Source: Octopus vulgaris (Eukaryota). From it: a stretch of 64,000 nucleotides of DNA. Every line of letters begins with the position of its first letter. The stretch's first letter is position 1. The position numbers and the translations under genes were made by a program. Positions 1 to 64,000 of the stretch are shown here, in pieces. The notes beneath the pieces are model-generated. The model worked only from the letters and a program-made list of their open reading frames with translations. It was not told the origin of the DNA and searched no databases. The stretch spans positions 58,404,001-58,468,000 of the forward strand of contig OX597822.1 of the NCBI GenBank assembly GCA_951406725.2, written 5' to 3'.

Positions 1-715
1 GAAATCTCTTGGAAAAAAAATATCTCTGATAGAACAGGATTGTCTGAGGACAAATGTTTTCCCTCAATTGTAAGCAGGAGTTTCAGATCTATATAGATCT
101 GACCTCACTTTCTCACACCCTCTCTCTATCTCTCCCAAGATTAAGTAGAAATTAAATATTGATATGATTAATACAGAAGTGGTTGGATAAGAGGCAGGGA
201 AAGGTTCAAGGAGGTGGAGATAAAAGATATATAAAACAAATTTAAATAGTTGGATGCCCCACCCCTTCAAATGTCAAAAGGGGAGACAGTAGCACCCAGA
301 CACAGTGTGATGTATCAGCTGAAATAGGAGTGGCACCTGAGCATGGCACATCAATAAATGACTGAGAATAATTCAGATAACTACATACAGTGTGCTGAGA
401 GAGAGAGAGAGAAAGGGAACAAAGTACAGAGAAGGAATGGGTGAGTGCAGTGATGAGAGATATAGATATTTCTATAGGAATCTTTTAAAGTTAATGAAAG
501 TGTCCCAGAGAAATTGAAACTGAAGAATATCTGAATGAAAGAAGATCAAACAATAAAGATGATAAGACAAAATAAGTAAAAAATTTTCTGCATATTGATT
601 GTAAAATTTTCATTTGTAATAAATGTCCTTAATGTTTGAGATTCTGTTGCCGTGTCTAGTGAATAGTGAAGAGGCATGATAACTGCAGGGTATGATGTCA
701 GACTACTGATATTAA

Positions 716-937
716 CCCTTTTGTTACCACATATATTTTGAGATGTTCTGTGTTTCTTTCAATCAATTTTAGATATAATAAAGAATTTAGTAAAATAACT
801 TAGTTATCATTTAGCTGGTGTTGAGAACATAAACTGTGACTAAGGTTTGGTGGGAGATTTTAATTCAAAACTTATGAAAAGAAGACATTTGTACTACAGA
901 GCAAGAGCCGGTTTCAGCCGAGTTGGTATTGAAAGGG
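716..937. mobile_element. piggyBac-like MITE
   Basis: TTAA at 712-715 and 938-941; ends CCCTTT...AAAGGG with imperfect ~15-bp TIRs. Confidence 0.7.
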
Positions 938-1147
938 TTAAGGGCAAGGGTAAAAATATTGGTAGATCCACTGTACTGTTCCTCTAGTTAAATACAGTCA
1001 CTAACCCTCTAAATAAGAGCAACAGTTGAAACCTTGATAGTCTACTGCACTTCTAAATAAGGGCAAGATTGCAAACTGGTACTATTTCCAGGTAAGGGCA
1101 GCAGTTGAAATCTGGGTATAACAGCAGTGATACACATCCTTCATTAA

Positions 1148-1369
1148 CCCTTTAGCATTCAACTTATTCTTTCAAATGTAATGCTTATTGACTCACATTG
1201 TTTTGCATTAATCATGCATCATCTCGTAGCTTTGAGATTTTGATGAGGCAACAGTTAACTCTTTAGAATGACAATGTAGGGTAAGTGTGAGAGACCAGAT
1301 CTGACCAGTTTGAACATAAAATGGATAGAATATTTTGGCCAGATATTTGCTGGTTTAAATGCTTAAGAG
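1148..1369. mobile_element. piggyBac-like MITE (second family)
   Basis: TTAA at 1144-1147 and 1370-1373; ends CCCTTTAGCATT / AATGCTTAAGAG (10/12 inverted match). Confidence 0.7.
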
Positions 1370-1614
1370 TTAAAACAATGGTTGGCGAAAAATAACAAGC
1401 CTAAATACATTTTCAACTGATGAGTGGATGTGAGACAACTGACAAATCAATTTGTGAATATGCTAACTGCTGCATTTGTAATTTCATCGTCATTAACATA
1501 TTACTACAGTGTTAACTTAGTAAGTAGGAGCAGTAATAGTAAAGAAGGACTACTACCAGCACAACTACAAATTTAATCATTATGAACTTGATCAAGAGTG
1601 ATGGAACACTTAGA

Positions 1615-1770
1615 AAGCATTGGTTTGAAATTTTGGCACAAGGCCGGCAGTTTTGGGGGAGGGAATTTGTTGATTACATTGATCCCAGTGTTCAACTGGT
1701 ACTTGTATATCAATCCCGAAAGGATGAACGGCAAAGGTGACCTCTGCAAAATTTGAACTCAGAACGTAAA
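1615..1770 (-). mobile_element. SINE family B, degraded partial copy
   Basis: Reverse complement resembles the body of the 16203-16416 copy (...cctttgccgttcatcctttcggg...aagtaccag). Confidence 0.7.
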
Positions 1771-4279
1771 GATGGACAACTCAATATAAGTTTGTCTGCA
1801 TTTTATTCCCTCTTGTTACAAGCCACACTGACAGACATCAACAACCATGGACCTCCATACCTTCCTGTCCAACACCCTATGTGTTGTTGTGTATATTATG
1901 TGAAGTCTAAAGCATCAGGATTTTTGTTAGAAAAAATACAGCATTGGTTTCCTAAAGTTTACTCTGCTAGTTTCTTGCACTCTCAAGTTTACCCTTAAGG
2001 TTTAAGGACTATTTAACCCTAAGACAGGGAGACTGGGTCACATGACATCAGGGTATATCCACAAACTGGTAGTCCTGTATGACATGTGCAAGGGCCAGCC
2101 CTCCTCCATTCCAGTATGCCTTAACCACAGCACCATCTGATATTGACACATAACTGGGGCTCTTAACAGGTACTGTAACACCAGGTCAGAGCAAACCTGG
2201 AAGTAGTGGTGAATAAGGGGCAATTCCATATTCCCCCAAACTCCTGAACTCTCAAATTCAAGCCCCACCACCAAATACAGTTTAAAGTCATATCCAAAAA
2301 TCAGTAAAGCAACTAACAAAATTACTTTACAGTAAGTTTTACCACTTTACATTCTGAGTTCAAATAGTTCCTAAGTTGAGTTTGTCTTTTCTACTACTGG
2401 GTCCAATAAAATGAAAGGACCAATGCAGCGCCAAAACTAATATAGTCCCTTGTTCTTTTCCACAAACATGTGCTTTTGTGCTTATGTTGGAAATCATTAC
2501 TGCTTCTTTTTCTTATTCACAAGTATCTCGTTCCAGCATGGAAATCGGATTTTTATTTTCAAAAACATTAACAATAAGCATTTTAAGGCCAATTCTTCCC
2601 CCGGCTAAAACAAGAGTTATTCTTGAAGGGCCCCATGACAGTCTTCTGTATTTTGTCCTGTCTTCTACATCTCCCCTTGCCCTTATTTTCCTCTTCCATC
2701 ACCTTGAACCAGGTCTTTTAGTCTTCCTCTATATCCTTCTACATTCATTTCCATCTCTCCTTTCAATCAATCACTTTCAGAAACAAGAAACACCAGGCAC
2801 CAGACCATTGTAAATCAACTTCAGTTGGATTCACAAATTTCAAGTTCTAGCAAAGAGTACCATAGGATGTTTTGCAGTGCACTATATCCTATATAACCAT
2901 ACTCATCACGGAGCCTCTTTCTGAGGCAGCAATTTACAATCAGATGCTCTTTCTGATGCTAAACCTTTTAGTCACAACTTATGACATGAAGGGAAGTGAT
3001 GTACCAATTCTAAACTGGGATTTTTTTTTACTAGATTCTGTTCCAAACAAGTGTCGGAGCCATTGTAGTATAAAAGACTATAAAGAAGGAAAAGAAGGAG
3101 CCTACAAATTCAACAGAAAGCTTAAAAGACTGAATATCATAGAGCGAAGGAAAACAAGATGTTTTGGAGATCAGCAGTTTGAGAAAAGAGGCTATTAGAA
3201 TGAAAGTATTTATGACTAAAAGGAAGTTCAACAGAGAAGCTACACTGATATTTTATCCTAAATATTAAAACTTACACTATTTAGTTAATTGTAATTTCAA
3301 AGAGACTTGGTTACATTTTCCTATCCCAACACTCCATCTTAATATGTATTCTTTCCACCCACCACACCATTATTTTCTTTCTTTTTAATCCAGTGTTGCC
3401 TTTAACACTTAAAATGTCATGATATAATGCTCTAATTGGGTTCAAGCAAATATTTTTTTTAAATTTTAGTCATCACCATCATCATTTAACATCCGTTTTC
3501 TATGCTGGCATGGATTGGAAGGTCTGAGAACTGTTGGCAAGCTAGATGACTGTGCCAAACTCCAAAGTCTGTTTTGGCTTAGTTTCTATGGCTGGATGTC
3601 CTTTCTGCTTTACAGGGAGTACTGAGTGCTTTTTACAAGGCACCAGCACTAGGGATTGAAATACATAATTATCAATACCAAATTTGGTCTCTATCCCAAT
3701 CTCTTTACATTTTCTGTTTGTCCAATTGATAGCATTATACTAAAAAAAAAATACAATTGTTGATAATTTATAGTTTTCAAACAGATATAAGAAATTCTAG
3801 AAGAAATATAATTCAAAGAAATATAACCATAATTGAAGTTCTAATAATATCCTGTAGTAAACATATTCTACAGTGATAATTTGGCAGTAAACAATATCAG
3901 CACTTATAAATTAAAATTCCAAACCAATGTAAAAACAAACTATTACTCAACCAAGCATGAGTATGTTAAAAAAAAATCTTCACTTTGGCTTTACTTTACA
4001 ATCAAGTAAGGATCAACTGGTATAGTACTGTTTGGGGCCATCCATACATACATACCCCTTCCCCTGAAATTGCTGGCCTTGTACCAAATTTTGAAATTAA
4101 TATATATAAAACGGATTCTGCTTTAACTTCATGAGAGAGATGTGTACTCAGTAAGCTGAAGCAAGTACAATATGTCAAAGTAAGCAATAACTCTATACTA
4201 GCAATGCACTCTAGCGTTGCCCAGGTGTTGTGACCTACAGCCACATTGTATTATATATATATATTTATTTATGCACCTT

Positions 4280-4560
4280 TTTCAAGCCTAACCAGGCTCA
4301 TGGGCCTGGTTTCTGTGGCATATGTGTTCCCCCCAGCTGGACGGGACGGCAGTCCATCACAGCATTACTCAAGAAACAGGAAAAAAGAGAGAAAGTTGGG
4401 CGAAATAGTACAACAGGAGTTGCCACCACCCCCTGCTGGAGCCTCGTGGAGTTTTAGGTGTTTTCGCTCAATAAACACACACAATGCCCGGTCTGGGAAT
4501 CGAAACCGCGATCCTCCGACTGTGAGTCCGCTGCCCTAACCATTGGGCCATTGCACCTCC
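4280..4560 (-). mobile_element. tRNA-derived SINE family D
   Basis: Minus-strand head GGAGGTGCAATGGCCCAATGGTTAGGGCAGCGG...GGTTTCGATTCCC (A and B boxes); head and body match the 37156-37537 copy. Confidence 0.75.
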
Positions 4561-6842
4561 ACACACACACACTCAAATTTTAGTCCAAGTGGAAAGTACA
4601 CACCACACACAATGCACTCCAGCATTGCATCCCGACCAATGAAGGGACACGCACTGTGGGTGGACTCGTATGCGTATTTGACCTTACTTTGTCCTCACAT
4701 AGATACGCGGTGTTCTTGTCTTCACTAAGGTTATCAGCACAAACATTTGTTTTCCATTGCACCACTCATGTTATAGTATATGCTCAACCACTATGAAGAA
4801 TAGAGAGATTGTAGCAAAATCCTTACAAACTTTGGAGCTTATGGAATGAATAGTAGGCATGAATATATATTACTAACGATAAGCAACTTTGCATAAATTG
4901 GTTTGAATAAAGAGAAAAATGTTAAAGGCAAAAAGCTTGAAAGGTTTCAGTCACTGTTTCACATCTTTACCACTCTTAAATGAATATAGGATCTTACTGT
5001 GCTTAATTCTTGAGGTAATTTTATTGACTTTAAACCCGAGTCGTTTGCTACCAAGAAAATCTACATGGACAAATTGTTTGCGATAGTAATGCCAGAAGCA
5101 ATCACAATTATGTCAGAACACAGTTCATTAGTCAATTTTCCATTGAAAAATGGGGCTTTGTGCAAAGAAATGGTATCACAATACTTCAAAGACATTGTTT
5201 GATTATGGAATACTGGAGATGTTCGCATTAGCAGTTTAGATGTGGTACAAAGGCCATTACTGACAGAAAACATGGCAATAATTGTTCCAAAAAAAGCATG
5301 TTTTTGGTCATTTTCCATTGACAAATAGGATTTTGTGCATCACAAATACACTCATAACATTCCTTGTACATTGCTGCATTTTTTTACATGAAAAACATTA
5401 GAAGCAAACCCAAATATTGCCCAAGAATGACCTCAAAATTGTGCAACCCAACCTTGTTTTCAGGCTTATTTTTTGTAGTAAAAAAGAGCTGTTGTGCAAA
5501 AAACATACTTCATTTGATAGCTGAAAGATTACTGAATCTTTTGATACCTCATACTGTCAAAATTGGCAATTCAGTTTTTGAATTCATAAGGAACATATGT
5601 ACCACACACAAACACACAAACTCTGTTTTATGTATATAGATAAAACCTTGCATAAGGCAGAAGAGACTCTTTAGTCTTCCACAGACTCTCAGTGCCAGTA
5701 GAATAATAAAGTCACTCCAATCTATGCTGTAAAATGATTGGTGATAGGACATCCAGCTATAAAAATACTTGCCAAAACACATGACCTACACAATAACAAG
5801 GTCTAGCAGTTTTCCTCTTAATCTATGTGGCAAAAAAAGAGGGGGAAAAACATGATATAGTGTGACTCATCTAATCCTTACAAACATGGGAGGAAAGAAT
5901 AGATATACAAATGATGATAATGATGATGATGACAACTGAATATCATCATCATTTAATGTCCATCTTCCATACTGGCATGGGCTGGACAGTTCAACAAGAG
6001 CCAACAAGCCAAAGAATGTGCCAAGTTCCAATGGTAGGGTCTATGCTGAGTGCCCTTTCTAATGCCAAACACTTTACAAAATGTACTGGCTGCTTATTTT
6101 ATAGCACCAACACTAGTGAGGTTACCAAATAACATACAAAACCCCTTCACAGAATGGGGATGTAGTACTGAGGAAGGTGGAATTGTTTCCAGGTGTTGAA
6201 GGGATAAAGTATGATAGAGGGACAGAAGCAGATATCTTGATGTAGATGTGATACATGGGCACCCCAGCAGGAAAGGGAGAAAGGATGGTGGAAATAAAGT
6301 ATCAGGGCATAATACTCAAGGTACAAAAAGGTGGATAGAGAAACAAAATAGAAGGGGTCATAATATCTAGGATGGCTGGGTGGACAGGTAAGGGGAATGA
6401 AGTGAAGTGTGGGTAGAGTGAAAAAAACCTCAGAAAACTGGAGAGGGGGAAGCCTAAAGGATACAGTTATGAGACCAAGAAAAAAAAACTTGGTTAGTAC
6501 ACTAAGTCTAGCACATAAAATACATGACTATGAGAGGGAATGTTAGTCAGAGTAGGAGTCAAACAATTTCTTAGAAGCAAGACCATTACAGCCATGCCTA
6601 ACTAAACAAAGATGAGAAAATAATACAAAACCAAGTGAAATGTTTTTAAAACATTAAACTTCATAATTCCAGCTATTGCAACATTAAGTAGTAGAGAAAT
6701 TCATCCAAGAGTAAGTGGTTAATTAACTTAAATTTAAGTTTCCCAGAACTAATTACCTGAGTAGGTAAACTGAAGTATGAAGAATTAAGTACCTGATCAA
6801 AGATTCGGCAAAACAGTGGATCAGTACAGAAAATTATTTTGT

Positions 6843-7246
6843 CTCTTCTTTTACTTGTTTCAATCATTAGACAGCAGCCATGCTGGGGCATCACCTTGAA
6901 GAAGTTTTTAATCAAATAAATTGACCCTGAAACTTATTAAATTTTAAGCCTGGTACTTATTTTATCAATCTCTTTTGCTGGGCCACTAATTTACAGGGAT
7001 GTAAACACACCAACACCGGTTGTCAAGCAGTGGTGAGGAACAAACACAGACATGCATGTGTGCACACACACATACATACACGCAATGGGCTTCTTTCAAT
7101 TTCCACCCACCAAATTTACTTATAAGCTCACAAGGCTTTAGTAGGCCCAAGACTACAGAAGAAACTTGCTCAAGGTTCTACACAGTGGAACTGAACCTGC
7201 AACCATGTAACTTGGAAGCAAACATCTTACCACACAGCAGCACCTA
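6843..7246 (-). mobile_element. SINE family A, degraded intronic copy
   Basis: Colinear with the well-preserved family A copies (e.g. 28346-28769), with many substitutions including lost CpGs. Confidence 0.75.
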
Positions 7247-9487
7247 GCATGGCATCATCATCATCTTCATAATTTAAAATCGATTTTCCCTGCTGGCATG
7301 GACTGGATTGTTCAATAGGATTCACTCGCAAGACTTTGGGCAGCCTAGGACTTGCCCAAAGTGCTACATAGTTGAACTGATCTGAAGACTATATAAAGAG
7401 AAAGCAGGTTTCCCAACCATAGAGCCATACTTGCATATATGAAGTGAAAACGATATGAAATTTTTTTAAACTGGTCAACAAGCTAATCAAGTTTTGATTA
7501 TTTCTCACAGTATATTTACTATGTAGTATTTATTTCATCAGCCCCTAAAATATTTCATCACCTTCTGTAATATTTCATCAGCTTCTGTAATATTTCATCA
7601 GCTACAAAGAGGCTAAATCAAACTAGCTATTAATTCCAAACTATTTCTGAATTGACTAGTTTTGTTTGGCATTTGTGATCAAACTATCCAACAAGTTACA
7701 ACTAGACAGATTCTTACTCACTACTTTTTTTGAATTAAAATTTTGGTTCAAAGCTCTGAATAAGTAAATTTATTTTTGTAATTAGTCTCGTTAGCTTTCT
7801 TAGACAAGTGAAATCAATGCCATGCTAGGTGCAGCTGTGTGGCAAGATGCTTGCTTTCCCAGTTACATGGTTGCAGGTTCAGTCCCACTGTGTAGAACCT
7901 TGAGCACGTGTCCTCAAAGCTCTGAATTAGTATATTTATTTTTGTAATTAGTCTCAAGTGAGATCAATATCAATGTAGTTAATGTTAAACTTGAACACTG
8001 CTTAAAAAAGATGTGGTCAAGAAAGAACTGGGTTGATTCTCTAGCTGCTGGGGAAGATGGTCGCAATCATCATTGTACATCTGCTTTTCCATGTTGACAT
8101 GGGTTGGACAGGCATCCAAGATCCAAGTTTATTCTGAACACAAAATAATAGAGATGCACAGGGGAATTTGCCAGATTCTGCAGTTAATTCTTAATTTAGA
8201 GGTAAGATAATTGAATGAATAAGGCACTAGGTTACCTGTTTATTGGACATAGCATTTTGTTATGATTCTAATCAGAACACTTTAATTCTCCATAGCCTCA
8301 GTACAGAATCGAGACTAACCATATTCCGTGTGGAAATGTTTATTGCAATATGCTGTTATGGTTCCTATCCTAGGAGGATATCTATTTGATACTCACTTAA
8401 GTCCATGAAACTAAGACTAAGCAATGACCTAATTTCTTACCCTAGGACCTAAGAAACCATCTACTATCACATACAGATGTTTAGAATACTTAGCATGTTG
8501 ACAGGTGTCTACATAAGAACTCTCTCTCTCCGCAAGGTATATTATATAAGTGTATGTTTGGCGTTAGGAAGGGCATCCAGCTGTAGAAACACTGCCATAT
8601 CTGACTGGGCCTGACGAAGCCTTCCAGCTTCACGGACCCCAGTTGACCCGTCCAACCCATGCTAGCATGGAAAGCGGACGCTAAATGATGATGATGTATG
8701 TGTGTCTTTGTGTTTGTCCCCACCACCACTTGACAACAGCATTGGTTTCTTTAAGTCCTCAAAAAGACTGACAAAGAGACTTTTAAAGTAATAAGATTGT
8801 TTCTTCTTATAGGATTCAGTACATAGTCCTCTAACATAATAACATTTGTGAGTTGGAGTCGTTAGGCCAAAACGACTGTACAAAGGTTTATTACATCTAA
8901 CTGTGGAAATTAGGTAATAGGCTTTTCTAGGAAAGTTATCCACAACAGACTACTGCATTCAATGGCATAAAAGACGCATGAGCATATTAGAAACCTATTA
9001 CCACATTTGTATGTGGTAATAGGTGGACCCAGTGTTTAAAATCCTTTCCAGAGCAATCATACTGACTGGTAATGGCATCCATGTAAGAAATCTTTATGCA
9101 AGGCTACAAATAACGCTCTCCAATATCACAAATAATGTCCTTGGACTTGATCAAACAAGGGAGCTTCTATATGATCAGCTAGAAATAGTAGCCAAATAGC
9201 ACACAGATCAAACCCTACAGTCTTGGGAAAGCAAGGATACATTGGCTAATGTACCCTAGACATCCTATATCTCCAAAAACAATGGGGAAGGGTCATAGAT
9301 CAGCCCAATAAATGAAAAAGCAACAAGGTGAATGAAAACAAAATTTTTGTTTTTAAGGAAAGCATATCGTACTGTGATCTGACAGCAATTGTGGATTATT
9401 TTAAATCCCCCACACTAATTTAATATGAAATGGATAAAAGTAGCTTTAAGATTGTGTAACATATGTCATAGTTGATATATTTAATTG

Positions 9488-9496
9488 AAAGGATAC
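9488..9496 (-). promoter_or_regulatory. U12-type (minor spliceosome) 5' splice site GTATCCTTT
   Basis: The minus strand right after exon 2 reads GTATCCTTTCAATT, matching the RTATCCTTT U12 donor consensus. Confidence 0.85.
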
Positions 9497-9637
9497 AATA
9501 GGTATAGAAGCCGCCTGGAAATCAGCTATGGTATATTTAAAATTTAAAGGGCTGACAAAGTCCAACAAATGATGTGGACATTCAGCTCTTTCCTCTGCTG
9601 TGACCTTGTTGGTAATAATATCCAATCCTTTGTATGC
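9497..9637 (-). CDS. TRIT1: tRNA dimethylallyltransferase, coding exon 2
   Basis: Pyrimidine tract plus TTGCAG acceptor. 141 nt in phase 0 encode AYKGLDIITNKVTAEERAECPHHLLDFVSPLNFKYTIADFQAASIPI (GLDIITNK and PHHL motifs), continuing exon 1 in frame. Confidence 0.95.
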
Positions 9638-9879
9638 CTGCAATAGAAAAAGCAACATTTAGAGTTAATACAATAACAATATCAAGAAATGTTGGTTAAA
9701 CAACTAGAAACTGACATAGAATATAGAATACTGGTACAACATTGATTTTTTGGGAAACAAAGATTCTGAAGCCCTTACAGATTAAAGATTTTTCTGAACC
9801 AGGGATAGCCACCTTGGTCAACGCACTCTAAATTAGATATTAAATTTACTTAAATAATTATTCTGAAGGAGTTTTTGTC

Positions 9880-10170
9880 TTGCAAGTTTTACTTGGTGAT
9901 CCTGTTGGTGCTGGTACCATGTAAAAAGCACCAGTGTTGGTGTCACATAAAAAACATTGGTGTCGGTTCCATGTAAAAAGCACTGGTGATGGTGCTGTGT
10001 AAAAAAAGCACCCAGTACACTCTGTAAAGTGGTTAGCATTAGGAAGGACATTCAGCCACAGAAACCATGCCAAAGCAGACAAGAGTCTGGTGTGGCACTT
10101 GGTCTTACCAGCTCCCGTCAAACCATCCAACTCATGCCAGCATGGAAAACAGATGTTAAATGATGATGAA
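9880..10170 (+). mobile_element. SINE/LINE-tail repeat ending in (TGA)n; related pieces near 3475-3655, 5942-6130, 8560-8695, 11690-11810
   Basis: Recurrent motif AGGAAGG(G/A)CAT(C/T)CAGC...CATGCCAGCATGGAAA...GTTAAATGATGATGA in several copies. Confidence 0.65.
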
Positions 10171-11030
10171 TTAAATAAAATACAGGCACCTGCACATTAG
10201 TATAATTGATACAAGTTAATACTGTATAGGGTACATTCAATGATGTCAATGATGATGTAATATACAAGGTACCAGGAAACTTGTCTGATAGCTACAGGAT
10301 CCCTGCTTGTAAATTGGTGTGGATTATCACCAGTGTCTGGAAAGTTAGTCTTGTACCTGTATAAGAGTGTTGGTTAGATAAACAGAAACTGACACAGGTT
10401 AAATATATTAATAATTAGACTGAGGAAAAACATTAAAAAACCACTGAAAGAAGCTTTTCCTAGCATTGACAACAATTGACATGATAATAGAAAAAACTCA
10501 GTCTAGCCACAGCATGTCGATGAGAAGAAATATGAGTGTCTAGTGCTGTATTTACAATAACTATGTAAGTGTACAATACTAAGTTCAAACCTTCAAACAT
10601 CTTTTTATAAAGGTTATCATGATTCATCAATGTTGTCCAAATGGCACACCATAAAAATTGTCTCTTAAATTGAACTTGTAATCACGTTAAATAGTCCTAA
10701 TTATGAGGATGTACTAAAAGAAAATACAAAGAGGATCAGTTAATTATGATTTTATTCAACATATTCCCCTCTCAGATTCATACTCTTATTGCAGCGGTCC
10801 TTCAGTTTTTCTAAGCCCTGTAAAAGAACTTGGAAGGTTAGGCCTCCAACCAGGCCTTTTGTGGTACTCTTAAAACCAGGAACTTTGCAGCACCCCTTTG
10901 TATATGCAAACATGTAACACTATATAACAATGATATCATGGACTATGCAGACAGCATGTAGATTATTGTATTTATTAAGAACATAGTTTCCAAGAATTTT
11001 ATTAAAACAGAGTAATTAGGTAATCCAAAT

Positions 11031-11355
11031 GGTTCAGTAGTTCGTGTATCAGACTCAGCATCATGAGGCAGTGAGTACGATTCCTGGACCAGGCTGTGTG
11101 TTGTGTTCTTGAGCAAGACACTTTATTTTCACATTGCTCCAGTCCACTCAGGTGTAGAAAGGAGTTACAACATCACTGGTGCCAAACTGTATTTGCCTTT
11201 GCCTTTCTCTTGGATAACATCAGTGACGTGGAAAAGGGAGGCTGGTATGCATCAGCGACTGCTGGTCTTCCACAAACAACCTTGCTGAGATGTGCCTCAG
11301 AGGGGAATTTTCAAGGTGCAATCTGATGGTCATTCCTGACCAAAGGGGATCTTTA
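11031..11355 (+). mobile_element. CORE-like tRNA-derived SINE family C
   Basis: TTGTGTTCTTGAGCAAGACACTTTATTT...CACTCAG segment resembles the CORE domain; colinear with 16481-17022. Confidence 0.75.
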
Positions 11356-11869
11356 CCTTTTAGTAGAAATACAAAGTGTCTAAGATATTGATGTTCATTA
11401 TTATTAATATCTGTATCAAAAGCTAATGATAATGTAAGTTAGTTAACATTGTTTAGCACTTAGTTAGCCCCACTTGAGCAAACTTATGAGCAATGGCATT
11501 CCAGCTGTGACCACTCTGTCTTTTAAGGGGTATCAAGGAAATACATTATTTAATATGTCCTCTATTTAAAATGGTAGGGTGGAATTTAAGGAGAATTTGG
11601 TAATTAAAGTGATACTAACTGGTGTCAGTTTTGGTTTTGAGAGGTGTCCAAGAATTAAGTGTTTATATAGGTCCCAATTACCTGTTGTGACCTGATTTCT
11701 ATGGTTGGATGCCCTTCCTAAAATGAACCACTTCAGAGTGTACTGAGTGCTTTTTATGTGATACCAGCACAAGTGCTTTTTACATGACACCAGCACCCAC
11801 AAATCCTCAAGAGAAAAACCTCTCGGCTGAGAGAGGAACATAGAGGACATACCTGTATGTATGGATGGC

Positions 11870-13115
11870 CACAGTTTATTTAAACTGACATGTCTTCTTA
11901 AGCACAGCAAACCACCAAAAGTCTCAGACCTTTGTCATCCCTTCTGTGAAGCCCAACATCTGAAGATCCTCTCTCACCACTTCATTCCATATCTTCTTGG
12001 AGTCTATCCCTTCCACAGGTTACTTCCACAGTTAGAGATCAGCATTTCTTTACACAGCTGTTCTCATCCATATGCATCACTTGACCATACCAGCACAATC
12101 TTCTCTCTTGCGCCTCTTAAACCTAATTTTTCGCTTAAATCATTTACATTCTGCCATACATACACAAGGACATTACTCATCCAGTAGAGCATGCTAGTTT
12201 CATTTCTTTCAAGCCTATGAATGTCCTCTATAATAACAGCCCATGTTTCACTGCCATGTAGCATAGCTGTACATACACAGGTATCATACAATCTGCCTTT
12301 CACTCTTAGGAAAAGGCCCTTTGTTACCAACAAAGGTAGTAGCACTCTGAACTTTGCTCAGCCTGTTCTTATTCTAGCAACTATGCTTTCAGAACTTCCT
12401 CCTCCACTGCTAACTTCATCACATAGGTAACGGTAGCCATCTACTATTTCTAAGGGCACCCCTACATCCTACCGACATTTGAGTAAGTCTATTCTCTATA
12501 CATTTTTAGTGTTTATTGTACCTGCACATCTGCCACACACAAAGTCTACTTTTTCTATTAACCTTTGCACAATAGCGTTGCACCTCTTATGCATCCATAA
12601 CTTGCACTGGATACACCATATGGGGTTTCTACCAACACCTTTCCTAGATATTGAACAGGGGCATCTCCGTGCTGGGATTTGAGATTTGTCCTTTTTCCTA
12701 ACTAAATTAACTCTAAGGCCTTTTGATTTCAGACCTTGCTTCCACACCTGAAATTCCCTCTCAAGTTCAGGTAGTGATTCAGCTATAAGAACAAGGTCAT
12801 CAGCATAGAGAAGATCCCAAGGGTAGCCAATCTTAAATTTCTCTGTTATGGCTTGGAGGACTATGATGAACAAGAGAGGGCTGAGAACCAATACTTGGTG
12901 TAATCCTACGTGCACATTTAATTCCTGACCTTCACCTTACTGATAGCATCACTGTACATGGTTTTTACTGCTCTCATCAACCACCTCATCTATCCTTCGC
13001 TTCTGCATTGACCTCCAGATAAGGGAACGGGGTACTCTGTCGAAGGCTTTCTCTAAATCTACAAAAGCCAAGTACAGAGGTTAATTCTTGGCTAAATACT
13101 TCTCCTGCAGTTGCC
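11870..13115 (-). mobile_element. RTE-type LINE fragment, reverse transcriptase pseudogene
   Basis: GLHQ..LSPLLF and LYADDLVL RT motifs, a Cys-rich CSISRKGVGRNPIWCIQCKLWMHKRC insert and MLHGSETW; several frameshifts. Confidence 0.9.
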
Positions 13116-13639
13116 TTACCAGTAAGAGACTAAAGGTATAGAAGGATATGGATAGATGTCTTGTAGAAGAGATACATGGATAGCCAAGTTCGAATAGAAG
13201 GGAGAGTAAGTTAGAGAATAAGATAAATAGAGCAATAGTGAGAGAGATGGTGGCGAAAATGTCTCAAGACAAGTCCTCAAAGAACATAGGGGGTGGTGAG
13301 AATAAATGAGGTGATACACAGGCTTGGGTAGGGTGGGTGGAGTGAAATATAGGAGATGGGCAGGGGTTATGGTGGACATGTGATGACATTGAAGGTGAGA
13401 GAAAATAAGGATGTTGTTAATAATGGAGAATAACAGAGGCAAGAAGGTACAGAAAAGTGGTGATTGGTGTAGACAGGAGATAATAGAAGGGGGGGAACAC
13501 AAAGAAAGCAGGGGGGATGTAGTATGTGACTACTCAGCTCTCAGGTGACAGAGAACCAGTGGGTGTTAGATGAAGTGTGGAAGGAAAAGGTAGACAGGTC
13601 AGAGGGAATGGAGGTGAGGGTGGAGCAGAGCTCCGTTAT

Positions 13640-14400
13640 GGACAAGCATTACCAAGATGACCTCCTTGGTGGGTGAGTCTTCTAAAGTACAGCACAAAGT
13701 GCCAGATATCTTGGCCCTTCATCATCTCCTTCATAAGGCTCTGCATCCTAAGATCAACCTTCAATACTTCATCCCATGTCTTCCTGGGTTTCCTTCTTCC
13801 ACAACTTCCATCCACTTTAAGTGATCGGCACTTCTTTATGCAACTGTCAACATCCATACACATCACAATCAAACCAGCACAATGTTCTCTCATGCACACT
13901 GTATTTAATTCCTCTAATGCCTAGCTTTTCTCTCAGTACACTTACACTGTCACCTGTGTACACTAACACTGCACATTCAGCAGAGCAGGCTAGCTGCATT
14001 CTTCTCTCATCTTTGTATGTTCTTTGCATGCAAAGCCCATGTCTTACTACCATGTAGCGTTGCAGTTTGTACACAGGCATCATACAAACTTCTTTTCACT
14101 TGGGGAGAGAGACTTTTGGTTGCCAACAGAGGTAAAAGATCTCTGAATTTTCTCCATCCTATTATTATTCAACTGCATTCTCCATACATCCTCCTCCACT
14201 AACAGAAACTCTGTACATGGCCTGTTCAGCTTTCACAAACCACTTGTCTACTCCTAACTTCCTCAAAGCGCACCATATCACACAGTAGGGTACTCAAAGG
14301 CTTTCTCCAAGTCAACAAATACCAAGGACAATGGTTTATTCTTAACCAAATACTTCTCCTGCAGTTATCTGAATATAAAGATAGCAATAGTGCTTCTCCT
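13640..14400 (-). mobile_element. Second, more decayed RTE-type LINE 3' fragment
   Basis: LREKLGIRGI and GRRKPRKTWDEVLK C-terminal motifs; colinear with 11870-13115 with an internal deletion. Confidence 0.8.
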
Positions 14401-15824
14401 TGGCACAAAGCAAAACAGCATTTCATCTAATCAATTAGGCTACTCAAACATTATTGTTAAAGCCATTTGTTTGTATTTCTCAAAGTGGCACATACCTGCT
14501 TGTTTCAGGTAGTTTGGATGCTAAAAATTAGTTCTCATTCCTTCTTTCACAATTCAACAGTTAAGTGATAAGAAGGGCATCCTGTCAATTTAAAGTGTTA
14601 CAGAAATGAATGGATTAAACCACTAACAAGAAGAGAACTGGCCATTAGTTTAGGCCTTGTTAATAACTTTACTTATAATACTTTCAGATAAAGCACCAAT
14701 ATTCTACTCTACTGCTTCACCTGGTTGAAAATAAATGCCACACCCACTTAATGGTCGAGTGATTAACGGGGTGGGGAGGTGCATTCACAGCAGGTGTGAA
14801 ACACTTTCTGCAACAATTGCACTTTGGTGAGCGAAATATAGTAGGTCATTTAGATGTTTTGTTTTTTGCTTAACTGATTTCCACTGCACTTTCGGCTTTA
14901 TCTAAGAGAATATTAGACGCACATACATAATGCTCATTCATAAAGATAAAGCATTAAAATTAAACTTGTAAAATTATACGCACATGTAGATTTGTTTGTG
15001 TATATATATAATCAACCAATCATAAATATAGACTTTATATCTGATAAATATTTATAAACACATTCAAAATACACGCACACACATAATACATATACACATA
15101 CATATATGCAGGTGTAAGAATAGCTATGTGTATGAATGCATGTGTTGCACACATAATCTATAAGACGGGGGAAATGTGCAACACTCAACATTTCAATTTT
15201 CACTAGATATAAGGAAAACATCGAAAATTTCAAACATTATACATTATTATTACATTTTAATAGTAAAGAAAAATAACGAAACGAAAACGATTATATATTA
15301 ACCTTTCAGCTTCCGTTTTTTACCTTCTCAAGACGAAAAAAAGGTGTCTACCTATTGTAAAGTACATTCATTACACAACATTATATTTTCTACAGAAATG
15401 GTTCATGTTTCAAATTCCCCCTACACATTCATATATGTACTATTCATTTCCACTGTTGTTAACTTTCGATTAAATATATATATATATGTATGTATATATA
15501 TATATAATGGTACATATACAGATAATGGTAAACGTGGACCAGAATCGATGTAAATGACATAATCTTCTAATAATTTAAACACTGTTCTACGAAAAGAAAA
15601 ACAACAGAAATTTAGAAAATTTTCGTAAACAAAGATAAAAATTTTAAGATTTTCTAGAACGGAAAATAGGTCCTTACTCTTTAAAATGAAAACAAAAGTC
15701 CTGATAAAAAGTGAGCGAAGGAAGATAGCAAAATAGAAAATGCTTGGTAGCACGTGGAGTAAAAGCTTCGCTAATCGATAGAAGAAAACAGGCCATGAGA
15801 GTCATTAGAATGGAAACAACTTAC

Positions 15825-15953
15825 CTGCATGGAATCAGCATTTATTATTTCGCCAGAAAATACTTTAGCAAGTTCAATTGCGAGTTTAGATTTACCAGTT
15901 CCAGTGGCACCTAATACTACAACTACAGGAAACCGACTACGTAGTGCAGCCAT
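15825..15953 (-). CDS. TRIT1: tRNA dimethylallyltransferase (isopentenyltransferase), coding exon 1
   Basis: Translates [43 protein letters not shown], with the P-loop GATGTGKS and DSMQ motif of MiaA/Mod5/TRIT1. ATG at 15953; ends in phase 0 at CAG|GTAAGT. Confidence 0.95.
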
Positions 15954-16202
15954 GTTTTTGCATGTAACTATGGGAGACAAATGCTGTAATAAAATTACTT
16001 TGCCTAAAGAGTTTCCTATAATTCAGGTTTCTTGCATTTTTTTGATGCTGTATTTTTGTTTTTCTTTTTAATATTTAGTAATTTTGTCTTCTATGCGTCA
16101 TCTACACACATACACAAATATTTGCTAAGCCTGTAGGGCGGGGCAGTGCCCATGGTCTTTACAGGTTCTCTGAGACAAATGCCATTAATATTCCACTGAA
16201 AC

Positions 16203-16416
16203 AAAACGGCGAGCTGACAGAATCGCTAGCACGCCGGTCGAAATGCTTAGCGGCATTTCGTCTGTCTTTACGTTCTGAGTTCAAATTCTGCTGAGGTCGG
16301 TTTTGCCTTTCATCCTTTCGTAGTTCATAAAATAAGTACCAGATGAGTACTGGAGTTGATGTAATCGACTTAGCCCTCGCCCAGAACTTGCTGGCCTTGT
16401 GCCAAAATTTGAAACG
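16203..16416 (+). mobile_element. SINE family B with 16-bp TSD, just upstream of TRIT1
   Basis: TSD AATATTCCACTGAAAC at 16187-16202 and 16417-16432; B-box-like GAGTTCAAATTC; central GCCTTTCATCCTTTCG motif. Confidence 0.85.
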
Positions 16417-16480
16417 AATATTCCACTGAAACTGTTGCAAGAAATAACTATGCAGGAAATTCCAGAGAGTTGGTGTTTGT

Positions 16481-17022
16481 GAAGGCGCGTGGCTCAGTGG
16501 TTAGAGCGTCGAGGATGTGAGCTCGAATCCCTGACCGAGCTGCGTGTTGTGTTCTTGAGCAAGACGCTTTATTTCACGTTGCTCCAGTTCACTCAGCTGT
16601 AGAAATGAGTTGCAACGTCACAGGTGCCAAACTGTATCGGTGGTTGCCTTTCCCTTGGATAACACTGGTGGCGTGGAGAGGAGAGGCCGGTATGCATGGG
16701 CGACTGCTGGTCTTCCATAAACAACCTTGCCCGGACTTGTGCCTGGGAGGGTAACTTTCTAGGTGCAATCCCAGCCGTTCAAGAATTTGGACCTGGAGAT
16801 CTCCATTTCCAGCAACTTCGAGGGCCACCTCCCAGTGGTGTCGGGCGTCAACGAAGAGCCCTCGACTACAGCAAGACGACCAAAGTTGTTTTTTTTCCAA
16901 GGTCTGGGGTCTCCCGCCCCTAAGCCCTAGACCATCACCTAATCATCCTTACCAGTCTTGTTGCTTAACAATAACAACAAGGAGCAATCCCATGGTCTGT
17001 GTCGTGACCGAAGAGGGGGTCT
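16481..17022 (+). mobile_element. CORE-like SINE family C interrupted by a 207-bp insertion
   Basis: tRNA-like head GGCGCGTGGCTCAGTGGTTAGAGCG; matches the 11031 copy and resumes at about 16992 after the insert. Confidence 0.8.
16773..16979 (+). mobile_element. 5'-truncated LINE-like 3' end nested in SINE C
   Basis: 12-bp TSD AGG(T/A)GCAATCCC at 16761-16772 and 16980-16991; AACAATAACAACA tail. Confidence 0.7.
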
Positions 17023-17842
17023 CAGGTGTTTTGACAAAGATGGGCTGGCCGTTGTGGTTTGTACGGGACCTGAGAGAATCCAGCCAGTTGATTAAGGTAA
17101 TAGCTAACTTCAAAACCTATTACCGTTGAAGAACTTTTAAAAGAACATAAAAGCAATTGATGAAGCAACTAAACCTACAGATAGAGACTTCTAGAAAAAG
17201 TTCAACGTTATGGATGATGTTTGTCTATTAAAGATTTGATGTTGTTGGAACAAGACCAGTAGCATCGGCAAGAAAAGGATATAGCAACTACTTCTATTCC
17301 ATTTAGGTGGCGTTTTCTTTCTTGCACACTAGATCTAATGTCTCGTATAGCTTAAGGGCTCGCACTTCTAGAAGGTCAGTAAGGTTCTGTCAACAGTGAT
17401 CCTAATCGCGAATGTATTATAAAAACTACAAGGGGAATTCAAAATGAGCTCAGAAGTACATGAATGGAGCACACCGTAAAAGCCAGAATAGTTATTGTGC
17501 AACAGATAGGTGGGTGGATATCTCTAAATATGTGGAGACTGTGAATAGACGTATCAGGCAGAGATGTATTCCGAAGCAAAAGAAGCTACTCAAGTAAATA
17601 CATGAATGGATACTATAAAACAGGCAAGTATTAAAACATTCAATGCCAAGTTTCAGATAGCAATCATTATGAGAAATGACATTGATAATATTATTGTTTA
17701 TGAAAGTGTTGCATGTAATAGTGTTAAAATTGTTATAAATCTGTATATCAAGGTAGGTAAGATCATTTAAAAAAATGATGGAATTAATAGACATTGTGAT
17801 TTTATTGAACCAAATCTGTTAGAAACAGTTTAACTGTCTTTT

Positions 17843-18230
17843 GTAGTGGGATATAGACTGGTAATGGAGAATAAATATCACCGGATCACCATTTAGTAAA
17901 GAGTATTATGGATCATCAACGAAGAAACGATTAGATTCATTTCTCGGACTTGTTAATTTCTACGAAAGATTAACAAATTATCGCCGCTTGCATCACTTCG
18001 TAAACATGATGTTTCTATTTTCATGAGAAGTTCAACAACAAAGTTTGGGCATATAAAGCTGATGTTAATGCCAAAGTCAGTGGTAAGCATATATGATGCT
18101 ACGAAAGGAGTTACTTTAACTGATGCAATTGAAAATGCTATGATCAGGAATATTTTCGCAAGGAAGCCATCCTCTACTATAATTGCCACGAGCATGAACC
18201 ACTACTTGAACGAGTTACTCAAATATTGAA
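17843..18230 (+). pseudogene. Decayed Ty3/Gypsy pol (RT-RNase H junction)
   Basis: Cross-frame translation gives ISPDHHLVKSI, LDSFLGLVNFYERL and IYDATKGVTLTDAIE, resembling Gypsy LRSFLGLVNFY and TTDAS motifs. Confidence 0.65.
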
Positions 18231-18545
18231 AGGAAAGCCTAGGTAATGGTGTAGTATACTCGAAAAGTACGGCATTCTCTACTTGGCAAAAATTTTAATT
18301 CATCTCAGGTTATAGGCCACTAGAATTTATTGGGGGGGGGGGAAATTGTGGTTTACTGAGAGTAATATTTATTTGTATTTTAAGATGGGTTTCACAAATG
18401 ACAGCATTTGATTAACAGATATCTAATTTAATACAAGGCGGCGAACTGGCAGAGACGTCAGCATACTGGGCGAAATGCTTAATCCATTTGTCTGTCCTCG
18501 TTTGTCTCCTTTGTGTTTAGCCCCTTGTGAGTAGTAAAGAAATAG

Positions 18546-19330
18546 GATATCGACTCATTACTCGTTTTTCTAAAATGCACCATAAATGTTCCATAATATT
18601 GAGGTCTGGGGACTGTGGTGACCAGATAAGATGTTCAACTTCACTAGAATGTTCCGCGTACCACTCAGTAACAAATTTAGCTATGTGAATTGGTGCATTA
18701 TCATCCTGAAAGATTGCGTTTCCCTCCGGAAACAGTTCCGCATCTATAGGATGAATTTGATCAGATAAAATGCTTAAATAGTCTTGACTATTAATTCTAC
18801 CATGAAGGGAAACCATTAGTCTGGCGGATTTCCAAGATATAGCCGCGCCCCTCCCCCGCTCCAGATCATCACTGATCCTCCTCCATGTTTAACAGTTGGA
18901 AAAAGGTAGTCTGGGTCAAATGCTTCTTTTGGCTGTCTCGCCACGTATACTCGGCCGGTGGTCGGAAATAAGGTAAATGATGACTCGTCTGAGAATATAG
19001 CATTCTTCCACTGCTCTAGGGATCAATTCTGTAGGTTTTTACTGCACTCTAAACGGTTTGCAACGTTTGTTTTTGAAAGCAGTAGATTTCTGATTGCAAC
19101 CCTCCCCTGAAATCCGGTTTTGTGCCGCTCCCGGCGAACAATTTTTGTGGAAACTGGGTTCTCGATGTGGTCATTAAGCTCTGCAGTAATTTTGGGAGCT
19201 GTACTTTTGTGATCCTTTCTAACAATTCGCGTAAGAGTCCGATGGTCTCTATCTGAAAGTTTCGGCTTTCTTCCGGAGTTTTGTTTCGACAAGGAAGATG
19301 TTCCCTCTTTCTCAGAGGCTGTCATTACTG
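18546..19330 (-). mobile_element. Tc1-family transposase pseudogene
   Basis: SGRKPKLSDRD HTH linker, FSDES, IFQDDNAPIH and WSPQSPDLNIMEHLW (DD34E-type motifs); frameshifted; TIRs not identified. Confidence 0.9.
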
Positions 19331-19691
19331 GCTACACCATGTGAAGCATATTTGTAGAAAATTTCATTAAAAAATATCTATTTTACTGGAAGTTATGAGG
19401 AAACAGAATCGTGGGGGAAGGGGCACACATGAGTAGATTTGCCAAACTCCGCCAATTGGTTTCCCTTGTTGCATAATTATTTTTAGTTAATATTTCGTCC
19501 GCCGCTACATTCTGAGTTCAAATTCCGCCGAGGTCGACTTTGTCGTTCATCCTTTCGGGGTCGATAAATTAAGTACTAGCTGCGTACTGGGTCGATCTAA
19601 TCGACTGGCCTACCTCCCTAAAAAATGTGGGCCTTGTGCCTAGAGTAGAAAAAATTATTTTTAGTTAGATTTTGCTGCTTGCATTGGATAT

Positions 19692-20018
19692 ACACTGGTG
19701 AAAATAAATTTAAGACCGATGATAAAAGTTCTATTTCTTACAAAATATTTTGTTACTAACACTATACAAATTATTTTTATCTTTTACAACATATGCAGAA
19801 TTTATTTCTCTTTCGAATGATGCAGACAATAACTATTTTTATACAACTTGAAGAATTCTAATGCAAAATTAATATAGTTATTGTCTGCATCATTCGAAAG
19901 AGAAATAAATTCTGCATAAGGTGTAAAAGATAGAAATAATTTGTATGGTGTTAGTAACAAAATATTTTGTAAGAAATAGAACTTTTATCATCGGTCTTAA
20001 ATTTATTTTCGCCAGTGT
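19692..20018. mobile_element. Fold-back (palindromic) MITE with ~145-bp arms
   Basis: 19692-19836 is a near-perfect inverted repeat of 19874-20018 around a 37-bp spacer; ends CACTGG...CCAGTG. Confidence 0.8.
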
Positions 20019-20298
20019 GTTAACACTAAGGCGGTAAGCTGGCAAAATCATCACGCATTGGACAGTAAATATGCTTGGCGGTATTTCTTAGAGATCACTA
20101 CGTTCTCAATTCAAATCCTGCAGAGGTTAACGTTGCCTTCCATCCTTTCGGGATAGATAAAATAAAGTACTTAGTTAAGTACTGGAGTCAATGTAATAAA
20201 ATAACTGACCTTGTGCCAAAATTTGAAACAAATATGTTAACACTAACTTAACTACAGTTCTTATAAAACAAAGTGAGGACGCTCTAGGGGCCAGGTAC

Positions 20299-20347
20299 TC
20301 GCGACTGACGACGAGCCAAGTAGCTCGAAACTGAGTCAGTCTCACGA
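20299..20347 (+). ncRNA. Type I hammerhead ribozyme motif (minimal, palindromic stem III)
   Basis: TCGCGA-CTGACGA-C-GAGC caagta GCTC-GAAA-CTGA g TCAG-TC-TCACGA: both core boxes, 4-bp stem II, GUC triplet, 5/6-bp stem I. Confidence 0.75.
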
Positions 20348-21048
20348 TCCTGTTGTCTTCTAGAGGATGGTAGGAGTTCGCACTACCTGCTAGCAATATA
20401 TATTGTATATAAAGGGTGCGGCGACGCACCGAAAACCATCTGGCGGAGGATCTGTCTGGGGTTAAACAAGTAGTAACATGGAACAGCCACTTTGACGTGG
20501 CGAATGACTTTACTTGAGAGTGAAGACAGATTTATTTATTTGTTCTCTTTTTTTTTTCTGTCCCCTTTAAGAAAATAATTTAATTCCTTATTTCTTTACT
20601 TATTGACATGCTTTAATGTCTTTTAAAATACCTTTTTGATATAAGGTCATTTTTTTAGCAATGCCTAGTGGGCGGCATTCTTGGACAGGAAACTGCTGGC
20701 TTGAAGGTTGAGTAGATATTTGGTATGCAGGTCTTGGAATGTATTCCTTTCACTTACCCTTTCCGTATGAGTCCGTGTGTTCATGTAGGCATGTGTCTGT
20801 GGTGTGTGTATGACTCTGTGTGTGTGTGAGAGAGAGAGAGGGGGGGGAGGAAAAAGAAAGAAAGAGGAAGAGAAGCTTGTTCTGAACATTTAGCTTTTGT
20901 GTTTGTTGTTGATTTTATCTTTAATTCCCCTTATCTTAATTCCTCTTACTATCAATACCAATTCCCCACTATGCTATGTACTTTGTTGTCGCTGTTGTTG
21001 CTTAGAACCCCGTGGTTAAATCTGATCGTGAAGAACCAAGATGATGAA

Positions 21049-21455
21049 AGGCGGCGAGCTGGCAGAAACATTAGCAGGTCGGGCGAAATGCGTAGCCGTA
21101 TTTCGTCTGCCGTTACGTTCTGAGATCAAATTCCGCCGAGGTCGACTTTGCTTTTCATCCTTTCAGGGTCGATAAATTAAGTACCAGTTACGCACTGGGG
21201 TCGATATAATCGACTTAATCCGTTTGTCTGTCCTTGTTAGTCCTCTCTGTGTTTAGCCCCTTGTGTGTAGTAAAGAAATAGAAATAGGTATTTCGTCTGC
21301 CGTTACGTTCTGAGTTCAAATTCCGCCGAGGTCGACTTTGCCTTTCATCTTTCTGGGGTCGATAAATTAAGTACCAGTTACGCACTGGGTCGATGTAATC
21401 GACTTACTCCTTTTGTCTGTTCTTGTTTAGCCACTTGTGGGTAATGAAGAAATAA
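21049..21455 (+). mobile_element. SINE family B, head-to-tail dimer
   Basis: Full unit, then a second unit restarting at GGTATTTCGTCTGCC. Confidence 0.85.
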
Positions 21456-21816
21456 GATGATGAAAGACATTCCAGTCACGACCATCTCACAAGAACAACA
21501 TTCTCTAATCCTGTGGTTTCCAACGTGTGGGCTAAACCCTAAATTTGGACGCAGTCTAATTCTCAAAAAAATGGCCAAAACGAAGTCTGTTTTGAAATTT
21601 CTTTTTATCTTTAAAAAAATTTTTTTACCTTCTATTTCTGTCATTGGATTGCGGTCAAGCTGAGACAGTGCCTTGAAAGGTTAAGTCGAACAAATTGACC
21701 CCAGAACTTAAGCCTGGCATTTGCATATTCCTCCTTTTGCCGAACCGTAATTTTACGAGGACGTCAACAAGACAAAACCGGTTGTCAAGCAGTGTGGGTA
21801 GACAGACAGACAGACA

Positions 21817-21868
<52 letters not shown>

Positions 21869-22431
21869 ATGGACTTTCACATACTTTCCGTGGACTAAAT
21901 CCACTCACAAGGTATTGATCGACCCAAAGAGCTATAGCAGAAGAAACTTACCTAAGGTGCTGTGCAGTGGGACTGAACCCGAAATCACGTGGCTGCAAAA
22001 CGAGCTTCTTTATCACATAGCCATGCCTGCACCCACATAGTTCCTTTGTTGGATCACTGCTCACCATGTATTTATATCTCAAAGTAAGTTTATAATATCT
22101 GTTTAAAATATACATCAAATTTTAACATATTGTCATTGTATAACTATTTATAGTTGTGCGCACACATACGTATGCTATTTTGTATATCAATATGTTTCAG
22201 CCAACACTGTACGTATAGAAACATTTCATCTATGTAGACAATAACTTTATGAACAGAAGAATTTCAAGTTTGTACAGGGACATCATCAGAAAGGTGCCGT
22301 CTTAACTATCCACAGAGAAACACTGCTTACAAACCTGTTATTACTAAGAACTTATGTAAATTAGATAGAACGATTCGCATATTAAAGCAAATTCTTGGTA
22401 TCATGCTTGATTAATAAGTTAATGGTGCGTA

Positions 22432-22684
22432 AGGCGGCGAGCTGGCAGAATCGTTAGCACGCCGGGTGAAATGCTTAGCGGTATTTCGTCTGCCGCTACG
22501 TTCCGAGTTCAAATTCCGCCGAGGTCGACTTTGCCTTTCATCCTTTCGGAGTCGATTAAATAAGTACCAGTTACTCACTGGGGTCGATATAATCGACTCA
22601 ATCCGTTTGTCTGTCCTTGTTTGTCCCTTCTGTGTGTAGCCCCTTGTGGGCAGTAAAGAAATAAGAAACGTTAGCACGCCGGGC
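22432..22684 (+). mobile_element. SINE family B, full unit plus start of a second
   Basis: GGCGGCGAGCTGGCAGAATCGTTAGC...GTAAAGAAATAAG, then AAACGTTAGCACGCCGGGCG. Confidence 0.85.
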
Positions 22685-22854
22685 GTCTGTTACTGAAGAT
22701 TTCTTGTTGGAGTGTGTTCGTGAGTTTCTATTAATTGTTATATTTCTTGCTGTTCCTATTGTTGGACTTATTGTTGAAAAAGTTATAGTATAGTTTTCTA
22801 TCGAAAGCTATTTGTGGTTTTCCCCTCTGGGGGAAAACATTAATTGCCGGCAAG

Positions 22855-23735
22855 ATGGCGAAAAGTTCGTGTTCTTCGTCGGTGGACGAATCGATTGAAA
22901 GAGAAGCAAAGAAAATTGAAAGCTTAATTTTTGACCACGTTTCTGATGTGTCGGAAAGCGAATTTCCAACATTGCCAAGTGTTACGAACACTAAAATAGA
23001 AAGACAGAAAAAGGGACTATCCAAAACGAAGAAAAGAAAAGTTTTGCGTCAGCGGCTGGTGGTGGAACACGACAGCTGTCAACTGACATTAAGAAAATAT
23101 TTAATATATAAAGATATGATAACGGAACGAAATGGAATTGTCAAAGTAGAAATACCAGAAGAAGAATTGACAGAGGAAAAAAAGAAAATCATTATTTTAA
23201 AGACCTTTTGCTTAAAAGCACGCAAAATTGATAAAATAAGTGAACAAAAAATTGAAAAATGTTTAAAACCCATCTGGCAGGACATTACATATCTCACCAG
23301 AGGGAAAAAGTTTGGAACCATCGAGGTAAGGTTAAAGGATGCAGAAACGGCACAGAGACACTCTATAAAATCTTTAGAGTCGGACGACACTATGTTAATC
23401 CCAATCTACATGGGAATGAGAACGTCAAAAGTGAGAATACCTAGAATTCCGCCCAGAGTGAACCCTATGTGCTTGATGGCGACAGTCCTGGCAAACAGGG
23501 AAGATAGTATTAACCTCCTGCAGGCTACCGTCACAGAAAATACTTACTGGACAGGTCAGACGCTTAACATCATATTACAGGCTGACCAAAAAGTTTAGCA
23601 CAGCTCCCAGAAATCGTGGAAGTAGGGGAGGAAGTTCTAAAAACTTTTGCTGAGGGGCAAAAGCCCCGATGTTTCGAGTGTGGCCAACTGGGTCACATTA
23701 AAAAATTCTGTAAAGAAGGTGTAGAAGAATCAGAC
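22855..23735 (+). pseudogene. Non-LTR retrotransposon ORF1/gag-like protein with CCHC zinc knuckle, one frameshift, 3'-truncated
   Basis: A 247-aa ORF continues after a frameshift near 23595 as LAQLPEIVEVGEEVLKTFAEGQKPRCFECGQLGHIKKFC (CX2CX4HX4C); cut off by a SINE A fragment at about 23737-23913. Confidence 0.75.
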
Positions 23736-23917
23736 TTATATACATATATACGACGGGCGTCTTTCAGTTTCCGTCTATCAAATTCACTCACAAGGCTTTG
23801 GTTGGCCAGAGGCTATAGTAGAAGACACTTGCCCAAGGTGCCACACAGTGGGACTGAATCCGGAACCATGTGGTTAGTAAGCAAGCTACTTACTACACAG
23901 CCACTCCTGCGCCTACA

Positions 23918-23949
<32 letters not shown>

Positions 23950-24663
23950 CATACATATGCATCCATATATATACATATATACTGACTTTAAAAGAACAGT
24001 ATTTTACTCCACCTTTGGTAATCGGGTACTATTTTCCCCACCTTGTTTTGCACCTATGGGCTTACTTGTGTGTACACACATATATGTGATGGTTTGGCTT
24101 TGCGGTGAGAATTAACAGAGCGGGTTGTCCACGACTTACATACGTACAGGCGGACAGACTCAACTTCGAGCCACGCCATTGCTTGATTGTTCTCTTAAAC
24201 ATGAGCAATGCAGATGTAGCTTTCTAGATCTGTTTGGGACGTACACTCTTTTGAACAGGTATAACAACGACGGGCGCCTCTTGCAGCAAGTGTTCAGAGA
24301 GTCACTACCTATGTTGACCCGCCTTCAATCCATCATGGACTTTTCTTTTCTTGTGTATGAATCATGGCTGCGGTAAGCCATAGCATGCTGCTCATTATAG
24401 AGATATCAACAAATTAAGCGAAAATTGTGCTTGCAGCTTTTTAAAGGTCCTTGCTCAAGGCCAATCCAACTCCCAGAACGATGTATGCATTTGTCCAAAA
24501 CAAAAGTGTAGTCTATATCATTAGAAGCAAACAAAGTCGCAGGTGTTATGTCAGAGTTCTTTTTCATAGAGAGATGGCTAAACAAAGACTTTGTCAGCTT
24601 TTGCTTTTCGACCTGCAGACTGCACAATAATAACTGGCAAGTCTACCTTCGTAGGGTTTTACA

Positions 24664-24719
<56 letters not shown>

Positions 24720-25799
24720 GTATCTCAAGACATTTTTATGTGATATTGGTAAATATATCTGTTAAAATGAGATGTCAGTGTTATTTTCATTTTTGCGTAA
24801 TCTAGACGACAGTTTATTCACTATACCCTGAGTGGCTGTGTGGTAATTAGGTTGCTTACCAACCACATGGTTCCGGGTTCATTCCCACTGCGTGGCAACT
24901 TGGGCAAGTATCTTCTAGTATAGCCTCGGACCGACCAAAACATTGTGAGTGGATTTAGTAGACGGAAACTGAAAGAAGCCCGTCGTATGTGTGTGTGTGT
25001 GTTTGTGTGTCTGTGTTTGTACCCCCAGCATCGCTTGACAACCAATGGTGGTGTGTTTACGTCCCCGTAACTTAGCGGTTCGGCAAAAGAGACCGATAGA
25101 ATAAGTACTAGGCTTACAAAGAATAAGTCCTGGGGTCAAATGACTGAAACAAGTATATATATACAGGTGCGTGCGTGTGTGTGTGTGTGCGTGTGTGTGT
25201 GCGTGCGTGTGTGTGTGTTTGTGCGTGTGTGTGTGTGTGCGTGTGTGTGTGTGTGTGTGTGTATGTGTGTGTGTGTGTGTGTACATGACTACTACGTTGA
25301 TGTTGTCTAAAACCAACGGAAGACACCTGTTCCCGAGGCTTGAAACCACTTTTTCTCAAACAGACAAGAAATCCCAAAAAATAAAGCCAAGAAAACATGC
25401 ATACGTGCATATGTACGTACTTCGTACGTGCGTACTTACATGTGCACGCGCGTACATATGTACGGGCGTGCATACAAATAGATTTTCCTTTCTTGATAAC
25501 CTTTTTATCTAGTCGGTAAATCGTATTACTAAGTGAACGAGCCTTGGCCTGCTTATTTTTCGATGGCACAATCTTGGTGTTAATATCTCAGGATATACTT
25601 ATGCGCGCGCGCGCGGATGTTCTACAAACAGGATTCGATAAAATAAGTACCAGGCTTTAAATAGAAAAAAAACATATCAAAACAAAATAAACAGATGTAA
25701 CATCTTGAAGATTGTCCCCGCACTTCGTAGCAGGCCATTCACCGAAACTAATAAAAGAATGTGTATGTGTGTGTGTGAGTGTGTGTGGGGGGGGGTGCG

Positions 25800-25857
<58 letters not shown>

Positions 25858-25884
25858 CGTGCGTGCTATTATCTAATTCTAAAA

Positions 25885-26660
25885 GGCTGGCAGAAACGTT
25901 AGCACTCCGGGCCAAATGCTTAGTGGTATTTCGTCTGCCGTTACGTTCTGAGTTCAAATTCCGCCGAGGTCGACTTTACCTTTCATCCTTTCGGAGTCGA
26001 TTAAATAAGTACCAGTTACGCACTGGGGTCGATATAGTCAACTTAATCCGTTTGTCTGTCCTTGTTTGTCCTCTCTGTCTTTAGCCCCCTGTGGGTAGTG
26101 AAGAAATAGGTATTTCGTCTGCCGTTACGTTGTGAGTTCAAATTCCGCCGAGGTCGACTTTGCCTTTCATCTTTTCGGGGTCGATAAATTAAGTACCAGT
26201 TGTGAACTGGGATCGATGTAATCGTCTTAATCCCTTTGTCTGTCCTTGTTTGTCTCCTCTTTGTTTAGCCCCTTGTGGGCAATAAAGGAATAAGAAACGT
26301 TAGCACTCCAAGCCAAATGCTTAGCGGCGTTTCGTCTGCCGATACGTTCTGAGTTCAAATTCCGCCGAGGTCGACTTTGCCTTTCATCCTTTCGGGGTCG
26401 ATAAATTAAGAACCAGTTACGCACTGGCGTCGATGTAATCGACTTAATTCGTTTGTCTGTCCTTGTTTATCCCCTCTGTGTTTAGCCCCTTGTGGGCAGT
26501 AAAGAAATAGCATTTCATACATCTGAGTTCAAATTCCACCAATGTCGACTTCGCCAGTCGTGGTCGGTGAATTTAGTACCAGTCAAACTCTGGGGTCAAT
26601 ATAATCGATTAGCCCCTCCCCCTCTTCACAACATTTCAAGTCGTGTGCCTACAGAAGAAA
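25885..26660 (+). mobile_element. SINE family B tandem array (~4 units)
   Basis: Repeated ~170-220-bp units joined at AAGAAATAG/AAGGAATAAG. Confidence 0.85.
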
Positions 26661-26763
26661 GGATTATTGAGTTTTATAATATCTAGTTTTGATGCCACTG
26701 AAGAAAGAGCCGGTTTCAAACCTAGACTCAAAGCCCCTTCATTTCAACATCAGCAGTGTATTT

Positions 26764-26984
26764 GATATTTCTTTATTGTCCACAACTAGAGGGGACAAAC
26801 ATAGACAGACAAACGGATTAAGTCGATGACATCGACGCCAGTGCGTTACTGGTGCATAATTTATCGACCTCGAAATGATGAAAGGCAACGTCGATCTCGG
26901 CGGAATTTGAACTCAGAACGTAGCGACTGACGAAATACCGCTAAGCATTTCGTCCGGCGTACTAACGTTTCTGCCAGCTCGCCT
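26764..26984 (-). mobile_element. SINE family B with TSD
   Basis: Flanked by ACATCAGCAGTGTATTT at 26747-26763 and 26985-27001. Confidence 0.8.
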
Positions 26985-27067
26985 ACATCAGCAGTGTATT
27001 TGTGCGCGTGTGTGTATATGTGTAAGTAATTGAAGTCAGATCTGTATATTTTGTTTTATGTATGTTT

Positions 27068-27237
27068 GGGCGCAGGCATGGCCGTGTAGTAAGTCGCTTG
27101 CTTCCCAACCACATGGTTCTGGGTGACACCTTGGGCAAGTGTCTTCAACTATAGCCTCGGGGCGACCAAATCCTTGTGAGCGATTTTGGTTGAAAGAAAC
27201 TGGAAAAAGCCTTTTCGTATGCGTGAGTGTGTGTGTG

Positions 27238-27307
<70 letters not shown>

Positions 27308-27495
27308 TTTCGCCACCGCTTAACAACCGACATTGATGTGTTTACATCCAGTGACTTAGCGGTTCGGTAAAAGTAACCGAATAAGTTCCAATCTTTAAAA
27401 AAATACTGGGTTCGAGTCATTCGACTATAAATTCTTCAAGGCAGTGCACCAGCATGGCCGCAGTCAAATGACTGAAACAAGTATGAGATAGAAGA
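27068..27495 (+). mobile_element. SINE family A (tRNA head, internal (TG)n)
   Basis: GGCGCAGGCATGGCCGTGT head; CAGCATGGCCGCAGTCAAATGACTGAAACAAGT tail. Confidence 0.85.
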
Positions 27496-27533
27496 TATAC
27501 ATATAGTTGCATCTTTAGACATGTGTTCTTATA

Positions 27534-27745
27534 TACTCTTTTACTCTTTTACTTGCTTCGGGCATTTGACTGCGGCCATGCTTGGGCACCGCCTATAGTC
27601 GAGCAAATCGACCCCAGGACTTATTCTTTGTAAGCCTAGTACTTATTCTATCGGTCACTTTTGCCGGACCGCTAAGTTACGGGGACGTAAACACACCAGC
27701 ATCGGTTGTCAAGCGATGTTGAGGGGACAAGCACAGACACAAAAA

Positions 27746-27795
<50 letters not shown>

Positions 27796-27986
27796 CATAT
27801 ACACATACATATATACATATAGATATATACGACGGGATTCTTTCAGTTTCCATCTACCACAACAAGGCTTTGGTCGGCCCCACGCTATAGTAGAAGACAC
27901 TTGCCCAAGGTGCCACGCAGTGGGACTGAAGCCGGAACGATGTGTTTGGTAAGCAAGCTACTTAGCACACAGTCCCTCCTACGCCT
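27534..27986 (-). mobile_element. SINE family A
   Basis: Full-length reverse-complement copy with an internal (CA)n/(TA)n tract. Confidence 0.85.
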
Positions 27987-28345
27987 ATATGTTAAACTTT
28001 TGGAAAGTTTTACATATTCTGACAGTTCCATTGATAGCTTGTACTTGTAAGCTTCTAATTAGCCCTTTAATTTGCCGCCACACCTTATACAGCAGACTCA
28101 AAACTACTGATCCCATAAAAGCGTCGCCCGGGAGGGACCACCCTACCTGCCAGCTTCACTACTATACGTGCGCTCGCGCGTGTGTATGCATATATAGATA
28201 TATCTCTAAGTATGCATAAAATTGTAAGCAGTCTTTCACCAATGTTTATTTCAAAATACGTATAGCCCATACAGACACAACAGAATATGCTTCAAAACAC
28301 GAACTCACATAAAGAATCTCGTAAACCAAAGCCAAAAACGAAATA

Positions 28346-28769
28346 TACTCTTTACTCTTTTACTCTTTTACTTGTTTCAGTCATTTGACTGCGGCCGTGC
28401 TGGAGCACCGCCTTTAGTCGAGCAAATCGACCCCAGGACTTATTCTTTGTAAGCCCAGTACTTATTCTATCGGTCTCTCTTTTGCCGAACCGCTAAGTGA
28501 CGGGGACGTAAACACACCAGCATCGGTTGTCAAGAAATGCTAGGGGGACAAACACAGACACACAAACATATACACACACACTTATAATATATATATACAT
28601 ATATACGACGGACTTCTTTCAGTTTCCGTCTACCAAATCCACTCAAAAGGCATTGGTCGTCCCGAGGCTATAGCAGAAGACACTTGCCCAAGATGCCACG
28701 CAGTGGGACTGAACCCGGAACCATGTGGTTGGTTAGGAAGCTACTTACCACACAGCCACTCCTGCGCCT
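28346..28769 (-). mobile_element. SINE family A, well preserved
   Basis: A box TGGCTGTGTGG, B box GGTTCAGTCCC, (GTAAAAGA)n tail. Confidence 0.9.
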
Positions 28770-29399
28770 ACAGCTCATATTTTTTTTTTTTTTTTCAATT
28801 TCTCCGTAAGTTTTTGTGTATGATTTTATGTATGCATATTACCAAAACAGCAAATAAAAGTTGATGGAATAATGAAATCATTTATCATCAATCCTGAAGC
28901 AACGTGTAATTCAAATGCTGAAGTGACGATTAACAAAATCCTGGGACTAAAGCCTAAAACGGTTACCTAGTCATAATTAAAAGTTCCATCATCTCAGATG
29001 GTTCAAGTGACAATAAACACATGCTAGTTTGTTTTTTGTTTTTTTATGCTGGCCCATCATATAAAAAAGAAAAGAAAATGACTTATTTTTCATTACAACG
29101 CGACACTCCTGGACAACGTCTAATATGTGTTTTCATTGCAAAAGTAATGACTATTCGAACTCATCAATGAACGATGGTTGATTATTCTGTATGTTCTTTG
29201 TTTTATAGGCAAAATATGTTTAAAACCGTTGGATTTTCCCATTTACCATTTTTAGGTGCTTCTAATACAAGGTGAGTAGTTTTGTCCTTATCAACCTCTC
29301 TAAAACAACTACCTAAACAGCTAAAAATAAAATTTAAAAAAAACTCTGCCACCACCAACATCTCCCATATCATCACAATAACCACTACTAACACAGTCA

Positions 29400-29731
29400 C
29401 CACTACACAACCACCAATACAACCACTGTTACCATCACAACTACTACCATCACATGCAGGCCTGCCACCACCCTGACCTCCATCACCACCACAAACACCA
29501 ACACCATTAACACTATCACCACCACCGCCACTACTACTACTACTACTACTCCCACCACCACCACTACCGCCACAGCCACTACTACTACTACTACCACCAC
29601 CACCACTACCGCCACAGCCACTACTACTACTACCACCACCACTACCGCGACAGCCACTACTACTACTACTACCACCACCACCACTACCGCCACAGCCACT
29701 ACTACTACTACCACCACCACTACCGCCACAG

Positions 29732-29771
<40 letters not shown>

Positions 29772-29858
29772 AACTACTACTACTATCACCACCACTACCG
29801 CCACTGCCACTACTACTACCACCACCACTGCTGTTACTACTACTACTACTACTACTAC
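29400..29858. repeat. Compound (ACT)n/(ACC)n tract with a higher-order unit
   Basis: Recurring ACTACCGCCACAGCC spacer between ACT and ACC runs. Confidence 0.9.
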
Positions 29859-30001
29859 CTTTATTTACATGGCATCAAAGATATATCTTTACTTCAATAT
29901 CATTTATTAATATCTCTATCTAATATGAAACGGCAGAAGTTCTGATCGGCGCCGACTCAGCAGGATAAAAGCGTTGTCTTGGACAATAAAATATCTTCTG
30001 T

Positions 30002-30055
<54 letters not shown>

Positions 30056-30251
30056 ATGTGTGTGTGCGTCTGTATGTGTGTGTGTGTGAGCGATTGAGTG
30101 CACGCACGCATGCACACCCTCTTTTTATACACTAATATAATCGGACTAGTAACCCTGTCTTGGTTGTTACAGAAATAAAACCCCTGATGAGGACTCTAGA
30201 CTGAACTAATTGGTGTAAAATAATATCTTTTTATTTCAAAAATTCATACAG

Positions 30252-30309
<58 letters not shown>

Positions 30310-30460
30310 ATTCAGATGAATATGGTACTTAAGTCAAAGGTATTATCCATATAAATCAAATGGGTGATTATAATCAAAATAAGCAACAAGTATATCCGAG
30401 GTAGAGTAGTACAATTGTTTCATACTAATCTACCTCGGATATACTTGTTGCTTATTTTGG

Positions 30461-30518
<58 letters not shown>

Positions 30519-30519
30519 G

Positions 30520-30587
<68 letters not shown>

Positions 30588-31589
30588 CATACATACATAA
30601 ATATATACATGCATACATATATATAGAGAGAGAGTGAGAATATATGAAAATGGAATTCAAGAGATTCTTTATTATCTACTACGATCGTTTCGTCCCATCG
30701 TGCGCCGATGACATGAGGTAGCCGAATACTGCGAACGAACCTTACGCGGCATATTACGAGGTGTATACCTGAATATATATATATATATATATATAATATA
30801 TATGCCCGACGTACTATTTCTGCCAGCCCGCCGCCTTCATTAATAATGCCACCAACAAACGTATGGCATACAAATTAGCCTATTTAATAAGGCTAAGTTT
30901 GTGTTTGATTTAAATATACCTATTTCCTGTAATTCTCTAGTGGTCAGAGAAGTGAGGGCATAACTGAAAAAATGCCTTATGTAATTCCTATTAAGATAAT
31001 AAAAAAATAAAGAACTAAAAGAACCCGTTATGTAAGCTACATTTAATAAAATGAAAATATAGTCGGAACGAACTTCATCAGAACTAAATTATTTCACGAC
31101 AAAAAATTACGCCATCAAACGACAATTATTGAACATAAGAGGAAGCAACTGTAAAAATATGTAAAACATACCGGAAGTGAGACCTGCAATAAATACATAT
31201 ACCTACATATAGAAACACATACACATGTATATACGTGTATATGTGCATATTGCCAAGTTAGAATATGGAGATTCACTCTTACAGTGACATGCTGGCATGC
31301 GCACCTACACGAATAACTAGTTGATGAGTAAATTCTAATGAAACGACATTCTTGAAAACCGGCGAGAAATGTTTAAAAATAAAATCAGAGGAAAATGAAA
31401 CTATAAAAATATGTGTAACATTTTAGACATTTAACCTGTAGTAAGTATTAGTAACCTGTAGTAAGTATTAGTAACTTGTAGTAAGTACTAATACTTATAC
31501 TACGTATTTACATACCACCATGTGTATACGTACACGTAATAGGTATAAGAATATACATCTGCATATATGATAACATACACGCATGCACA

Positions 31590-31625
<36 letters not shown>

Positions 31626-31772
31626 TATGCAGATACATACCTACGTGTTTACCTAATTGGTTTTACCGAAATGTCAATGTAAGAATCTCGCTTCTGAAGT
31701 AGAAATTGGTTCTTTCTCCGTCGGTGAGAAATTCTTAAAATAAACCTTAAGAGCATACACACTCCTCCATAT

Positions 31773-32076
<304 letters not shown>

Positions 32077-32103
32077 GTATGCATGTAGGTATAAAAAATC
32101 TTT

Positions 32104-32502
32104 AGGAATGGCTGTGTGATAAGTAGCTTGCTTACCAACCACATGGTTCCGGGTTCAGTCCCACTGCGTAGCACCTTGGGCAAGTGTCTTCTACTATAGC
32201 TTCGGGCCGACCAAAGCCTTGTGAGTGGATTTGGTAGACGGAAACTGAAAGAAGCTAGTCGTATATATGTATATGTATATATATGTGTGTGTGTGTGTGT
32301 TTGTATGTCTGTGTTTGTTCCCCCAACACCACTTGACAACCGATGCTGGTGTGTTTACGTCCCCGTAACTTAGCAGTTTGGCAAAAGAGACCGATAGAAT
32401 AAGTACTAGGCTTACGAAGAATAAGTCCTGGGGTCGATTTGCTCAACTAAAGACGGTGCTCCAGCATGGCCGCAGTCAAATGACTCAAACAAGTAAAAGA
32501 GT
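32104..32502 (+). mobile_element. SINE family A
   Basis: Full-length match to the family pattern. Confidence 0.85.
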
Positions 32503-33022
32503 ATCCTCCAATGCGATGTTGAGCACTCATTCGCATTGTTCGACATTTACGTATGTGTGTGTGTGTATACATACACACTCAATTCTCTTTTTGCACGGTT
32601 TTGAAATAGCACAGTCCAACAAAAAGAACCGATTATTTTTTTTGTACTATTTTTTAAAAACTCAGTTTAAACATCTGTCCTTGTGTGACCACTGAATTTA
32701 TTGCAAGTGGCAAGTAAATGGTTAAGTTACATCAACCAATTTTAATTTACAAAACGCCGAAACTCTATATAACATGATTAAGTAACAATTTAGTGAAGTA
32801 AAATACGATCCAATCTATTTTTTTTCCATATAATGATCCTACACTTTGCGGTTAGGGCGGGACCTATTCACTGTACATACCTCTGGTTGCATGTAACCGC
32901 TCGATCAGACGCCACGCGGTGGCAGTCGTTAGCATCGGGTCTAATACGAAAGACATGTCGCGTGTTTCATTCTCTGCTGTATTTTTTTATTTGCGATCAT
33001 GATAGTGATAACCTACCCCAAA

Positions 33023-35650
33023 ATGTCGACTGATACATCTAAGAAAAATAAAAGAGCATCAATTTCTTTGGAGACCAAGATCAATATTTTGGATCGTCTT
33101 CGTAAGGGTGAAAGTGCAGCGTCCTTGGGTAGAGCTTTCTGCCTGATCGAAGCTACAATGAACGATCAAAAAGAGTGATGCTGCCATTAGAAGATCTGTA
33201 GCTTCTGGAACAAAATTATCTGCGAAGTCGTCGTCATATACAAGAGACATAATTCAAGAAAAAATGGAGAAAGCTTTAATAATATGGATAGAAGAAATCA
33301 AAAAAAAAAAAAAAGGATACCTGTATATGGTAAAACCATAAAACAGATGACATTACGATTTTACGTGAAGATTTTACGTCATCAAGTGCATTACATCTGT
33401 CTAGTCTGTCTAGTGATAAAAAGGAGAATGAATTTGCTGCAAGAACGAGATGGCTTACAAAATACCTAGAAAGACACGCACTACATAATATAAAAATGAG
33501 AGGTGAAATTTCATCGGCAGAAAGGACTGCTGCTGAAAAATTTCTTCCAGAACTAGTCAAAATAATTAAAGAAGGCGGTTACATTTCAGACTTAGTTTTG
33601 AACGCAGATGAAACTGGTCTCTTTTGGGAAAAAAATGCCAAATAGAACGAATACAGCAAAATCAGAAAAAAGTGCCAATGGTTTTAAGGCAGCTAAAGAC
33701 TGTGTAACTTTCTTGTTATGTAGCAGCTCTTCAGGAGATTGTTTGTTAAAACCATTATTAATTAATCGATCAGTTCGTCCGCATGCAATGAAAGGCGTAG
33801 ACTTAAGTAAAATACCAGTTCATTGGAGAGCCAATAAAATATCATGGATGACAGCAGAAATATTTACTGAATGGTTTAACAACTGCTTCGTTCCGAAAGT
33901 AAGAAGATATATGGAAGATAAAGGTCTGGAGACCAAGATCAATATTTTGGATTGTCTTCGTAAGGGCGAAAGTGCAGCGTCCTTGGGTAGAGCCTTCTGC
34001 CTGAACGAAGCTACGATGAGAACGATAAAAAGGAATGATGCTGCCATTAGAAGATCTGTAGCTTCTGGAACAAAATTATCTGCGAAGTCGTCGTCATATA
34101 CAAGAGACATAATTCAAGAAAAAATGGAGAAAGCTTTAATAATATGGATAGAAGAAAAAAAAAAAAAAAGGATACCTGTATATGGTAAAACCATAAAACA
34201 GATGACATTACGATTTTATGTGAAGATTTTACGTCATCAAGTGCATTACATCTGTCTAGTCTGTCTAGTGATAAAAAGGAGAATGAATTTGCTGCAAGAA
34301 CGAGATGGCTTACAAAATACCTAGAAAGACACGCACTACATAATATAAAAATGAGAGGTGAAATTTCATCGGCAGAAAGGACTGCTGCTGAAAAATTTCT
34401 TCCAGAACTAGTCAAAATAATTAAAGAAGGCGGTTACATTTCAGACTTAGTTTTGAACGCAGATGAAACTGGTCTCTTTTGAGAAAAAATGCCAACTAGA
34501 ACGAATACAGCAAAATCAGAAAAAAGTGCCAATGGTTTTAAGGCAGCTAAAGACTGTGTAACTTTCTTGTTATGTAGCAGCTCTTCAGGAGATTGTTTGT
34601 TAAAACCATTATTAATTAATCGATCAGTTCGTCCGCATGCAATGAAAGGCGTAGACTTAAGTAAAATACCAGTTCATTGGAGAGCCAATAAAATATCATG
34701 GATGACAGCAGAAATATTTACTGAATGGTTTAACAACTGCTTCGTTCCGAAAGTAAGAAGATATATGGAAGATAAAGGTCTTGAGTTTAAAGTCCTATTA
34801 CTTATAGACAATGCACCCGGTCATCTTGATTTGGAACACCTGAATGCAAAAGTCACCTAATACAACATCGCTAATTCAACCGCTTGATCAGGGTATAATT
34901 TCAAAATTCAAATCATATTATATCCAGCGAACATTTAGATGAAGTAGAAAAAGATGGTACATTTTCAATTATTCAAGCATGGAAAAAATTTACTACAATT
35001 AATGGTATTATATATGCTGCCATGGCTTTATCCAAATTAAAGCCGTCCACCCTAAATGCATGCCGGAGATCACTTTGGCCAGAATGTGTAAAGCCTAAAA
35101 TCTCGTTTCTAATATAAATACAAATGAATTACATTCTGATATCATCACTTTGTCACATCAGATTGACTGAGAAGGTTTTGAAGAATTAACAGTTGAAGAC
35201 ATTGCAGAATTAATAATCGACGAAGCTCCTAATGAAGAACAAATTGTAGAGAGTATTTCAGAGAATGTATGTGATTCCACGTTAGTGGAATCTCTTCTTC
35301 ATCATCACTACTATAAACTATCTGCAAATGTAATTCTAGAAGGCCTCCAAAATAGCCAATAAACTTGGAAATCATTTTCTTACAAATGACAACAATATTG
35401 AACGAGCTGTACAGTTCCAATGTGATTTGAAAATGATTATGGGACGTTATGAAGAATCATATAAAGAACAAACAAAAATAAAATCACAGCATCTGATAAA
35501 TGAATTCGTATTCAAAACCAGTGAAACAAAAGAAACACAAGATGTTAATTTTATTCAAGATACATATGAAGATATATTGCCATTAAATATTTCTATTGAC
35601 GAGAGTGATTTTGCACCACCGAAGAACAACAGAAAGCAGGCACGTTTACT
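33023..35650 (+). pseudogene. Tigger/pogo (CENP-B-like) transposase pseudogene
   Basis: MSTDTSKKNKRASISLETKINILDRLRKGES HTH start; LNADETGLF, LLLIDNAPGH and SLIQPLDQG catalytic motifs; frameshifts and stops. Confidence 0.9.
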
Positions 35651-35659
35651 GTCTAGTAC

Positions 35660-35819
35660 TGGAGTGGCCGTGTGGTCAGTAGCTTGCTTACCAACCACAT
35701 GGTTCCGGGTTCATTCCCACTGCATGGCACCTTGGGTAAGTGTCTTTTACTATAGCCTCGGGCCGACCAAAGCCTTGTGAGTGGATTTGGTTGACAAAAA
35801 CTGAAAGAAGCCCGTTGTA

Positions 35820-35889
<70 letters not shown>

Positions 35890-36135
35890 TGTATGTATGT
35901 ATGTATGTATGTATGTGTGTGTGTGTGTATATGTTTGTGTCTGTGTTTGTCCCCCAGCATCGCTTGACAACCGATGGTGGTGTATTTATGTCCCCGTAAC
36001 TTAGCGGTTCAGCAAAAGACCGCCGATAGAATAAGTACTAGGCTTCCAAAGAATAAGTCCTGGGGTCGATTTGCTCGACTAAAAGCGATGCCCCAGCATG
36101 GCCGCAGTCAAATGACTAAAACAAGTAAAAGTAAA
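35660..36135 (+). mobile_element. SINE family A nested in the Tigger
   Basis: Family match with internal (TA)n(TATG)n. Confidence 0.85.
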
Positions 36136-36371
36136 AAAGTAAAGTAATAATAAAGAAGTAAATGGGATAGTTATCCACTTTATACAGCACAACTAACTAG
36201 CGCTCTAATAGAGCTTCAGGAATATAAAATTAAGAAAGAGAGAAACAAACTTCAAAGGTCAATATTCATCTCCATTCAATACATTTCAAATTGTCGGAAT
36301 TCTCCACAATATACATAGATACAATCACATATATAAGATATGGTAAGAATTCATAGGAATTTATTAACATA

Positions 36372-37003
36372 GGCGCAGGAGTGGCTGTGTGGTAAGTAGC
36401 TTGTTTACCAACCACATGGCTCCGTGTTCAGTCCCACTGCGTGGCACCTTGGGCAAGTGTCTTCTACTATAGCCTCGGGCCGACCAAAGCCTTGTGAGTG
36501 GATTTGGTAGACGGAAACTGAAAGAAGCTCGTCGTATATATGTATATATATATATATATATGCGTGTGTGTATTTGTGTCTGTGTTTGTTCCCCTAGCAT
36601 TGCTTGACAACCGATGCTGGTGTATTTGTGTCCCCGTTACTTCGCAGTTCGGCTAAAGACACCGATAGAATAAGTACTGGGCTTACAAAAGAATAAGTCC
36701 CGGGGTCGAGTTGCTCGATTAAAGTCGGTGCTCCAGTATGGCCGCAGTCAAATGGCTGAAACAAGTAAAAAGAGAAAAAAAAAAAGAGATATAAATATAT
36801 GAAGATTTATAAATATGTAAAAATTCATCGTTTGACAACCGATGCTGGTGTGTTTACGTCCCCGTAACTTAGCGGTTCGGCAAAAAAAGACCGACAGAAT
36901 AAGTAGTAGGCTTACAAAGAATAAGTCCTGGGGGTCGATTTGCTCGACTAAAGGCGGTGCTCCAGCATGGCCACAGTCAAATGACTGAAACAAGTGAAAG
37001 AGT
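36372..37003 (+). mobile_element. SINE family A full copy (36372-36775) plus a 3'-half copy (36826-37003)
   Basis: Family match. Confidence 0.85.
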
Positions 37004-37155
37004 ATATAAACATAAATATAAATACATAGAAGTACTTGCGAAGTTGAATGTCCGTATTAGAATCGATGAGGATGGTAGATGAGAAAGTTAGTATAAAATG
37101 ATTTAAGAGGAATCCTGAATAAGTGCAAAGTCTGACGGCCGTTTCGGGAAGATAT

Positions 37156-37537
37156 GGGATATGATGGAAGCACTCCGTCGGTTACGACGACGAGGGTTCC
37201 GGTTGATCCGATCAACGGAACAGCCAGCTCGTGAAATTAACGTGTAAGTGGCTGAGCACTCCACAGACACGTGTACCCTTAACGTAGTTCTCAGGGAGAT
37301 TCAGCGTGACACAGAGAGTGACAAGGTACAATACAGGTACAACAGAAACAGGAAGTAAGAGTGAGAGAAAGTTGTGGTGAAAGAGTACAGCAGGGATCAC
37401 CACCATCCCTGCCGGAGCCTCGTGGAGCTTTAGGTGTTTTCGCTCAATAAACACTCACAACGCCCGGTCTGGGAATCGAAACCGCGATCCTACGACCGCG
37501 AGTCCGCTGCCCTAACCACTGGGCCATTGCGCCTCCG
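37156..37537 (-). mobile_element. SINE family D, full length with 12-bp TSD
   Basis: TSD TCGGGAAGATAT at 37144-37155 and 37538-37549; tRNA-like head GGAGGCGCAATGGCCCAGTGGTTAGGGCAGCGG. Confidence 0.85.
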
Positions 37538-38097
37538 TCGGGAAGATATAGGTTGGTATGGGCGAGCTAACTCCAACCATAGCAATTATCAATACTTCTC
37601 TCATCAGAGTTAAAAGATGCAAAGAGTTGTAAAAATTTTAAGGGACATGAAAGATTTGAGAATTTTTAACAAACGAATGTTTTGTCGGACCATACTGTTC
37701 ATGCGAATGATATATTTAGAATTAAACTTAGATTTTTATATATTTATGAGATTTTATATATTTATAAATCTTCGTATATTTATATATATATAAATTTTTA
37801 TGAATTTTTACCATATCTTACATATGTGAATGTATCAAATTCCTACAATTTGAAATGGATTGAATGAATATGAATATAGACCTTTGAAATTTGTTTTTCT
37901 CCTTCTTAATTATGTGCGCGCGCGCGTGTGTGTGTACATATACATATATAAAATTCAATTTATTTGTATATGAAAATTATCATATTGGATGAAACCTATC
38001 TCTAATTTTCTTACATACACTGTATATATTTTTACACGGTTTTATTTTGCACTGTAGTCTCTAGAACGTATCCCCCGAGCGAAAAGAGAATTGAGTG

Positions 38098-38135
<38 letters not shown>

Positions 38136-38441
38136 CTATCTATACAATATGTTACATTACTCGGTAGTCAAGATAAAACTCTGAGTTTCAGATGCCGAAG
38201 TGGAAATCCACAACACCATCTCTTCGGTTATCTGGCTATTTGAAAACGTTATGGAAAAAATACCGTTAAATAAAGGGAAATTACTCTGTTATAACTCTGC
38301 TTGCCTGCGTACTTATACATCGCTCGCATTTTTCGTCATAAAAATTATGTAAAAATTATATAAAAATACATAAAAATATATATATAAAAAATATATAAAA
38401 ATATATAAATTCTTCTTGGGACATAACATAGAAAGCATGTT

Positions 38442-39260
38442 CTATCTGTTTTCTTTAGGGGACCAAAAACGTAACAGAAATTTAGTCACATGTGGGCATG
38501 ATCCGAAAAGCTCTGTCCTTGTATTTAGACATGTAGTAGGGTCTAAGCTGCTTTTCCAGATAAGCCATCTCTCCATGTCGCATAGACCGCACCTTCCGCT
38601 GCCGTTGGTATAGGGCTTACATCTGGCCAAAATCTTCCATTGTATGTTATAATCGACACCTTTATCTCTTAAAGACCAAATATGATTAGATAATTGTGTC
38701 GCTTTTCTTTTGTTCCAGTGCCTAAAGCTCAAAGTGTGGTTATTGAACCTGGCCTTGAAATTACCCTCTGTAAGGCCCACGTATTTCTTCGTCGAAACGG
38801 CGTCTTTAGTGGTTATAGAGTTTACGGTAGCTTCATATATGATGGTCTTGGACATGCAAGCTCCATTTAGCGGGCACAATTCTTTATTCCTGCATGAACA
38901 GCTGTTTTCTTCTTGTGTTTTTTGTATGTTATGTTTGATTATGTTTTTAAAATTGGTAGTTGAACTAAAACTATTTTTTAAATTGTGTCTATTGAAGAGT
39001 TTCCTATAAGTATGGTTAACTGGAAAATGTCTATCTATCAGTGCTAGGAAATATTTACCTATATTGAAGGCCACCTCGGGTGAGTAAGGGGGCGTAAACC
39101 AGATGACCTTCCTATTTCTATTATTCCTTTTCCTTACTGTTGGGCTAGTGATAGGTGTATATTTTATTTTATCGCTAAAACCACTATCTTTTAAAGCCTT
39201 ATTATAAACTGGGGCAACGCTATTGAAGATGTCCTCTGCCCAATGATTGAAACAAGTCAA
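38442..39260 (-). mobile_element. Penelope-like element, 5'-truncated ORF (RT thumb plus GIY-YIG endonuclease)
   Basis: VIWFTPPYS, CSCRNKELCPLNGAC, TIIYEATV...KYVGLTEGNFKARFNNH, CGLCDME and LNTRTELFGSCPH are typical of PLE C-termini. Confidence 0.9.
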
Positions 39261-40098
39261 AACATATTGGGGGGAAAAAAAAAGATGGATCTTTTAGATA
39301 ATTTAGTTCTAAGTACATTTTGTCTGCATAAAAGGTGGTATGGTATATCTGGATGGCTGGAATATTTTTGAACATAAGGAGACAAAAAATGAATTTAGCA
39401 CATCTTTATTATTAGTTACAATTGTTTTGGCACTATTCCGTTTCTAACGCCATTGCACATAAAAGATTTCATGTTAAAAAATATTTGCGAATGATTTACA
39501 TTAGAGTAGCACGTCACCAGACTGGCATCAAGCGGCCCTCTCTCCTATACTGTGAAAGAGTAAGTTGATTCGACTCGTTCTAAAAATCCAATCACTAAGT
39601 GAGAAGCGAGGCCACATAGAAGTAATGTTATTAATGGTGATTACATTCTCGCTAACAGATTTGATACAGAAACTTTTGAAATGTTAAATAAATAGCAATA
39701 AAACAGTTGAAGCTCTACATTTTTCTGATACAATCTCTCCATATATATTTTTTCTCAAGTTGTTTGTTTTTATCGTTTGATCTCTTGGTCAATTATTATT
39801 ATTATTATTTTATGTTTGACTTTTGCTTTACATTTGTACAAGTTGGCTCCAAGTCTCACCTAGAGACCTCAAGAGACAAGTTGGAAGTTCATGTTGGCAT
39901 TATGCCTAGGGTGCCATATATTTGGTTTTGTACATAGTGTTGTTCTAGAGAATGTTTAAGAAACCATAAGAAAGAGTATTCGAGCGGTAGAGGCAGTGCT
40001 GTTTTCTTTAAGTGCTCCACCCTTATTACAGCCCCTATTTGTTCCATGTACTTCTCAAGATTTTTACTCAATGTTCCCAGGGCTTCGACAATTATTGG

Positions 40099-40130
<32 letters not shown>

Positions 40131-40407
40131 TTATTATTATTATTATATACGACGGACTTATTTCAATTTCGTCTGCCAGACCCACACACATGGTTTTGGT
40201 GGGGCCGGGGCTATAGAATAAGATATTGCCGAAGTGGAACTCAGTGGAACTGAACCCGGAACTATGTGGTTTGGAAGCAAACTTCTTACCACACAAAGAA
40301 AGTATAAATGTCTGGTTCTTTTGTTTCTCCACCCCCACACACTTTGGGTTCATCCCTTAATGCTGCCTCACCGTTCGTCTTTGACTTACTTTCAAAGTCA
40401 TAATTTC

Positions 40408-40831
40408 GGACTTCTCGGTTTGAACGGCAGTTTTTTCTAGCGGTGTCATATGAAATTGTCACCCATAATTATGACCCTAGTATCATCTGCTTTAGGTTAG
40501 GGTTAGGGTTAGTTAGAGTTAGTTAGGTTAGGGTTAGGGGTGGGGGGAAGGGTATCTTTTTCTCTTCAGAAATGTAAATAAACCCAATCTGTTTCTTAAA
40601 CAAGGGACATACTCATACGGCACAGAATGTTTTCACCTTAATAGACGTTGAAATTGCAGAAATTGAAGAAGAAAAAAACAACAACAAATATCTTACAAGC
40701 CATAGAATTTTCTCAATAAAGCGAAGAGAAAAAGATGTTTTATAAACACATTCTACCAGTATACGAAGTTTAAAAGTGTTTAGTTACGTGGAAATTATTT
40801 TTAAAAACTGTCGGTCAAACCGAAAAGATCC
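40408..40831 (+). mobile_element. MITE with GG termini and 8-bp TSD (Merlin-like), internal TTAGGG repeats
   Basis: TSD ATAATTTC at 40400-40407 and 40832-40839; ~24-bp TIRs; second copy at 44001. Confidence 0.8.
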
Positions 40832-41417
40832 ATAATTTCTTCCTTTTTTACGTTACTAATGCATCAAGGACTCTTTGTTTTCTTCATAATCTTTTCTTTT
40901 CTATATAAATAATACGATAACTGACGTGAAGTATCGTTAGATCTGCAATACCGCTTCTGCTCCGTTTGAAATTTGAATTTTAAGATTCAGAAATATCAGT
41001 TGCTTTTTATTAATATGTAGAAAAAGGCTTCGGCGGGACATTTTTAAAATGAAGGAATAAATCAGTTTCTGTTATTAGATCTTTCTTCAGTTTTTACATA
41101 ATGTTTGAAATAATTCATAATAATGGTTCCAGGTTTAGTGAGACTGAACCCAGAACCTTGGTAAGCAAACTACTTACCATACAGCTACTCCTGCGCCTAC
41201 TGGTATACATGCACATATATACTTATATATACGTACACACACGCACGCACACACTCACACAAACACACATACACACACATATATATACATATACACACAC
41301 ATACATCTATACGTCTATATAAATTCATATACAAGATCTTTTACATACAGAGATGTATATGTATGTGTGTATCCATATATGCATACTTACGCCTCTAATT
41401 TCTTATGAAAATATACA

Positions 41418-41466
<49 letters not shown>

Positions 41467-41557
41467 ATTGTATTTTGTTTGTGTATTCTATTGTCAATCT
41501 TGAAAAGATAAAAGGAAAAAAAAAAGAATAAACAAAGCATAAGAGAAAGACAAAAAA

Positions 41558-41593
<36 letters not shown>

Positions 41594-42024
41594 ACAGAGA
41601 GAGAAGGACAGAGAGAGAAAGATGAGAGAAAGAAAGAGAGAGAGAGACAGAGACAAAGACAGAGGTGACTAATTTTGTTGTTTGTTAGTTACTCCTTGGA
41701 CAGCCATCGAGGTATCTGCATGATTTATGCAAGTAGATTTCGGGTATTATAACCAGAAGTTTTTAATGAACCCCCCGTTACTAAATATCATTATCTAAGA
41801 GAAATATGTCTAGGTCATAATTATCAAGTTTATTTATTCCTAATCAGATTATGTTATGATGAAATAAAACAAAGATCTTATTTTTAGTTTTGTGTCGTTG
41901 GTGTTTGTTTGTCTTGTAGTTTCTATAACTCTCTCTCACACCCCCACGTCCACCACACGCCTTTTATCTTTCTATTATCATCTCAAACTCTTCTTTTGAT
42001 CTTTACGAGAACTACCATATCGAC

Positions 42025-42067
<43 letters not shown>

Positions 42068-42363
42068 AACCATCATCATCACCATTACTGTCGTCGTCGT
42101 CGACGTAGATAGGACGGGTGATTGGCTGGATCGTTACAGCATCATATGAAATGCCTTATCATCACATACATCTTCGACTATTCACGTTCTGAATTCAAAT
42201 TCTATCAAGGGCAGCTTTGTCTTTAATCTTGTCTTGGTGGGTCGATAAAATAAAGTACTAACTAGTCAACTATTGTGGAGAATTACAATCGACATGTTCC
42301 TTTCCCACGAAATTTCTGGCCTTGTAAGTATGTAAGAAGTGATCAATACTATTGTTATCACAT

Positions 42364-43150
42364 ATGACGGCGAGCTGGTAGAACCGTTAGCACGCCGTGT
42401 GAAATGCTTAGCGGTATTTCGTCTGCCGTTACGTTCTGTGTTCAAATTTCGCCGAGGTCGACTTTGCCTTTCATCCTTTCGGGGTCGATTAAATAAGTAC
42501 CAGTTACGCACTGAGTCGATATAATCGACTTAATCCGTTTGTCTGTCCTTGTTTGTCTCCTCTCTGTGTTTAGCCCCTTGAGGGTAGTAAAGAAATAGGT
42601 ATTTCGTCTGCCGCTACGTCAAATTCCGCCGAGGTCGACTTTGCCTTTCATCCTTTCGGGGTCGATTAAATAAGTACCAGTTACGCACTGGGGTCGATAT
42701 AATCGACTTAATCCGTTTGTCTGTCCTTGTTTGTCCTCTCTGTGTTTAGCCCCTTGAGAGTAGTAAAGAAATAGGTATTTCGTCTGCCGCTATGTCAAAT
42801 TCTGCCGAAGTCGACTTTGCCTTTCATCCTTTCGGGGTCAATAAGATAAGTACCAGTTGAGTACTGGGCTGATGTAACTGACTTACCCCTCCCCAAATTT
42901 CAGGCCTTGTGGTTATAGCAGATAGAATTATTAATGTTAATAGTATTATCACATATGACGGCGAGCTGGCAGAACCGTTAGTACGCCAGGTAAAATGTGC
43001 TTAGCGGCATTTCGTTAGTTTTCGTGTCCGAAGTTCAAATTCCGACGAGGTCGACTTGCCTTTCATCTTCTCGGGTCGACTAAATAAGTTCCATTTGAAA
43101 TTGACTTACCCTCTCCTCCAAAATTGCCGGCCTTGTATCAAATTTTGAAA
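42364..43150 (+). mobile_element. SINE family B tandem cluster
   Basis: Three head-to-tail units plus a further full copy from about 42955. Confidence 0.85.
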
Positions 43151-43248
43151 CCAATACTATAATTTTCACCCATCATACTTTTATTGCCATCACCATCATC
43201 AATATAAGCAGATTGTAAACGTTGGTGCATAAAAGATAAAATGGTATG

Positions 43249-43419
43249 TGGGCTGGAGTAACGAGCATGGATTTGCAAATATTTATGAATACGCAAGACC
43301 ATAGAATCATTCCGGAGTTGTGTTACATTGTGTGTGCAGAAACAAACATAATAGAACTGCAGGGCAGAAATTTCAGCTGTTATACTTGTGGTAACATGGG
43401 TCATTTGAGGTCTTTCTAA
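43249..43419 (+). pseudogene. Decayed LINE ORF1 zinc-knuckle remnant
   Basis: WAGVTSMDLQIFMNTQDHRIIPELCYIVCAETNIIELQGRNFSCYTCGNMGHLRSF*, colinear with the C-terminus of the 22855 ORF1. Confidence 0.6.
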
Positions 43420-43468
43420 TCAAAATAGCTGAACGGGGATGGAGACAAAGAGGGAGATAGATCGATAC

Positions 43469-43536
<68 letters not shown>

Positions 43537-44000
43537 ACTGCATTAAACCAGTGACAACTTCAGCAAGTCTCGGTGAGGTTGTTGTTCCAGTAGCACCATC
43601 TGTCGATGCTTCTGAAATAGCAGGGGAGATTGCCTCGTTTTCGATCCCAAAAATGAACCAAGCCAAATCTCGGTCCCAGCTGAGCAACCCAATTCATCTA
43701 CATCGTTGATGACCTAATGAAGAATGGTGAGGAATGGAAACCCGTTGCTGATAATATGAGAAAAAGCAAAAACAGCACTCGATGGACAAGATATTGCTCC
43801 ATACGTCAGTTAACCTTCCTTCAATTCATTTTCAGAGGGCCAAAAAAATTAAAAAAAAGGAAAACTTCTTTTCAAAGTCGAATTACATCATCTTTATCCT
43901 TTCTCACTCTTGAATAAATTCCTCAAGTAATGAGACAAGATCTCTCGTGACAGACCTCTGTTTTTCTGGTCAGCCTTTGTCTGTATCTAGAACTCCTTTA

Positions 44001-44414
44001 GGATCTTTTCGGTTTGAACGGCATTTTTTTCTAGCGGTGTCATATGAAATTGTCACCCATAATTATGACCCTAGTATCGATCTATTGCATTTCAATCTGT
44101 TTTAGGGTTAGGGTTAGTTAGGGGTATCTTTTTTTTCTTTACAAATGTAAATAAACTCAATCAGTTTCTTAAACGAGGGACATATTCATACGGCACAGAA
44201 TGTGTTTTACCTCAATAGACGTTATTGATTGGTTGAAATTGCTGAAATTGAAGAAAAAAAAAAACAACAAATATCTTACAAACTATAGAATTTTCTCAAT
44301 AAAGCCAAGAAAAACAGATGTTTTATAAACACATTCTACCAGTATACGAAGTTTACAAGTGTTTAGTTACGTGGAAATTATTTTTAAAAACTACTGTTCA
44401 AACCGAACAGATCT
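44001..44414 (+). mobile_element. Second copy of the Merlin-like MITE
   Basis: GGATCTTTTCGGTTTGAAC...GTTCAAACCGAACAGATCT; TSD CTCCTTTA/CTTCTTTA (7/8). Confidence 0.8.
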
Positions 44415-45139
44415 CTTCTTTATTTTTCATGATTCCCAAACCGTAACAAGCCATGTGATGCTGTTGATGCCGTAATTATTCACGTGCAAACATGCATAGA
44501 TACAAGTATACACACTTGCATAAAGAGCAAACTTACATAGACATATACATGCGTACATAAAGACAGCTGGAGTGGGCACTTGATATTAGCGTTCAGAATG
44601 ATTCTATATTTGTGGGTTTCCTCGATTGATCCTAGAGTAATGTCTTCTTAGATCAGGAAGATTGCATCATCATCATCATCATCATCATGACGATGACGAT
44701 GATGACAACGACGACGACGGCGGCAATGATGATGACGAAAAATATTTCTCAATCTTGCCACTCTCGTAGATCAGTCGAGGTGCTTGTCAAGTTGGAGATG
44801 TTTATTCCGCCATTGTCTGTGAAGATATCGTAGTTTATTTTTTAACAATTGTCTTTGTTATCTTGGAAATGAAGACATCAAACAAACTGAAAATACTGTC
44901 GACACACTACAGCAGTATCAGCAGCATCAACAGCAGCAGCAGCAGCAGCAGCAGTAACAATAACAACAACAGCAACAACAACAATTATCCGGCTCAAATT
45001 ATGTTTACTTATTGTTGTCACTTAATTCATTTACCTCTCACCACCGCCATATTAATTTCATGATGTTTGTTTGTTGTTGATCTAATTTTGTATTTTCTGC
45101 TTTACCGTTTTATCTTTTTTTGCTTTTTCTACTGAATAT

Positions 45140-45445
45140 TAACACACAAAAACACAACCACGTACCCATAAATACACACACATACACACATACACAATCA
45201 CGTACCCATAAATACACACACATACACAATCACGTACACATAAACACACACACATACACACATACACAATCACGTACACATAAACACACACACATACACA
45301 CATACACACATACACAGTGAAGTACACATAAACACACACATATACACAATCACGTACACATAAACACACACACATACACAAACACGTACACAAACAAACA
45401 CATACACAATCATATACACATAAATACACACACAATCACACACAA
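45140..45445. repeat. CA-rich minisatellite, ~30-40-bp units
   Basis: Repeats of ACACAATCACGTACACATAAACACACACACAT. Confidence 0.85.
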
Positions 45446-46086
45446 ACTAATATACAAAATACTTATTTAATATCTCTATTATCAGTTTTATTTTGTTTGC
45501 GTCTTTTGAATTTGGTTTTCGGCATACATACGCATATACATACACGCACACATTCATACATACATACATACATACATACATACATACATACATACATACA
45601 TACATACATACATACATACATACGTATATACATTCATACATAGGAGCAAAGTATGACTGAACTTGGATTCTTGGGGAGAGAACGCAAACCCTTAATTCAT
45701 ACACTACAAATGATCACGATATCTGGGACTATAAAAATCTACAAGACCTTAAGATTTAAAGGATGATGAACGAAACAAGATGATTTCCTTCACAACCTTG
45801 CTACCAAGTGGGCAGTGAGTCAAAATTTACTCCAAATTAAAAAGGGAAATAGAAGATACATACATACATAGCAGAATAAAAGGATAAACAGGCTAACATC
45901 AGGTATTAGGTCAGATTTATATAGTTTAATTGCATATGATATTTATATATTTGAGTTGCAGCTCAAATTGCAGTTTAGATAGCAGCTCAACCTGAGCTCT
46001 AATTGTGTGCACTCCTTACCTTACGTCATCAGACGTAATATTATCTACCTACCTACATACCTACATACATAAATTACATACATACA

Positions 46087-46575
<489 letters not shown>

Positions 46576-46716
46576 AAAGAAAGAGTACTTACATACATAC
46601 AAGTTTCTCATTCTAAACATGAAAAACATGTAAAATGCTTCCGGGACACCAACCCCATAGGACATTCCTGGACCAAACTTATACACGCATCCACATATAC
46701 ATGAGGGATGCATCAG

Positions 46717-46755
<39 letters not shown>

Positions 46756-49013
46756 GCATTTGTCTATTAAAGTATAAAAGGTGAAAAGCGCCCTTATACC
46801 AAAGCGAAACGCACAAATATGCACATACACACTCATGAACCGGTTCAGACAATCACAAACTCTCAACACTTGTCTTAACTGCAACAAAAGAGTCTTGCCA
46901 CTTGGTAAATCAGCCAGCTTGAATTCTCAAAATGAAAAAAAAAAAAAAAAAAAAAAAAATTCAATAAATCCTAAAGAAAAGATACTACAAAACAATGTCA
47001 TTCTCAGGAAGACCATTTCAGCTTTTGAGTGCCGTATGGTATTACTTAGTATCTGCCGTACAACGATAGCCAAAAATAATAAACCAAAGTTGTGCTTAGA
47101 AGCGAACAACGTTCGGTAGGAAACTTCTCAGAAAGTATTCACTTCTCGACAACTCTGTTGCCACCCCAGAAAAAAATATACGCATTCCAAACAAATTACA
47201 ATATTTCTTTGTTAACGCATATCTCACGTTTAATGTTTTAGCTATAAATCTAGATTTTGCTGAAATGCTTCAACATGTTTAACGGGTGAAAGACATATAG
47301 CCTTGTATAGCACTGTAACATGTTCCAACCAAACAAAAAAAAAATGTATATTGTGAGCATATTGCTTGAACGGTTGGTGTGTATCTCTTCAAGATGTCTG
47401 AATTTTTTTTTATCCTGCAGCCTGTCGCTAACTTCGGTGCAGCTGGTCACTGAATATCTAACAGGAAAGTAAGTGTCAGGCACACACTGCATTCAACAGG
47501 TCCGAGCCGTCTCACTTAGCAATCACGCAATTCAAGACAAAATGAACGAGTGTTTTCTATATAGCCTTAATTCACTCCAAGTATTTTGATTGAAACTGGA
47601 TAAGCAGAAACTGCAGAATTTCATCAGATGAACTGTACTTGTTTGTGGCTGGTAGACTTAACGCATAGTTCAGTTTAACAGTCCCATATGGCCATTGAGT
47701 GCCTTTTGGTAAGTCCACACTGTTGCATGAATTCTGACTTGCTTTCCGGTGTGATAATAACTCAGGAGTTGCATTTTATTACTCTCTTTCCACTCATCAT
47801 TGTCATAGGCCATGCAACAGAGGGTATTGGCGCTGACCTCCCTCCTCAAACAGGAAAAGTTCTTGCGAAAACATTAGCGCTGAACTGTATTGGTAGTTGT
47901 TCCTTTTTCCGTGTACTAATTCACAACGTGTTCTCGGCCTATTGTTTTATCCTGTGGCACTAAGAAATTTATGAGAATAAGTTGACCTCTTGATCTTTCT
48001 CAAGGCATTCATCGGTCAAAGCTAATTAGAGAGGAGAAAGTCTTTGCTTTCGCCTGACTTAATTTGCTTTCGAACAATATAAATAAGTGAAGCCAAATAG
48101 CTCTCTCTTTCTCTCTTTGGATCGACCCGTCTCTGGTCAAAGGGCAACTCTCTCAGTATGCTGATCAAAGCGCAAAAGTAAATTTATCACCCTGTCTACT
48201 TATCTAGACTTCATTACTCTGTCTTTCTTTTGGAATCACAGAGATGAAGCTGGCATACACAATGGACTATGGAACTAAAGACAATTTATTTACGGTAACA
48301 ATAAACCAGCTGTGTACTCAGAAACTACCGAAGAAATTGTATTTTTTATATTGTAATGACTAATATAATATTAATAATCTTATAAATTAAATGATCATAC
48401 TAATAATTCATTAATATTGTTCTTTATTATTCATTTATCTGATGCAACATATCGCAATATATGCTTCTTACACTTATATGTTTATGTTGCCAGGGAACCT
48501 TTTCGAGTCTCTACATCACAGACGTTACTGAATAACTTACATTTGTCCAACATTATTTACTTCTTGCCACCATCCTCTTCATAAACTCTTGCCACCACCC
48601 TCTTCATAAACTCTTGTCACTGAAACACCAGTACCTAATTGGAAGTTAGATACTGGTACTACCAATTCCAGTTTCTTGCTTATAAATCGATTCGGTTTTT
48701 GATTATTACCGTCTCTAGATGTAATGATGTAAAATACAAGTTTGAAAAATGCCTAATTACTAAAAATATAAACAAAAAATTGCCGGATATTGTTGCATAT
48801 TGTAAGTATTGTCAATGCGTATTGTGCTATCGTGCTGATATAAGCATTACTGCACCCAGTAATAAAATTTGTCAAGTCAAAAAGTCGTGTTATCCTTATC
48901 AATAAACACCTGACAGAACTAATTTATACAGCTCCGGAAACATATAACCCGGATTTTCACTGAATCGCAATTAAAATAGAAGCTTACAAGCTATCTCTCT
49001 ATGCAATTTAATA

Positions 49014-49232
49014 TATTTCTTTACTACCCACAAGGGGACAGACAAAGACAGACAAAGGGATTAAGTCGATTACATGGACCCCAGTGCGTAACTGGTACAT
49101 AATTTATCGACCCCGAAAGGATGAAAGGCAAAGTCGACCTCGGCGGAATTTGAACCTAGAACGTAACGGCAGACGAAATACAACTACGCATTTCGCCCGG
49201 CGTGCTAACGTTTCTGCCAACTCACCGCCTTA
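49014..49232 (-). mobile_element. SINE family B with 13-bp TSD
   Basis: ATGCAATTTAATA at 49001-49013 and 49233-49245. Confidence 0.85.
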
Positions 49233-49322
49233 ATGCAATTTAATAGCGGACTGCATAATCTGATAATTGTCGTATTATAATGTTTGTTCTAGAAATACGA
49301 TAAAACTGTATTTTTGTATTGT

Positions 49323-51690
49323 TGTAGTGAAAATGGTACTCCCTTCCCACGTGACAAAGTAGCCACTATAAAGTCAGACAGTTAGTCGTTGTAGGAAGTC
49401 AAAAGTAGTAGAGTCGTTGTACCAGTTCTCTGCTGGAGTCAATTACATGATATATACAAGTTCGAGTTTGCATCAAGGTAGATTTTTTCAAGGTCATTGT
49501 CTTGCGGTCTATCAGCGATAGCACGATAGACGAGTCAAAGATAATAAGGTGCGGAATACCGCCGCAACATAATAGTGGCGACAAGAATATTATAGCCCCG
49601 ACAATAACATACAAGTGGACAATGACCCACATTACCTCAGTGGCGACGAGGATATTGTTGCGGCACAAGCAGCCAGCGCCATATTGGATGAGATCTCGCG
49701 GCAGCCATTGCCATCTCCGAGACTGGAGCGAGACCTCACCTGCATCCATTTAGCCATGCGCGAGATTACAACGAGGCTCGTGATGGAAACGATATAGACA
49801 GAAAACCGATTCAGACCTGTCTCTTCTTCGGCGCCATTACACAGCAGCACTGGCTGAACACCAACACTGGCAGAGATTTTCTGCCTGTCTATCTCCAGAG
49901 GCAATGCACCCACTCTATCGGAACTTAAGATGGTAGCTGAGAGCAGCACACTTCACCTTTCTTGTAAATAAACCAGTTGCAAATAGCAGTTGTACTTGAA
50001 GTCTTTTCTCTTCGCCTGCCGAAACCCTGAACTACATAAAGAATAAGATGAATGATGGAAGGAGATGATATTCCTCCTATATCATAAACCTTGCCTTCAA
50101 TTATTAAAAATGGTGACCCCTGACGTAGAAAAGGTTTTTTTTTCGAAAGCCACAAGTTGTCATCGCATTATAAAATGGCTTAGCCGAATCACGGAGTGAC
50201 AGTTTTCACTCGCTTTCGACTGGTAAACACACCAATGGCTCCAATTCCCGCCGTCCATCAACTTCTAGCAAGACGACCATCACCTTCAAGTTATCGTTCC
50301 TGCCGCCATATTTGAATTGCCTCACATGGAAATAGAATTTTACTGGTCGCGCGCCACTTTCTGGCGACCTTTTTAACTGACAAATAGAGAGAAAAAAAAG
50401 ATATTTATTAAGTACAAGTACACACACATCATTACAGTGTTTTTCTTTTCGCATTTTTTTTTGTGTTGAAAGAAAACAAAATAGAGAAAAAAAATGTTTA
50501 GCGACGAAATTTTTTTCTTGTCTGTGCATTTAGTACACAATTCTATAAATTTTACTCAGAAAATTTTTTTTCTCGCACACACACTATTATTTCCAACAAC
50601 ACATTTTGTTGGTTTTTTGTCCATTTCTTTTCTCCTATGACAGAAGACAAAACAAAAAAAAAGAGTTTTCCTAATCTCCCTTTGTATACTGGTGACGTCT
50701 CACTTTGGTTCGCTCAGTTGGAGGCATATTTTGCAACACATAATGTACCCCCGTTGCGACAATTGAATTTTCTCTTCTGTAGTATTCCTGCACCACTCGC
50801 TCCTTCAGTCAGGGATCTCATAACTGATCCTCGTCCGGATGCGACGTACGAGGGGGTCAAATCTGAGGTTCTCCGCCGAAACACGAAATCTGCGGAGTCT
50901 AAATTTAAACAACTTATGCAAGATGAAGAGTTAGGTGACAAGACGCCGACTCAATTTTTACGGCATCTCCGTGAGTTCAGTGACACGACTGGGGACAACT
51001 CGCTTTTATGGAAACTTTTCTTCTCCCAGCTACCTCCCAATGTGCAAACCATCTTGACCACAGCGGTTGAAACTAACACCGTGGATCAACTTGCTACCAT
51101 GGCTGACAAGATTCTAGAACTTGCTATCCAGCCAGCACCTCGCCATGTCTGCTCCTGTTCAGAGGTTTCCTCCGCTGCATCTTCGTCCTCACAGGACGAT
51201 ATTTTGGATAGACTTGATGCCTTAACACGCCGAATGGACGCGCTTTGGAGAAGACGCTCCAACTCTTCGTGCCGTCGAAATCGGAGCCGGTCCCATTCAC
51301 GCACGACCGATTCCTCTTCTTCTCACTCTGGTCTGTGTTGGTACCATAAGAAAGTTGCATAAAAAGCTCACATCTGTATTCAGCCTTGTAGTTTTAAGTC
51401 TTCGGGAAACGAGTCTCGGAGGAATTGAGCACTTCAGCTTTCTCCTCTTCATTTTCTATTCATCGTGCATTCTTCATAAAAGATTTGGTGTCTAAGAAAC
51501 TCTTCATGGTTGACACCGGTTCTTCTTGCAGTATTTAGCCTCTTCATTTCACTACAGACAGGCCTAAGCGTTCATTGTTTTTCACGCGATCAACTCGTCT
51601 TCCATTGCTACATTTGATCTGATTTCTTTACGCCTGGATATTAATCTTCGTCGAGATTTTTAATGGGTTTTCGTCAAAACTGGACTGACG
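49323..51690 (+). mobile_element. Ty3/Gypsy LTR retrotransposon 5' half (putative LTR ~49323-50108, PBS, gag, protease)
   Basis: TGTAGTGA start, AATAAA near 49967 and PBS TGGTGACCCCTGACGT at 50111, followed by gag and LFMVDTGSSCS. LTR limits are approximate because no 3' LTR is available for comparison. Confidence 0.75.
50637..51362 (+). CDS. Gypsy Gag-like ORF, premature stop within the zinc-binding motif
   Basis: DVSLWFAQLEAYF, LGDKTPTQFLRHL, QLATMADKI, SRSRS tract, CWYHKKVA*KAHICIQPCSF. Confidence 0.8.
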   Translation: MTEDKTKKKSFPNLPLYTGDVSLWFAQLEAYFATHNVPPLRQLNFLFCSIPAPLAPSVRDLITDPRPDATYEGVKSEVLRRNTKSAESKFKQLMQDEELGDKTPTQFLRHLREFSDTTGDNSLLWKLFFSQLPPNVQTILTTAVETNTVDQLATMADKILELAIQPAPRHVCSCSEVSSAASSSSQDDILDRLDALTRRMDALWRRRSNSSCRRNRSRSHSRTTDSSSSHSGLCWYHKKVA

Positions 51691-52056
51691 AAATGAAAAC
51701 GCGTCTAATTTTGAGGAAACTGGGAAACTGGCGCCGACAGAGCACGAAAAATACTGTAACATTATATTGCCTAAAAAAGTTTCTGACATAAATTTCACGG
51801 ACACAATTGGCATTTGTAGGATGTTTAGTGGAAAAACATCGTTATTTAGTACACGTTGGAAGTGTTTGAACATATATATATACATATATATATACAACGG
51901 GCTTCTTTCAGTTTCCGTCTACCAAATTCACTCACAAGGCTTTGGTCGGCCCGAGACTATAGTAGAAGACACTTGGCCAAGCTGCCACGCAGTGGGACTG
52001 AACCCGGAACCATGTGGTTGGTAAACAAAGTTACTTACCAACAGCCATTCCTGCGC

Positions 52057-52103
<47 letters not shown>

Positions 52104-52214
52104 GTGTTTGTGTGTTTGTGTGTGTGTTTGCATGTGTGTGTGTGTATGTGTGTACCTCTGTGTGTGCATATCTGAATGCGTCTCGATCACAAAATCCCAT
52201 ACACAAACACACAT

Positions 52215-52269
<55 letters not shown>

Positions 52270-52316
52270 AACACACAAACAGGAACAAACAAACACATGA
52301 CTATGCAGAATACATG

Positions 52317-52364
<48 letters not shown>

Positions 52365-52790
52365 TACATACATACATACATACATACATACATACATACA
52401 TACATACATACATACACACATACATACAAACGTGTATGCACACGCACACTGACCCACACACATGCATTCAACCAAGCAAACAAAAAGGACGCACCTCGGA
52501 TGACGGGCAGAGGCAACGACAGTTCAAAAGGTTGCAAGACGTAACGAAAATTTTAGAAAAAAAATAATAAATGAATGGTAATCGAACCGGTGAGTGTGTT
52601 AAATAATCAGGAACTTAAAGAGAATGACTCTCCCCAGATACAATAATATATATATACTTAGTAATGGATATATATATATATATACATACATACATACATA
52701 CATACATACATACATACATGGATACATACATACATACATGCATACATACATACATACATACATACATACATACATACATACATACATACA

Positions 52791-52844
<54 letters not shown>

Positions 52845-52850
52845 TATATA

Positions 52851-54455
52851 CCGTGTTTCCTGGAAAATATAACCTAGCCAAAAAGGCATCAGCTTGTTAG
52901 CAAGACCATGTGATGTTTGCAAAATAAACCAACTACCGCAACTTGGCTAAAGTCCGCGTTGAGCGCGCATGCACGGGGCTGACTCCCTTAGCTTGACTCC
53001 ATTGTCCCCTAGGCAAGATGAGTGCAAAAAGAAAGAGTTATTTCGTGGAGTACAAGAAAGGAATCGTGGAAGAGTCACATAAGAATCTTACAGCTTTCTG
53101 TAAGGAGAAGAGTTTGGATCTCCGAATGGTTTGAAAATGGTGAACAGAGTACGATAATCTCAGCAGACAGGTGGATGAGGGAAGTGCTAAGAAGCACAAG
53201 TGTGTATCAGGTCGATAACCGTTATTTTCGGAGCTGGAAGATATCGCCTCGGGATGGATTGCTGACAGAAGAACAAAGGCTTTGGTTGTACGCAGGGCAG
53301 ATATTCAAGAATTTGCTTTTGCAATGGTACCACAGTTGGATATACTCCCAGAGATATTCAAAGCATCACCTCATTGGTTGGATAATTTCTTTCGGCGATA
53401 TGAACTCTCTTTCTCTAAGAAGATTGACAACACTGTTCAAGCTAGAGGATGCTGAAGTGATTCAACGTGCACTTGCATTCAAGTCCTTTGTTGATGGCAT
53501 CGACTTTTCTAAATACAATCTCCCCAGTATAATTGTTATGGATGAGACTGCAGTATTTGCGGTCCAAGGATCTAAAATGACATCAGTGGGTTACAAAAGT
53601 GCAAGAGTTACTTGTATTTTAGCAACACGTTTTGATGGAACAAAGGGCAAAAAAGAGAAAATAGAACAAGTTTCAGGCATTTATGTTCTTGAAATGGAAA
53701 AGACTTGATGCACACAAGCTGTTATAAGAAAATGGGCTGATTTAACTATGCCACTTGGTTCTCAAAGAGGTCTTTTAGTTTCGGATTCGGCCAGTACTCA
53801 TTGCACAAAAGATATGAAAACCTTCCTTTCTGAAAGAAGAATTGACCACATAACGATTCCCAAGGGAATTACTTCATATTTACAAATATTAGATCTTGTA
53901 ACAAACAATTCCTTTAAGGATTATTTGCGGAGGGAAGTGAATGGATATATCGAACATAGAATGGAGAGAAATCAGTGTGGAAACTTTGTCAAACCCAACT
54001 TCCAAGAAATTGTAAATTGGGTGAAGAATTCATGGAATAAAATTACCGACAGTTGCGTTGCCAATGCACTACGAGTAGGGCACTTGGACAAAAAGTGTAC
54101 ATTTAAGGAAAGTTATATTGTCAAACATGAGAGATTGGGGTCCATGATTCTACAGGAAATAGATTTGCAAGAAATTCAGTCTGAAGTTAGGGGTTTGATG
54201 ATTCATGACATTCCAGAAGAGGACAAAATGTTTGTACTTGACTAAAAACAATAAGCAAATAAGTAAACTTTTGATAACTAAAAACATGGGTTTCCTTTTT
54301 ACAGTTCTTTCCTTTTACACGAGGACATGAGACTTTTTTGTGTTTCTTGGATTTTTTCCACAAAAAATATAAGACATTCCCGAAAATAAGCCCTAGTGCG
54401 GTTTTTGGATGCAAAATTAATTATAAGACTGGGTCTTATTTTCGGGGAAACACGG
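52851..54455 (+). mobile_element. pogo-family DNA transposon, both ends present, defective
   Basis: TA TSDs; TIR CCGTGTTTCC(T/C)(G/C)GAAAAT. Transposase from ATG 53018 (MSAKRKSY) with IVMDETAV, LVSDSASTH and YLQILDL motifs; frameshifted. Confidence 0.9.
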
Positions 54456-55541
54456 TATGTATGTTTGAAGAGTTTTTCTTCGTGGATATGGCATGAAAAA
54501 GAAGACAAGAAAAAAAAAAAAACAAAGTTGGTTTAGTTGCAGCTGCACCCTATTTGGTGTGGTGCCTGAATCGATTTAATCGAGAGGGAGAGGGAAGAGA
54601 AGAGTGTGGGGGATGGAGGAGGAGAATGGGTGGCGTGTCGGAAACGGGAGTGTTTGAGGAATGGGGTAGACGTGGAAAGGAGATGGGAGATCTGAAAGAG
54701 AGAAAGAGAAAGAGAAGAAAGAGATTTCACTGGGTTTGTTCGCGAAGAATTCGTACGTGGATGTTAATGTTTGAACCTAGCAAGTAAAATGGTCAAATAA
54801 AGAAATAAATAAATAAATATTTTTTTATACAATATAATATAGGGCACAGCTTGTAGTTATCTCTTGTTTCGTTTCAACTTAAACCCCGGATACAAGGTAT
54901 TGGCTTTAACCTCACACCTTCCTTCTCCTGTCCCTTCCCATTGCTTCTACTCGCCTATCTCCTGCTACGCCAACGCGTATATATTACAAGTTAAATCAGT
55001 TCAGAAGGAAACGATAACTGAATGCATGGTTTTGTCCTCTACTTGCTAACTTTTCTGGCTAAATTCACTAGACCTTGTTAGATTCCACTTAGTTGACCCT
55101 CCTCAGAGAACCCCGAAGCTGGTTATTTCTAGGCAGATTCTTATAATTCTTTCTTCTTTTCCTTTGTTGGATTACTTTTTCAGACACGCACCGCAGAAAT
55201 AGCGTGCGACAGCTTAAGTATTCAATCTAGTGGAAGAAAAATAAAATGAAATAAAACATAAATAAGTAAAGTAGAATAAAATAAAATAAGAGCAATGCCG
55301 ATAGAAAACAAACCAGAAGTATGTTGGGCATGAATTTCCTTTCGCGAATCGTCCTGGGGTGTGTGTGTGTATGTGATTTTGTGTGTATATACATACATAC
55401 ATACATACATACATATGTTGTTCAACGTATATAGATGGACGTGTCTGCGCGCATGTGTCTATATATGTATATATATATATATGTATGTATATGTATATGT
55501 AATATATATGTATGTAATATATATATTTTGTTCAATGTATA

Positions 55542-55985
55542 GGCGTAGGAATGGCCGTGGTAAGTAGCTTGCTTACCAGCCACATGGTTCCGAGTTCAGT
55601 CCCACTGCAGGGTACCTTGGGCAACTGTCTTCTACTTTAGCCTCGAGCCGACCAAAGCCTTGTAAGTGGATTTGGTAGACGGAAACTAAAAGAAGCCCGT
55701 CGTATATATGTATGTGTATATATATACATATATGCGTGTGTGTCTGTGTGCGTGTGTGTGTGTCTGTGTGTCTGTGTATGTTTGTGTGTCTGTGTTTGTC
55801 CCTACCAACATCGCTTGACAACCGATGCTGGTGTGTTTACGTCCCCGTAACCTAGCGGTTCGGCAAACAGACCGATAGAATAAGTACTAGGCTTCCAAAG
55901 AATAAGTCCTGGGGTCAATTTGCTCGACTAAAGGCGGTGCTCCAGCATGGCCACAATCAAATGACTGAAACAAAAGAGTAAAAGA
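55542..55985 (+). mobile_element. SINE family A
   Basis: Family match. Confidence 0.85.
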
Positions 55986-57061
55986 GAAAGAGCATATAGC
56001 AATGTATATATGTGTGTGTGTGTGTGTATGTATATATGTATGCATGTACGTTTGTAATTATGTATGTATGTATGTATGTATGCATGTGTAAGTACATTAA
56101 ACAATGATTGAACTCAATGGAAAAAATCAATGAAGTTGAAGAAAAGTAGTGAATTTATTTGGTAATTTGTAACAAAATATCATTGATGGCAAAGAGTATC
56201 AGATGTCGTTAAATTTGAGGCCAACGACGTAAGGTATTCATCACTCATGTTCTAAATAACTACTTTCCTCTTACAATGAAAGGGGTCATCATATTGGAAT
56301 GAGTGGGTGAAGCAAGACACAGCTAACTCACAGTTTAGTCTAGTGGACGTTTAACACCGGATACGTTAACATATTTTTGTTTTTTAAATTCATTTTCCTG
56401 TTTGGAACCTCTTTTGATGTAGACAGAAAATAGAGCATCACTTTTTCTTAACTTCCTTTGAAAAATCAAGTTACAGCAGTTTTCATTTGATTCAACGGGA
56501 CTGTTGTTGTTGTTGTTTGTTGTTGGTGGTGGTGGTGGTGGTGGTGGTGGCGGTGATGTGGCGGTGATAGTGGTGGTTGTATTTAGCCCTGGGTTGAATC
56601 CTGATCGCACAGACACTACGATCAATTAAATGTTCTTTAATTCTTTTTCTTTAAGTCATCACATCTGCGGCCCGTGTTCGAGCGAACGAGCTCTGACTTC
56701 ATGTGATCTCATTTCTTTTAAATTTGTGTTTCTCAGACATCTTTTATCCCACGCCCCACTTCGTATCTTCAAAAAAAAAAAAAAAACATGCGTGCCCCAC
56801 TGAGAATGAACGAAGTGTGCAGCATATGTGTGTGTTTGTGTGTGCGTGTAGATATACTATGTATATCTATACGCACACATATACATGTATGTATGTATGT
56901 CTAAACTTTATTGCAAGTGTTATTGACTTCTTACACCTCATTCGAAAATAATCCACACTTAACCAAAATATTTCCACACACAGACTAATGGAGCGAGCAA
57001 CCCGCGCTGGGATACTGCTTTAAGCGATGGCACAAAGCTTTGTCTTCAACGTGAAAATATT

Positions 57062-57425
57062 GACAGACGTGACTGTATGGTAAGCTTGCTTCCCGTCCAC
57101 AAGATACTGAGTTCAGTCCCACAGCGTGACACCTCGGGCTAGTTCTTCTACTACAGTCCCGGACCGACCAAAGCCTTGTGAGTGGATTTAGTGGACGGAA
57201 ACTGAAAGTATCCCGTCGCGCGCGCGTGTGTGCCTTTGTGTCTGTGTCTGTTGCCCATTGCTCTTTGACAATCGATGTTGCTGTATTTACGACCTCGTAC
57301 CTTAGCGTCTCGGCAAAAAACGACCGAAAGAGTAAGTACCAGTTTTTAAAAAAATAAGTGCTGGGTTGATAGGTTCGACTAAAATTCAACACGGCGGCAA
57401 TCTAATGACTGAAACAAGTAAAAGA
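57062..57425 (+). mobile_element. SINE family A, diverged
   Basis: Colinear with the family pattern. Confidence 0.75.
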
Positions 57426-58380
57426 TAGATAAAAAATATAAAATATATATTAAAATAAAGGATCCGTTAAAGAGAATCTTCACATGGGTTCATTGAAGAC
57501 CAACTCCAATATATTGCTTCAATAAAGACTACTTTGCTACTGTCTTGGTTTAATAACCAAGGCACTACAAGATAACATCCTCACATTGATAAAAAAAAAT
57601 CTAATACGTTGTAAAGGCGTATGGCCTAGTGTTTAGAGTGTTGTCCTCGCAATTTTATGGACGTGGGTTCGATTCCTGGATCATGCAGCACTTCATTTAA
57701 CCTTTTCACCTGTCACATTCTAGATCGGCAATCTGGCGACTGTATGCGGCCCATAGAACTCTCTAAATGGAGCACCCAAACGAAAAATTACTTGATTTTT
57801 ATTTTGGTTAGTAGTGTGACCCGCTAAATGATGAACCATAAGGTTACCCATATCTGTTGTAGATGTTTCATGGGTGTCGAAGCGATCGCAGAGCAAAGTG
57901 AGATGAAGTGTTTTGCTCAAGAATACAATGCACTACCCGGTCCATGAACTGAAACTACGACCTCGCGATCATGGATGAAACCACTAGGCTATGCTCACAC
58001 ACACACACACACGCACACACACATGTCTCTGTGTGTGTGTCTGTGTTTGTGTCATGTTTGTTCCCCACCACAGCTTGACAACCAATGTGGGTTTGTTTAC
58101 GTCCTAGTAACTTAGCTGTTCGGCAAAAGAGACCGATAGAATAAATAACATTCTGAAAAAGAAAAAGAAAAAAGAAAAAAAGAAAACGTAAGTAGTGGGG
58201 CCGAGCTTTTCGATTAAATCCTTCAGAACCATGCCCCAGCATGGCCGCAGTCAAATGGCTAAAACAATTAAAGGATAAAAGATAAGGAAAACTTTCGAAA
58301 GCTAAAGCTGTCTTAAATAAAGCGTCTTATATTCAGCGATGTCTTTTTTATTTTTATCTGGCTATTTTAAACAATTAGAC

Positions 58381-59023
58381 CAGTGGTTCCTATTTCACTC
58401 CGGATGGACCCTCCTAGCCATTCAAAGTTTAAGAAATTCTAGGCGCAGGAGTGGATGTGTGGTAAGTAGCTTGCTTACCAGCCTCATGGTTCCGGGTTCA
58501 GTCCCACTGCATGGCACCTTAGGCAAGTGTTTTCTACTATAGCCACGGGCCGACGAAAGCCCTGTAAGTGGATTTGGTAGATGGAAACTGAAAAGAAGCC
58601 CGTCGTATATATGTTTATGTATGTATGTATGTGCGTGTATATGTTTGTGTGTCTGTGTTTGTCCCACCAACATCGCTTGACAACCGATGATGGTGTGTTT
58701 ACGTCCCCGTAACCTAGCGGTTCGGCAAAAGATACCGATAGAATAAGTACTAGGCTTACGAAGAATAAGTCCTGGGTTCGATTTGCTCGAATAAAGGGGG
58801 TACCCCAGCCCAGCATCGTCGCGTTCAAATGACCGAAACAAGTAAAAGAATGAAAAAAGAGTATATTTTTATAATTAATTATTATTCGGGATTGTATTAC
58901 AAAAATACGTTAAAATGGTTTGAGCATTATAGAAGTAAAACCAATTTATTGCAGATAAATTTTAACCACAAAATCTTCTAAGGGACCCCCAAGGACCATA
59001 TGGACTCCGGTTGAGAACCCCTG
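58381..59023. mobile_element. hAT-type MITE containing a SINE A (58442-58862)
   Basis: CAGTGGTTC...GAGAACCCCTG ends; 8-bp TSD AATTAGAC/CATTAGAC. Confidence 0.75.
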
Positions 59024-59761
59024 CATTAGACAGCGAAATCTTCCTACAAACAATATTTGCGACAAATTTCTGTCAACAACGAGACACACTTCTATTTTAT
59101 TTCTTACTCAGAGGATCGTCTTACTGAGATAAACTTTATTTCTTAACTTGAATTGCAATGAAAACTTTGAATAGCTTAAATGTTTAAATAATCTAACATA
59201 TATTTTCTGTCCGTTGTCTTTTCCCCCTTTTATTCATTGTTACTGCATATTCACTGCGTAATAATAGCTTGTCTAGCTTTTCTTAATGCATCGAAATGTG
59301 TTAGTCTCATTTACGCAATTTTCATGCGTAATACAACCTAATCACTTGTCATCAACAAGTCACACAATCCTCATATGACACCACTCCTCACTCTTCTTTT
59401 TATCTTCTGCACACAATCCTTATACCCACGCAACCTTAACACTCTGCCGGGCATGCATTTCACCCTGAAATAAAATCTCGAAGGCGTCCTATAATTGGTG
59501 AGATAGCAACTTAATCACATTTAGCAGCGCAGGGGCACTGACATTGTGCATCTTACGAATACATATTCCCAACTTTACACTCGAGTCGTATACAAAACAA
59601 GCTTAGTTGATCGACGATAACGTCACGCAGCGGCATGATACGATATATTTTTTTAAATTATTCGTAACCATCTTTGTCATTTAAAAGTCATATAATGTTT
59701 TTTTTGTTGTTTTTTTTTAAACCCAATTCACTAGAATTTAACGTGTAATACAGATAAATTC

Positions 59762-60075
59762 GGTACTTGTATCGCAGAGTGGTCCCGGTTTGCACACACG
59801 CGCAGACGCGCGTCCGCGCTAGCCAGACCTAGGCAGTCGATCCTACGAGCTGACTGGCGCATGCACGATATATACTTGTATCGATATATACTTGTATATA
59901 TACGATATATACTTGGGGACGTGCGATACAAGTATATATCGTATATATACAAGTATATATCGTATATATCGTGCATGCGCCAGTCAGCTCGTAGGATCGA
60001 CTGCCTACGTCTGGCTAGCACGGACGCGCGTCTGCGCGTCTGCGCAAACCGGGACCACTCTGCGATACAAGTACC
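59762..60075. mobile_element. Palindromic MITE with 9-bp TSD (Merlin- or MULE-like)
   Basis: TSD GATAAATTC at 59753-59761 and 60076-60084; GGTACTTGTATCGCAGAGTGGTCCCGG arms nearly span the element. Confidence 0.85.
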
Positions 60076-60661
60076 GATAAATTCTGTTTGAGTTTTGGGG
60101 GTTATGTACGATTGAACAAATGGACCGTCTTCAGCATGTGACAGGGAAATCAGTTACAGAAAGTTATTGGTTTTATACACGTTAGTAATGTTCTGCAAAA
60201 TATTCCTTAAATAGCAGAAAATTCTCAAATTTTAATATGCTGATGAGCCTACAATGAAAAAGTATTTATATTGGAAAAGTAATTTATTTTAGAACCTTTG
60301 TTAGGAACTCTGATAGCAATTTCAAAACTACATATTTTACAAATATAATAATTCTTCTTGCAAAACTTCAACAAAAGGCTCAATAAGAATGAATTCAAAC
60401 TTAAAGTGACAATATGACAAAATATAAAAATGTCTTAAACAAAATGACATTTGTGTGTGCATGATACAGCCAAAGTGAGTGAGAGAGAGAGAGAGAGAGC
60501 GTGTGTGTGTTTGCACGCACGGATGTGTGTGCGCGTGTAATTTTTTTTTTATGTTTTAATATTGCTCTAAACTTGAATGTATTTATTTTTAAAGCCTTGC
60601 ACACACAAATAACCAGATAGCTGCGTAATTTTTCAGCAGGCGATTTATTAACTGAGTGAGT

Positions 60662-60732
<71 letters not shown>

Positions 60733-60789
60733 TGGTTGAGACTGCACGGAGGCTAATGAAACCCATTAACGGTAAAATCCTGAATCCAG

Positions 60790-61055
60790 GTTTAAAAAAA
60801 GTCACAGATAAAAAAAGGGCACAGGAAAAAAAAGTCACGAGAAAAATAAAGTCACATGGATTTTGTCCGGGGGTGGTGTTGTCCGAGGGTGTTTTGTCCT
60901 ACGTGGGGTTTTTCCGAATCCCATAAATTAATTGTTACTTTTTACCTGTGACTTTATTACCAGCCACCATAAATTAATTTTGACTTTTTTTCTTAGCCAA
61001 AATTGTGACTTTATTACTGTGACGTTTTTTTCCTGTGACTTCATTACTGGTCACC
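60790..61055. repeat. Inverted arrays of AAAAAAGTCAC / GTGACTTT motifs, probably MULE-type subterminal repeats
   Basis: Motif repeated about 4 times on each strand; ends in GGTCACC. Confidence 0.5.
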
Positions 61056-61257
61056 AAAATGCTGACACCTCGACTGCTGAATCAGCATTTTCTTCCTTAA
61101 GAATAGTTAACTGAGTCGACAGAGCGTCGGACAAAATACTTTGTGGTGATTAGTTACAATGTTTTTATATTTTGAATTGAAATTCCATCCAGATCAATTA
61201 TAATTTTTGGAGAGGACTAAAATAATATCTGTAAAGTCCTGGCTTATCAATATAAAT

Positions 61258-61873
61258 CAGTGCTCCCGCAACCTTTTTTTCTTACTTGCGGTACACTTAC
61301 ATTCTTTTCAAAATTCGGCGGCTCACCTGAACGAAAAATATAACTAAAGTATACTCTCTTTTACTCTTTTACTTGTTTCAGTCATTTGACTGTGGCTATG
61401 CTGGAGCACCGCCTTTAGTCGTGCAAATCGACCCCAGGACTTATTCTTTGTAAGCCTAGTACTTATTCTATCAGTCTGTTTTGCCGAATCGCTAAGTTAC
61501 GGAAACGTAAACACACCAGCATCGGTTGTCAAGCGATGTTGGGTGGGGGTGGGGGGGGCAAACATAGACAGACAAACGTATACACACACATATATATATA
61601 TACATATATACGACGGGCTTCTTTCAGTTTCCGTCTATCAAATCCACTCACAAGGCTTTGGTCGGCCCGAGGCTATAGTAGAAGACACTTGCCCAAAGTG
61701 CCACGCAGTGGGACTGAAGCCGGAACCATGTGGTTCGTAAGCAAGCTACTTACCACACAGCCACTCCTACGCCTATAATAGGGGAAAAAATTATATTCAG
61801 GTTCCACTGCGGCACACCTAGCATCTCCTCGTGGCACACCAGTGTACCGCAGCATACCGGTTGCGGAGCACCG
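61258..61873. mobile_element. hAT-type MITE containing a SINE A (61352-61774, minus)
   Basis: Perfect 8-bp TSD ATATAAAT; TIRs CAGTGCTCCCGCAACC / GGTTGCGGAGCACCG. Confidence 0.85.
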
Positions 61874-62804
61874 ATATAAATATAATATAAACTGTAGCTT
61901 GTGGCTGGTGCTCCAATATCTATCTATCCACCTTCTCCGTCCACTGTTCCTGAGACAGTCGTGTGGGTTGAGGACTCGGGGGCCTATCAGAAGCAATTCC
62001 CATTAGATTTTCCGGCTTGATTCCTATGAGTGACCAACAAATTCTATGGATATTATTCAATCATCTCGTCCTTGGTTTACCCCTAGATATCCTACCAGTT
62101 TGCTTAGTTCTGGTGGATTTGCTTTGCAATCATTTCCCTGCGACATTCTAATCTCATATCAAGAGTATTGGAGCCATGACCTCTCAAAACGGAGAAGTAG
62201 TGCTTCGATCTGGAGAGACTCTATGATCTCTGAGGCCAAACACCCTGTCGAGTAACGTTACTCAGGAGATCCTTTGCAGGAACCCCACTTCGGCTACTAG
62301 CATCCAAGATCGTACTCTTTCGGCCACTCACTAACACCGGTTGTCAAGTGGTGGTGGTGGTGGTGGTGGGAGCATAGACAGACACAAAGACGCACGCACT
62401 CACACACGCACACACACACACATTTTTATATATACACATATACGACGAGCTTCTTTCAGTTTCCGTCTACCAAATCCACTCACAAGGCTTCGGTCGGCCC
62501 GAGGCTAGAGTAGAGGACAGTAGCCGAAGATACCACGCAGTAGGACTGAACCCGGAACTATTTGGTTGAGAAGCAAGTTTCTTGCCACACAGCCACGCAT
62601 GCGCCTATATACATGTTTTAATTTATGTATGCGTGTGCTATATGATAAATATGAAACCTATTAATGTCTTTCAGTGTCTGAATGGAAGCATAAATGCCCG
62701 GAACGATCATTATTTCTCTATTTATCTCTTATTATAAATCTAATATAAAACCACCAGTTCTCTCTAGCTTTTATAAGCACACGTCTATGTGATCGTGTGT
62801 GTGT

Positions 62805-62846
<42 letters not shown>

Positions 62847-63158
62847 GAGGGGCATGGATGTGTGTGTGTGTGCGCGCGTATCTACATACATACATGTATA
62901 CGCACATACGCGTATACACACAACAGTATAGCAAAGCGAAATTTCTGCTGTTGTTGTTGTTGTAACTGGTGTTGCGGTTCTGTTACTGACGTTGGCGATG
63001 TCCTTATTGCTGTTACCCTTTAAATACACTAATTATTAATTAATAATTATTGCCAGAAGCAAGGCAGACATCGAGGAAGTGTGCGGAGTCGGAAGTGGGA
63101 AGTGGAAAGTCACACGCGTCGTCCATGACAGTTTCAAGTTATAACGGGCGAATCGGGG

Positions 63159-63443
63159 TATGTATGTATGTATGTATGTATGTATGTATGTATGTATGTA
63201 TGTATGTATGTATGTATGTATGTATGTATGTATGTATGTATGTATGTATGTATGTATGTATGTATGTATTGTGTGTATGTATGTATTGTGTGTATGTATG
63301 TATGTATGTATGTATTGTGTGTATGTATGTATGTATGTATGTATGTATGTATGCATGTATGTATGTATGTATGTATGTATGTATGTATGTATGTATTGTG
63401 TGTATGTATGTATGTATGTATGTATGTATTGTATGTATGTATG

Positions 63444-63477
<34 letters not shown>

Positions 63478-63870
63478 TGTATGTATGTATGTATGTATGT
63501 ATGTATGTATTGTGTGTATGTATGTATTGTGTGTATGTATGTATGTATGTATGTATGTATGTATGTATGTATGTATGTATGTATGTGTGTATGTATTGTG
63601 TGTATGTGTGTGTGTGTATAGACGGACGGACGTTTGTATGTATATATGAAACTGAAAGAAATGTGTGTACGTATGTATGGATGGATGGATGGTGGATGGA
63701 TTGATGGATGGATGAATGGATGGACGGATGAATGGATGGATGGATGGATGGTGGATGAATGTGTGTATGTATATATGGATGTGTGTATGTATATCTGATG
63801 GACGGGTGGTTGGATGGATGGATGTTTGTATTTATGTATGGATGGATTCATGGATAAATGTATGTAGGTA
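63159..63870. repeat. Long (TATG)n and (GGAT)n microsatellite block
   Basis: Directly visible. Confidence 0.95.
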
Positions 63871-64000
63871 GGTATGTTTTATACATGTGTGCACGTGAGT
63901 ATTTTCTCATTGTTTCGTTTCCCCACGAAACTTTGTTATATAGAGCTGAGTCAAATTGTTATTGCACGCACGCACACACACACACTCTCTCTCTCTCACA

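Follow-up and report, generated by a model that had tools for sequence, protein, structure and literature searches.

The window, a stretch of 64,000 nucleotides of Octopus vulgaris DNA (positions 58,404,001-58,468,000 of contig OX597822.1) analysed at its full length, is summarised in Table 1. A Pfam scan of 140 of its 240 long frames returned transposon domains and one isopentenyl-transferase exon only. The retrozyme copy described below lies 4.3 kb upstream of the first coding exon of a tRNA dimethylallyltransferase gene, on the opposite strand. Rfam microRNA matches at the AT-rich inverted repeat were rejected as products of the repeat, with scores far below gathering.

The insert itself is richer in GC (0.50) than its 240-nt flanks (0.35 and 0.32) and holds no ORF matching Pfam, as the initial annotation had described it. 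That annotation placed it at 20281..20518; a discrete insert of about 240 nt was retained, and its ends were reset by comparison with other copies, which makes the C at 20280 part of the element. The 10-mers flush with these ends, AAAGTGAGGA and AGAGTGAAGA, agree at 8 of 10 positions, a score reached by 26 of 4,000 random flank pairs, and are likely a target-site duplication. The 9-mer pair proposed earlier as either a target duplication or a terminal redundancy needs shifted ends and was reached by 49 of 4,000 random flank pairs; the former reading was kept for the flush 10-mers and the latter dropped, since neither 10-mer belongs to the repeat unit. No joint skipping 20280-20516, as expected of an empty allele, was found in contigs of four sequencing runs. 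The left junction was bridged by contigs in all four runs, which carry four organism codes, with 0-16 differences, indicating that the insertion is common to other organism codes. The orthologous insertion in run X18 carries G5>A and a second change in helix I (one contig, depth 5.4). G5 of the hammerhead core is needed for catalysis.

Contigs were also collected at 80% likeness from four small runs whose kind was unrecorded or guessed. These gave 6-20 contigs each, mostly from other copies, and no back-joint. As a lead only, noticed after the fact, a 343-nt contig of run X10, whose kind is unrecorded or guessed, enters from the left flank, covers window positions 20243-20341 with 0 differences and ends exactly at 20341 (depth 7.4). 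A contig of run X9, from the same study, continues 14 nt further to 20355 (depth 2.6), and contigs of the DNA runs X2 and X4 break at 20350. Neither X9 nor X10 covers 20529-20720; both belong to one study seen as contigs only.

Table 1. Features of the window, with positions counted from its first nucleotide
Feature	Position	Strand	Basis or remark
tRNA dimethylallyltransferase, first coding exon	15822-15953	-	100% identical to Octopus vulgaris record
Sequence resembling decayed coding sequence	16900-18320	+	many stops; no Pfam match in scanned frames
Tc1-type and pogo/Tigger-type DDE transposase remnants	18520-19331; 32945-34857; 53219-54242	-; +; +	
Long AT-rich inverted repeat	19751-19960		probably MITE-like or foldback element
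Left copy of likely 10-bp target-site duplication, AAAGTGAGGA	20270..20279	+	flush with element start
5'-truncated family A copy, about 0.65 unit, 237 nt	20280..20516	+	comparison with other copies
Extended type I hammerhead domain	20282..20365	+	folding, copy alignment, HH9 alignment
Outer helices of hammerhead domain	20282-20287/20360-20365 and 20292-20295/20349-20352	+	folding, copy alignment
UAC bulge	20296-20298	+	HH9 alignment
Hammerhead core overall	20299..20347	+	sequence, HH9 alignment, pair probabilities
Helix I, TCGCGA/TCACGA, 6 pairs	20299-20304/20342-20347	+	C.A mismatch at 20302/20344
Conserved box CTGACGA (CUGACGA)	20305-20311	+	sequence check
Extra C	20312	+	U instead in 44/55 family A copies
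Helix II, GAGC/GCTC, 4 pairs, CAAGUA loop	20313-20326	+	sequence check, HH9 alignment
GAAA	20327-20330	+	sequence check
Near-palindromic helix III, ACTGA-G-TCAGT	20330-20340	+	sequence check
Predicted self-cleavage site, after C17 of GUC	20341..20342	+	hammerhead consensus
Main 3' end of family A (E1)	20495..20516	+	175 nt downstream of cut site; inferred start of reverse transcription
Right copy of likely 10-bp target-site duplication, AGAGTGAAGA	20517..20526	+	match to left copy
Atypical hammerhead-like motif, 3' region of young Penelope family	~38170-38225	-	approximate coordinates
Penelope fragment	38445-39293		very young family

The hammerhead of the window copy

The sequence carries every part of the hammerhead named in the initial annotation at the position given there, including the extra residue after A9, which is C 20312. 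The conserved core (CUGANGA, GAAA and UH) is arranged around three helices with an open helix I, none of the 11 invariant core letters is missing, and the GUC triplet is present. Thirteen matches to CTGANGA..GAAA occur in the 64-kb window, and the one beginning at 20305 was the sole one examined as a full hammerhead. The Rfam model HH9 aligned with 20286-20366 over model positions 1-77, the whole of the model, at 22.9 bits (E 7.6e-4), which does not reach its gathering score of 52. In this alignment the extra C is an insertion, the UAC bulge and the CAAGUA loop II are both matched, and the canonical 6-bp helix I, the 4-bp helix II and the residues of the loop 1-loop 2 contact are present. The same spacing and loops recur in the sister families described below. 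Canonical metazoan type I hammerheads have 6 pairs in helix I and 4 in helix II, against 4-5 and 7-8 in the minimal Penelope form (PMC4209133). Helix I of the window motif has 6 pairs and is extended by a UAC bulge and two additional helices, and helix II has 4 pairs; judged on sequence, the motif is of canonical type I build, and the earlier description of it as a minimal hammerhead was abandoned.

Folding of the window copy gave pair probabilities of 0.92-1.0 in the hammerhead domain, and 88-90% of the outer-helix cells are paired in an alignment of 55 family A copies. The folding z-score of the whole insert was modest (-2.2). In the predicted fold of the window copy, 20303-20309 of the core pairs with 20335-20341 and helix III is not formed; a fold compatible with cleavage lies 10.0 kcal/mol higher, compared to a median of 6.9 kcal/mol for 31 core-intact copies. 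Since fold models ignore tertiary contacts, this trapping of the core lowers the odds that the window copy is active without excluding it; if read through on the + strand, the window copy might cut weakly. For pairing between two helix III arms the folding model gives -13.2 kcal/mol.

A family of closed units and its younger sisters

A search of the 2.80-Gb Octopus vulgaris genome returned 798 first-look candidates, pointing to hundreds of dispersed copies of what we call family A; 40 of these were scored and gave 50 matches, the non-self ones at 75-88%. Other copies continue past both ends of the insert, and the sequence that follows the 3' end returns to the 5' start. When a query was laid across this end-to-start join, 40 of the 47 matches listed spanned it (self included). 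The period of the unit was 359.5 nt (median of 22 measurements). The family A unit is non-coding, closes on itself and is repeated head-to-tail, properties of the family and not of the window copy. A closed unit of ~360 nt implies that the insert, taken at first for a monomer, is a 5'-truncated fragment of ~0.65 unit with one ribozyme.

Across 73 distinct loci, 33 of 120 unit runs were longer than one unit, and units that share a locus were 79% alike, as between unrelated copies. Two hammerheads in tandem were present in only 2 of the 73 loci, with both pairs damaged (L064 is a two-hammerhead locus of family A), and no source array for family A was found among these loci. The window copy, having a single ribozyme, cannot release a monomer or circle, and it has one of the two complete hammerheads by which an active element has been defined (10.64898/2026.07.22.740005). 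The 41 near-full copies had a mean likeness of 78% (maximum 88%) and differed by 13% from the commonest letter of each column, a value that includes CpG decay and subfamily differences; the window copy differed by 9%. Copies that are ~78% alike make the family an old one. On a published scale in which a distance of 0.12 corresponds to about 33 million years (PMC13282606), its age would be roughly 30 million years.

The hammerhead core was intact in 22 of 46 unselected copies. We estimate roughly 530 hammerhead-bearing family A copies, a figure extrapolated from column retention and the 19 exact matches to a pattern that itself matched 0 of the 46 unselected rows. The tRNA-like head of a tRNA-derived SINE was not detected in family A, either by ARAGORN (10 loci, 0 genes) or by an Rfam tRNA search of 6 loci, although a heavily decayed head could escape both; nor was a poly(A) seen.

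A canonical-spacing hammerhead pattern gave 1,255 raw matches genome-wide (overlaps counted twice), compared to 5 for a reversed control, and led to sister families whose units repeat every 351 and 354 nt (20 loci retrieved). Family B has 2,904 candidates at 87-94% identity and three-unit arrays, and two consecutive complete hammerheads occur in it, for example at L135. Outside the ribozyme, the family A profile matched family C (E 2e-5 to 4e-5). The loci of family B (L112, L130-L154) and family C (L115-L118, L122), and also L123, are younger than family A, and sister arrays reach three units at L131 and L149. More decayed hammerheads of canonical type at L119-L121 and L124-L128 form two apparent groups with related flanks and no tandems seen; these single copies possibly represent older families.

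The sister families allowed covariation to be assessed at two levels. In a comparison of five family representatives, pairing holds in 61 of 65 cells and both sides change at all 13 pair positions, a result reached by 0 of 20,000 shuffles; the sequences counted are related, and the length of helix III was set to suit helix I. All four sister representatives have a perfectly palindromic helix III. Such compensatory change between families suggests that the ribozyme has been under selection in the lineage. Within family A no covariation was found (its score was reached by 145 of 500 shuffles), which is expected if copies decay after insertion; covariation was thus seen between families only. N7 is the single core column with a common second letter (41%). 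An apparent excess of polymorphism at free positions, strong in 55 rows, was no longer significant (Fisher p 0.14) when the query and 8 core-picked rows were removed.

Family A shows the sequence-level features of a retrozyme-like mobile RNA that the initial annotation had proposed, namely its unit, its hammerhead and its dispersal. Non-LTR retrozyme units are described as about 170-400 nt, non-coding and head-to-tail; like them, family A has no LTR parts and no Pfam match, and the insert has its likely 10-bp target duplication. We are highly confident that the insert is a fragment of a retrozyme family, and family A is likely a cephalopod member of the non-LTR retrozymes, for which circles are predicted by analogy.

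Insertion footprints and the mobilising machinery

The ends of the copies were strongly asymmetric. The 3' ends fell at E1 in 49 of 120 runs and at a second site, E2, ~55 nt further, in 31 of 120 (73 loci), and the 5' ends were ragged and scattered. Contact with a microsatellite was seen at 52 of the 80 E1/E2 ends; the remaining 3' ends touched one in 12 of 40 cases and the 5' ends in 31 of 120. Head-to-head inverted pairs were present in 28 of the 73 loci. As most loci were chosen as best matches, lengths in this set are biased upward, so the reverse-transcription template was examined in 30 matches selected solely by the 99 nt before E1 and free of such bias (two row pairs share loci). Half of these (15) extend across the cut site, 13 end before reaching it and another 2 terminate no more than 10 nt away; 3 of the 30 exceed one unit. 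That half of the copies cross the cut site indicates that reverse transcription neither starts at the cut end of a linear monomer nor stops there. Circular RNA or a multimer left uncut would likely have served as template, the circle being somewhat the more probable of the two.

Penelope insertions are described as truncated at the 5' end, partly tandem, biased towards microsatellites and provided with an inverted 5' copy and, at one end only, a tail of 30-40 nt (PMC8557442). Family A bears marks of this type, with a tail of ~55 nt compared to the 30-40 nt described there. In a young Penelope family of the same genome, inspected by eye, the 3' ends also lie on (TA)n, with 9 short, 20 ~70 nt longer and 1 interrupted (30 in total). 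Linkage of 3' ends to microsatellites and inversion at the 5' end are not confined to Penelope, as some LINEs show them too. The combination of fixed 3' ends, ragged 5' ends, inversions and microsatellite bias nevertheless makes mobilisation by Penelope, as first suggested, likely, and from these footprints we hold with good confidence that family A was inserted by Penelope-type machinery.

The Penelope copies at hand were then considered as partners. The fragment in the window, which the initial annotation placed at 38442-39260 and named as a possible source of the machinery, belongs to a family with 21,745 candidates at 99% identity. Its very young age, its own unrelated hammerhead-like motif and its lack of sequence likeness to the unit make it a neighbour and not a shown partner. 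This young family has open frames of up to 717 codons, and the motif in its 3' region, also seen at L080-L109, has CCGAAGA for CUGANGA, a long helix II, a palindromic helix III and UU at the cut triplet. A second Penelope family, sampled from L020, also bears its own hammerhead-like motif with a long helix II. The unit profile matched none of 59 independent loci of the two families; the one match among 60 Penelope loci was L020 itself. At that locus a family A copy terminates in (TA)n, and immediately beyond this begins a like-oriented, 5'-truncated Penelope copy of the second family (L020:1303-3180), likely a later insertion into the microsatellite. This genome has been reported to hold 31 recently active Penelope-like families (PMC13282606).

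We propose that a non-LTR retrozyme gave rise to the insert, now an old copy lacking its 5' part, and that a Penelope reverse transcriptase and endonuclease, acting in trans, probably wrote it into the genome. A source array of at least two units would have been transcribed and its hammerheads would have cut the transcript into ~360-nt monomers, aided by pairing of two palindromic helix III arms. Circularisation of the monomers by a host ligase would follow, a step modelled on the retrozymes of coral, mussel and axolotl (PMC7229834). The Penelope protein would nick the target and start cDNA at a constant point within the unit, lying 175 or ~230 nt 3' of the cut; synthesis would run backwards through the cut site, a step that needs a circle or uncut multimer, and stop at random. 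For the window copy it would have covered 237 nt, the last 62 of them beyond the cut, and given the 10-bp duplication, and the copy would have decayed neutrally since. Taken across the families, these observations raise a more speculative and on balance doubtful possibility, that an octopus clan of 351-362-nt circular RNA parasites, other than fragments of Penelope pseudo-LTRs (pLTRs), recruits the Penelope protein in trans through an internal signal, with reverse transcription running round the circle from 175-230 nt downstream of the cut.

Other readings of the insert assign its movement, or its presence, to a different agent. If family A were the remnant of an old autonomous Penelope, its hammerhead part of a pLTR and its tandems pLTR partial tandems, the Penelope-like character of all its insertion marks would follow; 24 of 57 Xenopus retrozyme families resemble known elements, mostly Penelope pLTRs (10.64898/2026.07.22.740005), and the Penelope sample here consists of two families. 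However, the unit closes on itself and leaves no room for an ORF, and the 73 loci yielded no consistent join between it and a Penelope ORF (RT/GIY-YIG). Penelope protein matches occur in 4 of these loci, with no shared distance, strand or geometry, and those at L009 and L020 end in hammerhead-bearing 3' regions of their own. The homologues lie outside Penelope pLTRs in every locus examined. Metazoan pLTR hammerheads have 7-8 pairs in helix II and a short helix I (PMC4209133), compared to 4 and 6 here. We regard this reading as unlikely, while family A may have its ancestry in a Penelope pLTR. Movement of the unit by a LINE, in the manner of a SINE, is quite unlikely: target-primed insertion would also account for constant 3' ends, truncated 5' ends and a duplication of ~10 bp, and several LINE clades are active in Octopus vulgaris (PMC13282606), but the tRNA and poly(A) expected of such a unit were not found in the loci searched, the 3' end lies inside a closed unit, the two ends ~55 nt apart mirror those of a Penelope family of the same genome, and inversions are frequent.

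That the units lie head-to-tail would also suit satellite DNA spread through excised and reinserted DNA circles, with the hammerhead as a passenger. This is the least probable of the readings, and extremely so, because the strong polarity of the ends largely refutes it, long homogenised arrays are absent and the ribozyme shows compensatory change between families. A last reading concerns the window copy alone, which would have been retained for its ribozyme activity, terminating a + strand transcript divergent from the tRNA dimethylallyltransferase promoter. The promoter lies 4.3 kb to the left of the ribozyme and, the first exon being on the - strand, divergent transcription would yield the ribozyme in sense orientation, with its core letters and GUC intact. 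Yet the core is equally intact in nearly half of the unselected copies, helix I has a C.A mismatch, the core is trapped against the 3' arm of helix III and the X18 orthologue has lost G5, making retention for function very improbable. The reading that we prefer, a truncated retrozyme copy inserted by Penelope proteins, treats the single locus as a dead fragment and places the significance in the family, whose hundreds of dispersed copies record where cDNA started and ended, in a two-ended pattern like that of an active Penelope family.

Comparison with known retrozymes and hammerheads

No literature report of a cephalopod retrozyme was found, although subscription papers, Repbase or supplements may hold one, and the main text of PMC13282606 contains 0 occurrences of 'ribozyme' or 'retrozyme'. 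The survey of Li, Clavereau and Pollet (2026; 10.64898/2026.07.22.740005) covers 35 genomes, of which the four invertebrates are three insects and one anthozoan. Family A would extend retrozymes to cephalopods. Penelope has been named as a strong candidate for the retrozyme mover, and no more, by Cervera and de la Peña (2020; PMC7229834). The footprints described here, together with intact substrates in the younger sister families, which are better suited than the window copy, make the question of which enzyme moves animal retrozymes testable. If a clan of circles recruiting in trans is real, the copy ends would be the first direct footprint of animal retrozyme insertion and would name its cis signal.

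Family A resembles the 350-390-bp retrozymes of Mytilus galloprovincialis in its non-coding, head-to-tail ~360-nt unit with a canonical type I hammerhead, and metazoan non-LTR retrozymes at large in having no LTR parts, a target duplication of >4 bp and a genome that also holds autonomous Penelope elements (PMC7229834). Unlike the Mytilus elements as described there, it is old and consists of dispersed fragments mostly of one unit or less in place of long arrays, and the window copy has a GC content of ~50%, an extra residue after A9 and an 11-nt helix III. Retrozymes described to date mostly form longer arrays than the family A loci.

Vertebrate non-LTR retrozymes have been presented as non-autonomous Penelope derivatives (10.64898/2026.07.22.740005). 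Family A shares with them copies in the form of monomers, dimers and short multimers and an inferred mobilisation by Penelope. The evidence differs: co-occurrence and pLTR likeness there, the shape of the insertions here, with no pLTR likeness in two Penelope families. By the definition of active and full-length elements used in that study, the window copy falls outside.

Among hammerheads, the window motif shares with the minimal ribozymes of Penelope pLTRs (PMC4209133) the type I topology, an unpaired residue on the 5' side of helix II, a palindromic helix III and a Penelope-type insertion pattern. It differs from them in helix I (6 pairs and a bulge compared to 4-5 pairs) and helix II (4 pairs compared to 7-8), and family A has no attached ORF. 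Members of HH9 (RF02275) are described as conserved intronic single copies in amniotes (PMC6155905). The window hammerhead is like this family in aligning with the whole model and in its UAC bulge and CAA..A loop II, and unlike it in score, as the best other family A copy tested reached 31.1 bits, compared to 22.9 for the window copy and the gathering score of 52.
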